The position numbers were made by a program, and so were the translations under genes. Shown piece by piece: positions 1-64,000 of a stretch of DNA of 64,000 nt (the stretch's first letter is position 1; every line of letters begins with the position of its first letter). Under the pieces are notes generated by a model. That model was not told the origin of the DNA. It saw nothing but the letters and a program-made list of their open reading frames with translations, and made no database searches. The stretch is from Balanoglossus misakiensis. Taxonomy: Eukaryota > Animalia > Hemichordata. The stretch covers positions 5,239,009 to 5,303,008 of the forward strand of contig CM082591.2 in the NCBI GenBank assembly GCA_040954595.2, read 5' to 3'.

Positions 1-819
1 GGTCCTTATTTAGCTGGTTGCTTTCAGACGGCAACTAATTACATTCATCCCTATATTTAATTAATTTCTTTTCTCAACAGCTGAAAAGTAGACCACAACG
101 ATTGTGATCGGTCAATTACTTTCAACGCGCCTCGGCACAGTTAGACCATAGCAGGTGATTGGTCAATTGCTCTCTGTGCGCTTTGAGCACGTGTCTACTT
201 GACGAGACATAGACGCTTGACACAATTTTGTTGACCTCCAAACGTTTGTCCCATCTCTGACATGTCTGGAGAAATGACCTGGTTCCGTTCCCCTCCGACT
301 CGCTTGACACCATTTCGTTGACCCCAAAAAGTTTGACCCCATCTCTGACGTTTCAGAGAAATTTAACTCGGGGTGCAAATGACCTGGTCCCCCGAAACAA
401 TTTTCAAAGCCCGTAATTGTGGATATGCATCGTTTCAAATAAAGGTGCCTGAAAGAAACATTGCCAATAATTAATTTATTGATTTTTGACTATTTTAAAT
501 ATAACTAGACTACGCAGAATTCATAAATGGCGCGGTCCTTATTTTAGACCACGGCAGACATGCTAACAAACTTTTTGGGGTCAACGAAATTGTGCCAAGC
601 ATGTCTCGCCAAGTGGACATCTGTTCAAGCGCTCAGAAAGTAATTGACCAATCACATGCTCTGGTCGAACTGTGCCAAGCGCGTAGGCAGTAGTTGACCA
701 ATCACAATTTGCTACGGTCTTCCTGCTTCAGGTGTGGAGAAAATATTTAATTAAATACGTGAATGAAAGTACATATGTAATTAGTTACCGTCTAGACATA
801 ACTGGCTGAAATAAGGACC
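1..819. mobile_element. Degenerate foldback/MITE-like element with long imperfect inverted arms (may extend left of window)
   Basis: GGTCCTTATTT at 1 pairs with AAATAAGGACC at ~809-819; ~1-290 is an imperfect reverse complement of ~560-819 (e.g. GACGGCAACTAATTACAT vs ATGTAATTAGTTACCGTC; GTGATTGGTCAATT vs AATTGACCAATCAC); internal direct duplication ~215-290/~300-390. Confidence 0.65.
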
Positions 820-1236
820 GCCCATTTTTCGGCGATTTTCAATTTTCTGTCATATCGCCACCCAGTGGCGATGAACGATGAATGCGTTCATACGTTAGCA
901 GCGCGGCGTGCCAAGCTTCAAGACGATATTTGAATATGAAAAGACGAAAATGTCTTATATTTCTTCTTAAATCAACAACAGAATGTTTTATTTTCGTAAA
1001 AAAAAAGTTATTGCATAATCGTTATTTTTGTCCATATCTGAATTTTGCGATTACACATTCACCTAAAATTCACATTACGTATTATAACACACCATGCAGT
1101 GAAACCTCGATCGTGATTCGTCAGAACGCCGTCACGTGACCTTAGTCATTTCGAACTGTTCCCTGGGGCATCAGTTCAATCGGTTTCTGCCTGGTACTGT
1201 TGCCCCGTCTTGATATAATTCCGTGTTTGGTGTGTT

Positions 1237-1413
1237 ATAAAACACATGATGACTGACATATTCTGGCAACAGTGTATTTTTGATGACCTTGGGACTGCCA
1301 GTCACACCAAAACAGTCTGTTTTCCTGAGGGCATATACTGTTTTAGTTGTGACTAGCAGCGCCCTCGGTCATCAAAATACACTGTTGCCCTCATTGTCAG
1401 TTATCGTTTGTAT
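1237..1413. mobile_element. Palindromic MITE
   Basis: GGCAACAGTGTATTTT(T)GATGACC pairs with GGTCATCAAAATACACTGTTGCC; inner AGTCACACCAAAACAG pairs with CTGTTTTAGTTGTGACT. Confidence 0.65.
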
Positions 1414-2246
1414 ACTGTCTTTGAGGGCGTTGTATGTTCCCAGAAACCCCTGGTCTATGTAAAAGAGACATGCTTGAAACTCACTTTTTATTAGATTTTA
1501 GATAGCAGGAATCTGTTTTATTTCCATACAGTAAGAATGCTTTCTTCTGGATAAAAAATACATAACAATGGCTGCTACTTTTTTGTATTATCATGGTTTT
1601 ACTTTCAAACTTAGAATGACTTAATAAATGAGCTTACTATTGGGTTATTACCAACCTGTGATTGTGGCTGTACTTTTCAATATAAAGTAATAAATGGGTG
1701 CCACACGTAGTAATTTCATGTTACTGTTGGCCAGTATGGTTGACTGTAAACTCATACCAATAAAATGCCAAGATGTAAAGGGTCATGAAAGTGGTTTATT
1801 TTGTCAACATGGAACCATTTACTACACATAATCAAAGAAGTAATCTAACTTCCATAATTCCGTCAGATTCCTTCGAACCAGAAAAAACGCTTGTTCATGA
1901 CTCAATTTTGTGTAAATTGACAAATTACTCAGACTAAACTTGAATAAAGTGTAAAGAAAAAAATTACATGACAGTAAAATCAACCGGTTCCATAATAAAA
2001 TGTAATACACTTTAATTGATGTCTCTGTAACTGGACTGGTCCATCTTTATCACGTAGGTGAGTACAGCGTTCAAAACGGTGGGTGAGATGTGCACCAAAC
2101 TGAATGTGTTGTAATAAACAACCACACACAGCAGTGCAGTAAATGCTGTCTAAGCATGTCGTGTTTGCCAAAAGTTACAGGCCGTGTGAGAAGACTTTAT
2201 ATAGCTCTTGAATACTATGATAGTGAGTTGATTTTTGATGTACCGC

Positions 2247-5200
2247 TTAAAAAAATGTTCTGAAATGAAAGAAAAATGAAAAGATCGTGAGTCACTCATA
2301 GATTAGAAAGAGCACTGGTTGAGGTCAGAGATCATTTGTAATATTCACATGATGTTTGGCATCAATGAGAGAAATCAAGAATCAGCCTACTCCAAGATAA
2401 ACATTTCTAAGTCAGACACTATCTAGTAAGTATGAAGGCTCTAGTGAAAAGGATGTGTAAAATATAAAAATAGATGAACATTTACTGTTGCAGCTGAAAT
2501 TTCAGGCTAATGGACAGACAGTTCGTAATGTTGTCAGAGACTTGAAAAAAATACAGCTATGTTCATGCTTACATTTCATCTTCGTAATTTTTGGGAGGGG
2601 CAACTGCTATAACTAATTCCAAAGTACCAGTCCCCTGAAAAACAAGTAGTTATTGAGAAGTAAAAATAATGTGTCAGGTAATATATCACAAAATACATGA
2701 ACACTGTTATTTATTAAGTAATTAGATGTAACAGATTTAAGTGTTTGGTTCAATACAATACATATTTGCCAATCCACCCTCCCCTTTCCTATGCCCCCAC
2801 CCCCTAAAGAAACAACTGGTCCTCAATGTTGTGCAAACACTATACTTACATCAGTATTTTTCATGGCCTCAGTGAGAATCTTTTCAGCCTCAGCTAGCTT
2901 AACGCCTGTGGTCTTTTTATTGTCCACCATCATGATCTGGTCGCCTTTATACATACCCCCTGGAAACAGACAGACAAATTGGTGGTACGGAATTTACTAG
3001 AATTCACTTTGGAATACATTTTACTTGCAGTTTGACTTGTGTAATCACAGTGTAAACATATCCGCTTCTATCAAATGTAACAGAAATTCATGCATCCTTT
3101 AAATAGGTTTATACTTCATTGTTAGGGGGTTAAATACATTATATGATTTTTTTCGCTTACCTAAGTAGCAAAAGCCTATTTAAGGTAACAAGAATTATTA
3201 CTGGTTTTAAAACGTTTTAGAAATTAGCAGGTATAATGAGGGTAGATTCAGTTTTCAGAACCACTTTACTGACACCAGTAGGAAGAAACCATTAGTGGAC
3301 CACACTCACCATGTCTGTAGGCTGCCCCACCCTCATACACTTCAGAAATGACGACTTTTCCAATGGGGGAATCTATACCCCCTTCAATGACTACTTCCAG
3401 TGGCCCATCTTTTTTAATTTTTAACAGTCGGATTTCTCTCCCTCCAATTTCTCGGTCGGTAAACTGAGAAAATAAAAGTAACAAAAAATAAGTTTTCTGA
3501 GATGTGACAGTATTCATGTACCTTAAAATCAACTATACCTAGGGCTAAACTGTTACAATTAATTTAATTCTGCAGTTGAAAAATCAAATGAAACTAATTT
3601 AAGATCTACAAATAAAAGCTTTTTGAACTGTTATTGAAATCCCAAAGTGTTTACATTAGCTACTGAAGACAACACTATATATAATTCAAGTGGTGTGTAT
3701 ACAGGTTATGACAGTGCGTGCATATTTGCGTGTGCAGTGTGAATGATGTTTATAATATTTTGCACTAAACTAGCATCTGCAGTTTAACCCTTTCACACCC
3801 AGTTCCCTCTTTGAAGATCCAACTTTACAATGGATTTCGTTCAAACCATGGTAGTGAAAGGGTTAAAAAAATCAATATACAATTATGACTGCTTTGATCA
3901 CACATATAGCATACTCCTCTCAAAAGCATATACATGTATGTCTTACAAATACTCAAACTCTCTTAGACAAATACACAAATACAACAGGTACCTATACTTA
4001 CAATGTATCAAGTTGCAGCATCTGGTATTAAAACCTCAGCTAGGCCGAGTGGTTCAGAGAAAAGTCTGAACCTGCTCTAACTTTGACACCATTACCGAAT
4101 TTCCTTACATTCCCAAATAGTTTTATAACTACAATTTAGCAAATCTCCGATAAGGGTATTGACCTTACTTGATTGTATTTTTTTACCAGCGCGTTTATCT
4201 ATAGTAACCCTTTCATCCCTGTTTCCCTTTACAGAGGTCCAAATTTACCACAGCAAAAAAGGACTTGGACCAAACCATGGTGGTGAAAGGGTTAAGGCTT
4301 ACAGCATATGTAGCTGTTAGCTTTTATGGAGAGGAGATTCTAATACGGATTGGTGCTTTAGTATTTACAGTGTCATCTAATGCAGTGTCAAGGTGGGAGG
4401 TTAAAGGTCAGGTCAGGTCGGAGCACGCTGGGTCATAGGTTAGTGCAGAGTGTCAAGGGTCAAGGGGTGGATAGTGCCTCTGGTATGCTGTTGGGTGGTA
4501 CACACTACATGGTGGGCATCCAGAGTTTTGTACATGTTTGAATACTCACGAATCTTCTTGGGTTAAAGTTAGCGGCCGTGTCGTTTGTACCCTGTCTGTA
4601 GCTAGCGTATGTGTGGCCCGTGGGTTTGAGATGAACTTTCATGGATGTGGTGAAGTTAGGCATGTCGTCGGTCTCGTAATGATGTGTATTGGAGGAGACC
4701 CTCTGTGATATGGTGGAGATGATGGAGGGGGGCAACACATAAAACAGGCATGCGTCACAAGTGGTGATCAGTTCTCAAGGCAAATACTGCACGTAGCTAC
4801 AAGACACCTGAATCAACCGGCCACTGACTGAAATTCAGGTCACAGGCTTTGGTAGTCCATGTGGGCTACCTTTTCAGTTTGTTTTTTTTGTAGCCCAAAT
4901 GAAAAGAATGTAGCAGCTATGTGTGCCCTTTAAGCCCATATGACATGTCACTGACTCAAACTCACTAGAAGCTCAAGAAAATTTTCCACACTACATAATT
5001 CAAAGAAAGGTATAGGGCTGACTCAGAGAATTTTTTAGAAATCCTCAAATTAAAAATTATGTATGTTTGTGGGATTACCGCTAATTTCAAGTCCTGACTT
5101 CAACAGTGTAATGATATAGGTGTTCATCACATACTTTATTCTTCTCACACGTGTGCACTAAGATGAGTGTAACTGCAAGCAACAGTAAACCAACATCTCT

Positions 5201-8200
5201 GCTTTAGCTCTCACTGCAAATGCAAAGTCATGGCCTCACCCGTTTGGCGACCTCCAACTCCTCTTCGATCTCCTGCCTCTTCATGCTCCACTGTTCCTGC
5301 ACAGACAAGGACTTCTCCTTCTCGATCTCTTTCTCCTGCTGCACGCTGAGATTAAACAGCTCCTCGGCGATCTGCGCCGATTCCAAGTCCTCGTCCACGG
5401 ACGTCTGACTGGTCCGGCTGCCCGATCTCAACTTGGGCTGCGCCATCCACAAATCCTGCCATTTTTCTTCCTCTTTCCTCTGGGCTTCCTCGGATGGGGG
5501 GAGCGAAGTGACGTGTTTATTCTTCTCGAAGTGGGCTTTCTCTTCCATGATCTTCCGTTCTGCGTCCGCCCTGCGGGAATGCAGTTGTGGTTGTATAATT
5601 GGTGAAAAGTACACTAAAACCTGTTTAAACTGAATGCTAATAGGACTGAAGAAATTGGTTGTTTTGCAGAGGTCTCTATTTTACAGAGGTTCTTTTAAAA
5701 TGTGTGGTTCTATGTTAAAGGGACCGGAAAATGTCTACTGAATTTAATTTTAGTTGGCTTGACAATAGTAGAAGAAGGTTTCCTAGAAATTCTCAAAATC
5801 GAATGTTATCCTATAGGAATTAGGGGTAATGTTCCCCCTTTAATGAAAGTATATTACCTGTCTTTGTCCAATCTTCTTTGCTTCTCTCGTTCATTCTGCA
5901 AAGCGACCTGTCTCAGTCTTCTGAGTTCAGCCTGCTGCTTCTCCACATTGCTGTCCATCTCGGCTTTCCGTGTTTTCTGGGGCTTGGCGTAGATGTCAAA
6001 ATCGGTCTGAGAAGTAAACACCAGAAAATTACTATCTCGTGAAGGACCAATGATTGTGTGGTTATATTTTTGTGAATATCTTCCCGGGATCATGTGTTAG
6101 CCCCCATCACTTCAAAATTTTGGTTCAACCCTATTTTTTGTCAAATAGTGTGGGTGGTCCTATAATGCAGTGACACAGGGATAAAAGAGTTCACTTTGGG
6201 AGAGTTACTTTACTTACCCCTCCCTTTTTCAGAGTGATGGTCAGTTGCTTGCTGGACTTCAAGACAACCACGGCTTCTGCATGTGTTATACCAACAAAGC
6301 TGACTCCATTCACTTCCAGAATCTGATCTCCAGGCTGAAAGACGAGTAACAGTTCTTTAGTAGTTTGCTCAGAAGACTGCCATTATTTTTAACAGTTGGA
6401 GAGAAATGGAAAGCTCTGCAGAAATTCCCAACTTCCAGCATGAGAAGACAACATTTACTTAACTACATGCATGACATTAAACCATCAAGTATCTAGTCAC
6501 TCAAGACCAGAGACCAGCTCGATATATTGTATATGTACCCACCATACATCCCTTATGTTGATGTCGATTTGATCTGTCAGAGACTGTAGCTTGATATATT
6601 GTACCCATCCTACACAATTTATGAGCCAGCCCTTACCTTGATACAGATTTGATCTGTCAGAAATATGGCTTGACATATTTTACCCACCATACACAATTTA
6701 TGACTCAGCCCTTACCTTGATGTCGATTTGACATGCCACAAACTATTCCCTGACATATTTTACCCACCATACACAATTAATGACTCAGCCCTTACCTTGA
6801 TACCGATTTGATCTGCCAGAGACTGTGGCTTCACATATTGTATGAATATGTCCGGTTTGCCTGGAGTGCTGGCAATGCTGCAACCCAGAGTCATCCCGCC
6901 GACGAGATTGACGTAAAGTTTACGAATGTCGTCCTCGGCCCCGTTCTCAGCTTCTTTGATTACGTCCTCCTTCAGGAGAAGAGACAAGATAAAAATAATG
7001 AGCGAAGGTGAATCCTGAACTTTGCAACAATGTACAGTGGTGTTCCATTACAGGCTTTCAACTGCCTACTTCATGGGATTTTGACCAGTGTTGTAATTCA
7101 GCATTTTTTTCGTCTTCCTTACCAGCATGGTGGGGGCACTGCTCTCCACGTACTTCCAGGTCAGGGGGTCATTCTTCCTGTTCTTTTCTGGCACCATGCC
7201 AACAGCTGAAAATAAAACAGGCAAGCACAACACCATATCATACCGGTACATCACTGTTCAGAATAATTGCATTACTTAAAAGCACCTGTTTTCTCTCCCT
7301 GCTAGATTACGAAATTTCAGTTTGACGATTAAACGTTGGCTGACAGCAACTGAGATATCATGCTTAGACTGATGAATAACAAAGTATGTGTATTTCATGT
7401 ACCCATTGTTTGTAATTTTCTGTGGGTGTGTTATCGACTATTAAACATCCACGCACACACACACATCAACCATAACCACCCACCAATCAATACACATATC
7501 CATCCACTCCGATCACTTACTTTTCACTTTGAGCGTTACAGATCGTTTGCTGTGAATGAGTGCCAGTACTTCATCATGGGTTGCCTGTGAGATGTTGAAA
7601 CCATTTACTCGAACCACTTGATCTCCAACCTGACATAAAAAAAGGCAATTGTCCATTACATTGTACAGTCAAACCTGTGTTAGTGGTCACGTCTATATAG
7701 TGGCCACTTTGTAACTGTCTCTGTGCAATTTACATGTGCAATAATTGACCTGTCTATAAAGGCCACCAGTCTATAAAGGCCAGTGTAGGAAAGTCCCTTC
7801 ACTGGCCACTATAGACAGGTAGCCTGTATAATTTTTTTGATAAATGAAGGTAAACAAAATAATAAATGAAAGATCAATTAAATTGAAAAATTTTCATTGA
7901 AAAAACCCCCCAAAGTCTTGGGTTAATAAGAGCAGTTATTGTTGGTACAGTACAGATCTGAGCTACGTTATTTCCATTAGCAAAAGTGAGCCAACCCATT
8001 GCCAGTCCAGTGTTAGTAAACTACAAAACAACTCTTGATCTGTACTGTACAATATCCACCCTTCATATCACTGTAACACTCACCTTTAATCCTTTGATGG
8101 CTGCCTGGGAGTCGGGAATGACATCCGAGACAAAGATTCCCACGGCAAACTCCACACCGCCACGGATACTGAATCCAAAGGTCTCGTTGGTTTGCTTGAT

Positions 8201-11200
8201 GAGTCGAACCACACGTACCCGTTCACTGTTGAGAGACAGACAACCACTTTACTGTAAGCTCGATTTCATTTTTCCAAGTCGATTGAAACTGGTTTTATTT
8301 CCAGCCAGGGTGCCAAGAATCCTGGCACCCTGGGCCTGTTGGGCTTCCAGGTGCGTGTTACTCAGTAGGGCCTATACAAGACTCTCAAACCAATACAGTG
8401 CAAAGCAGTATATTTTACAGGGGGTTCAGACTGCAAAGTGTGTCTAACTTAAGTACGTATGAGAGCCATGTCAAGCCAATCAAAATACGTTTTAGAAGAA
8501 AAAGTGGCAAGTACGTATTTTAAGGGACTTGACACTCTAAACAGGTATGACACCCAGTAGCATTAGGGTTAAACTCACCTGGGTTGTTTTGGAACGTATC
8601 TATCATAACTCATCTGATGCTTCAGTGGAATAAGAGGACGGATCTCTTCATAGAGAATCATTCTCTTCGGATTGTTCAGTACAACTTTCAAGTCTTTTAT
8701 CAGCTGCTCCACAGACATATCCCTGCAAAACAAAATGCATGAGTTGATATTGTGCAATCAGATAATGTACAGAAAATTATACACACATTAACTGGCAATA
8801 ACAGCATACCGGGCCTGTTATATCCCTAAAAAGTTGCAAGATTTGAGATTTCAGATTTTCATAAGAGAAGATTGTGGAAACTAATATACAGAAATAGGAT
8901 ACATACTGTTTGTATGTTTTGAGGGATTGGAACAGTAAATCCCTCTCATTGTCATCTTCAATCATCATCTGGACCTGTGAAAATATCAAATTTAAGAAAA
9001 GTGTCGTGAGTGAAAATACTGATGTATGGTATGCTAGTGGAAATAACAAAGATTCATTCAATAATATTTTTTTTTTATCAAAATGACAAGTTGACTGATA
9101 TGGAAATGTTCAATATGGCTTCACAAAATGACAACACACCAATGCTTTACAAATACATGTATAGCATATATGTAAACACCCCTGTCTGCTTAGCTGGTAG
9201 AGAAAAAATGGTTTTGTGTTGCTCTGCAGAAAGAGACCTATTTTCATGTCTGGCATCCAAGGCATGCAGTTGATTGAGACACAGAAGTAGGACAGGTTTT
9301 GAACACATTTTTGTGTAGCTTACAAATTACATTATGTGTCAGACCGACGCAGGTAAAAAAATATCTAAACCACTGGTTTATCAGCAGATAACGGTAAAGG
9401 TCCTGTGACAAGGGCGGTACACATCTACATACCCCAAATCTACCACAGTACCAAATGTCCACCATCCTTAACAAAAATATTTTCACGCTGAACTTGGCAA
9501 CCATCAGTACAGTTCAAACAAACACCTTATTCCTAATATCTATCTAGTAATTATATCATTCAAATATGATTCCACTGGCCACAAGCGTTAGCCTACCTGC
9601 TTCTTTTTGTTAAAAAAAAGTTTCATAATCAAATGTTCCTCACATTGCCCTGACTGTGAATCAAGGCATAGGTGTTCCGTTTTTCAGTGGAACCGAGCCT
9701 TGGAATTTGTACACGTATGCAACCTAATCCTCGCCTACCGTTTCCTGTAAGCCCCTTGCGTTTTTCTGAACTTCAGCATAGCTCCTCGGAAAGTCTCCCA
9801 TGCTTCTGTTGTAAGGATCGATTGATATACGTAGAATTTGATCAAGGAAAAACCACGGTCAGACACAAAGTTGGGCAAGGACCAAATACTTGGGACCAGA
9901 GTGCAATGTGTATTTTTTATTAAATGCTTATCATTGGATTGTTTCAATACCTGATTGGGAGGGGGGAGGGGCTACTTTCTGAAACTGAATGAAACAAAAA
10001 TTCAATTTTTTGTTGTGAAACATTTTCTTATCTCTGGACAACTATATTTCTAGTCAGTTCATTCTAGCTCATTGTCCAAGTTTGGATTTTGAAATCCTGG
10101 AGTGAAACATTCTCCAATTATTTGATTTTTGTCTGGATGCAGCGACTGAACAATGAAATATGCCAACTGCACACTTTGACCTAATCAGTCAACCATTAGT
10201 TTGATTTGATTTAACATTGATAAAAACAGATTTGACAGGTAAGAAAGCCTGCCCTCAAACAGCAATTATGTGAACAATTTTGTTTTCTGTAACAGGTGGT
10301 TTTCATGATTAAACTACATCTTCACTACAAGTAGCGTTATATCATTTCTCTACCTAAACTGTTTTTAGGTATATAGATAAACTCATACATAGACAAAAAA
10401 TACTGTAAAGGAATTTACACTTGTAAAATGAAGAGTCGTTCACTCAAGATGTTTGCAAAATTCTTATCTGGTATTGCCCTGTATACAGTTTTTACATGAA
10501 TGTACCTTTTGTGTGTTGGGTGGGGTATGACCTCGCTTTTGTCTGAATGCTCTCAGGGGCACTGTTTATGGTGTTTCTGTTGGTCTACAGTCATACATTG
10601 TGTTTATACAAACATAAGATTCACATACCACTTACAACCCACTGAAAGACATTTTACTCCAAAATATCTCTCCTTGCTCTGAGGCAAAGTCACTTCTTTC
10701 TGAAGAAAGTAACATTTCAAAGTAAAATGTGTACGTTTGGGACCATAAAATGACCAAATGGCCAACAATATATCTATAGTCCAACCTAGTTTTACAAGGT
10801 GTTTTATGGTCTGATTTATACTAACCAATATAAATTGAACCCGAGTACTCGCTCTCAATAACTTTGCTGTATAAGAACTAAGGCGTTCTAGTGACAACCT
10901 CTTGACTTAGTTTTCAGCGAGCGTCTTTCTTGTATGATCCTTCACATATACGTAACCAGGCAACCATAAAAACTAAAATTTTATACTACATTACATATCC
11001 ACCCCACTGCACTAACATATTCTGGATTTTAGAATAGATTCTCTGTGCTAAAAATGTACACTTTACGCGACCTAACACTATTTCGAGTGTACCAAACGGT
11101 GTTAACCTAGAAGTGGTTTCCTCTGACAAATTTTCCGACGACTGGGTACCCGACAAAGATTGTACGAATGGGGTCAAACGTCAGGAAATCTATGACAACA

Positions 11201-13149
11201 TACAATGTATACATTGTAGCGGACGAAATGCTCTGAAACAAACAACTTGATGTTCGTTTCAATGTCCGTTAACTCCCAATTGTCAGTTTCATTCAAGTCA
11301 TTTACACCACATGTTTATGTAAATGTAAACCGAGCAACAGAAAAATTATATTTTTGTCTTTCACTATTTTTCCAGTCCAAACAGATCGTCAGGTGACGAC
11401 ATTTGCAAACTCACTTTCCCTTTATTTACCAACGACCAAAGCACTTGGGACCAGAGTGCAATGTGTATTTTTTATTAAATGCTTATCATTGGATTGTTTC
11501 AATACCTGATTGGGAGGGGGGAGGGGCTACTTTCTGAAACTGAATGAAACAAAAATTCAATTTTTTGTTGTGAAACATTTTCTTATCTCTGGACAACTAT
11601 ATTTCTAGTCAGTTCATTCTAGCTCATTGTCCAAGTTTGGATTTTGAAATCCTGGAGTGAAACATTCTCCAATTATTTGATTTTTGTCTGGATGCAGCGA
11701 CTGAACAATGAAATATGCCAACTGCACACTTTGACCTAATCAGTCAACCATTAGTTTGATTTGATTTAACATTGATAAAAACAGATTTGACAGGTAAGAA
11801 AGCCTGCCCTCAAACAGCAATTATGTGAACAATTTTGTTTTCTGTAACAGGTGGTTTTCATGATTAAACTACATCTTCACTACAAGTAGCGTTATATCAT
11901 TTCTCTACCTAAACTGTTTTTAGGTATATAGATAAACTCATACATAGACAAAAAATACTGTAAAGGAATTTACACTTGTAAAATGAAGAGTCGTTCACTC
12001 AAGATGTTTGCAAAATTCTTATCTGGTATTGCCCTGTATACAGTTTTTACATGAATGTACCTTTTGTGTGTTGGGTGGGGTATGACCTCGCTTTTGTCTG
12101 AATGCTCTCAGGGGCACTGTTTATGGTGTTTCTGTTGGTCTACAGTCATACATTGTGTTTATACAAACATAAGATTCACATACCACTTACAACCCACTGA
12201 AAGACATTTTACTCCAAAATATCTCTCCTTGCTCTGAGGCAAAGTCACTTCTTTCTGAAGAAAGTAACATTTCAAAGTAAAATGTGTACGTTTGGGACCA
12301 TAAAATGACCAAATGGCCAACAATATATCTATAGTCCAACCTAGTTTTACAAGGTGTTTTATGGTCTGATTTATACTAACCAATATAAATTGAACCCGAG
12401 TACTCGCTCTCAATAACTTTGCTGTATAAGAACTAAGGCGTTCTAGTGACAACCTCTTGACTTAGTTTTCAGCGAGCGTCTTTCTTGTATGATCCTTCAC
12501 ATATACGTAACCAGGCAACCATAAAAACTAAAATTTTATACTACATTACATATCCACCCCACTGCACTAACATATTCTGGATTTTAGAATAGATTCTCTG
12601 TGCTAAAAATGTACACTTTACGCGACCTAACACTATTTCGAGTGTACCAAACGGTGTTAACCTAGAAGTGGTTTCCTCTGACAAATTTTCCGACGACTGG
12701 GTACCCGACAAAGATTGTACGAATGGGGTCAAACGTCAGGAAATCTATGACAACATACAATGTATACATTGTAGCGGACGAAATGCTCTGAAACAAACAA
12801 CTTGATGTTCGTTTCAATGTCCGTTAACTCCCAATTGTCAGTTTCATTCAAGTCATTTACACCACATGTTTATGTAAATGTAAACCGAGCAACAGAAAAA
12901 TTATATTTTTGTCTTTCACTATTTTTCCAGTCCAAACAGATCGTCAGGTGACGACATTTGCAAACTCACTTTCCCTTTATTTACCAACGACCAAAGCACA
13001 GGCCGGGCGGAATGATATCGCTCTATGGTCTTGGAGTCGGAATAACCACCCCAATAATTTATCAAACGCCATTCTGGTCAAAAAATTAGCACAGTTAACT
13101 GTCGAAAACGTACCTTTTGGCCAAACTCCTTCGCTAAACGTCGATCCAT
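2247..13149 (-). CDS. USH1C: Harmonin (Usher syndrome 1C protein), N-domain + PDZ1 + PDZ2 + coiled coil + PDZ3 + C-terminal PDZ-binding motif
   Basis: Phase-consistent GT-AG exons: 13114-13149 ([12 protein letters not shown], cf. human MDRKVAREFRHK), 8907-8974, 8579-8722 ([10 protein letters not shown]), 8084-8225 (PDZ1 FGFSIRGG), 7521-7629, 7123-7205, 6796-6969, 6218-6334, 5858-6006, 5240-5570, 4550-4702, 3310-3463 (PDZ3 [14 protein letters not shown]), 2850-2959, 2573-2634, 2247-2259, ending EDEITFF* (human DDELTFF). Confidence 0.95.
3784..3866. mobile_element. piggyBac-type MITE (~90 bp), one of about 8 copies
   Basis: TTAA-CCCTTTCAC...GTGAAAGGG-TTAA ends; related copies at ~4205-4295, ~14570-14655, ~18936-19037, ~20199-20285, ~21404-21496, ~21805-21894, 24456-24547. 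Confidence 0.75.
6510..6842. repeat. ~80-bp degenerate tandem repeat (about 4 units) derived from a USH1C exon 3' end and splice donor
   Basis: CCCTTACCTTGAT recurs at ~6630, 6710 and 6790 (more degenerate at ~6550); the 6790 copy is the real exon/donor junction. Confidence 0.85.
7664..7828. mobile_element. TA-flanked Tc1/mariner/pogo-type MITE
   Basis: TACAGTCAAACCTGT...ACAGGTAGCCTGTA ends; related fragments at ~22755-22871, ~37020-37181, ~52796-52860, ~54620-54790. Confidence 0.65.
9888..12997. repeat. Apparently perfect 1555-bp tandem duplication in USH1C intron 1
   Basis: Copy 1 is 9888-11442 and copy 2 is 11443-12997; three ORF pairs in the track are identical at offset 1555 (10500/12055, 10604/12159, 10986/12541). 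Confidence 0.95.
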
Positions 13150-13522
13150 GATTTTTTCCTAATGTTATAAATGTTGCAGTCGACAGGTCGTTTACTTATT
13201 TTTATTGATAAACCTAAGGGCTCTGGTCAGCTGGTGAAAACATGACAAAGTTAAGAGGTTTATTAAGCCTCGTACAACTAATTGAGTTTTAAAATTCTCG
13301 TATATTGTAATTAATGTCTATACAACCGGTATATACATTTTTAAACCTCATATTGCTCTTTAAAACCATAATAATGCTTTAAAATAGTGACTGTGCCGAA
13401 ATATTAACCTTTAATTTGATTACTCAAAACCACACCCAGACGAGGCTCTTGCAATGACTGCTGGGAATGCAATCCATTTCGCAATTTCTACTGTTTCCGG
13501 AATCACGAAAACGGTGCTCTCG
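13150..13522. promoter_or_regulatory. Probable bidirectional promoter USH1C/EIF4G2 plus putative non-coding first exon of EIF4G2 (donor after 13522)
   Basis: USH1C ATG at 13149 (-); strong + strand donor TCG|GTAAGT at 13522/13523; CpG-enriched sequence from ~13000 to ~14450. TSSs not determinable. Confidence 0.55.
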
Positions 13523-16307
13523 GTAAGTCCCCACTTCTCTTTGTTTGAACTCTTTGGTTTTTAAGCAATCGGTGCTTACTGGAGGCTTGTTGGTGCATCC
13601 AGACACCAAGATTTTAACTGGCGGAGAGATTCCTCAATTTGTCTGTGTTTTAGCTTTATAAAACTGACGATTCCCCACGACGTCGCTTTGTTGTGTTGAT
13701 TGTACGGCCATATGATTAGCAATGGTGTGACGTACACTGTAGAAACACAGTTCTCATTAAGAAAACTAGTGGTTGTCTGTTTCGTTCTGTGTTCACCAAC
13801 CTGCCCAATATTCCGGAGAAAGTTGCTAACCATTGCCCTGTCCTACGATGCGAGATATATTGTAGATCGCGTTTCAACGCTTCGTTCAACGGTTGCCGGT
13901 AGTTGGCATTCTTTTGTCTGCATAATCCCATTCAGAATCAAACGGTCCTACCAACGCCAAACGCGTTTCTGTCACCACAGTGAGTTTTTTATTCACCCCC
14001 AAAATGTATAACCACATATTGTGATGCGTGATTTGCCGTTAATGTCGGTACAAATATACGATTTTTAAATTCAGCGTTTGTGAACAGGATTCGGGATATT
14101 GTAGGGCTTCCGTGGTGACTGAGTCACTAACGAGTTTCAGTACACAAGAAATGTGCGTCATCCGCTTACGCAGGAGTCCCTCACCCACAATATATTTTTG
14201 CGATGTGCATACTACTTCCTGTGCGATCGCATTATGTACGCACAAAAATGCAATTAAGAAGGTCATCGCCCGTTTAGCGTTATTTCGTATACAAAAGAAA
14301 CCATAGTTTGGTGAAAGTTCAATATATTCTCCAGAATGACATAGTGTTGTGTAAGACCCGAAATTGACAAGAATGTATTTTCCTGTTGGGAACAGGGATT
14401 GTGATCTGATCATTTATTATGTGGCACGTTGATTTTGACAGCACAAGGGAAAACGAACATGGTCTAACATAGAAACTACTCCCTATTGTCTCTCGGAAAA
14501 TGTAATCAACATTGATATGTAAATTAGGCAATACTGTAAACATACTGAATATTCCTGGGGGGAGAACAATGCAACCCCCATGGTTAGGTTTAACTTCATT
14601 ATTCTGAATGGTTGTCCTGGACCTCTTTAATTGAGAATGGAGGTGAAAGGGTTAATGGATGTGTAAATAAGTCATCACATGAAATAGAGCATTGTGTGAT
14701 TACCATAGTTCCCAGCACTTATTATCAAGTGACTGTAATCTTACTGGTAGGAAGATATGTATGTACTGTGATTATGTACATTGATTTTCCTGTTCAGTGG
14801 CTCTTGTAAATGCAACTGCTATATAAACAGCGAGTGTCAAGTTGCAATAATTACCACCGCTGATCTAGTTACTCGACCTTTCTTTTAAATAGTAAACAAG
14901 ATGTTTTGCTTGTCCTCACCATTCAAGGTCAGTCCGGCCTTGAGATAGGTGTGATGTCATGCACATCAAGGTGAAATAGCAACCTCATGTAGGTTTTCAA
15001 TATCTCAGTGTTTCTGATGATCGGTTGGCCTTTATGAATAATTAAGTCCCCTAGTCTGCAGTCATTGATATTTTTTTCAACATGTTTGCAGTCCAATTAA
15101 ATAATGGAGTGATTTGTGTTTATTAACGGCTGCCTTGATATATTATATATTTTTGTCACAAGTTCAGTGGTAATCAAGCAAAAAAATCTCCCCTTTTGAC
15201 TCCACAAGTACATGTTAATTTAATGCAGCATATGGTAATATGAATAATTTTTCTTTTAGTGTGGAAATAAAATTAATCTGTCAACCCCAATATTATCACA
15301 TCCTAACCAGTTTGTTTCTTGAATTACGCAGTCAGGACATATCATTACTCTTGTTGCTTATTTTAAACGGTGTTCAGCTGTTCACAGGTGTCACCATAAA
15401 AATAAAGCTGCATGTTTGAGTGACAGGTCTCTGCTTCAACATACTTGTTAATTACTACTAGCCAAATCTGCTGAATTAATTAATATCTGTGGGAAAATGG
15501 CTTCATACAATAGACTCAAGAATTTGCTTTTTATGCTGTGTTACTGCGGCTCGCGCAAGTCGGGTGTCAGTGTTGAAATATGTTTTAATCCCTAGTTAAC
15601 AGTTGATCAATTAAGGGGTGTATGATTTATATAATGAATCATGTGTGTGAAAAATGATGCATGAGATGTCAACTCTGAGAGTATACAGTATGATTCCTAT
15701 CTCTGTGAAAATGTTCAATTCTTAGATACTGTGTGTGTTGTGTATGTGTGTGTTTTCACACAAATCGTCTTATAAACATCCCTTATAATCAACAACCCTG
15801 AATGTGGTGTAGTGTACAAATTTATACATAAGTCACACACATATGGTTCATATAATATCATTTTTTACAATGAGTAATGCTTGGATGAACCAACTTTTCT
15901 GTCGTTTAGTGCCATCTGTGCTCGGAATACCATATTGTTGTATAGAATTTCTCTGGTTGGATAGTAGAGTACACCACAGTACCTGTGATTGCACATATAC
16001 ATTTCTTCTGCATAAAACTTGTCCATTATGAAATGCATTGCTTGGCTGGTATGATATGTTATGATAATGTTGCTATAATACTATTATATACAAAATGTAG
16101 TCTTGTTTGCCTGATGATAATGTTAACATAATGATAATGTATATCAGGATACAGTGTACTGCTAGAAACATTTCTAATGGCCTATGCTATTCTGGATAGT
16201 CAGGCTATGTTTATTGTAGCCACATGTGATCTGCTTGATAAGACAATATCAATCTCATTCACCATGATTTCTAATTATTTCCTAGTAATTTAGTAGGGAA
16301 TATGTCA

Positions 16308-16570
16308 TTGACAGTGACTGAAAATAGCATAATGTTGATTGACTTCGAGACTGTAACATACAGTGGAAGCTGCAACGTACATTCCGATGTTAATTTCATT
16401 CCCACCTCGAGTGATAGTACTGCGACTTACTTTCTGTATTTTGACAGTGCCTGAAAATAGCATATGTTGATTGACTTAAAAACTGCAACATACATGAAGC
16501 TGCAGCGTACATTCCGATGTGAATTTCATTCCCACCTCGAGTGATAGCACTGTGACTTACTTTCTCTATA
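16308..16570. repeat. ~133-bp diverged tandem duplication just upstream of the EIF4G2 start-codon exon
   Basis: TTGACAGTG(A/C)CTGAAAATAGCAT...CATTCCCACCTCGAGTGATAG...GACTTACTTTCT occurs twice (starts 16308 and 16441). Confidence 0.9.
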
Positions 16571-16655
16571 TATATATCTATATTTCTCCTGGCAGGATTT
16601 CTGGCTGTGTGATTAATCCACAGAAATCTGTTTGGTCAGTTCTACACAAAGCAAG

Positions 16656-19600
16656 GTGGAAGGCCCCAGAGTAGGCAGTGGTGCTTCTCGTAGTGCTGGG
16701 CCAAACACAGGTAGGCAACGGCAAGAGACACCACACAATAGCCAAACCACAAACTCCAAACAATACCTGCGATGGATTCCTCCCAGCACAGTTAAACGAG
16801 ATGTGTTCTCCACGAACGAGAAACAAGACAATACATTCAGACGTGTGCGTGGGTAAGTACAGTAGACAACTGTGTGTGTGTTACTATAAAACGTTATTTT
16901 TTTTCACAACAGGAAATTTTCGCGTTATCAAAATAGGCAACGGTTACGCGAGGATGAATTTTTCGCATTCTCATATTTCTCTGCATTAGTATCTCTGAAA
17001 AATGACTCCAAGCGTAGCTGATCATATTTTATAAAAAAAATATCATTCTGCATGGATAGGTACAATATTACACACCTAAGGCTATACATCATGCAGGCAT
17101 ATGTACTGTGTTGCCATGTCACCTCTGTGAATTATTCAACACGGTTGGCTTCCTGTGAGACTGTGAGCTAAATCAATTTGAATTCTAAATTCACTTGTTC
17201 ATGATAAAGAATTTTACCAGTAAAATTCCAGGAATCACACAAGGCTCTTTCACATGTTGTACTTTGCATGTTAATAGTGGGTACATTTGCATTTCTGAGG
17301 CAACATATTTCAGTGTTATCTTATTTATATTTTAATATATAATTTTTTTTTTGCAGTATACTTAATAAGTTAACACCAGAGAAGTTTGACAAGTTAAGTT
17401 TAGAGCTGCTCAATGTGGGAATAGATTCCAAACTAATACTCAAGGGGGTGATTTTGTTGGTAAGTATGTGACTGGCTATGATTATCACTGACCTTTGTAT
17501 ATATCGGAGTTTATTTCCAAGCTCATCTTTGTTTACTTGCACCAAATTTTGTTAAATTTATGAATTTTGATTTTTTGTTCTCAGGTTTTTGAGAAAGCTT
17601 TAGAAGAACCCAAATATAGCTCTACCTATGCACAGCTATGTAGACGACTATGTGAAGACGCGCCCAACTTTGAAACATCAGGCAGCTCAGGACCCTCTGT
17701 AAGTTCCCCACAGAAATGTTGTCATACACACGCACATACACACACAGACACACATACATACAGAAAGACAGTGGAATAAATGTAATGATTACATAAAAAT
17801 AGCTAGACATATTTTTTCTCACTTTCTTGAAGTTGAAGCAGTTCATGAAGCTTTAAACTTTGGTAATTTTAATATTATTAATATTAAAATTATATTATGA
17901 AATTATAATATTTTTTAACATCGTTATTTGTCTATAGACATTCCAGCGCCTTCTGATCGCTAAATGTCAAGATGAGTTTGAGAATCGATCCAGAGCCTTT
18001 GCAGGTAAGTCTCATAGCAGTGACCATACCCTTGTTGAGGTTTCTTCAGAAATTATGAAATAGTGCCCAAAGTGTGAAATCTCTCAGAATGTGATGCTGG
18101 TGGTCAAAGATATCTAAGGGTGAGACCTGTTTTTCTCCCTACACATTGATACAATGATGTTTGCTCACAATTTTTTTTTGTCCTCTGCAGCCTACGAGAA
18201 GGCAGGCCCTCTCACTTCTGAGGAGCAGGAACAAAAGCACATCGCCAAATCCAAGATGCTCGGCAATATCAAGTTCATGGGTGAGCTTATTTTCCTAAAC
18301 TTTTCAGGGAATATTGGTCCATGTCTGTATGGACATGAACAAACCTGTCTGGAAAAAAATAGCCTATAGCTGGAAAGAGTGGGATAAACAACAATTAATG
18401 ACAACCAGGAGCTATCTAACCCGTAACTGATGTATTTATAGTGTAAGTAAGTGCTTGCAAATTGACATATTTTTTCAAGTAACATATTTTTATTGTTTGT
18501 ATCTGTCAATAGGTGAACTTGGAAAACTGGATTTGCTGCATGAGTCTATATTACATAGGTGCATCAAGCAGGTAAGTTTAACTGTCCGGATCTCAAAGAG
18601 TGTATAAATGATGATATTCATTTATCTGATAATTATTCTGTGGGAGAATCTTTCATTTAACTCTCAAGGGGTGTATTTGGAAGTAGAAGGCTTTTATTTA
18701 TTTATTTTTATTTATTTATTTATTTATTTTTCAGTTACTGGAAAAGAAGAAAAACCAGCCTATCATCGACATGGGGGAAGATTTGGAATGCCTCTGTAAG
18801 ATAATGAGAACAGTCGGCCCTAGATTGGACACTGAAAAAGCCAAGGTATGTGCAGAAAATCGGTGATATTTCAGATATAAATATTACTGTGGCAGTGTCA
18901 TTTTCTACCAATTTTGTCTGAGTGGACGAGTTGACTTAACCTTTTCACCACCATGGTTTGATCCAAATCCATTGTTTCCCATGGTAAAGTTTGACCTCTA
19001 CAAATCTACACAGGGAACTGGGGCATGAAAGTGATAAGCAATGTGACCAAAAGAGTAACAGACAGAATCGTTTCCGCTTGACTGGGAAACCAGTCTGTAG
19101 AATCTAATGTCAAAAGACCAAGAGCTCTTACGTTGTATACATGTTCTATTTCCCAGGCACTCATGGACCAGTATTTTGTGCGTATGCAGCAACTAGCCAA
19201 CAACAATGAACTCCCTTCACGTATTAGATTTATGTTGGAAGACACACTTGAACTGAGAGCCCACAATGTGAGTCTTGACAATTATTTTAAACTTTGAAAA
19301 TCAATGTTTTGTGTGCCTCATTACTCAGAGCAGACCGAGTTATCTAGCTTGCTTGACAGGTGTAGGTCAATGCATCACGACTTTTGATATTTTATGAACC
19401 TTTTGTAACTTCAATATGCAGGAAGTGTAGTCAATTTCAGGAAATATTGCCAGGTGTTTGTACGTGATTTATCAAGTCAGTCGTACAAAACTCTTAACAG
19501 GAAATTTCTCTGGAAGTGTAGACAGTAAATTGTAAGATATTTATCACATTAAGAGCCATGTTTAGAGTTTTCTCTTTTTAACTTTGACCACATTTCGTTG

Positions 19601-22600
19601 CCTTTCAGTGGAGGCCACGTAAAGTGCTTGCAGATATGAGTCCGAGAACCATTGACCAAATTCGACAAGAGGCTGCAAAGGTATATAAATGCTGCACGTT
19701 GATGATTTTTGCCCTTTGTGGTCAGTCCAGAATATTGCCACATTGTTGAAATTGTCAAAACACAACAATGAGTGTTGTTGAGTGGGGGACTTGCCAAGCT
19801 TTTACATCATGTTCGCATACGAAGACTTACAGACTATAACTACTGTAAAATACTTAGTGTGAATTTTCAAAATTTTTGCTTCATTTTTGTTTGACCTTAA
19901 GTAAAACCTCATTTCATATCCTTATGCATTATACACAAATTTTGGGAATGCATAGCAACAGAGGTAAAGATTGTAAATTCACAGAATAAAAAAAAGGTCT
20001 ATAAAATATCAGACAGTTCAACACTTACATTGTGTTACCCCCTTCTTCAGGATTACGGCGTCTACATCCCGTACAGTGGAGCCAATGTCAAACACAAGAA
20101 TTTCTTCGGTGGCCCCTTTGATGAAATGGATGTGCTGAGACCTCAGAAGCGTGGTGGTGGACTGAGTGATGTGTTCATGCCCAGCATGGGTGAGTGGATT
20201 AACCCCTTTCAGTACCAATGGTTTAGTCCAAACCAATTGTTTTCTATGGTAAGGTTGGACCTCTGAAGTGGGAAGAAAGGGGTAGTGTCACATACAAACA
20301 TTTACCCTTTGAACTCTGTGACCCTATGATGATCTATGACACTAAAAGGGAAACCATGCCACGTTTATATCACAGGCTGTAATCCAGCAAAGTTACTCCA
20401 GACTTTGAAATAAAGCAGGCAGATTTCTTTCGTATGTTATTCAATTTATAACCTAAAGTTGAACAGGTATATATACAAAAGTAAGGTTCAACACATGAAA
20501 CATTTACAAGACTGGCAACATCTGTGAAAGAACTTTCGATTGTTTTAAAGACTTTCAAATCAAAGAGAAAAAGTGAAAACGAAAAATGACCTGTAGTCTT
20601 CTCATCAAATGGTAACAAAATGGTGAGATACAGGCTGACGAATTTTAAATCCAGTTTCTACTGTTGTCCTTCTACATACAGGCAGCACCATTGGAACAGG
20701 CCCAGGTGTTATTCAGGACAGTTTCAATGGCTACTCACCTCCACTGGGACGACCTCGAAGCCCTCGCGGGGATGCCAGGAACGCCAACGGAAGTAGCGCT
20801 CAAGGTAAGACGTACGAAGTATTCGTCTGAATTTTCCCCTAAGAAATGATCTGCCAAAATTCACCATTATCGAATGAATATGGCGTCATCCTTTTCAGAT
20901 ATTTTGCATCAAGCAAAATACTTAATACATGTACTACGATGTGGATCACTGAAACTTGAGATGTTTTAACAGAATTTGTTTGTCTCGCTCTCCCAGGTTA
21001 TCAGAACTACTCAAACCAGAAGGGCCAGTCCCAGAGACAGGACGGTAGCCAAGGCAACCACGGATACCAGAATCGCCAGGGTAACCAGCAGCGTGATATG
21101 CCCCCTAGGTTCATGAAGAAGGGACCGTTCTTGAACTCGGATGAGGTGTGTGTTTTAACAAGATTATTCCATGATTTTAACCAATGTTTTACAATTAAGA
21201 TCATTGCAAACAATGTGGTTGTTTCTTGGTACCACACTGTCCATCATTGCAAAGAATTCTTTGTTACTTTTTATCACATTTCCAAGTCACTTTGATATAA
21301 CATACATTGGTTGATAGGGTTTCCCTAAACAGTGGGAATAATATGGACGGCATGTTTGTAAACAGTAAAGTCGGACATGCGCAGTTCAGACGACCCTCCC
21401 CTTTTAACCCTATCACCCCGAGTTCCCTATCCAGAGGTCCAACCTTACCATAGAACCCAATGGATTTGGACTAAACCATTACGGCAAAAAGGTTAATTTC
21501 AGCCAATCTCTCCCCTCATTCGCCACCAGATAAGCCTGCGTCCCGCCAAGGATTCCATGGTACTGAAACCCCAGGCACCAAGCATGATGCCGGCCTCGGC
21601 CAGGCTCTCCACATCGCAGACTCACCAACCCGGTCTGTCGCAGTCGACGACGCCACAGCAGATGATCGTGCCACCACAGCACCAGAACCAACAGAGCTCA
21701 CCCAAGACTCAAGCCAGGCATGCACAAGGCGGAGACAAGGCCAAACAGGGTAAAAAGAAGATCCTATCCAAAGAAGAACTCCAGGAAATGACGGTGAGTT
21801 GCAAATTCTTTCACCCCCAGTTCCATCTTTAGAGGTCCAACCTTGCCACAGAATACAATGGATTTGGACTCAACCATTGTGGTGAATGGGTTAAATATTG
21901 AAAGCGACTTCAAAATTATTCAGTGCTAGATTGGAATATTGAAGTAGAGGTAGTGTTCTGCAAAGAAAATAGACCTTTATCTGATGGTGCTAGTCACTGG
22001 ACAAATGAGAATTTGTTTTGCTGTCACCCATAGCCTCATCTTGTGCCTAATATTCCCCTATATAGGTCTTACACTTTTGTACAATGCTGAATTGTTTATC
22101 AGCCTGCTATGTTCCCAGATGTTGCCTGTTCGAATCAATGAAATGATTTTGCACTCACGTCGAGGCATGTAATAATTGTAATATTTCTTGTCCGCAGAAA
22201 TCAATACTGAAGGAATTCTTCACTCAGAAGAACGTCAGCGACACCATCACCAGCATTAAAGGCATGAAGGCTCCCAAGAAGTACATGCCAATCCTGGTGT
22301 GTCAGATTCTGACCGAATCCCTGCAGAGAGACGAGCAACAGCGGGAATGTGCCAGTTTGCTGATCGGAGAAATGAAAGACAGTGGCATTATTGTTGACGA
22401 GCATTACGTAGAGGTAAGCCTATGTCCTGGTGTATGGGTTTGATGAGAACCCAACAGCAAGTTCAATATAGGCATGTTTCTCCAGATTAGACAGAGTTCA
22501 GTTTAGACAGGTTTTAATGTATATTAACCATAGCTCAGGCTACACTAGACCACATAAACAGTAGCACATGAGCTGCAACTTTTGGGATAATTATCATATT

Positions 22601-24923
22601 TTTTTTCAAACAGCACTACCTTTAGCCCATTATAAACTCTAAGTATTAAAAACTCAAGTATGATTGCATTTGCAAGTTTTAACCAGATAAATACTAAAGC
22701 TTTGCCGCAAAGGAATATGGAACACCACCGTCGGAAAATGCTAAATTCTAGTTGAGGAAAGTCACTGGACTGGCCACTGTAGACAGGCTAGACTGTATAA
22801 AGGCTACCTGTATTATAAAAGCTTGTTTAGGAAAGTCCCTTGACTGGCTACTGTACACGAGTTTCACTGTACATTTTGACTGTCACCTGCAGGGTTTCCA
22901 AGCAGTCCTGGAGAAGCTGCCCGACCTGGAAGTGGACACGCCGCTGGTCAAGTCCTACATCGCCACCGTGGCCGCCCGGGCCGTGGTGGACGAGACGGTG
23001 GCGCTGGCCGACCTGGCCGAGCTGCTGAAGAACGGCACGTGCTACCCGCTCTTCCTGCTCATCCTGCAGCAGGTGCGCAAGGTCAAGGACAAGCCGACGC
23101 TGGTGGCGCTCTTCAAGGCCAGCAAGGTGGACATGCTGACCATGTTGCCTGAGCTGGACCAGACCAAAGAACGCATGATGGAGATCTTGGAGGACAAGGT
23201 AAACAAAAAAAATCAACTTTGCTCTCAACATACCGCAGTTAGGAACAATAGCACAAGTGTATAAACTACAGTAAAACTCTAATTATCCGAACTGACAGGG
23301 GGACATTGATTTTGTTCGGATATGCAGACAGTTCGGTTATTCGGATAACGATCATATACAAAAGAACTGTTTGGGGGACATGACAGCAGTTCAGATAACC
23401 AAACAATTCGGATAATTGGAGTTCGGATAATTGGAGTTTTACTGTAATTTATGAAAATTACAAAACATCCTAATCAGTTTAGTTTCATCTTCATGACATA
23501 CTAACAGTTTCCGTGGTTATTGTTATGTTTCCATAGCAACTGAGTTTCCTGTACCCATTACTGAGAATGCAGTCAGACATATGGAAGCAGATGAAAACGG
23601 ATCCAAACGCATCCAGTCTGTACAAGTGGATCAAGGATACTGTGGACTCCTCGCTGCAAAGTGACCCAGAATTTGTTTTTGCTCTCACTACCAGGTAAGG
23701 TGTTATTTTTGCCTCAATTCTTGCTAACTTAAATAGGTTTATGCTACCTAAGTGAGTGATGAAAATCTCATATGGTCGACACAATTTCAAGATCCAGATA
23801 GCTGATTTTTTTCAGAAAAAGATGGCAAAATGTGAAAAAAGTGAAATGTGTTTAATATGCTAACTACAAAGACACTCATTTTTGATCGAAGCAAGTCATG
23901 ATATACCTGCACATAAGTTTGAAGTAGCTTGTGCCCCATGCAACGGTACAACAGAATACTGCACCGTGAAGCCCACTTGCAACATACATCAGTTCATCAA
24001 GGGGCATCACAACTCGGAACTGATCCACCCCTATTACAACATAAATTAATCCATCCTTGCCCCAATAAAAATAAGGAGAAACCATTGCCAGAAGGGAATA
24101 GGGATAGGTTAGGATCAAAGCCCATCTTACCACAACTTCTCTCTCTCTCCTTCTCAGTATACTGAAATATTGCACCATGGAAAGCACCCTAGCCGAAGGT
24201 GTTGACATCACAGCCATACCCGACAAACAAGTACAAGAGAAGGAGAAGGCAAGTCTAAACAGCCTGAAGCCCGTTCTGCAGGCATTCGTTCACGACCAGA
24301 TTCAGTTACAGTTGAGCGTCCTCTACGCCCTGCAGGCTTATTGCTACAACAACAACTTCCCCAAAGGTGAGTTTCCATGTTTTTGTGTACCTCACATCCC
24401 ATCTAGATTTCAGTGTTTTGAACATTATGCCAAAGATTTGTCTCTGCGTCGAGGTTTAACCCTTTCACCCCCAGTTCCCTCTTTAGAGGTCCACCTTACC
24501 ATAGAAAACAATGGGTTTGGACTGAACCATGGAGGTGAAAGGGTTAAGGCTCATTCATTCCCCCAGAATTACAGAATCATATGTTTTTCTTACGAAGACT
24601 GTCTCCCTGTCCCCCCCTCTCTCTCTCTTTCTCTCTCTCTCTTCTCTCTCTCTCTTCTCTCTCCCCCCCCCCCACCCCACCCCCTTATCTGTATAATTAT
24701 TTTGACCTCTCTCTCTCTTCGACAAAAAGGTCTGTTGCTGAGATTCTTTGTCAATTTCTACGACATGGAGATCGCGGAAGAAGAAGCCTTCCTCAAGTGG
24801 AGAGAGGACATCAACGACCAGTATCCCGGAAAAGGGAAATGCCTTTTCCAAGTCAACTCCTGGCTGACCTGGCTGGAGACTGCCGACGAAGAGGAAGAAT
24901 CAGATGACGAAGATGATGACTAG
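16656..24923 (+). CDS. EIF4G2: Eukaryotic translation initiation factor 4 gamma 2 (NAT1/DAP5/p97): MIF4G, MA3, W2 domains; GUG start
   Basis: Exons: 16596-16852 (CDS from GTG 16656), 17357-17459 (ILNKLTPEKFDKL), 17585-17698 (KALEEPKYSS), 17938-18004, 18191-18280, 18513-18571, 18735-18845, 19157-19267 (LPSRIRFML), 19609-19680, 20051-20189, 20682-20804, 20997-21145, 21530-21793 (ISLRPA), 22198-22413, 22893-23198, 23537-23694, 24158-24366, 24730-24923 (W2 end WLTWLETADEEEESD). All phases compatible. Confidence 0.95.
23267..23446. mobile_element. TA-flanked pogo/Tigger-like MITE
   Basis: TACAGTAAAACTCTAATTATCCGAACT...AGTTCGGATAATTGGAGTTTTACTGTA inverted ends with internal TTCGGATAA subrepeats. 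Confidence 0.75.
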
Positions 24924-27900
24924 TTGCCACAGCAACGGCACACAGGTGATGATGGAGAAGAGGTCATCACCGCCGTGGTTACCATCTACCCGCTGAGAAT
25001 GTTTGTCTTGTCCATTAGAGTGTGACTATTCCTCCGTAGCTATACAGAAATTTTTTCCAGTAAGATTTTGTAAACAGTCAGACACCGCAAGAGAGAGATT
25101 TTGAAACCTCGGAAGACTCTATTGTTGCTGTGGTAACAGAGGCTGGTTGTCATGGTGACCGTTACCCGGGAAGCAAACAGTCTACCGCAACAACGATACA
25201 CTTACCTTTCAAAAAAATCCAACAACTCAAAGACAAAAAAACAGAGTTCACTTTTCAAAAATATCCATTGTTTTTTTTTATAACAAAACAGTAAAAATAT
25301 TATCAGTCTGTTTTAAGTATATAAATTATCATGAACCCAGGCAGCATTGGGACTGCCATGTAATGGTTATTCAGCCAACAAGTCACAATTTGTCTGTTTG
25401 ACTGCAAAGCAAAAAAAAAACTTACTGCAGAATTTGTAAGCATATCAGTGCAACATAGGAAATATATTTACCTTGACTTGATCTTTCGACATCACAATGA
25501 AAAAAACAAAGGTGTTTTTGCAAGTAATTGTAGTGCTCCAGTATTTTAACAACTGTCTCTGCAGCGCACGAGCTCAGTGTAGCAATTTATACAAATTATG
25601 GTCCAATTTTTTTTTTCAACTTTACCAGTGTCCTGTCTTTGGCCGACAATGATTTCTTTCTACGATTGTTATGCACTTTTGCCTTTATTATTATTTTTTT
25701 CAGTTGTTTATGCGACAGGTGAATACATTGCCTGCCTTTTTACCCATTCGTATGTGACCCTCCAACCCCCTTGGGTACCTGCCGAGTGGACTTGACCCTG
25801 CATAGAAATCTACTGGGCTATTCTATTCTGTGGTTCACTTGAAGGGTGTTACAGGATGGTATGTGTGGGGGTGGGTGAAGCCATGAGATAAAAAACCAGG
25901 GTCTCAAACATAGCAGGCAGCTGGGTACTGCCACACAAGGCTTGGATTATTGAATCAGAGATGGGAATAAATTAAGAATGATATCATGAAGCAAGGGCAA
26001 GTGACACAGTTAATTTTTTAAACAGGGTTGCCTGTACTCCTGTCAACCTGGGCAGGACCCTGACTAACTTGATTCCTGTGTTGCCCTTGAAATTTCAACC
26101 GTGTACCAAAAGATTTCACCAAGCGATGAAACCCTGATATTGTGGATTTATATAGACCAATGCAATCAAGTTTTACGTCAAACCGCAAGTTTCAGATAAA
26201 TTATATTATGCAAGTAGTCAAAGATGGCCACACAATGCAGTGATTGATTTGACATATGAAGGGGTAAAGACGCATGCAATTTTTAAAGGGTATTTGAACA
26301 TGACAACATTTGCAATAGTAGTGAAATAAATCTTACCAAATAATAAATTTTTTGTGGCTTATTTATATGAAAATGATTCTTTTTTACGTCATTTCTATAC
26401 GTTATGTGATTTATTATTGGGTTAAGTAGATTGCACTGACTTCACGAATCAAATGTCTTGTTTGACAGATTAACTTTTTTAAGAACATCTAAAATATCTG
26501 TAAAAGCGTTGGTCAGAAGCTGATTTTTTTACTAACAAGCAAATCTGTTATTCCAGAGTGTCTTGCAGTCTTGCCAATTTTTCTTACAACACTTGAAACT
26601 ATGTGACTGCAGAAAAGGAATTTGAATGGCAATATTTTCATCAGAAAAATTGCAATTTGCATCGATGAAAACATAATTAATTTGATTACCAAGTTGGGCT
26701 ATTGTGTCAACTTGCAACGGATGGCGATAATTTGATGAGATTTCAGAGCGAAATAAGAATATGAATTAAGACAAAAATTTTCAAGGAATTGGGCTGATTA
26801 AATCTGAAGATTGACAACACATGTTCAACAGAATGGTTATTTACAATGAATCAACTATAATTGTACAATATAAGAATTATTTTTCATGTGAGATGTGTTG
26901 TTGGAAAATTGAGATGAAAAGAAATATCCAGCCACTGCCCCCAAATCTTTCAGGCACTTGTTCACTAAATATTTTGAAACCTGTGAAAATTTTACTATAT
27001 TAGTAAAGAAAACAGGACATTTCTGTTATTTTTTTTTACATTCACCAAAAATCTCCCAGAATGAAATAATAATGAACTGCTCATGTAAACAATTGTGAAT
27101 GTATCTGTACAATCATTGGAACTATTTTCATGAAAAACAGGCAGTGGGTGGATAGTCGTGAGTTGGGAGCAGTCACATAGTATTGCTGTCATATCCATGA
27201 GCACACCTGCACTACTTTTTTTTCTTCTCTGTGTCTGTCAATAGAGGGCGGTGATAGAAATTCTCGATGCTCTAGTTTATATCTAATCTGTACTTTCTCT
27301 GTGTGGGATTGTATTTGTCCTGTGTCAGTAGAAGAAAATAATAAAAAAATAAAGGAAATACACATACCAATTTGAGCTTGATGTGTTTGTGTTGTGCGTT
27401 CAGAGATTGTAGCGTGGATAATTCTAACCAAGCTAGGGGTCCTACTTGCCGCCACTATTCCCCCTAGCTAGGTTAGCAACAATCTCTGAAGGGAGAATGG
27501 CCGATCATCTTGTGACTCCATTTTGCAATAATGTGAAAGTGCCCACGTTGGGCATTAAGATGTACAGTAAATACTTTCGTGGCATTAGTTGTTGGTCATA
27601 TCCACGTACAAATTGAGTACTATAAATGAATTTAGAATAGATTTTATTCTCCAACCATTACCCACATACATGTTAATGACCACCTGTAGATCGTGGAAAC
27701 TTGCCCATAGCAGCCACTTTGTCACAGTCCCTGAACACTTTACATGTGCATGTCATGTACCTGTGTACGAGGAACAGCAATAGGATTATCCTTTTACCGG
27801 CCACTACAGAGGTTTTACTATATCGCAACAAAAATGAGAGAAAGGTTATATATTGTTATATTACATGTACACTAAGATCCCTTGCAATGGCGCTGAAATT

Positions 27901-28157
27901 TTATAAAGTCTAAGTGTAACACTCATTTTTACACAGTAATTCTGAATGTCAAACTTTCATATGTTGTAAACTACATGGCGGAGCTCGTGAAATGGAGCAG
28001 ACCATTCATGATTAGGTGTCTAGCTAAAAATGTTTGTGGTGGAAACCAATGTGTCCGGGGAGGGTGACAATGGAAGTTCCTTTTGAAGAAAAAATGACAA
28101 AGGCAAAGAAAGTGTCTACCGGCTGTTATTGTGTACACCCCGAATACATGTCGCCGA

Positions 28158-31100
28158 CTAATATGTCTTCTTTTCCTGGCTAACAACGAATAAGACCTTC
28201 TGGATAAAATTTCCAACCGTATCTGCGGGTAAACAGGGAATAAGCAATCAGTTACTAAACAAACACGCTCTTGTCAGTTGGCTGTGGATATGCAAATTGG
28301 GGATTGGCTGTCTTGCTGAACAGGTGCGGACTGGGATGGGGTGGTCGCATGATTCACTGTCGCTGCAATTATGTAATCATGAATATGCATGACTAATGAA
28401 TCAACACTCTGCAAGGCATAACAAGGAGAGGTCCCACTCACCACTTGCTTTGTAGAAAGCAGCCGGTTTATTCCAACGGCCCAAATAGTACAGTGGTACA
28501 CCGGTCAGTATGATTCCTATGCCAATACCAAATTCAGTTGGTGAAACTATGATAGCCGTGACGAACAGGTACACTGTTATCAGGAGGTATATTACGGGTA
28601 TCACAAGGGGTACCTGAAAGAAATATTAATATTTTGCCATGTTTTTTAGTCGAGCTTAGACTTTTTGAAGAGGTATAAAGAAACAACAACAGCAACAACA
28701 ACTCACTCACTCACTCACTCGCTGTATCCACTCACCTTGAAAGGTCGTTTAAGATCAGGTCGCGTAAACCGCATATAGATGAGTGCGGCAAAAGAGATTA
28801 TTGAAAACAGAGACAAGGCAATAGTTGAATAAGTCAGGAGTTTGTAGATCCCTGTTCCGAGGTAATCCGAAACGAGCATTACAATCTGAAATTAGACAAA
28901 GCATACAGAAGATACAACTTTGAATCACGTCAGGTGTTGAATAAAGAACGATTTTTTTTGTAGAAGTATGTACATAATTCCAGAAAAAACAGACACACAG
29001 AGATACATAAATTTTGAAATTCCGTCAAATGATTGATTTAAAAATTAAAGTACGACTATGGAAAATCACACTCCCAGATTTCAGAAAACTCATTGTTTTT
29101 TTTTACGTTCATATTTTTAAAGAACGCTACATAAAGATACAGCCAATGTGTTATTGAGGACTCGTGTGTCCAAATTAATTTCTCAGGAGAAAACTCACCA
29201 CAGTAAGAATTGCACATAACAGCAGCGATGGCATTGGTGTCCTGTGATCAACGTGTATCATACCAATCGTGGCGGGGAGGTGTCCGTCACGAGCAGAAGC
29301 AAAAAAGATCCTACAGCAAATAAAATCAACGATTTCAGGATTTGGCGAGATTTGAAGCACAAACAATACAGTCCATGGTAACTGTGGCTAAGTATCCATA
29401 GGTGATAGTGTACCTGTAATACTTCCTTAGACTCAACGTGATGCACCTGCATGGAGTTCACCCCCCCCCCCCCCCCCAGAAAAAAAATCCTGTGCGAGCG
29501 ACACCTACCTTGAAAACGTTAAGACTGAACCGTGAGTGGCACCAAATATCGATATTGCTACAAATGCGGGGAGAATCCACGAATAGGAACCAAATGCGTA
29601 GTCCGCAAATTTCTGAATTGAAAAAAAGAAGACCTAATGAAATCACCATCACCACCACAACCACCACCACCACCATCAGTAAGCGTATACCACAAGTTCG
29701 ACTGTTACTATGTAAGCTTAATACAACACTTGACCCACCACGCCCACGGCACGTGAAGCGAGAAGTTCGCCAGGTGAGAGCACAGTGAAGTAGGCAATGT
29801 TCGCCAGTACGTATAGTACAGTGATGATGGTTATTGAGCTGACGATGGCTATGGGCACATCTCGGACAGGGTTTTTCAACTCCTCGGTTAACGTGTTAAG
29901 TGAGGCCCTGGAACAAAAAGAGACGCGAAAATGAATGTGACTGTTGTTCGTGTGTATCAAGTGCTGAAGCCCGTCGCGACAGACAGACAGACTGACTGAC
30001 AGACTGACAGACGTATACATAAAATATCATACCCCAAAACCTACCATCCTGAATATGCATACATTGATTGGTAGAAAGCCACAGATACATCCATAAAAGA
30101 ATCTGGCTTCATATTGAAGGCGTCTTCTAGATGCTGTGTTTCCCCTGTCAATGAATGAAATGAATTACTGATAAAAAATTATCACAGGCAACATTTATGG
30201 CCACATTTCGTACCACAAAACAAACCTTTTATAGCTGTAAGTGTGATGTGTGTCAACATTTTAGCAACAATGGAATGCATGCATGCTCGTGCATGTATAT
30301 ATGTCACAGTGAACCGGGGGTCAGGGGTCAAAGATGTGAAGGAATATCTTACCTTCTGTCAGCTTAATAATTCCAGTGACGATTATAATTAGCAAGCCAG
30401 TAACCTTGGCGACTGTAAATATGTTCTGAACAGAAGTCGCGGCAATTACTTTCCAACAATTTGCAAAATAAATAAGACCTAAGCATAAAATTAGAAAAAA
30501 AAGAGTTGTAATGCATCTGGATACTGTTGCAAGGCTGCGCACTTAAAAATGACCAGCAATTAACACAAGTGGAACTATTTTGGGATAATTGCATACCGCT
30601 AAAATGTGTACAAAACTATTAATGTCGTTGTACTTGATGAGAATGTGCTATTTCTGTCATTGTTCGAACAAAACAAATTAAAACAAAATGATAAATATGT
30701 CGAGTGTGTAGGCTACATGCGGTGTGCTGAGAGTTTTACAGAGTTTATACCATGCAATTATCCCAAAATGAGCTCACTCATTGACTTTTTGACCAATACC
30801 ATAACATGTTTTATTGCCTTTATACAAGATCCGGTCGACAGCATATGACAAATAACACAGAGAAGGAGACACAAGTATTGGGAAACAAATTCATACCAAT
30901 GACAGGACTATAGGAGAAATTTCCTTTGAAAAATATTGGATTGATCCGGTACTCTGCTTTCATGGAGCTCGAGGTATATTTGCTTCATGGAGACAGCCAT
31001 ATTCGAGTTAAAACTTATTTATTATTAATTGCTTAACTATTTACGCGAACGTTTCTGTCATTTATGTTTGATAACCAACCACTCGGCAGGAAATCTTACA

Positions 31101-31719
31101 TGATTGAGATACTTCTCGTATGATTGTTCAACCATTCGACAAAGTTAAAGCGCAGCTTTAACGGGATTTGGTTTTATCCTAAATTAAGTCAAAGCTATCC
31201 AAAGGTGGAAGTTGAAATATCCGACCTATGTGACTCACCCAAGCAGATGAATGCAATCGCCATGTACGTTATTTCGGGTGGACTGCAACCCGGGAAGATG
31301 GGCTGGACTATGTAGCGTGCGGTGGAGATGAACAGGATTGTGCATCCGACGGGAAGAGTTATCAGAAGATAATTCCACACCAGTAGAAAAGCCAGCAAAG
31401 GTCCGAACGCCTCCCTCACGTACGTGTACGTGCCGCCCGACTTCCCGAAGGTGGTGCCCAGCTCGGCGTAGGACAGACCGCCGAGCATGACGATGACGCC
31501 GCTCACCGCCCAGACAACCAGCGACATCCCCACGGACTTGGTGTGCAGCAGGACCCCCTTCGGGGAGATGAAGATACCCGAACCGATGACGTTCCCCACG
31601 ATAATCGTGATGCAGAAGAACAGACTCATCTCTTTCTTCATCGCCACTTTGTTATCGTCTTGGCGGTCGACGGCAATTGCATCTTCCACGCCGGACTGCT
31701 TTGGTCGCTTGTCTGCCAT
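28158..31719 (-). CDS. SLC7-family (LAT/y+LAT/b0,+AT/xCT-like) heteromeric amino-acid transporter light chain
   Basis: Exons 31239-31719 (IGSGIFISPKGVL, YAELG, PIFPGC with the heavy-chain-linking Cys), 30353-30478, 30045-30144 (AYSGW), 29739-29907 (EELKNP), 29509-29612, 29199-29310 (ARDGHLP), 28736-28885 (RPDLKRPFK), 28442-28613, 28158-28222 (FIQKVLFVV...TY*). Exact vertebrate ortholog not assignable. Confidence 0.92.
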
Positions 31720-33010
31720 TTGGATAATTCACCGTGTCTAACAGTCAGCAACTACTGGTCCAGGATTAAAACACAGATGCTTGCGAAAATTGATATCGAA
31801 TGGCCTCTATACTGTATGCAAAACTTTTGAATTTATAACATATACAAAAGTATACTATCGAAGCCGTTCCATATATATCGTCATTCGGAAGCACCGGTAA
31901 TCGTGAGTTAGAGTGGATGTTATTCAAATAGCATTACATTTATGGAAAAGGCATATTGCTTTTATTTTATAGGACGAGTGTGTATGCGCCATCAGTCCGT
32001 TGAACATCTATAAGTGGCACAACCGCAATTTTGCACTATTTTAAGCCTCAAAAACAATTTTATGGCGATTCCCGTTGCATTATTGTTCTGGTTTCTTGTT
32101 CTATTCTGTGGTTTCAATTTCTTATTCAATTTTGTTTTTTCAACACGTCCCTCTTGTAGTAATCAGTAATGTAATTGTTTAAAATAATAATAATAATTGA
32201 ATTCATGTTCTGTCATGAATTCATTTATCAACAATAACATAACAATGTCAATTAGGGGCCCACTCATGCATGCAAGGGGTTTAATTGTTGAGAAGCTAAA
32301 GATTGAATATTCATAACGCTACCAAGAGCAGAACAGGAAACCACATTTGATACATGTGAGAAAAATTCAGAAAATAGCCAAAAGTTTAGTTACTGGGGCT
32401 TTAATACCAACGGTATATTATATAGGTTATTACAATGGTCTTATGTATTATATATCTGTCACAAATTTCACTGCACCATAAATCGCTTTAGATACCTCTC
32501 AAATAAGGTGTCATCACATACCTGGCAAACAAGAACAATTCTCCCTACCTCAAATAGGTTTTCGCTACCTAGGGGTGATGAAAAACTCATATGGTCGACG
32601 CAATTTCAAGATGGTCGATATTTACCATGTTTAACAAATGCTAAAGTGATACTGGGTCATCTTGAAACTTTGTTTACTAAAAAAATAAATAACAAAATGT
32701 GAAAAAAGTTGAATCTATACAAAGACAGACATTGTTGACGACAGGAAGTCGTTTAATACAGTCAACGTATCATTTCTTCTATCTCTTACTACCGTGTGAG
32801 TTGTCGACCTTTTACCAAGAATGCACGTATTATAAATTGATTTTACCCCCCAGCAGAAAATGAACACCTATTTAGGCAGCCAGAAATAACTTACGCGACC
32901 CTTCTCTTATTTTAATTTCATTTTTATGGATTCGAGAAAATTTAAACCAGCGTCTGTATTTTTAAATCTGTCAGCTGGTAGCAGGGTTAAGCGCTCGATA
33001 AATGTGTCGT

Positions 33011-33122
33011 TGGCCTATTTTGAGTAATTGAGAAACAATGGCCTATAGTGAGTAATTTGGAAACAATGGCCTATAGTGAGTAATTGGGAAACAATGGCCT
33101 ATAGTGAGTAATTGAGAAACAA
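33011..33122. repeat. 28-bp minisatellite x4
   Basis: TGGCCTATAGTGAGTAATTGAGAAACAA repeated four times with minor variation. Confidence 0.9.
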
Positions 33123-36100
33123 AGGTCTCTGCTCACCGTGTACCACTTACGTGAATCCGTCCTGTCCAGTATAATCCTAGACCTCCAAAGATGCGGTTAG
33201 GCTAAGAACTTAGAACAACCACTCCATATACCTTGATACCGATTAGACGCAGCTCAGTCACTCTATATTTTGAAAATCTAAACAGCTTCTGTGCGGACAG
33301 CGTCTTGTCCCCCGGTAATTTATTCGGAAGAGGTGGACCATTTGACATACGGGAGGGGTGGGGTGTGATTGAAAGAGCAATAAAATTGTTGATAGTCAAC
33401 TGTAAAAAATCGTTTCTGCTTTATAAAGGAAGCTTTTGTGCGGGCTCAATTATTGTTGTGTTTAGTTAAAATACGTATCACGATTAATGAGACATTTTCA
33501 TGAGCTCCAGATATTAAGCGTGTTTTGTCCAGTACTGCACCCATGATACGTGTAACGCATGACCCCCTTTTCGAATGCCTAAGTCGAAGTTGTATATTTT
33601 AGCGCTTTGAAGTGTTTGGAGATAATTGCAGTACGCATACAATGTGCATTGTATGCAAAAAGCTCAGCACGGGGCACTCACTATGCACCTGCTGTATTTA
33701 CCACTTTGTTTAGTGCCAAAAAGCACGATTATGACATTCTCCTATAAAGCACAACAAACTGTGCTCCTCTTAGTATATTAATCAACCCAAGATATTTCAT
33801 GTCGTGTTTCTATGCAGGCACTGCCATTGTGCACAGTGTTTGACGCATTGCCAAAAATCGATTACAGAGAGTCTTAATTGAATGATATATGACCATAATA
33901 TGTACCGCATATGTTATCTGGAACGGGTCCACAATCTTAAACTTGCCAAAACTGTGCTTATTTATTGCTAAAGTAACTCATGATTGTCGTTTATTTACTG
34001 TGTTGTGGACCTGAAAATTTCTTACCTTCAATTACTATATACACTTTTGCGGGATACTTATCGGGCCAAGGTTATCTGGAGGTCAAGGAAAGCAGACGGT
34101 CCTTGAGAAGTTTACCTGTTTGTTGGCATAATATATGAACCGATAGGTTTATTAGTTTATTGGCAGTTTCGCAAGTGATATGATCTTTGTAATAGTGTTT
34201 ACTCTAACGAGCTCTTGTTACCAGTCGGTTCGGTTTTACTGCAGTTCACAATAGAATACTAGCGCTTTAAAAATAACGTGACATGGTGGTTTATAACGTG
34301 CACAATAAACTTTGTCGTGATATATTATTCCACGAGGTGTATACCATAGTGTTGCAATGCAAAACAACTCAAAACGCATGCATACGCAGGTCATTGGTGT
34401 GGACAGCACTTGATGCTTGAAAACATGAAAGAACTTGAAATCGCAGGCAGTATCTCCCTCCACCTGTGTGCCCCCCCCCCCCTTCTATTTACATTACAAA
34501 GCAGAACGTCCAGCTGTGGTGCGGAAACTACTAGTATAACGCCAGTCCGCTACCAGATACCACACCATATGAAACGTTGTGCTCGCTGAGGTGCTCAGGC
34601 TATTAAAGTAGTTCTTACTCGTCGAGCTGTTCGGCTGATAAACTTTGGATTTGCTTGACAATACGGCACGTTTGATTTTCTATTCGCTCTTTACTTGCAC
34701 CAAGAAGAAAGGCTTATACAGATTTCCTGTGGAGATATACTTTCAAGAGCGTATGTCAGTCGATGGGAAAGCCGCCGCATCCGTGTATTATTGGCGTATC
34801 ACGCCCCGGCCGGATCTACTTTTTTATTCTGCCTGCGTCTGCGCCAGTCTGGTCCCCTGCTCAATTCCCACCGATGGCTGCGCTACGCTACTACATATGG
34901 CGGGTATATGCGCGTGGTTTAAGATTATTTTTCCGGTACCGGCAATCATAATTCATTTGTCAACTCGTTTGGGTATTTTGGGGGAATTTTCAACCTCATC
35001 TGATTGCGGCGACGCTCTCAAAACTGAAGGATCGTCAGCCAGGGAACAGCGCATGTGCATGACGTTCTCAGTTCTAAAGAACAATCGGACCATGGATATT
35101 TAAAACACGTGTTTGACCTCAAACTTCCTCCTCGCTCCCCAATACAAACGTTTGTGTTTGTTGAGCTCCAAAATCTGAGATGGCCCCTAAGGTAGTATGC
35201 CCGTCAGAACATGAACACTACAATTACAAACATAGAGAGTACGACTACATGCGACTATAAAATCTAAATGTCAATTTATTGATCCCATTTTCAGAAAATA
35301 TGTCATGTTGGTTAAAACTATCAGCCACATATTCACATGTATTTGCAAATTGTCTCAGGCTGTTTCTGTCTTCTTATAGTTACGGGAAATGAAGCTAGCG
35401 GCCTACCCTAATCAATAAGCCAAATCAATAAACTCATTGCTGCCAAGGAACTACAGGTACCCATTAAAGATGTACGATACATTAAATTTAAAACTATTGA
35501 CATTTATTCTTTTTAGTGAGTATAATAAAATATGTGACAAAATTAGTTGAGCTATGTGTAAGACTTAATGAAAATGACAATGTAGTCCCACGGAAACAAA
35601 CAAATTCCATGGGCATGTTGTGTAGTACATCCCTAACACTGAATTGTGAATATGTATAGTAAATAATGTGACAGTAACATCTACACAAGTAGACAGTGAT
35701 GGCATCTAAATATGGGTGGGCCTGTACAGGCCTCAGACTTGTCTGAAATTTGCAAGTGGTGGCGCTGCCTCCGACTCTCCTTTCAATGCCATAAACTGTA
35801 ATTACCATAAGAACAATTTATACTACTATGTGGAGAATCCTAAAATGGATAGCTTTCAAACTTACTGTAAAAAATCCATTCATATGCTCAGCTTACACAG
35901 CAATGTGCCAAGGTAATTACAAGACAAATTTACTACAACTAAAACAAAACAAGAAAATATGCACCCCTGACAAAATAAGCACATTTATATTGCACCTGTC
36001 GCACAATTTTAGTGTCATTTTCTTCAAACCTCAAAAGGAACTCGATTTGAAAAAAGTGTGGAACAGAAACTAGTCAAAAAGACTCTACAGTTATTTTTTG

Positions 36101-36766
36101 CTCCATCTAAAAGAAGAAATTCATACTGCTTGCATTAAGATGCCATATTTGAAAATTTCTTTCATAATAAAAATGAATTTGCAGCTTACACTACAAATTG
36201 ACTGTAAAAATAAGAAAACAAATACATGTATGTGCGTTTACACAGCGAGTACTAAAAAGATATCTGTGTATAGAAGAAAAGTACGACAAAAATGCTAGTC
36301 ACACCATAGATGACACACCTGTGATGGAACTGTGTTTTTAATTATACTACAACTCCTGTTCAAAAGTATCAACCAAACATTCCATTGGCAGCTGAAAGGT
36401 CCATTCTGAAAATTATTGTTTCGGATATAAATTCCGCATACATAGTTAATTAAAACTGAGGTATCAAATGAATGCTCTCTATTCTTAAATAACACTGCCT
36501 GCTTCAAAGGCAACAAAAACTTCCTGTTTCCAATCATCCAGTGAGCAAGTAGCACAAATATCACAATCTAGATATCTTCATGACCTTTCACATACAGGCA
36601 TTTTCATTGGTGGATATGACAGACATGTTCCTTGATGAAAGAGTCCAGTAGCCAATTGGATTATACAAATTCAGATATACCACTTGTATCACACTGTTTA
36701 CTTTTGGATGTGGTCCCACCTCTACCAAATCGAGGTTATTGTGTACATGTAACAAAAGTTTAAGGA

Positions 36767-39700
36767 TCACGATAAGCTGAGTTCTTCGTCAGATTTTGAC
36801 TTTTCTTTATTCCATTTCTTGTCCGTGTCGCCATTCCTTCCATGGCGCTCCAAGTTTCCGTCTTCCAATTCGCATGCCGGTCTGTATCTGGTTTTCCCTG
36901 ACGCGTCCTTGTACTGTAACAATGGGTTGCGTGTTGTGTTGTCCATACTACCCAGAGAGGAGTACCTGAGATGAAACATATTAAAGATTATTCCTCTTTT
37001 AAAAGGTACTATTACCACTACAATAAAACCTGTCTAAATCAAACCCATCCAATCTGGAAACCTAACTATACCAAACACATTTTTCAGTCCCTTTCATATA
37101 GAACAACATGGTAAAAGAACCTCTGCCAACCGAACAAATTTTCAGTCCTGATGGTGTCCAGTTAACACATGTCACATTGTACATGTACTCCTAAAAATAT
37201 GCAACCCCATTCCTACATGTAAATCATTGTGACATATACTTTAAAATGGAAGTGATGTCATTCGGTCCTTGTCGTATATTTTTTGTGTATGCAGAAAGGA
37301 AAACTGGTCTGCATGTTGAAGTCAGACAAATTCACTCAAATCACACAAACAAAAGTAGCACACATACCCTCGGTCATAGAGAATACAATATGGTATGAAG
37401 AGCTGACGCAGAAACTTCCAGACATATCGATACTCCCAGGGAAGCAGTGGGTTCACTCGCATGTACGTCGGCCAGTCTGCATCAGTCATTGTGAACGCAC
37501 TCAATTTTGCTGAAATAAAAGCGTGTAAAAACAGTGAGGAGAATTTCCCAATAATATGTGATGTGATCACATTGAGAACTTTTAAAACTCAACTTGTGTG
37601 CGATAATCTTGCCCATCTGAGAAGCCTTGCCACAAGAAACACATCCTTGCAGGAATAAAATGATTGAAAAAAAATAAAAAAATAACAGCAAACTCACTGG
37701 AGTAAGGGTCTGCTTTTCTGGTGCCCATGAGAATGGCTTTGATTTGCGGCTCCTCTACCGTTAACTGAGCGAGGGCGTCCTTCATTCGTTTCTGGATTTG
37801 GATCGGTTTCAAGTTATACCTGCACACAGAAGGGAAAAAATCGACGTGTTTGTATACAGTCATAGATAAAATCAGCAAACATTATTTAAGATCAAGATGA
37901 GATAGTGACCCTATCAAATACGCATTTCATTTGAGTTAGACTGTCTGTACAGCAGCAACATTCAATTTACTATATTAATTAATTTAATCGTAGAACTTCC
38001 ATGTAGAGTGTGCTATAGTCTATATATGAGTTTGTAGAGACTGGGATACATATGCTATTCAATGACAATTTTGATAAATAAAGAAATTAAGTTATTCAAA
38101 AATTTACATTGTTGGGCCTCATTATTTATTTATTCAGTCTATTATTTATTAATACATGTTGGTAAATATCAAGTATTCCCTGAAGAGATGTGAATCTTTG
38201 TTGGGATTTCATTCACTATTCCAGCTACATAAAACTTCATTTACCTTTGTATGCAGTCTTGTATGAATCGTTCCACCTCTGGAAATGATGCGTGGGGCCT
38301 GATGTACAGTGCTTGAAGCTTGCCCTCGTAGTCGGGATATTTCCTGTGAATGACAACATCAAAATAATGAATTGATGCAGTGTACAGGTTGGTCTCCCTC
38401 TCTCTCTCTCTCTTTCACTAAAATCACTGCGAATCTATATCATTTCATCGGCACATAAGGCAGTCATGGAGCTTAGCTTCTCTACAAACTTGTAGGGTGA
38501 CATCATCTCATTGATATACAACCCCGGAGAATCTTGTCGTTTTACTGCACTAATGCCATACTTCTTTACGGCAATATCATACCTTTTTACTGCAGCATGG
38601 TACAGATACAACAGAACTGTGCAATCCTTGCCTCCATTGAAGCCCACACAGATCTCCTCCAGCTTGTATCTGTCGAGGCATTCCTCGATGACTTGCACCG
38701 TGTCTCGTAGGTGGTCTATGAAGTCGTCCGGTTCCTCGGACTGCAACATACCGTACACTTTCTCAGTAGACTTGGAAATTGGATCCTTGTCATACGGCAC
38801 CACAAGTTCTGCAACACAGGATTATTTACAAACGTAACACAAGAAAATACAGTGTCATAAGATCAACTCTACCAACTTCTGCCTTATAGCACCAACTTGA
38901 CTGCTTCACATACATAGATTGGACCAAAAAGACAGGCGTTACTGAAAAAACTATACTGAACTCCTTTGATTCCACAAGAATAGATTTTACTACAAAGAAA
39001 TTCTGACTACCAATTTTGCATAGCTGAAAAACAATTCATAAATTTGGTAGCCACAACTGACTCTGTGTGATTGCCCAATGGATACCCGGACAACTGATTA
39101 ACATACCTGATGGCAGTTTGCTCAATAATTCTTCATGAGCTGTAGTCAACAATTCCTCATCTTGACTTTCCAAGGTCAACTTGACTCTGTAATAGCTACA
39201 GATCACAAAAAAGTGAATATACATGGAGTTAGATAGCTGTAACAGCCAAAGTTGATTCTCCAAAGGACGCCCTAATTTTCAGTCGGATTGACTAATGTGA
39301 CCAACATTTACGGTAGATCAAAGCCAAGTGATCCTTTACAGACACAGAAAGAAACCCCATGGAGTCAAAGGTCAGAGTTGAAAGAGTAAAGGTCACACTC
39401 ACCTGCTGACCCAATCTGGGTACGATCCAAGCTGGATGTCGGCCTTGTACTTAGAGTTGAATTCATTGAGAGCGGGCGCTATCGATATTTCATCGGAGCG
39501 CATGTAAATTTCACGAAGATGAAACATGACTTTTGAATCTTGAAAATTGTGCTGCGTGTCAAAAGGACAGAAATAAAATTAATTTTACATTGAAATCGTT
39601 GTAATATATCTTCAAGCAAATTAGAATGACAGAGCTCTATTAACATAACAATTACTATATCATTATGCAAATTAGTTATCACTTTTGTAGAAATTCCTGG

Positions 39701-42700
39701 GGAGAACGCTTGACAAAGCACACAGTGGAAACTATTCAACCTACCTTAACAAAATGGAAACCTTTTTCAAGTAGAGTGGGAATCCCCGGAAACATAAAGA
39801 CGTTGCGAGTTGAGACGATGGGATACCTGCTTCTTTCTCCGGTGATTTTATCGAAACCAAAATGAAGTTCAGCAGACGAAGGCACCTGGGGTGAAAAAGA
39901 CAGAGACCGTGAAATGGTGAACTGTATTCAGTAAGTTCGGATACAAGACTTCTCAGAGATACAAGAATCAAAAATTGTTAGGTAACCTCTCTACTGGCAT
40001 GTTTCAGCCATCTTTCTGGCTGATATAGGTCTGTACAATGTCAAACGGGCATCAGATATCATTTCATCTTCAATGATTGCATGTACAATCCCAAAAAATG
40101 AGGAAATTTCAAGCCCACTCTATATTGTGAAATTGATAAACCAAAGTGTCAATACTTTGCTTGCTTTTAAGAGATGCATTCATACAACGGTTCACTGAAC
40201 ACCAATTGTAAATGTTCTGTCTCGTCAAAAAAATATGAAATGGGAAAACTCTCAAAACACTTCTACCTAGATCAGTTTGACGCCACTGTAGCACGGACCA
40301 ATTTGCCACTATAAACACTTTATGAGCAGCGGGTATGCTTTTGGTGCTTACAATTGCAGTAAATATGCAGATTTATTTGCACACGAAAGCAGAATGTTGT
40401 ATGCATGATGCTTATGCAGATAAATTTAGCTCTGATCAGATAAAAGTGTTCTTTTTTTATCAACCCGTAAATTAAAAAAAACCACAAAAGATTGAAACCA
40501 TGACAACTGAACGGGGCCTGAATTTTAAATGTTATCGCTGATATATTCATCAGTGTTGCAGGGCAAGCCAACACAATTAAATTCTCTGTGTTACATCCTT
40601 GCACGAGAAAATGAATTCGAATTGTGGGAATCCACTGAAATTTTACTTACATATGCCATTTTCAGTTTTGGAGAATCAAATGATGCATCTTGCCCGAAAT
40701 ATTTTCTGCACAATTCTACGAGTGTTGGGTGTGGAAATAACTGTTCGTTGAAAGCTTTCGCAACTCCTGAAATGACAAAAGACACCCTAGTTCTTACACC
40801 ATTCCCAAAAAATAAAAATCCTTTCAAAACGGAGTTTAAACATAACGATCTTCCTATTCTTTCCTGTTGTCAAATTTATCGAATACAAGGTAATTGAAAC
40901 GTGTTTGAAATCTGAAGACGTACCTTCGAAGGTTATATCGTCATGTGTTGGTCCAATACCACCAGCTGTAAAGACGTGTGTATACCTCGCCGAAAACGCT
41001 TCAATTTCTTTGGCTATCACTGCAAGACTATCACTAATTACTGAAATCTGTTGGCAGAAAAAATGGAAATCCAATCTTAACCTCATTACTGTTATAAGTT
41101 ACAATGATCTACCTCCACACCTCTCCAGTTGTTTACCACAGGGGTCACACACATACAAACAAGATCACTATCCTGAACAATTCATCACTGAGCCTGAGGT
41201 TAAGTACAATGTTCTCGTTTAAATTTTGTTATACACCAGCACAAGTTTTAACCTCCCTAAAAGCAGTGAGAAGGCAAATGCCATGTCTTCACCTAAATAT
41301 TGTATTTTTTTGCATTCTGAGATTAGGTGGGGGTAATGAATATGTATAATGTGAGGTACCTTGATGCAGAGTGAAGAAAAACATGGTGACATGTGATAGC
41401 CTGGTCAGGCGTTTCGGTCTACTAACTATGTCATTGCACTATATGATAAATGCGTAGTGGGTTTGCTGACATGACGGGCGAGGTTTACGTTTATCATAAC
41501 GCATGAGGATTGTTGATTTCAAGTGACAACCTGCGATAAAAGACCAATTCTTGAGATATCAGGCTGGGGGAAACCATTGGTCACGTCAGATAGTACCAGC
41601 CAAGGGGTCACCAGGTCACGGCATGTGAACGACTGACTGACTCTAGACTCCCTTAGTACTGTGTCTGGTCTGACTACAACCAAACTGACTTCCTTTAGTA
41701 AAAACTTATAAAGGACTACATTTCTACACTATATTGCTTTTGGGTATCTTAGGCATGCAGTATACCTCTGTGCCCTATGTAACCTTCAAAACAGGGGAAT
41801 GTCAGACTATCAGGTCACGATGACATTGTGTACAGTTGCACTACAATGGACATCACAGTATTCTATGTGGTGAAGCCCACATAGAACCAAGGAGGCATGT
41901 TCCCCTTACAAACACAAAAAAGACCAGCTCATGCCATTCTCATAGATTTCTGACTGTCATAAAACCAAGACATTGCAGTTGTAGTGATAAATGGAAAGAA
42001 AATCCCTCAGAGCATGCACCTACCTCCCACACGAAAAGTCACGCCACTGCAATCAGCGCACATATGCAAACCAGCCGTCGCTCCTGAGAAATCTGGCACG
42101 TACTTTGGCCCTGCCCCGATAGAATCACTGATGTGCATGGCCAAACTCTTTCAATTTATACCTCTTGGCAGAATCACACACTGATCATGTGACATGTCCA
42201 TCCTTCATTCATTCGTTGACACCTGACCTTCAATATTCAAATGAGTGAGTGCCAACAACTGGTCATTGTTTATCTCCCGTGTGACCTTTGGCATTTTCGT
42301 ACTTACCCTTTCCACTTTGATTCCAAGCGAGTAGAGCTGTCTGCAGAAAAAGAAGGAATTCGTGTCCTGTGTGTGTCCCTTGAGAATTTCGTCTCCAATT
42401 ACTACAATAAGAGAGAAAAAATACTATGGGGTTTACAAATTTCTTATTTCTGACGAAAGGAAGAACAATACTGATTTTACATGCCAGGTTAGTGTGATGT
42501 TGGCTAAAGGAAAAAAAAATACATCTACATAAAATATGCCTACGAGCCTAAAAATCATGAACTCATCCAAGGTATTAACATTATATTGTCTCATTAATAA
42601 TGCCTGTAATTTATTTACTTAGAACGAATCAAGCTTACTACAGTAGAAACTGACAACCAGAGGATCTTATCACCAATATATGTCCACGTCATAGATAATG

Positions 42701-43568
42701 ACTACCCCCCCCCCCCCCAATGAAAAAACTGAGAAGCCGGATTTCCATTGAAATGTACGTGCAGTGACGCATGTATTCGAATCCTTCAAGTTCCTATTTT
42801 TGTCTGTATAACAAGCAAGGTCGTGTACAGTGAATCCTCTAAACTGACTGTGGGCAGTGACACTGTGGTTAAAAAAATCAGCGTCACCCGTTAACAAAAA
42901 AGCTCAACAAACCGATAGCACCAGGAGAATTGTTTTCTCAATATCTTCGAAAACAATTTTTACAGAACGCCTGACAAGCAGTGTTTCATTCCAGGCTTTT
43001 GTTGAAGATAAAATCGGTGGACGACCTGAACAGTGATTTTGTCCAGGAGATATTTAGAGAGATTAAAGAAGGGTAAACGACCCTGATCATAGCGACAAGA
43101 ATCGTATAATTCAGCTCTTGTAAAACCAAAATATTCGTGATACGGTCGTTCACCTACCCCGACCTCCTGTGATTGCTGTATCCGTCTAAATGAAGAAAGT
43201 ACAGTACGTGTTTCTAAGCAGTCGAGCGCCGCACACGGAACGGCCAACGACCGCGACAGACCCGTCCATGACCTTTGAAACGTTTACTCTACATTACATC
43301 AACAATCGACAATGCATGCACACGTGTGCCACTTCCGTCGTACAGCCTGAATATTAGCACCAGTCTTTCTTTTAAAAAAAGCTGACAATCATTTGACGAA
43401 CGATCATTCACACCTTCCATGACCGATCGCACTAGCAAAGCGCTACTTACTGATAATCCCGGCCGTCGGTTCGCCCCCCGACATGATTCTGCTGCTAGTG
43501 AAGTGACGGCTTAGAGAAACAAGACGGCGAGTTGAGGTAGACGCTACCGGCGAATAAGACAGAAACAT
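36767..43568 (-). CDS. FLAD1: FAD synthase (molybdopterin-binding-like domain + PAPS-reductase-like FADS domain)
   Basis: Exons 43451-43568 (alt ATG 43484), 42307-42401 ([14 protein letters not shown]), 40924-41047 ([15 protein letters not shown]), 40651-40766, 39745-39885 (FPGIP), 39403-39551 (GSYP), 39107-39195, 38583-38808 (GFNGGKDC), 38245-38343, 37698-37819 (MGTRKADP), 37368-37509 ([15 protein letters not shown]), 36767-36965 (YSSLG); phases compatible. Confidence 0.95.
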
Positions 43569-44274
43569 GGCATCGCCTGCATGTAGATTTCGTATATGTG
43601 CACAGCTGATTGATGTGTCAAAGGTCATATTGACATAACCTCGATTTGATGTCTGGGACGCGTCGCTGGACTGTGATTAGTTTAATTTCTTTAATTGTAA
43701 ATTCTCATTTCTAGGGTTAATTATCGAGCGTTTTTACTAAACTGATATCGCTGAGTTGCGAGGTGTACATGTATTTGCTTAGTGCATGTAGTGTACTTCA
43801 TTTCCCCAGTCACGTGAGACGCAGTGATCGACAATCACAGTACCTGCGCTAAGTAGCATGGGAAATCAACTATGGTGGTCGAGGAAATTGATTTCATGTC
43901 CAATTCACAATTCCGTTTCATTCGCAAAGTATTTGTTTTATTCATTCACCCGGTAAAAAAATATGATTTATCGATACATTATGTAAGTATCATTTTTAGG
44001 GATGACCGAGGTACATGTACATACATGTATGAGGGGGAGTTTTTGTGAAAAGTGACAAACGTTTAAAAATGAAATTGCAACTTGCAAGACAAATCATGTA
44101 CGATTGTGTTCCAGTGAAGTGTGCTATTTCTGTGTGTCTGTGCGCTTGTTTCGCTGTTTATCGGTATAGCTCCTTTTGGAGGATGTGTGGCCCTGAAAAG
44201 GGTCGTTTTGTGCGGTGTGTTCACTATCCACACAGCGACGTACATTTCTGTGGGTTTTTTTCCGTGGCCCTTCC

Positions 44275-44883
44275 TCAGGGCACGGGGTATTGCTCGGCGA
44301 TATCCTGCAAGATGTTCCGCACCGCCTCGTCGCCCGCTCTCCCGAACCGCTCCCTCCACCTCGACTCGTCCAAATACCCCGGCAGCAATTTCTTGGCCAC
44401 GCCTTTCATTCTCCTCGCTTTGGCCTTATGGCGGTGGCTTTCCTGGGCCACTTTTCCCTGTCCGGCGTCGTCCGGGTGGGAATAATCTTCGCTGGACAGC
44501 TTCTTACTGCAGACCTGTCGCAATGTTTTGCAGTGCTCGATCAAAGCATGCGTCGACACTCCAGTCTCGATGTGTATCTTATTCAACGGGTAGTCCATAG
44601 CCCACGTTATAATAATCTTCAAAAGCACGTCCAGACCCAAGCGAGACCTGGAGAAGAATGACCACTGTCTCACTGAAACTCTGGTCCCGTATTTATCGCA
44701 ACCCCTCTGCATGCAACGCCACGTAAACCCGTCAGAGTTATTTTTCGTCCGTGACCAAGTCATGGGTTGTTTACAAGAAAGACAATCTTGACAGGTCGCC
44801 AAAAGCCCGTGTTCTTTCAGAAACGGTATGGTCTGGTCAACACCCTGGACTGCGCAAGCTTGAGCACGTCGATACAAAGCCAT
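44275..44883 (-). CDS. Intronless 202-aa protein derived from a Merlin/IS1016 (ISXO2-like) transposase, DDE core deleted
   Basis: FLKEHGLL, CxxC...DGFTWRC zinc-ribbon-like segment, SVRQWSFFSRSRL and ETGVS...LRQVC match the Merlin N-terminus; RMKG...LLPGYLDESRWRERFG...ILQDIAEQYP matches the C-terminus; no V(E/Q)IDES or WVFG core. ATG at 44883; minus-strand AATAAA at 43937-43942. Confidence 0.75.
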   Translation of the reverse strand: MALYRRAQACAVQGVDQTIPFLKEHGLLATCQDCLSCKQPMTWSRTKNNSDGFTWRCMQRGCDKYGTRVSVRQWSFFSRSRLGLDVLLKIIITWAMDYPLNKIHIETGVSTHALIEHCKTLRQVCSKKLSSEDYSHPDDAGQGKVAQESHRHKAKARRMKGVAKKLLPGYLDESRWRERFGRAGDEAVRNILQDIAEQYPVP

Positions 44884-44949
44884 GTCGACATGTAATTCAC
44901 GATTTATCCCTGTATTCACGGTACCGGTAACACGGAAGCGTTAATCCTA

Positions 44950-45200
44950 CGCACATCATCCGACCTTTGACCTTGTCTGGTCGCCTGCTCATCCTCACCG
45001 CTGGCGGCGCTGCTCACGGGGAAGGCGTGGTCAGAAAGGGGGCAGGGAACAAGACAACGTATACACCTGGCTAATACAAGTACATGTATTTTCCATCCAG
45101 CAACCCTAGGTAATTAGCATATAGAAGCTATTTCTTTGTGACGTCAATCAGTGGGCGGAGCTCAAATGCTAATAACCAACCGCTACCAGGTGGCAAATAC
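44950..45200. promoter_or_regulatory. Promoter-like segment upstream of the Merlin-derived ORF
   Basis: CRE TGACGTCA at 45139-45146, GC-box GGGCGGAGC at ~45153, CTCF-like CTACCAGGTGGCAAA at ~45183; motif matches only. Confidence 0.4.
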
Positions 45201-45495
45201 TATAGTATGCCTTGTTGGTTGAGTTCCTCACAGAGACAAACGTAAACGCGTTTATTTCTTTTCAGTCATTTTATGCGAAACTTGATCGTCAATTTGTATG
45301 GTCGCCCGACGGCTAAACCATAGTTTCAGTGCTTACATTCTCGGAAGTAAAATTATCGACCTCCACCATGAATTATCACCTCCGCACCCAGAAAATAGAA
45401 GAAAAAAAAATGAATACTGGTAATATTTCAATCGAATCTTGAACGCGGCCACTAACGACATAATCGTTAGAACCCCGGACATCTATAGTATGTTT

Positions 45496-48030
<2,535 letters not shown>

Positions 48031-48169
48031 TCATTGCAGCCAGAACGCAACGCCTTCATTAACATATGCAAATGAGGAATCTGATTCGAAAAACGATATA
48101 CTAGTATTTGCGTACTCTCATCCCTTATAATAATTATCACCAAGCTAAATTTGGATAAGCTAAGCCGCC

Positions 48170-48222
<53 letters not shown>

Positions 48223-48235
48223 CCATCATCATCAT
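48170..48235. repeat. (CAT)n microsatellite
   Basis: Direct reading. Confidence 0.95.
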
Positions 48236-48441
48236 TAACAACAACATAACAAATAAATATTTCAAGTTGATATTTGCACCATCAACAGCTATTGCAACCT
48301 GTATTTTTTTCGCTTAACATTACTGTAATACATGTCTCGGCAAAAAAATGAGCATAGACAAAATAGATGAGCGCGTGTAAATTTTAGCACAAGGAACAAA
48401 AATTCTGCAAAATAAAGCCGAAAGTTACAGCTAACGTCTCT

Positions 48442-51083
48442 TTATTTATATTCAAAATCAGGAGTATACGGACGGGTCTTGATCCACTCGGCAATCTTCG
48501 GCAAGGCTTCGACGCGTTCCTTCAGCGCTTTCAACTTCGGATAAGAATTCAGCATATCAGGGGAGGAGTGAAATAACATGAAATCCACTTTATCGACGAA
48601 CACAAGGTCAGCCACGGTCAACTGAAATGGCATGGAGAAATTATGAGAATTAACTTATTGAAGTGGCTAAGTAGAGAGATTGGCACGAACCCTGGCTTTG
48701 AATTAAAAATCCTGGGTCAACTATATTTTAATCTCGGTGATATAATTATATATTTATTTACATAATTCATCCATAGCAAACACAGAAAGCATGTCTACTT
48801 AGGATTGGATGACTGGAAGTGGTGCGAATCACCTATACAAAGCCAGTCCCCTCAGGGCAATGAGAAGTAAAGTGCCTTGCTCAAGGGCACAGCATCGGGA
48901 CCATGACGTCACCGCCTAGTCAGAAAGAAAATCCACGGCCATGTCCAAGTCTGAGTATCGACCGGACCCCACAACCCTCCGATTGTGAGTCCCGGTTCCC
49001 ACACCACTATAGGCCGAGTGATTAAACAATTTAAAGATGTCAGCTGGGATAACACCACTCACATTCTCTCCGATTAAATAACCATCGCCTCCCCGGTTTT
49101 CTATCAACAGTTTCTCCAACGCAGTCAGAAGTCTCGGCAGCAACAGGTCCTTCAGTTTCTTGTACCACGCTGCCTGTGGGACGTGATAGAATGTGACACT
49201 GACAATCATAAATGGTCCTATGAGTAACAGCAACAGTGAGTTCTGCAAACACGAGTCTATTCTTACACGTTAAAAGTGAAATACCATGCGGAAGTCACGT
49301 GATGACTTCGGCTTACACGCCCAGAGATCTCGCAGGGTCTCGCGGAGTTCTGAAAGTATATTCTTATGCACGTCACAAGTGAAATACCAAGCGGAAGTCA
49401 CGTGACGGCTTCGGTTTACACGCCCAGAGATCTCGCAGGGTCTCGCGGAGTTCTGAAAGTATATTCTTATGCACGTCACAAGTGAAATACCAAGCGGAAG
49501 TCACGTGATGACTTCGGCTTACACGCCCAGAGATCTCGCAGGGTCTCGCGGAGTTCTGAAAGTATATTCTTATGCACGTCACAAGTGAAATACCAAGCGG
49601 AAGTCACGTGACGGCTTCGGTTTACACGCCCAGAGATCTCGCAGGGTCTCGCGGAGTTCTGAAAGTATATTCTTATGCACGTCACAAGTGAAATACCAAG
49701 CGGAAGTCACGTGACGGCTTCGGCTTACACGCCCCACCTTACGAGGTTTGTCCTCTTCGTACCAGACGTTGATCACTAAGGGTTCATAGATTTCAGATAT
49801 TGCCGACATGATCATGGTAATCCTGGCCTTCTCCAAATTGCTTGTACCACCCAATCCTACCCGGACAGGTGAGATAAAAGATAGCATTTTGAAATACTCG
49901 TTTGGAGGTTGTCCTGTCGACATATCTCGGGGAAATACCGCGATAAGCAAAATAGAAGAACGGAGTTTTAATTTTGATATTATGACCTGCGTTTAGTGTT
50001 TTACTGCATTTTAATTACCATTTTGTATTCTCTCTTCGGCTGTAGTTCTATTTACATCGTCGGCATATGTCGTACACTCGCTATTTTAAAAGTGACGCGC
50101 ATATTTACCAAATTTAGACAGGTGCGCGCGCAAACTTACCAAATTCGTTGCCTAGATACTGTGCGATGGCCATGGACTCCGCCAAAACTACACCATCAAA
50201 TTCAAGGATGGGTAATTTACTGAATAGATATCCTATTATACAAAACAAAATAAGTTATTCGAAGTGTTGAAACCCCTGAAAATATATTTTTTTCGTAGTT
50301 TTATCTTTACATTAGCTGTAAGCCAACTCGGACTTTTTCGGAAAGAAATCGAAGTGCAAAAATCAAATAAGCTCAGCTGCAGAATTAATAGACACAGAGA
50401 GAAAGCCAGTAGCATATGTTCAGTAAACTCAATACATATACTAGTATAAATATCTTTATCCTATCTTAAAATTAGCTGCATTCTGCTATTAATAGGTGGA
50501 CGCCTATGTTTAACAATGTTTAACGGATAGCGGGTTGTCTCGCCTGTACATGTACATGATTTCACATTGTTTAAACCTACGAGACAGGATTCTAAAATAA
50601 ATCGCAGTTGAAGACATACGTTGGAACAAAGTGAATAGTTGACAGCCGCGTACGGTATTTGGACGAGTCAGACAAAGGCAGAGGTAACGTTTTAAGGCGC
50701 ACCCTCTTTCAATAAAAACCCACACGGATTTGATGAAGACTTCGGTGGACAACAAAGGCTTTCCACCACGTAAATATGCAATGTCAACATCAACTGATGC
50801 GAGAACCAAGGATTGAAAACTGTAAGCCTAGCAAGGTATGGGTGTCCTGACCTCTATAAAAGGTTAGAGTCTACCCGCTTGAGTGGAACCAGATTGTAAA
50901 GGACTCAGTGAGTCGCGCCTTACTTTCTCGCCCCGGGTCTTCAGCCCGCCTCTTTGCGGGCCATTCCTCGTCGCTGTAGCGAACGTCTTCGAAATCGACC
51001 CCGGCCGCTGCAAAGATGAGGCGGATGAACTCCGCGTGGCAGCGGTAGTCCGAGTAGGTGAGCTTGTATTTCGGCGCGGCCAT
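48442..51083 (-). CDS. Glutathione S-transferase, sigma-class-like (copy 2, tandem paralog)
   Basis: Exons 50924-51083, 50140-50232 (LPILEFDG...AESMAIAQYL), 49738-49856, 49063-49173, 48442-48621; exons 2-5 have the same lengths as copy 1 (93/119/111/180 nt). Confidence 0.93.
48750..49016 (-). mobile_element. tRNA-derived SINE with CORE-like central motif in GST copy 2 intron 4
   Basis: Minus strand begins GGCCTATAGTGGT (A-box-like) with a tRNA-like head, then TGTGCCCTTGAGCAAGGCACTTTAC (resembles the CORE-SINE motif) and ends in an AT-rich tail. Confidence 0.6.
49275..49735. repeat. 103-bp minisatellite, about 4.5 copies, filling most of GST copy 2 intron 3
   Basis: Near-identical ORFs at a 103-nt offset (49270, 49373, 49476, 49579); unit contains GCGGAAGTCACGTGA. 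Confidence 0.95.
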
Positions 51084-51197
51084 TTCGTTTCAGAGGCTTC
51101 CAGAGTTGTGACTATGCGATAGCACGCAACTACCCTGCCACGGTAAATGACACTTCCCACAATGCCCGTCCAAAGAAATTCCTGGGCCTTTGTTGAA

Positions 51198-51401
51198 TAT
51201 ACTGTAAAACACTTTTTTTTCGCGAGTCAAAATTTTCGCAATATCGAGAGAGGCCACTGTTACGCGAGTATTACTTTTCGCGTTTTCACACATTGTTCTT
51301 TCACAACTATATGTACGCGAGTCTTTATTTTCGCGTAGTTTTGGCTCTCGCGTATTTAGCGTAAATTTAATGCTCGCGAAAATAAAGTGTTTTACAGTAT
51401 A
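51198..51401. mobile_element. MITE directly upstream of GST copy 2
   Basis: TATACTGTAAAACACTTT...TTCGCGAG pairs with CTCGCGAAAATAAAGTGTTTTACAGTATA; internal TTTTCGC subrepeats. Confidence 0.75.
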
Positions 51402-51461
51402 AAGCACTGTTTATGAATATGTCTTTCGGCGATCATGAAGCGAGGTCAGATTAACGGGGGT

Positions 51462-52017
51462 TAGCTCTGCGTACAGGTCTGTGTTGTTCCCGGCGTTACA
51501 CGGCCTCCACCCACAGCCCTGCAAGGCGCCATAGAAAAAACTGGTGCTTCTGCGGTCCGGATCCGGACCGCAGCTTTTTCGGCCGAAATTCGATTTTATC
51601 GAAGCAAAATCCTTTCCCTGTCTACTTCTGCCTCCTAACCGACTCCAAATATGATGCGATTAACTTGTCCTAACGTCCGAGCCGCTCGCTTTCTAAAACT
51701 TTTTTGTTTACCCATGGAGATAAACTCGCTGTAAGCCTTATATTTAATATGGCGATCTCAACATGTAAACACACAAAAATGAATCAAACGCGAGTGGTTC
51801 GGACGTTAGGACAAGTTAATCGCATCATATTTGGAGTCGGTTAGGGGGCAGAAGTAGACAGGGAAAGGATTTTGCTTCGATAAAATCGAATTTCGGCCGA
51901 AAAAGCTGCGGTCCGGATCCGGACCGCAGAAGCACCAGTTTTTTCTATGGCGCCTTGCAGGGCTGTGGGTGGAGGCCGTGTAACGCCGGGAACAACACAG
52001 ACCTGTACGCAGAGCTA
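51462..52017. mobile_element. Young non-autonomous DNA transposon, 219-bp near-perfect TIRs, 9-bp TSD
   Basis: Arms 51462-51680 and 51799-52017 are reverse complements (one mismatch noticed); termini TAG...CTA; perfect flanking direct repeat AACGGGGGT at 51453-51461 and 52018-52026. Confidence 0.92.
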
Positions 52018-52396
52018 AACGGGGGTATATTGTTCTCAGAACGGAGCCGTTATGCAACGTGGTACAGTGCTTGTGGTGTACACTGGTCCGGCATTCAAAG
52101 ATATTCTATAACAAATAACCATGTTGTACACCGAATTGAATAACAAGAAAACGGGGGTGCTCCCACTATTTTGTCAGTGACGAGTTTTCAAATACCACAT
52201 CAGGCATTCATACAAAATGATCATGCTATACTTTTATTCTATTGTAACATTTTGAGGAAACGATTGTGGTAGTGTTTTCTTTAATCATTGGGTAAGGTTT
52301 CCTTTTTTGACAAGGTTATACTTTTTGACAATCAATGTAATGAGTTATACTTTTTTGACAATCACAATAACGAGTTATGAAATTCATTATATCGAG

Positions 52397-54135
52397 TTAC
52401 ACTTTTTTGACAATCACTATGTCGATTTCATCGTCACTCATCAAAACACGACCCTTGTCTTCACTGGAATTCTTTCTCACGAAATCAAAAACTTGCTGCA
52501 GTAGTTCTGGTGGTGCTTTTTGCCGGAAATCTTTCCGCTGGACGAGAAAATCGAGGACCATGTTGCCGTCGGCGGAACTCTCGTCAAATGTGTCCGTTAC
52601 ATCAATGGCGCCCGAACGGACATGGCTCTGATACGCCATGCCTTGGGTTTCGATGTAGGATGTTATATCAGCGGCCGTTAGCAGATTCGTCGAGTTCCCT
52701 TCCCATTCCCGGAATTTCTGGAAGAGTGTTCCACAGGCACCTGCCAAGAAACAAGTCGAATCAGTGAAATTAATACCGAAGTTGAATTAAATATGTACAG
52801 CTAAACCTGTGTTAGTGACCACCTCTATATAGTGGCTACTTTGTTACAGTCCTTGTGTCTTAATTCTCCCTGCCTTAAATAGGTTTTAAGCTACCTAAGT
52901 GAGTGATGAATATCTCATATCAGATGACGTACACACAACTATCAGATGACGTACACACAACTATCAGATGACGTACACACAACTATCAGATGATGTACAC
53001 ACACCTATCAGATGACGTACACACCTATCAGATGACGTACACACAACTATCAGATGATGTACACACACCTATCAGATGACGTACACACAACTATCAGATG
53101 ACGTACACACCATTATCAGATGACGTACACACACCTATCAGATGACGTACACACAACTATCAGATGACGTACACACAACTATCAGATGACGTACACACAA
53201 CTATCAGATGACGTACACACAACTATCAGATGGCGTACACACAACTATCAGATGACGTACACACAACTATCAGATGACGTACACACCATTATCAGATGGA
53301 GCACTTACTGCTGCCACTGTCTATTGTATTTGCCATGACCCCTCCTGGAAGCAAGCTGTCGTAAAATTGGTCCAGTGCACATTTCCAATCATCCATATAG
53401 TAAAGACCATTGACGCACACCAATAGGTGGAATTTATGATTGGTGTTGCCTCCTCGTTGGACGTATCCCTCGAATGTGTCTGCGAACCAGCTGAACGTCA
53501 GATTGGGATACTTTGTCACCATATCCGCTGCCTTTGTTTTGAACTTTTCCAGTTGCTCTTCAGCGGGTTCGATAACCTCGATGTGCAGCTTCGACGACGG
53601 GAAGAATTTCACCAGAATCTCGATTATCATCTGTTCGAGATATCCTGTTGACAGTGAATCAAGTGTTGGAACAGAATATCAAAAAACGAACATCCAGCAA
53701 GCCATTTGCATAAATCCATTATACGTAGCTGTGCGCCATTTTTCATATCATCAGAATGATTTGTTTCACAGAGAAGAGGATCTCGGCCAATACATCATTG
53801 AATCTCATACTACAGTAAAACCAACTAAAATAGCAAAAAACATGTACCACAGAAACTAACCAAATACACGTACTATACAAATGCTAAATGCTGAAAGAAA
53901 CTATCCAAAACTGAGTTGCAGTTGGACGCATACCTTGTCCGGAAGCAACTGCCAACATTCTGACGTCATTTCCGGCATTATCATTCACTTTTTCAGATAA
54001 AGACTTGATGATTCCATCCCACTGGGTTCTCCACAATTCGCCTGAATCCGCGACTGCCTTTCGGGTGTAAGTGTCGTAGGTCTTGAAGTAGTAGTCTACG
54101 TCACTGTAAATGCTTTCCAGAGGAGCTGCTGCCAT
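52397..54135 (-). CDS. Histamine N-methyltransferase-like class I SAM-dependent methyltransferase
   Basis: Exons 53934-54135 (RMLAVASGQG, motif I), 53309-53644 (EVIEP, FHLL...LYYM, LLPGG), 52397-52740 (IDVTDTFDESSADGNMVLDFL, similar to HNMT DISDCF...GDLLWDFL). Confidence 0.8.
52918..53298. repeat. 22-bp minisatellite, about 17 copies, in HNMT-like intron 2
   Basis: Unit ATCAGATGACGTACACACAACT with small indels; no unique spacers. Confidence 0.95.
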
Positions 54136-54198
54136 CGTCACGTTATAACTCGTGAAACGTCATCAATGATGGTGCACCCCCTGTAGTGTTCAATCTCC

Positions 54199-54551
54199 TA
54201 GTCTAGAATCCAGACTTGTGTTTTTTTTCGCTTTGCTCACTCCACACATAGTCTGGCATTCTGGTCGCCATTTTTGAAATTTTGCTATTTGCATGTCAAA
54301 GGACTCTAGCCATGGCAACTCAGGTCACGTGATACTGAGCAACACCCCTGCTCATTAATTCAGCCAATCAGTAAAGATTGACTTCAATGATGTCATGATC
54401 GTGACCACATGGTGAGAAGTGACCTGAATTGCCATGGTTAGAGTCCTTTGACATGCAAATAGCAAAATCTCAAAACTGAAGACCGATATTCTAGACTGTG
54501 TGTGGAGTGAGCAAAGCGAAAAAAACACAGACCAGTTTGGATTCAAGACTA
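54199..54551. mobile_element. Older foldback element with TAG...CTA ends and degenerate 9-bp TSD, just upstream of the HNMT-like ATG
   Basis: ~130-bp imperfect inverted arms (TTTTCGCTTTGCTCACTCCACAC / GTGTGGAGTGAGCAAAGCGAAAA; TTTGCTATTTGCATGTCAAAGGACTCTA / TAGAGTCCTTTGACATGCAAATAGCAAA); flanks TCAATCTCC and ACAGTCTCC. Confidence 0.75.
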
Positions 54552-57389
54552 ACAGTCTCCTGAATATAGAGTAGATGTGTAGAGTTAAACACAGGCCTGC
54601 TGGGGTTAGCCTAATACTGGTAGAGTCAAACCTGAGTTAGTGGCCGCCTCTATATATTTGAAACTATACTCTACAGTGGCCATGAAGTGATAGTCCCTGC
54701 ACAATTTACATGTGCACTTATTGACCTGTCTGTAAAGTCCACCGGTCTATATAAAGACCAGCCTCAGAATGTCCTTTGAATGACCGTTCATGTAGTCTCA
54801 TGCTCACGCAGAGCTATTCACACAGTGTTTGAGCGCAGTCACACTAATTACCCGTGTTTGCCCGAGAACTGCCAGAGGAAAAGTAGGCTCAGTGATAGTA
54901 GCATAGACCGAGGCTCATCCTGGTGCTGAGCTTGACTGGTGTGCCGTGCAATTACCACTATACATGGCCAGACCTCGACTTATGGCACCACGGTTAATGT
55001 TTTAGGTGCGCCCATGTCTAAAGAGGTCAACCACTTGTCCCCAATAACTGTCCATCTTGTTTATACACATGTACATCTATAGTTTATATTAGCTGTGAAC
55101 TTGAGGCGACTTAGGTGAATTTGAATATGTCCACAAGGAGATATGTAGTTGAAATGCCCCTAATTACATTCAAAAGGCTACTGCTTTACAGATACTGAAG
55201 CTTTCATTCTATAGATAATATTATGTAATTTCAATCATTCCCCCAACCAAAGTTCCTAGGTCAGACATGACATTTGCATGTTCAGTTCAACGTACAGTAC
55301 ATTGTAGCTGTAGTACTATATAGCTCCAGGTTTAGCCTGGTACAATGTATTTGTTTTGTACATGTAGTTCACTAGTCTAGTATCTCTGGCCGTGTTTTGT
55401 CCGGCTGTGCCAGACCATGGAGCTACAAGCCGTTCACGCACCACAGTAAAAATGGGTGCGACAGCACTGCAGCTATATATGCAGGTACATACACAGGCTG
55501 GTCCCTGTCGAGTCAGAAGGTCAACTAAAATGTACCAGATACCACAACACTCGGTTCTGTGGTCAGCTTCAACACACGGAAGAATCTGTGACCACGGCGT
55601 TGCGGTATGCAAACTGAGAAACATGTCTATAACGTTATATATGAGAGAATACTGACCTTCCGTTATCACGCTGTTGCGCTGTCTCTCGCCAATGTAACAC
55701 CGAGAGAACACTGCGCACAATGAAGAACCTAAATCCAAACAATACTCCCACTGCATACGTAAGCTGATAAGGGGAGAGCCATTTGATTTCTTGGAGGGAT
55801 GGGGTATTTGGGTAAGTCAGCATAATTCCAGCCACTGCTACAGCATTTTGTTTTATTATTTTTTCTCCAAGGCATTGTAGGGAAAATTGCATTTCTTCCT
55901 CACCATATGCCAATATTTCCCCCCCCCCCCACAAATCCTCCACTCCCCGAAATAAAATGGTTTATCCCTAAGCATAAATCATTTGTAACCAGACCATCCT
56001 TCTGTAGGCTTTATCCGATTGGATCTTGCATCCAACCGAAGAAGGTGCTACCCTAATCGGGACTCAGGTTCAGTATACAGGAAAGACATATCAGGGATAA
56101 CCAATTTGTTTGTGAGGGGGGGAGTGGTGGACGAAATGCAACTGTGCTAAATGTACCCTCCTGGATCGTCATGACTGTTCACTCGGTTATGTTAAAGTAT
56201 TGTAATTCAGCTACTTGGCTTTTAGTTTCAGACAGACTAGAAATTATGACAAAATTATGACTTTGGCTGAGAAGGGTGTGGGAAAGATATTCCCCGAATA
56301 CTATTTAGCAACATTTCATCACTAGTGACAATCAAGATGGCCAAATTTCGAAACAATTGGACAAAGTTTCCCCGGAGTGTTTAACACAGGCGCTAAAAAC
56401 GACAAACTCACAAGTTTTAAACACATGACACAATGACTATGCCTTTATTGTCGATTATTTTCACCACTTCTCTAACAGAAATAACCCACAAGTGTACATT
56501 AGGTGTGGTAATAAAACATAAAACAAAACTAACATATCGAATTATATACTTCAATACATACACGTTTACCCCTTGCACCAGACAAACGTTCATTTTACTG
56601 CAGTACATTTTAATGGTTATTGCCTATTATTGGGTTGCCACATTGGTTACTTCATTCACAATACAGTAATATTTATTATAACCTAAAAATGAGCCGATTA
56701 TCTAAAAATAACGATGAGAACTTCGAAAGGATGTAAGTTCCTTAATATGTTTTGAATATTAATACAAATACCTATAAATAAATATTCCTCAGACTATATT
56801 ATATTGTTTATGTAAATTTCATACTATGTAAACCGACATTACTATAACACAAGTAATCAATAAAAGATGCGTAATACCAGCGTAACATATTTACTACTCC
56901 AAGAATAGACACACCATCGCCTGGAAATTTACCCACGAGTTAATTCCCTAACCCTAAACACAACTATTGTATGGGAAAATAAATGTCTCCCTTTGTATGA
57001 ACTAACCGTTCACAAGTCATGTGGATAAAATTTCCATTACCTTCCAACGAACCCACATACGTTAAATCGGCATTATTTTACTTAAAAATTAACTTCAAGT
57101 TCAAACTCTTACTCCTTCGCCAACAATAACAATGATCATCACATATATGCATGTACACGTGTAAAACGACATTCAAATTTGACGTGTTTCAGTGTTCGGA
57201 ATGCCTGAATGGTGTAATGTACACATAACAAGGATTAAACATTTATCACTGAATCAAGAAAAGTGTCACATCATGAATTTTGATTTTAGAAATGTGAACA
57301 TTGGCTCGCCTCTCTCTCCAGCACGTCACCGCTCAGATGGCGAGAATTCGGTCGACATGCATGGATGGGGGTTACCGTTAGCAACGGGG

Positions 57390-59672
57390 TTATATTTCCG
57401 GCAAAGCTATTTCGGAGTAAACCTCCGTGGTGGGATCGCCTTTGGTAGAGCGGCTTCTGTCGTTGGTACCTTCCGGTACACCTCCCGCAGTCTTGCCGTG
57501 GGACTTGGTGACCGCTTTACGGCGGCAGTACCTGATCGCGAACACCGTTCCAACTGACGCCACGGCGGTGAACATACCGAGGAAAAAGCCAACCACTGCG
57601 TAGTCGTTCACAGGTTGGACCGACGCGAATTTGGCGCAGTTTGTTGCCGCTGCAGTAGGTTTCTTTTCATCTGTAATTATCGGTTGTGTTGTGATGCTTG
57701 AGCTTACTGTTGGGACAGCCACGTCTGTTGATAATTGGCCGATATGCGTGTTTGTATGCACAGTTATACCAGTAGTTGTATCCGTTCCCGAAGCTATACC
57801 AGAAGTATCCATATCTGTATCTGTACCTGCAGTATTTGCGTATGTTTCACTTCCTGCATCTATAAACGTATCTCTTTCTGTATTTCCATCCGTATCTGTA
57901 TCTGTACTTGCAGTATTTGCGTATGTTTCACTTCCTGCATCTATAAACGTATCTCTGTCCGTATTTCCATCTGTATCTGTATGTGTATCTGAACCTGTAG
58001 CTGCAGTTCCATCTTCACCTGTATTTGCATCTCTTGTGATTTCTGTAGTGCCAGCATTAACCATTCTTGGACTTGTGTTGTGATTTGTAGCTGTTGGTGG
58101 TATGATGGCTCCTGACAGTGGCCCTTCTGAAGGCTTTTCTGTTTTGGAAGCAGATTCCTCTTTGACAACCGTTGACATGTCTGCAGGTGTTGACGGCATG
58201 GTTTCTGTTGTTCCAATTTGAATAGGCTGTCCCGTGGAATTTATGTTAAGCATTCTAATTCCTACGGATGTCCCTTCCGAGTTCGTCGCCACGCACGAAT
58301 ACGAACCCAACTCTGACACCTCTACAGATGGGATGAAGAGATTTCCATTATCTTGTTGAACAATCTTTTCCTCAGAGCACGGGTTCTCTGTTTGACTTCG
58401 GATAATCTTTCCTGCAGGACTGACCCAATATCTATCAGGTTCCGGCTCGCCAAATACGTCACAGTCCATAGCTACATTGTTGCCAACTGCAGTGGTGATT
58501 GTTTTGATTGGTGCATTGAATACCGGAAGTGGGTAACATGTAAAATTCTCTAAAGGCATCTGCAACATATCACGTCCTGCAAGGAGACCCGGTGATTTGC
58601 ATCTCGTAACTTCATTTTCATAGCCGAAGTTTATCCATCTGTCTTCAGCATTCAACCATGCCATGAAGTCTCGTAAACGACAGTCACAAGACCATGGATT
58701 GCCATTCAAGAATAGTGATTGTAATTTGCCTTGTTCTTGGACAATATTTCCGGCTAGTGTTGAAAGATTATTATCCCGCAGATGGATGTCTGTCAACTGA
58801 TGTAACCCATGAAAAGTCTTTTCTGGCAAAGATGTGAGAGCATTGTTTGATAAACTTAGGATTTCCAACTTAGACAGTCCATGGAAAATGGTTTCTGGCA
58901 GCGAATGTATAGCATTGCCGCTCAAAAGCAACATGGTTAGTTCTCCTACGTCACGAAACATATTTTCATGTAATAGGATGATCTCATTATTGTACAATAG
59001 TAGTCGTTGAAGATTTACCAGGCCGTGGAATAAAATGTCCGGGAGACAAGTGAGCTTATTGTCCTTCAGAATAATTTCTTCCAGGTTTGTTAGGCCATGG
59101 AAGACAGTTCCTGGCAAATACGTGAGTAGATTGTGAGATAAGTCTATTATTGTTAATTTGACCGTTTTCTTAAATATGCTGACGGGGAGCGTTGTGACTT
59201 GATTGCGATCGAGTCGGAATATTGTCAGTTCCTGGCAGTTGTCTAGTATCGTTTCTGGTAATGCACTTATCCTGTTCTGGTTTAAGTTAAGCGCAGCCAA
59301 CTGTTGCAGCTCACTGAAAACATTCGCGGGCAAAGACGCCAAACGGTTGAAGCTCAGGTACAGAATGGTCAGACGTGGGAGACCGGTAAATGCACCCTCT
59401 TCTACGTGGTCAATTTCATTGGAATTCAGATACAGCTCAGCCACATGGGGATTGCTGATGAACGAGCCATTTTCAACGCGTCTCAAAAGATTACCGCCGA
59501 GCTGGAGAATGGTGGTGGCCAATGGTATGTCGGGAGGGACGGCAGTCATATCTCGGTACGCGCAGGAAACCGTGGTCCCGAAGCAATCGCAGTCGGATGG
59601 ACACCCGTGTACTGCTTGCAGTAGTGTAATAGAAATACAAACAACCAGAATGATCCTTCGCGAACCCTCCAT
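57390..59672 (-). CDS. Type I membrane LRR-Ig receptor (signal peptide, LRRNT, about a dozen LRRs, LRRCT, one Ig domain, Thr-rich stalk, TM, short tail)
   Basis: Single coding exon; MEGSRRIILVVCISITLLQAVHG signal peptide, CPSDCDC LRRNT, LxxLxLxxNxL repeats, GNPWSCDC LRRCT, Ig (C...W...GSYSC), TM AVVGFFLGMFTAVASVGTVFAI; acceptor at 59706 implies an upstream 5'UTR exon. Confidence 0.92.
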   Translation of the reverse strand: MEGSRRIILVVCISITLLQAVHGCPSDCDCFGTTVSCAYRDMTAVPPDIPLATTILQLGGNLLRRVENGSFISNPHVAELYLNSNEIDHVEEGAFTGLPRLTILYLSFNRLASLPANVFSELQQLAALNLNQNRISALPETILDNCQELTIFRLDRNQVTTLPVSIFKKTVKLTIIDLSHNLLTYLPGTVFHGLTNLEEIILKDNKLTCLPDILFHGLVNLQRLLLYNNEIILLHENMFRDVGELTMLLLSGNAIHSLPETIFHGLSKLEILSLSNNALTSLPEKTFHGLHQLTDIHLRDNNLSTLAGNIVQEQGKLQSLFLNGNPWSCDCRLRDFMAWLNAEDRWINFGYENEVTRCKSPGLLAGRDMLQMPLENFTCYPLPVFNAPIKTITTAVGNNVAMDCDVFGEPEPDRYWVSPAGKIIRSQTENPCSEEKIVQQDNGNLFIPSVEVSELGSYSCVATNSEGTSVGIRMLNINSTGQPIQIGTTETMPSTPADMSTVVKEESASKTEKPSEGPLSGAIIPPTATNHNTSPRMVNAGTTEITRDANTGEDGTAATGSDTHTDTDGNTDRDTFIDAGSETYANTASTDTDTDGNTERDTFIDAGSETYANTAGTDTDMDTSGIASGTDTTTGITVHTNTHIGQLSTDVAVPTVSSSITTQPIITDEKKPTAAATNCAKFASVQPVNDYAVVGFFLGMFTAVASVGTVFAIRYCRRKAVTKSHGKTAGGVPEGTNDRSRSTKGDPTTEVYSEIALPEI

Positions 59673-60375
59673 GATGCACTTGTCCACGGAGGTTGACGTC
59701 GTCCCCTGCAAGCAACATGGACCGGGATATGCTTGTTCAAAATGTTAAGCTCGTAATTATAGATACACACTCATCATTTAGAAGAAAGGAACAGATCAAC
59801 GTGACACACTGAGAAATGTTGCCACACACACACACACCACTGTTAAAGCCCCATGTATCCTGGTTAAAATGGATTTGAAATGAGCTAACATGTTTTTTGC
59901 AGGTCACGCTAAGAAGGGCAGCTACTAAGTGGTTGCTTTTCAATTGAACAAGGTAGAGGAAAGAAAGAAAATGACCAGAGAAAATAGCTTAAGATGAATG
60001 GACGTATGCCAGTGTAGGCGCAATGGCTGAGAGAGCAAAAATGACGTCAATGAAAGTGACGGGATTGGTGCATTAACCAATGTTTAATAGTCTGCCCGCA
60101 GGTGCTGTAAGAAAATCAGTATAAGCCTTGATTCGTTGCTTGGCCCTGTACGCAGACTTGGGATGTTTTTGTTCGGTGCGAACAATTGTATTGAAATCTC
60201 AAAACGACCGGTGTGTTATAGAAGGGTGGGAGAAAGGAATGTACTATTCTACTATACTAACCGGGAGATGGTGAAATGCGGAAAGGGTCATGCCATGGCG
60301 AGTACTTCGGGCGTGGTAATTGTACCATGACAGACACAGGTCTCAGGTCGTGTCTGGGTCATGATGTATCAATGG

Positions 60376-60496
<121 letters not shown>

Positions 60497-60887
60497 CGTG
60501 CGTCATGTTGCTCTCCGACCATCAGAAATGTCCGAAACCGTGAAAAAGCGAAGCGTACATGCGACCAGAACGTTTATTACATGGTGCGATTTTGTTAGAA
60601 TGTGCATTGAACGAAATCACTGAAAATGTTTAATAATTCCATACTTCAAATGGTTAATTGGAACACTATAATACGAAAAGAATAAAACAATGGTTTTCCT
60701 TTTCAAAATTAGGGATGAAATGACCATGCACATCTCTCATGCTAACTAAAACAGGTCTCGTGTTGATTATTATTCATGGTCAGAAATTGACCAGGTTCTG
60801 GAAACAAATACAGAGGTTTGAAGGATCTTCTGGCAGAGACTAAGGCATATTCGGACGCGGTTGATAAAGATTCGTAAAATCAATTAC

Positions 60888-61051
60888 CTGAGTGATGCGA
60901 TCAGGAACAGACAGAAGCTGACACAGTCGTCCAAAGTTCTTCTTGGTGTTGTGTGGATTGCTGAACAGATATGAAGACAGGACTCCTCTCCCTCTCTTGA
61001 AAGGTGTGTCGACTATCTGACGAAATCACTTCAGTAGCCAGGTTATATACG
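60888..61051 (-). promoter_or_regulatory. Putative TATA box and non-coding first exon of the LRR-Ig gene
   Basis: Minus-strand TATATAA at ~61043-61049 and donor CAG|GTAATT at 60888/60887, pairing plausibly with the acceptor at 59706. Confidence 0.4.
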
Positions 61052-62948
61052 CTTCTGGAGCCAAACGTGACAATGAATTGGCGGAAGCTGAGACAGCAGG
61101 CAAAAGTGCTTCTTGCTGTTGCGCGGGTTGCTGAGCAGATGTTGAATTCAGAACCCCCCTCCCTCCCCCGCTCTCTCTCTCTTGAAGGGAGTCTTGACTG
61201 TCCGACGAAAACACTTAATACATGGGCTTCTTGAGTCAAGTAATAAACGGGAGAATAAACGCTTTATGAGTTGTCTTTGAAGTGCACGTTCGAGGACGGC
61301 TTATCGACAATGGCATTGATTACTCTCTTTCTCTACGTTCGCTTGGCAATAGAAAGATGTCCGTCAATCAATCTCAACGACCATGCACGGATTCGCTTGT
61401 CAAAAGGGGCGCCTGCCAATCACTTTCCCTAAGCATGGGTTAGCCTTGGGGAAAGATGTCAAAACGCGTCAAACTTCTGAGCACCATCTGCCGACATCTT
61501 GTGATATCTGCATATTGTCACGTGTTCACTCCGTCCCCACACGGTTCTCCACAGCCATTTTTCGTACAATGATTTCCCTGTCGTCAAAATTGGCAACATA
61601 ACAGGCGAAAACTTTGCACCATGATTTAGCTGCTCGCGCCCAAGTGAATACTAATCTATCGTTAACGTCTGTGGAAAAGCAGAAAAAATAATTTGCATTA
61701 ACAGTTAGCTGGCCTCAGTGATTCTCTCATCCAAAAGACATAATAACATTCGTTCCCATGCGTTCATAGCCATAAATCATATTATTTTATTAACTGATGC
61801 AATGACATTACAATTTTTTTTAATGTTAATAATAAATGTATATCATATGCGTTGGTTCATATCCTATACATGTAAGATTTCTAGTTATACAAATACATGC
61901 AAAATGGTAAATTCAGTAAAATGCAGAGACAGCGTGTTACAAAAGATAGGGCATAACACGCTCAGTCAGTCAAGACATAATATAATGAAATTAACCATAG
62001 TTTCATTTGAATATAGTAGATAAACCGCCCAACCATTAACAATGTGTAATTAAATTTTTTCGAATTTTCCACAAATCATAAAAAGGTTTCTTTAAAACGA
62101 TAAGAAGTCATATCTTGAAGAAAACATATTTAAATAAAACATATGGTTTCATAATCCTATAAGCCTCATTAGCTGGAATCAATTGCTCACTATACCGATA
62201 CTATAGTAGCCCACAACGGTCACATAGTCGACAAATGCATTCGAGACTCACAACCCAAAAGTATATGTACATACAATATATTGTGTTATTAAACCGAATA
62301 TTGGACATTATATCGTCCTTTTGAAATTGAGTTAAACAAGACGCCGCAGTTGATAATAAAAAAATCATAATGAAAATAACAGAAACAACTTATGTACTTC
62401 AAGATACAGGATTTGTAAAAACAACAATTTTTCATTAAATTCATAATTTCTCCCAAGTAACCGAGATTCTTGTAAATTTATGTAAGGATACTATTTTTTG
62501 CGAAAAATTTAATAAATGATAATTCATACACAGTAATATTTATCTCCTAATTAGTATGTTTTTAAAAAAAAAACCTTTAAATATATTTGAATACAATTGA
62601 AAATTTTACAATTTCTTTTCTCTGTTAATAGAGGATGCTATAGTTTTGTAAGTGTGAATGCTATCAGTTTGGCAGATGGCTCGATATTTTACACTGTTTA
62701 TGCATGCGTACAAATGGCAGAGACCATCTGCATATTCTTACGTCTAGATCCTCTTGTAATTTTAGTAATTGAAATAAGTAGGTTCGCAACTGCATAAATT
62801 ATCGCGAGAACCTGTGTAAGAGGAGCTATGTATATTGTATATAGCTGTCTACGATTTGAAATACTTGCAAACAGAAAAGCTATCTTAGCCCAATTTTACA
62901 AAGTTAACATCGCCAAGCAATGTAAAGACTGCGCACTAAAGTATCATA

Positions 62949-64000
62949 TCAGGTTGCTTTTAAACTTTCATAAGTGTTCGCATCTTGAGTTTCTGGAGAT
63001 AGAGACGCGTACACAGCTTCCGTCCCATCGGCCACTGCAGCGTTTACATTTACATGTCCGGATTGGGCTTGATCATAGCCAGTCGTCGCTTGTGAAACGG
63101 AGGGGTCAGATTGCAGGTCTCCTAAATCTATGTCGGGCCCATTCCCTGAGGCTTGTTTAGCAGCATCCTGATTATCATGTGGTTTTCTTCCCCGCTTATG
63201 GCGACAGTGTCTTATTCCAAACAATAATCCAACCAGCAAAGCAGCTGTGAGAATGCCGAGAAAGAATCCGATCACCACCCCTACAAAGCCGGTAACAGAC
63301 GGGACATCTGTGTTATCAAATGTAGTATGCGTTGCAACAACGGTTTTCTCAGAGTGTGTTCCTGTTGATGGTACGGTTGTTTCTGTGGATATGGTCGTTA
63401 TTGTTGGGACCACATTATTTCCCTTGACTGTTGAAGATAACGGGACAGTCTGGTCTACGTCACGGATGTTTAGTACCCTTACCCCCAACGATGTCCCTTC
63501 TGCGTTGGTGGCCACGCAGGAATACGAACCCGAGTCTGCCATTTCAACGGATGAGATCAGGAGGCTCCCGTTGTCAACCTGAACCAACTTTTCATGCGAA
63601 CACGCATTCTGCATTTGAGGGTATACAGCCTCCCCACCAGGGGTGAGCCAATATTTAAATGGGTCTGGTACACCTACTACGTCACAATCCAGAGTTACAT
63701 CGTCACCCACGTCGGTGATTATCACTTCGAATACTGTCACAGTGCTAAATACCGGAAGTGGACAACACGTCATGTTGTCCGGTGGTATTTGCAATAACTC
63801 ACGTCCTGCAAGATGATCTGGTGAATTACACACCGTTGGTAAATATCCCAAATTCAATCGATGACTGTTGTCATCCAGCCACAGTCTGAAATCTCGTAAA
63901 CGGCAGTCACACGACCAAGGATTATCGTTAATGTATAAATAACGTAATTTGTCAAGTCCATGGAAAATGTTGCCCGGTAAAGTTGTGATGTCGGTACTGT
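62949..64000 (-). CDS. Second LRR-Ig transmembrane receptor paralog (5' part outside window)
   Basis: Frame open to window end (LPGNIFHGLDKLRYLYINDNPWSCDCRLRDF), Ig domain closely similar to paralog (GSYSCVATNAEGTS), TM VGVVIGFFLGILTAALLVGLLFGI, tail ending EAVYASL...NTYESLKAT*. Confidence 0.9.
   Translation of the reverse strand, partial: STDITTLPGNIFHGLDKLRYLYINDNPWSCDCRLRDFRLWLDDNSHRLNLGYLPTVCNSPDHLAGRELLQIPPDNMTCCPLPVFSTVTVFEVIITDVGDDVTLDCDVVGVPDPFKYWLTPGGEAVYPQMQNACSHEKLVQVDNGSLLISSVEMADSGSYSCVATNAEGTSLGVRVLNIRDVDQTVPLSSTVKGNNVVPTITTISTETTVPSTGTHSEKTVVATHTTFDNTDVPSVTGFVGVVIGFFLGILTAALLVGLLFGIRHCRHKRGRKPHDNQDAAKQASGNGPDIDLGDLQSDPSVSQATTGYDQAQSGHVNVNAAVADGTEAVYASLSPETQDANTYESLKAT

Follow-up and report, generated by a model that had tools for sequence, protein, structure and literature searches.

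Can a transposase gene that has lost its catalytic core persist as a gene of its host? The question is raised by a locus of the hemichordate Balanoglossus misakiensis, located in a stretch of 64,000 nucleotides of contig CM082591.2 (positions 5,239,009 to 5,303,008), hereafter called the window. A candidate domesticated Merlin transposase gene with a cleanly deleted DDE core had been predicted there from the letters alone. The open reading frame (ORF) of 202 amino acids was found as described, with neither stops nor frameshifts. It is flanked by a GST gene upstream and by FLAD1 downstream, and all three are on the same strand. The ATG of FLAD1 is at 43568, 369 nt past the AATAAA that follows the ORF, in agreement with the predicted distance of about 370 bp and the predicted shared orientation. 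Later exons of FLAD1 match MoCF_biosynth and FAD synthase structures. Because the RNase-H core has been lost in frame and the remaining protein is under strong purifying selection, the ORF is likely a domesticated host gene. The features of the locus are listed in Table 1.

Table 1. Features of the core-less Merlin locus (window coordinates).
Feature	Position	Strand	Basis or remark
Intact single-exon ORF, 202 aa, Merlin transposase derivative without RNase-H core	44275..44883	-	
Cys-rich predicted zinc ribbon (C34, C37, C57, C62)	44698..44784	-	Alignment and model
Three-helix HTH-like region, aa 84-131	44491..44634	-	Model
Deletion junction and flexible linker, aa 132-149	44437..44490	-	Alignments; pLDDT 52-60
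Retained C-terminal helices (RMKG..YLDE..WR..F..IL.DI..YP)	44290..44436	-	Alignments and models
Histone-type stem-loop and purine-rich HDE-like box	44163..44209	-	Rfam RF00032; overlooked in the original prediction
AATAAA, candidate poly(A) signal	43937..43942	-	Unchanged in the second haplotype
FLAD1 (FAD synthase), coding exon 1	43451..43568	-	Exon 1-2 junction in run X3
Multicopy palindromic repeat with CRE and GC box	45086..45200	.	Arms 45086-45120 and 45166-45200

Merlin ancestry and loss of the catalytic core

The proposed Merlin/ISXO2 origin of the ORF was confirmed by its homologues and by a profile-profile match. A HMMER search of 1.84 billion representatives gave 1049 homologues at E<=0.001, and the homologues of about 300 aa that were tested carry DDE_Tnp_IS1595, the Merlin/ISXO2 domain. 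Among the best 150 of the 1049, full-length Merlins of about 300 aa are 27-40% identical to the ORF. A profile built from the ORF and the related sequence P0001 matched 38 longer Merlin-type proteins with a probability of 100 and an E-value of 1.4e-49. Zinc-ribbon and partial ISXO2-like matches had been expected from Pfam, but no family was returned for the ORF, nor for P0001. A search among longer proteins gave none of 571 candidates. In a profile search with the ORF and P0001, 82 of 1847 candidates matched, none of them except P0001 closely and over the full length. No relative was present among 146 pattern matches in JGI metagenome contigs.

The in-frame absence of the DDE core was evident as one gap of about 100 residues in the alignment of the ORF and P0001 profile to longer relatives, corresponding to residues 150-249 of the full-length relative P0006. 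Five strands are predicted for this part of P0006, and none after residue 70 in the model of the ORF. The P0006 model resembles the cores of integrases and transposases, with 126 matches at E<=0.001. Foldseek with the short ORF model found nothing at E<=0.001. All three catalytic positions are lost or displaced in the ORF.

The junction was placed differently from the original prediction, in which LRQVCSKKL continued directly into the late NHS..F.DP....IES region. Residues 130-149 fit the early GGPG..VQIDES strand better in 21 of 31 full-length proteins, and the late NHS..DP..IES region better in 7. For the junction of P0001 the corresponding numbers were 27 and 2 of 31. P0001 reads VETD|RSY and has kept the first Asp, which is gone from the ORF. 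Since the linker and P0001 both fit the first-Asp strand better, the deletion appears to have joined the DES motif to the IES motif, and the alignments indicate that in residues 132-149 the first-Asp strand survives in degenerate form and runs into the Glu helix. The single ES of the ORF could stem from either side of the join; we infer that the deletion was possibly guided by ES codons shared by the two motifs. An assembly artefact at the junction was ruled out, as both haplotypes agree and the junction lies inside one continuous DNA contig (44166-44673).

The predicted model of the ORF was confident and compact (pLDDT 90, pTM 0.85). It consists of the same N-terminal elements as P0006, followed by three C-terminal helices that are connected via the low-confidence linker. 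The predicted zinc-ribbon region forms short strands; C57 is invariant and C34 and C37 are nearly invariant in the family alignment, and Atlas neighbours carry Zn_ribbon_IS1595 at 0.90-0.92. The three helices of the HTH-like region (84-95, 100-107 and 111-131) were predicted with pLDDT above 90. The top structural matches of the ORF model in VIA-align were mostly HTH DNA-binding domains, though weak, the best Z of 4.8 being within background. Homodimer prediction gave a score of 0.31, compared to a mark of 0.32, and was not counted as evidence.

Among 86 proteins no longer than 285 aa, 13 keep both ends without the core; these 13 count the ORF and P0001, and their junctions vary. Some of the other eleven may be gene-calling artefacts. 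P0014 (from a Caligus transcriptome), P0043, P0096, P0012, P0030 and P0093 are core-deleted Merlins with different junctions and with the C-terminal helices in frame. Such proteins could possibly represent a recurrent architecture, or again be artefacts of gene calling. A separate group, P0002, P0003, P0004, P0005, P0009, P0013 and P0016, consists of proteins of 825-1687 aa, each with Merlin modules in tandem, two or three in number, whose DDE motifs are degenerate. P0002 is named from the krill Meganyctiphanes norvegica. These tandem-module proteins are likely another Merlin domestication.

Copies, ends and selection

No TIRs or TSD had been noticed at the ORF, and scanning both sides of it, as far as FLAD1 and the GST gene, led to the same result. 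The flanks (43580-44274 and 44884-45509) contain two weak 12-nt pairs, neither with an 8-9-bp TSD, and no TIRs starting with GG and accompanied by an 8-9-bp TSD were found in them. Copy number, which had been suggested as a check, was low. In genome B1, of the same species, one other locus was present among the matches listed, with 80% identity to the ORF. The match to this paralogue, located at C2:5322762-5323375 of B1 (614 versus 611 nt), is confined to 44278-44888 of the window. In run X2 the contigs of the paralogue are gapless over 139 and 336 nt, and in run X1 one contig is 3 nt longer across the junction, so the paralogue has the same short form. Depth in X1, at an 80% threshold, was 43-163 for the ORF and 36-79 for the flanks. 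A 43-nt match with loose ends in the reads suggests a third sequence of greater divergence. Among the contigs listed there was no core-bearing copy at >=80% identity; a diverged active Merlin family may exist in the host genome. By DNA alignment, the ORF was matched only in B1 among 15 genomes, and these alignments revealed no syntenic orthologue in another species.

P0001, a Logan contig of 942 nt, is 51% identical to the ORF over its whole length and has the same short form. A quick tree was made with 73 rows from the ORF and 81 matches, from which proteins >450 aa and those with short N-terminal cover were dropped. P0001 was sister to the ORF with SH-aLRT 99, and the end branches were 0.87 for the ORF and 0.2 for P0001. 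It is unlikely that P0001 is the paralogue of the host genome: the paralogue contig has no N-terminal gap, and of the 10 residues obtained by hand translation of a loose end of 30 letters, 3 are not those of P0001.

Selection was studied by comparison with a second haplotype, L001, which is the same locus in genome B1 (91-93% identity). The ORF is found at the same position in both haplotypes. A dN/dS below 1 had been named as a check of the domestication, and in this one haplotype pair 19 synonymous and 0 non-synonymous differences were observed, the encoded proteins being identical. Under neutrality this ratio has P 3e-13 to 2e-11 for transition weights of 1 to 4. No indels were present in the ORF, compared to 9.2 expected (P 1e-4) from 42 indels in 2779 nt of flanking non-coding DNA. 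The 19:0 pattern occurs in this frame only, of the six frames. Overlapping ORFs on the + strand were ruled out, the best + frame having 13 synonymous to 6 non-synonymous differences. From the 19:0 ratio and the lack of indels next to indel-rich flanks it follows that the ORF is under strong purifying selection. Variants of B1 recur in runs X1-X3, which therefore likely come from the same animal and add no independent alleles.

Between the haplotypes, the longest stretch without any change lies outside the ORF. It spans 123 nt (43801-43923; permutation P 0.03) and is located shortly after the AATAAA and ahead of FLAD1. It contains a CACGTG box and likely represents promoter elements of FLAD1 or 3' processing elements.

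Promoter motifs, transcription and 3' end signals

The promoter-like region of the original prediction was confirmed only with respect to its motifs. CRE (45139-45146) and GC box (45153-45158) exist, but both are part of a multicopy palindromic repeat and are therefore not evidence of a gene-specific promoter. Depth of the bin with the palindrome was 1046 and 1417, compared to about 40-110 and 40-210 in most bins of the same runs, and thus about 10-20 times that of typical bins; 44817-45085 alone was not high. In the second haplotype 45025-45099 is deleted. The palindromic element may have been co-opted. Head-to-tail joints that lead 96 nt back occur in contigs of the repeat.

Run X3 is labelled 'DNA?' and was taken as RNA-like solely from its spliced joints, namely four CT..AC intron joints and the FLAD1 exon 1-2 junction. 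Two X3 contigs lie over the ORF, at 44128-44499 (depth 5.5) and 44512-44707 (depth 2.3), and the latter has six differences, the same number as haplotype L001 has there. Part of the paralogue is likewise present in X3. The cover of the ORF is low (2.3-5.5), and a probable intronic segment reaches a depth of 2.7. The cover is suggestive of transcription only, as pre-mRNA or DNA background are also possible sources. No read-through into FLAD1 was observed, but X3 does not cover 43571-44083 and is uninformative on this point. The predicted AATAAA was present downstream of the ORF.

A histone-type signal starts 70 nt after the stop codon. The stem is located at 44204-44189, and an intact purine-rich, HDE-like box (44179-44163) is found about 10 nt behind it. 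The match to Rfam RF00032 (Histone3) was 25.6 bits, and thus below the cut-off given by the gathering score of 34. Its E-value was 0.00022 when 2.1 kb were searched and 0.0067 for the whole window, which has no other Histone3 match. The signal resembles the 3' end of replication-dependent histone mRNAs (RF00032; SLBP, U7 snRNP) in its TTTC loop, its A-rich 5' flank, and the position of the purine-rich box and of the signal as a whole. Unlike the histone signal, it follows a non-histone gene, scores below the gathering threshold and is followed by AATAAA. Furthermore, stem position 2 is an A in both haplotypes, which results in an A.C mismatch instead of a G-C pair. The stem-loop pattern was found once, compared to 0.05 expected per 64 kb, with a pattern that was written after the site had been seen. 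Constraint on the stem-loop was rejected as evidence: 44166-44254 is the second-longest unchanged run, but 29% of permutations had one as long. For a named stretch of 46 nt the P value was 0.04.

Apart from the ORF, the only cross-species DNA matches of note came from about 55 nt behind the stop codon. From the same animal, contigs of high depth have 44157-44201 in common with the window and then run on into a canonical G-G stem; they may be histone genes or a mobile element. The HDE-like box is common to these contigs and to L002. L002 (603-1048, + strand) is from genome B2, of the same class, and has a canonical stem-loop and HDE-like box with 36.3 bits in Rfam. About 28 nt ahead of the L002 stem-loop there is a decayed frame, for which a weak match to DDE_1 (pogo-like; E 0.032) was obtained, and at least two more contigs of genome B2 match the same stem-loop motif. 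L003 (1055-900, - strand), from genome B3 of a different phylum, also has an A at position 2 of a histone-like stem-loop, which is followed by AATAAA. A likely tRNA primer-binding site and a copia gag come shortly after the L003 stem-loop, which likely belongs to an LTR. As similar hairpins occur beside the DDE_1 frame in B2 and the copia gag in B3, the stem-loop and HDE-like box of the ORF were likely inherited from its parent element, and the A at a conserved stem position suggests that the signal may be a relic of that element.

According to the available text of bioRxiv 10.64898/2026.10.14.759114, the second base pair of histone stem-loops is a conserved G-C. In the part of PMC3884669 that was available, a mutant altered at the second pair and in the 5' adenosines did not bind SLBP, and SLBP was dispensable for mammalian processing in vitro when the HDE paired strongly with U7. 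With its A at position 2, the stem-loop of the ORF would likely be bound poorly by SLBP. Most of the mRNA would then end at the AATAAA, and U7-guided cleavage could provide a second 3' end. One X3 contig extends about 80 nt beyond the expected cut site, which for a histone-type end would lie 4-5 nt after the stem. It is rather doubtful that the host gene has kept its parent's histone-type 3' end in use, with an mRNA that is wholly or partly cut by the U7 snRNP and non-polyadenylated. If it were so, a cellular gene other than a histone gene would make use of the histone mRNA pathway, and a core-less zinc-ribbon/HTH chromatin protein would be coupled to DNA replication or to eggs. Either outcome would be informative, as the signal is either used or has decayed after domestication. 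In the literature covered, no account of a histone stem-loop downstream of a transposase gene was found. According to the accessible text of PMC4604434, no cellular mRNAs other than those of histones are known to lack polyadenylation, and a selected host gene with a histone-type signal beside an AATAAA makes this claim testable.

Possible function and relation to known systems

Domesticated transposases are well known. For the ORF, the proposed domestication was well supported by the 19:0 ratio, the lack of indels, the low copy number and the absence of TIRs and TSD, as well as by the similarity of the paralogue stopping at the ends of the ORF. The ORF is very probably a functional host gene. 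The protein likely acts as a regulator at host sites, with predicted DNA binding via the zinc ribbon and the HTH-like region, and, provided that the gene is functional, this role is favoured to a modest degree over that of a transposon repressor. The full reading, a domesticated and non-cutting zinc-ribbon/HTH protein that is predicted to bind DNA and acts on the DNA of the host, is given slightly better than even chances. After the deletion, the N-terminal module would have been left packed against the C-terminal helices. The element would have lost its ends, the short gene would then have been duplicated, and this copy would have changed faster than its relatives before becoming fixed.

An explanation without function would be that the ORF is left over from a non-autonomous Merlin element with an internal deletion, evolves neutrally and is open by chance. 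Core-deleted forms are common (the 13 of 86 proteins described above), and the third, more diverged fragment in the reads would also fit. This explanation is nevertheless largely refuted and highly improbable, given the 19:0 ratio without any indel, the lack of TIR and TSD, and the restriction of the paralogue match to the ORF.

The selection signal also fits with a host-kept transposition repressor similar to KP of the Drosophila P element, which would block active elements by binding to Merlin TIRs or by entering transposase multimers. KP arose by truncation at the 3' side and resides on a mobile, multicopy element, and in this it is unlike the fixed ORF gene. Both are deletion derivatives that have kept the DNA-binding part without catalysis, and the size of the ORF, about 200 aa, is similar to the 207 aa given for KP in the available text of PMC7776569. 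KP belongs to another superfamily and, as far as the sources at hand go, is found on small non-autonomous elements; the ORF is a gene without ends and has its C-terminal helices in frame. Retention of these helices would suit a repressor. Also in favour of a repressor, the accessible part of PMC8101967 describes preserved Merlin ORFs in two acorn worm genomes. Neither a close full-length transposase among the best 150 of the 1049 homologues nor a core-bearing copy at >=80% identity among the contigs listed was found, and the 27-40% identity of the full-length Merlins among those best 150 is a weak argument against a close partner to repress. In addition, family-conserved motifs are changed in the ORF (GSFF to WSFF, YLDEF to YLDES) and its branch is long. 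A repressor is accordingly regarded as possible but less likely. The fast change on the ORF branch, the changed aromatic and acidic positions and the weak structural matches to HTH domains could also be explained if DNA binding had been lost and the protein had become a small zinc-containing adaptor or a partner of another protein, e.g. the paralogue. This is considered improbable, as all four Cys and the helical HTH-like arrangement were kept, together with every other non-core part of the transposase. A non-cutting regulator that acts at host sites is the preferred reading.

The ORF resembles transposases of the Merlin superfamily (IS1016/IS1595-related; PF12762; available text of PMC8101967) in its Cys-rich, helical N-terminus and its C-terminal helices. 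It differs from Merlin transposons by having no DDE domain, TIRs, TSD or amplification and by being under purifying selection. Candidate Merlin/ISXO2 genes of ciliates, dinoflagellates and kinetoplastids are likewise conserved ORFs without TIR and TSD and, in the accessible parts of PMC8101967 and PMC5312943, are interpreted as domesticated. As far as described there, the protist candidates keep DDE_Tnp_IS1595, with or without the triad, whereas the ORF is from an animal and has this domain cleanly removed. No animal Merlin-derived gene with the core removed was found in the literature covered, where Merlin/ISXO2 candidates came from protists only, and Merlin is not mentioned in the available part of PMC8700633. 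The ORF indicates that the Merlin N-terminal module and C-terminal helices can persist as a unit without the RNase-H core. The protein could serve as a small model for DNA recognition by Merlin/IS1595 transposases.

Further observations were made in the rest of the window. Tandem GST genes are present at 45500-50000 (- strand), with high depth at 48025-49227 that points to repeats or further copies. Two long hairpin-like stretches (51198-51401 and 51645-51834) gave weak matches to plant miRNA models, far below cut-off, and are probably inverted-repeat elements. The same 100-residue frame occurs at 10607-10906 and 12162-12461, and at least about 300 nt are thus duplicated, 1555 nt apart. Long single-exon frames for leucine-rich-repeat and LRR-Ig membrane proteins are found at 57393-59744 and 62952-63998 (- strand).
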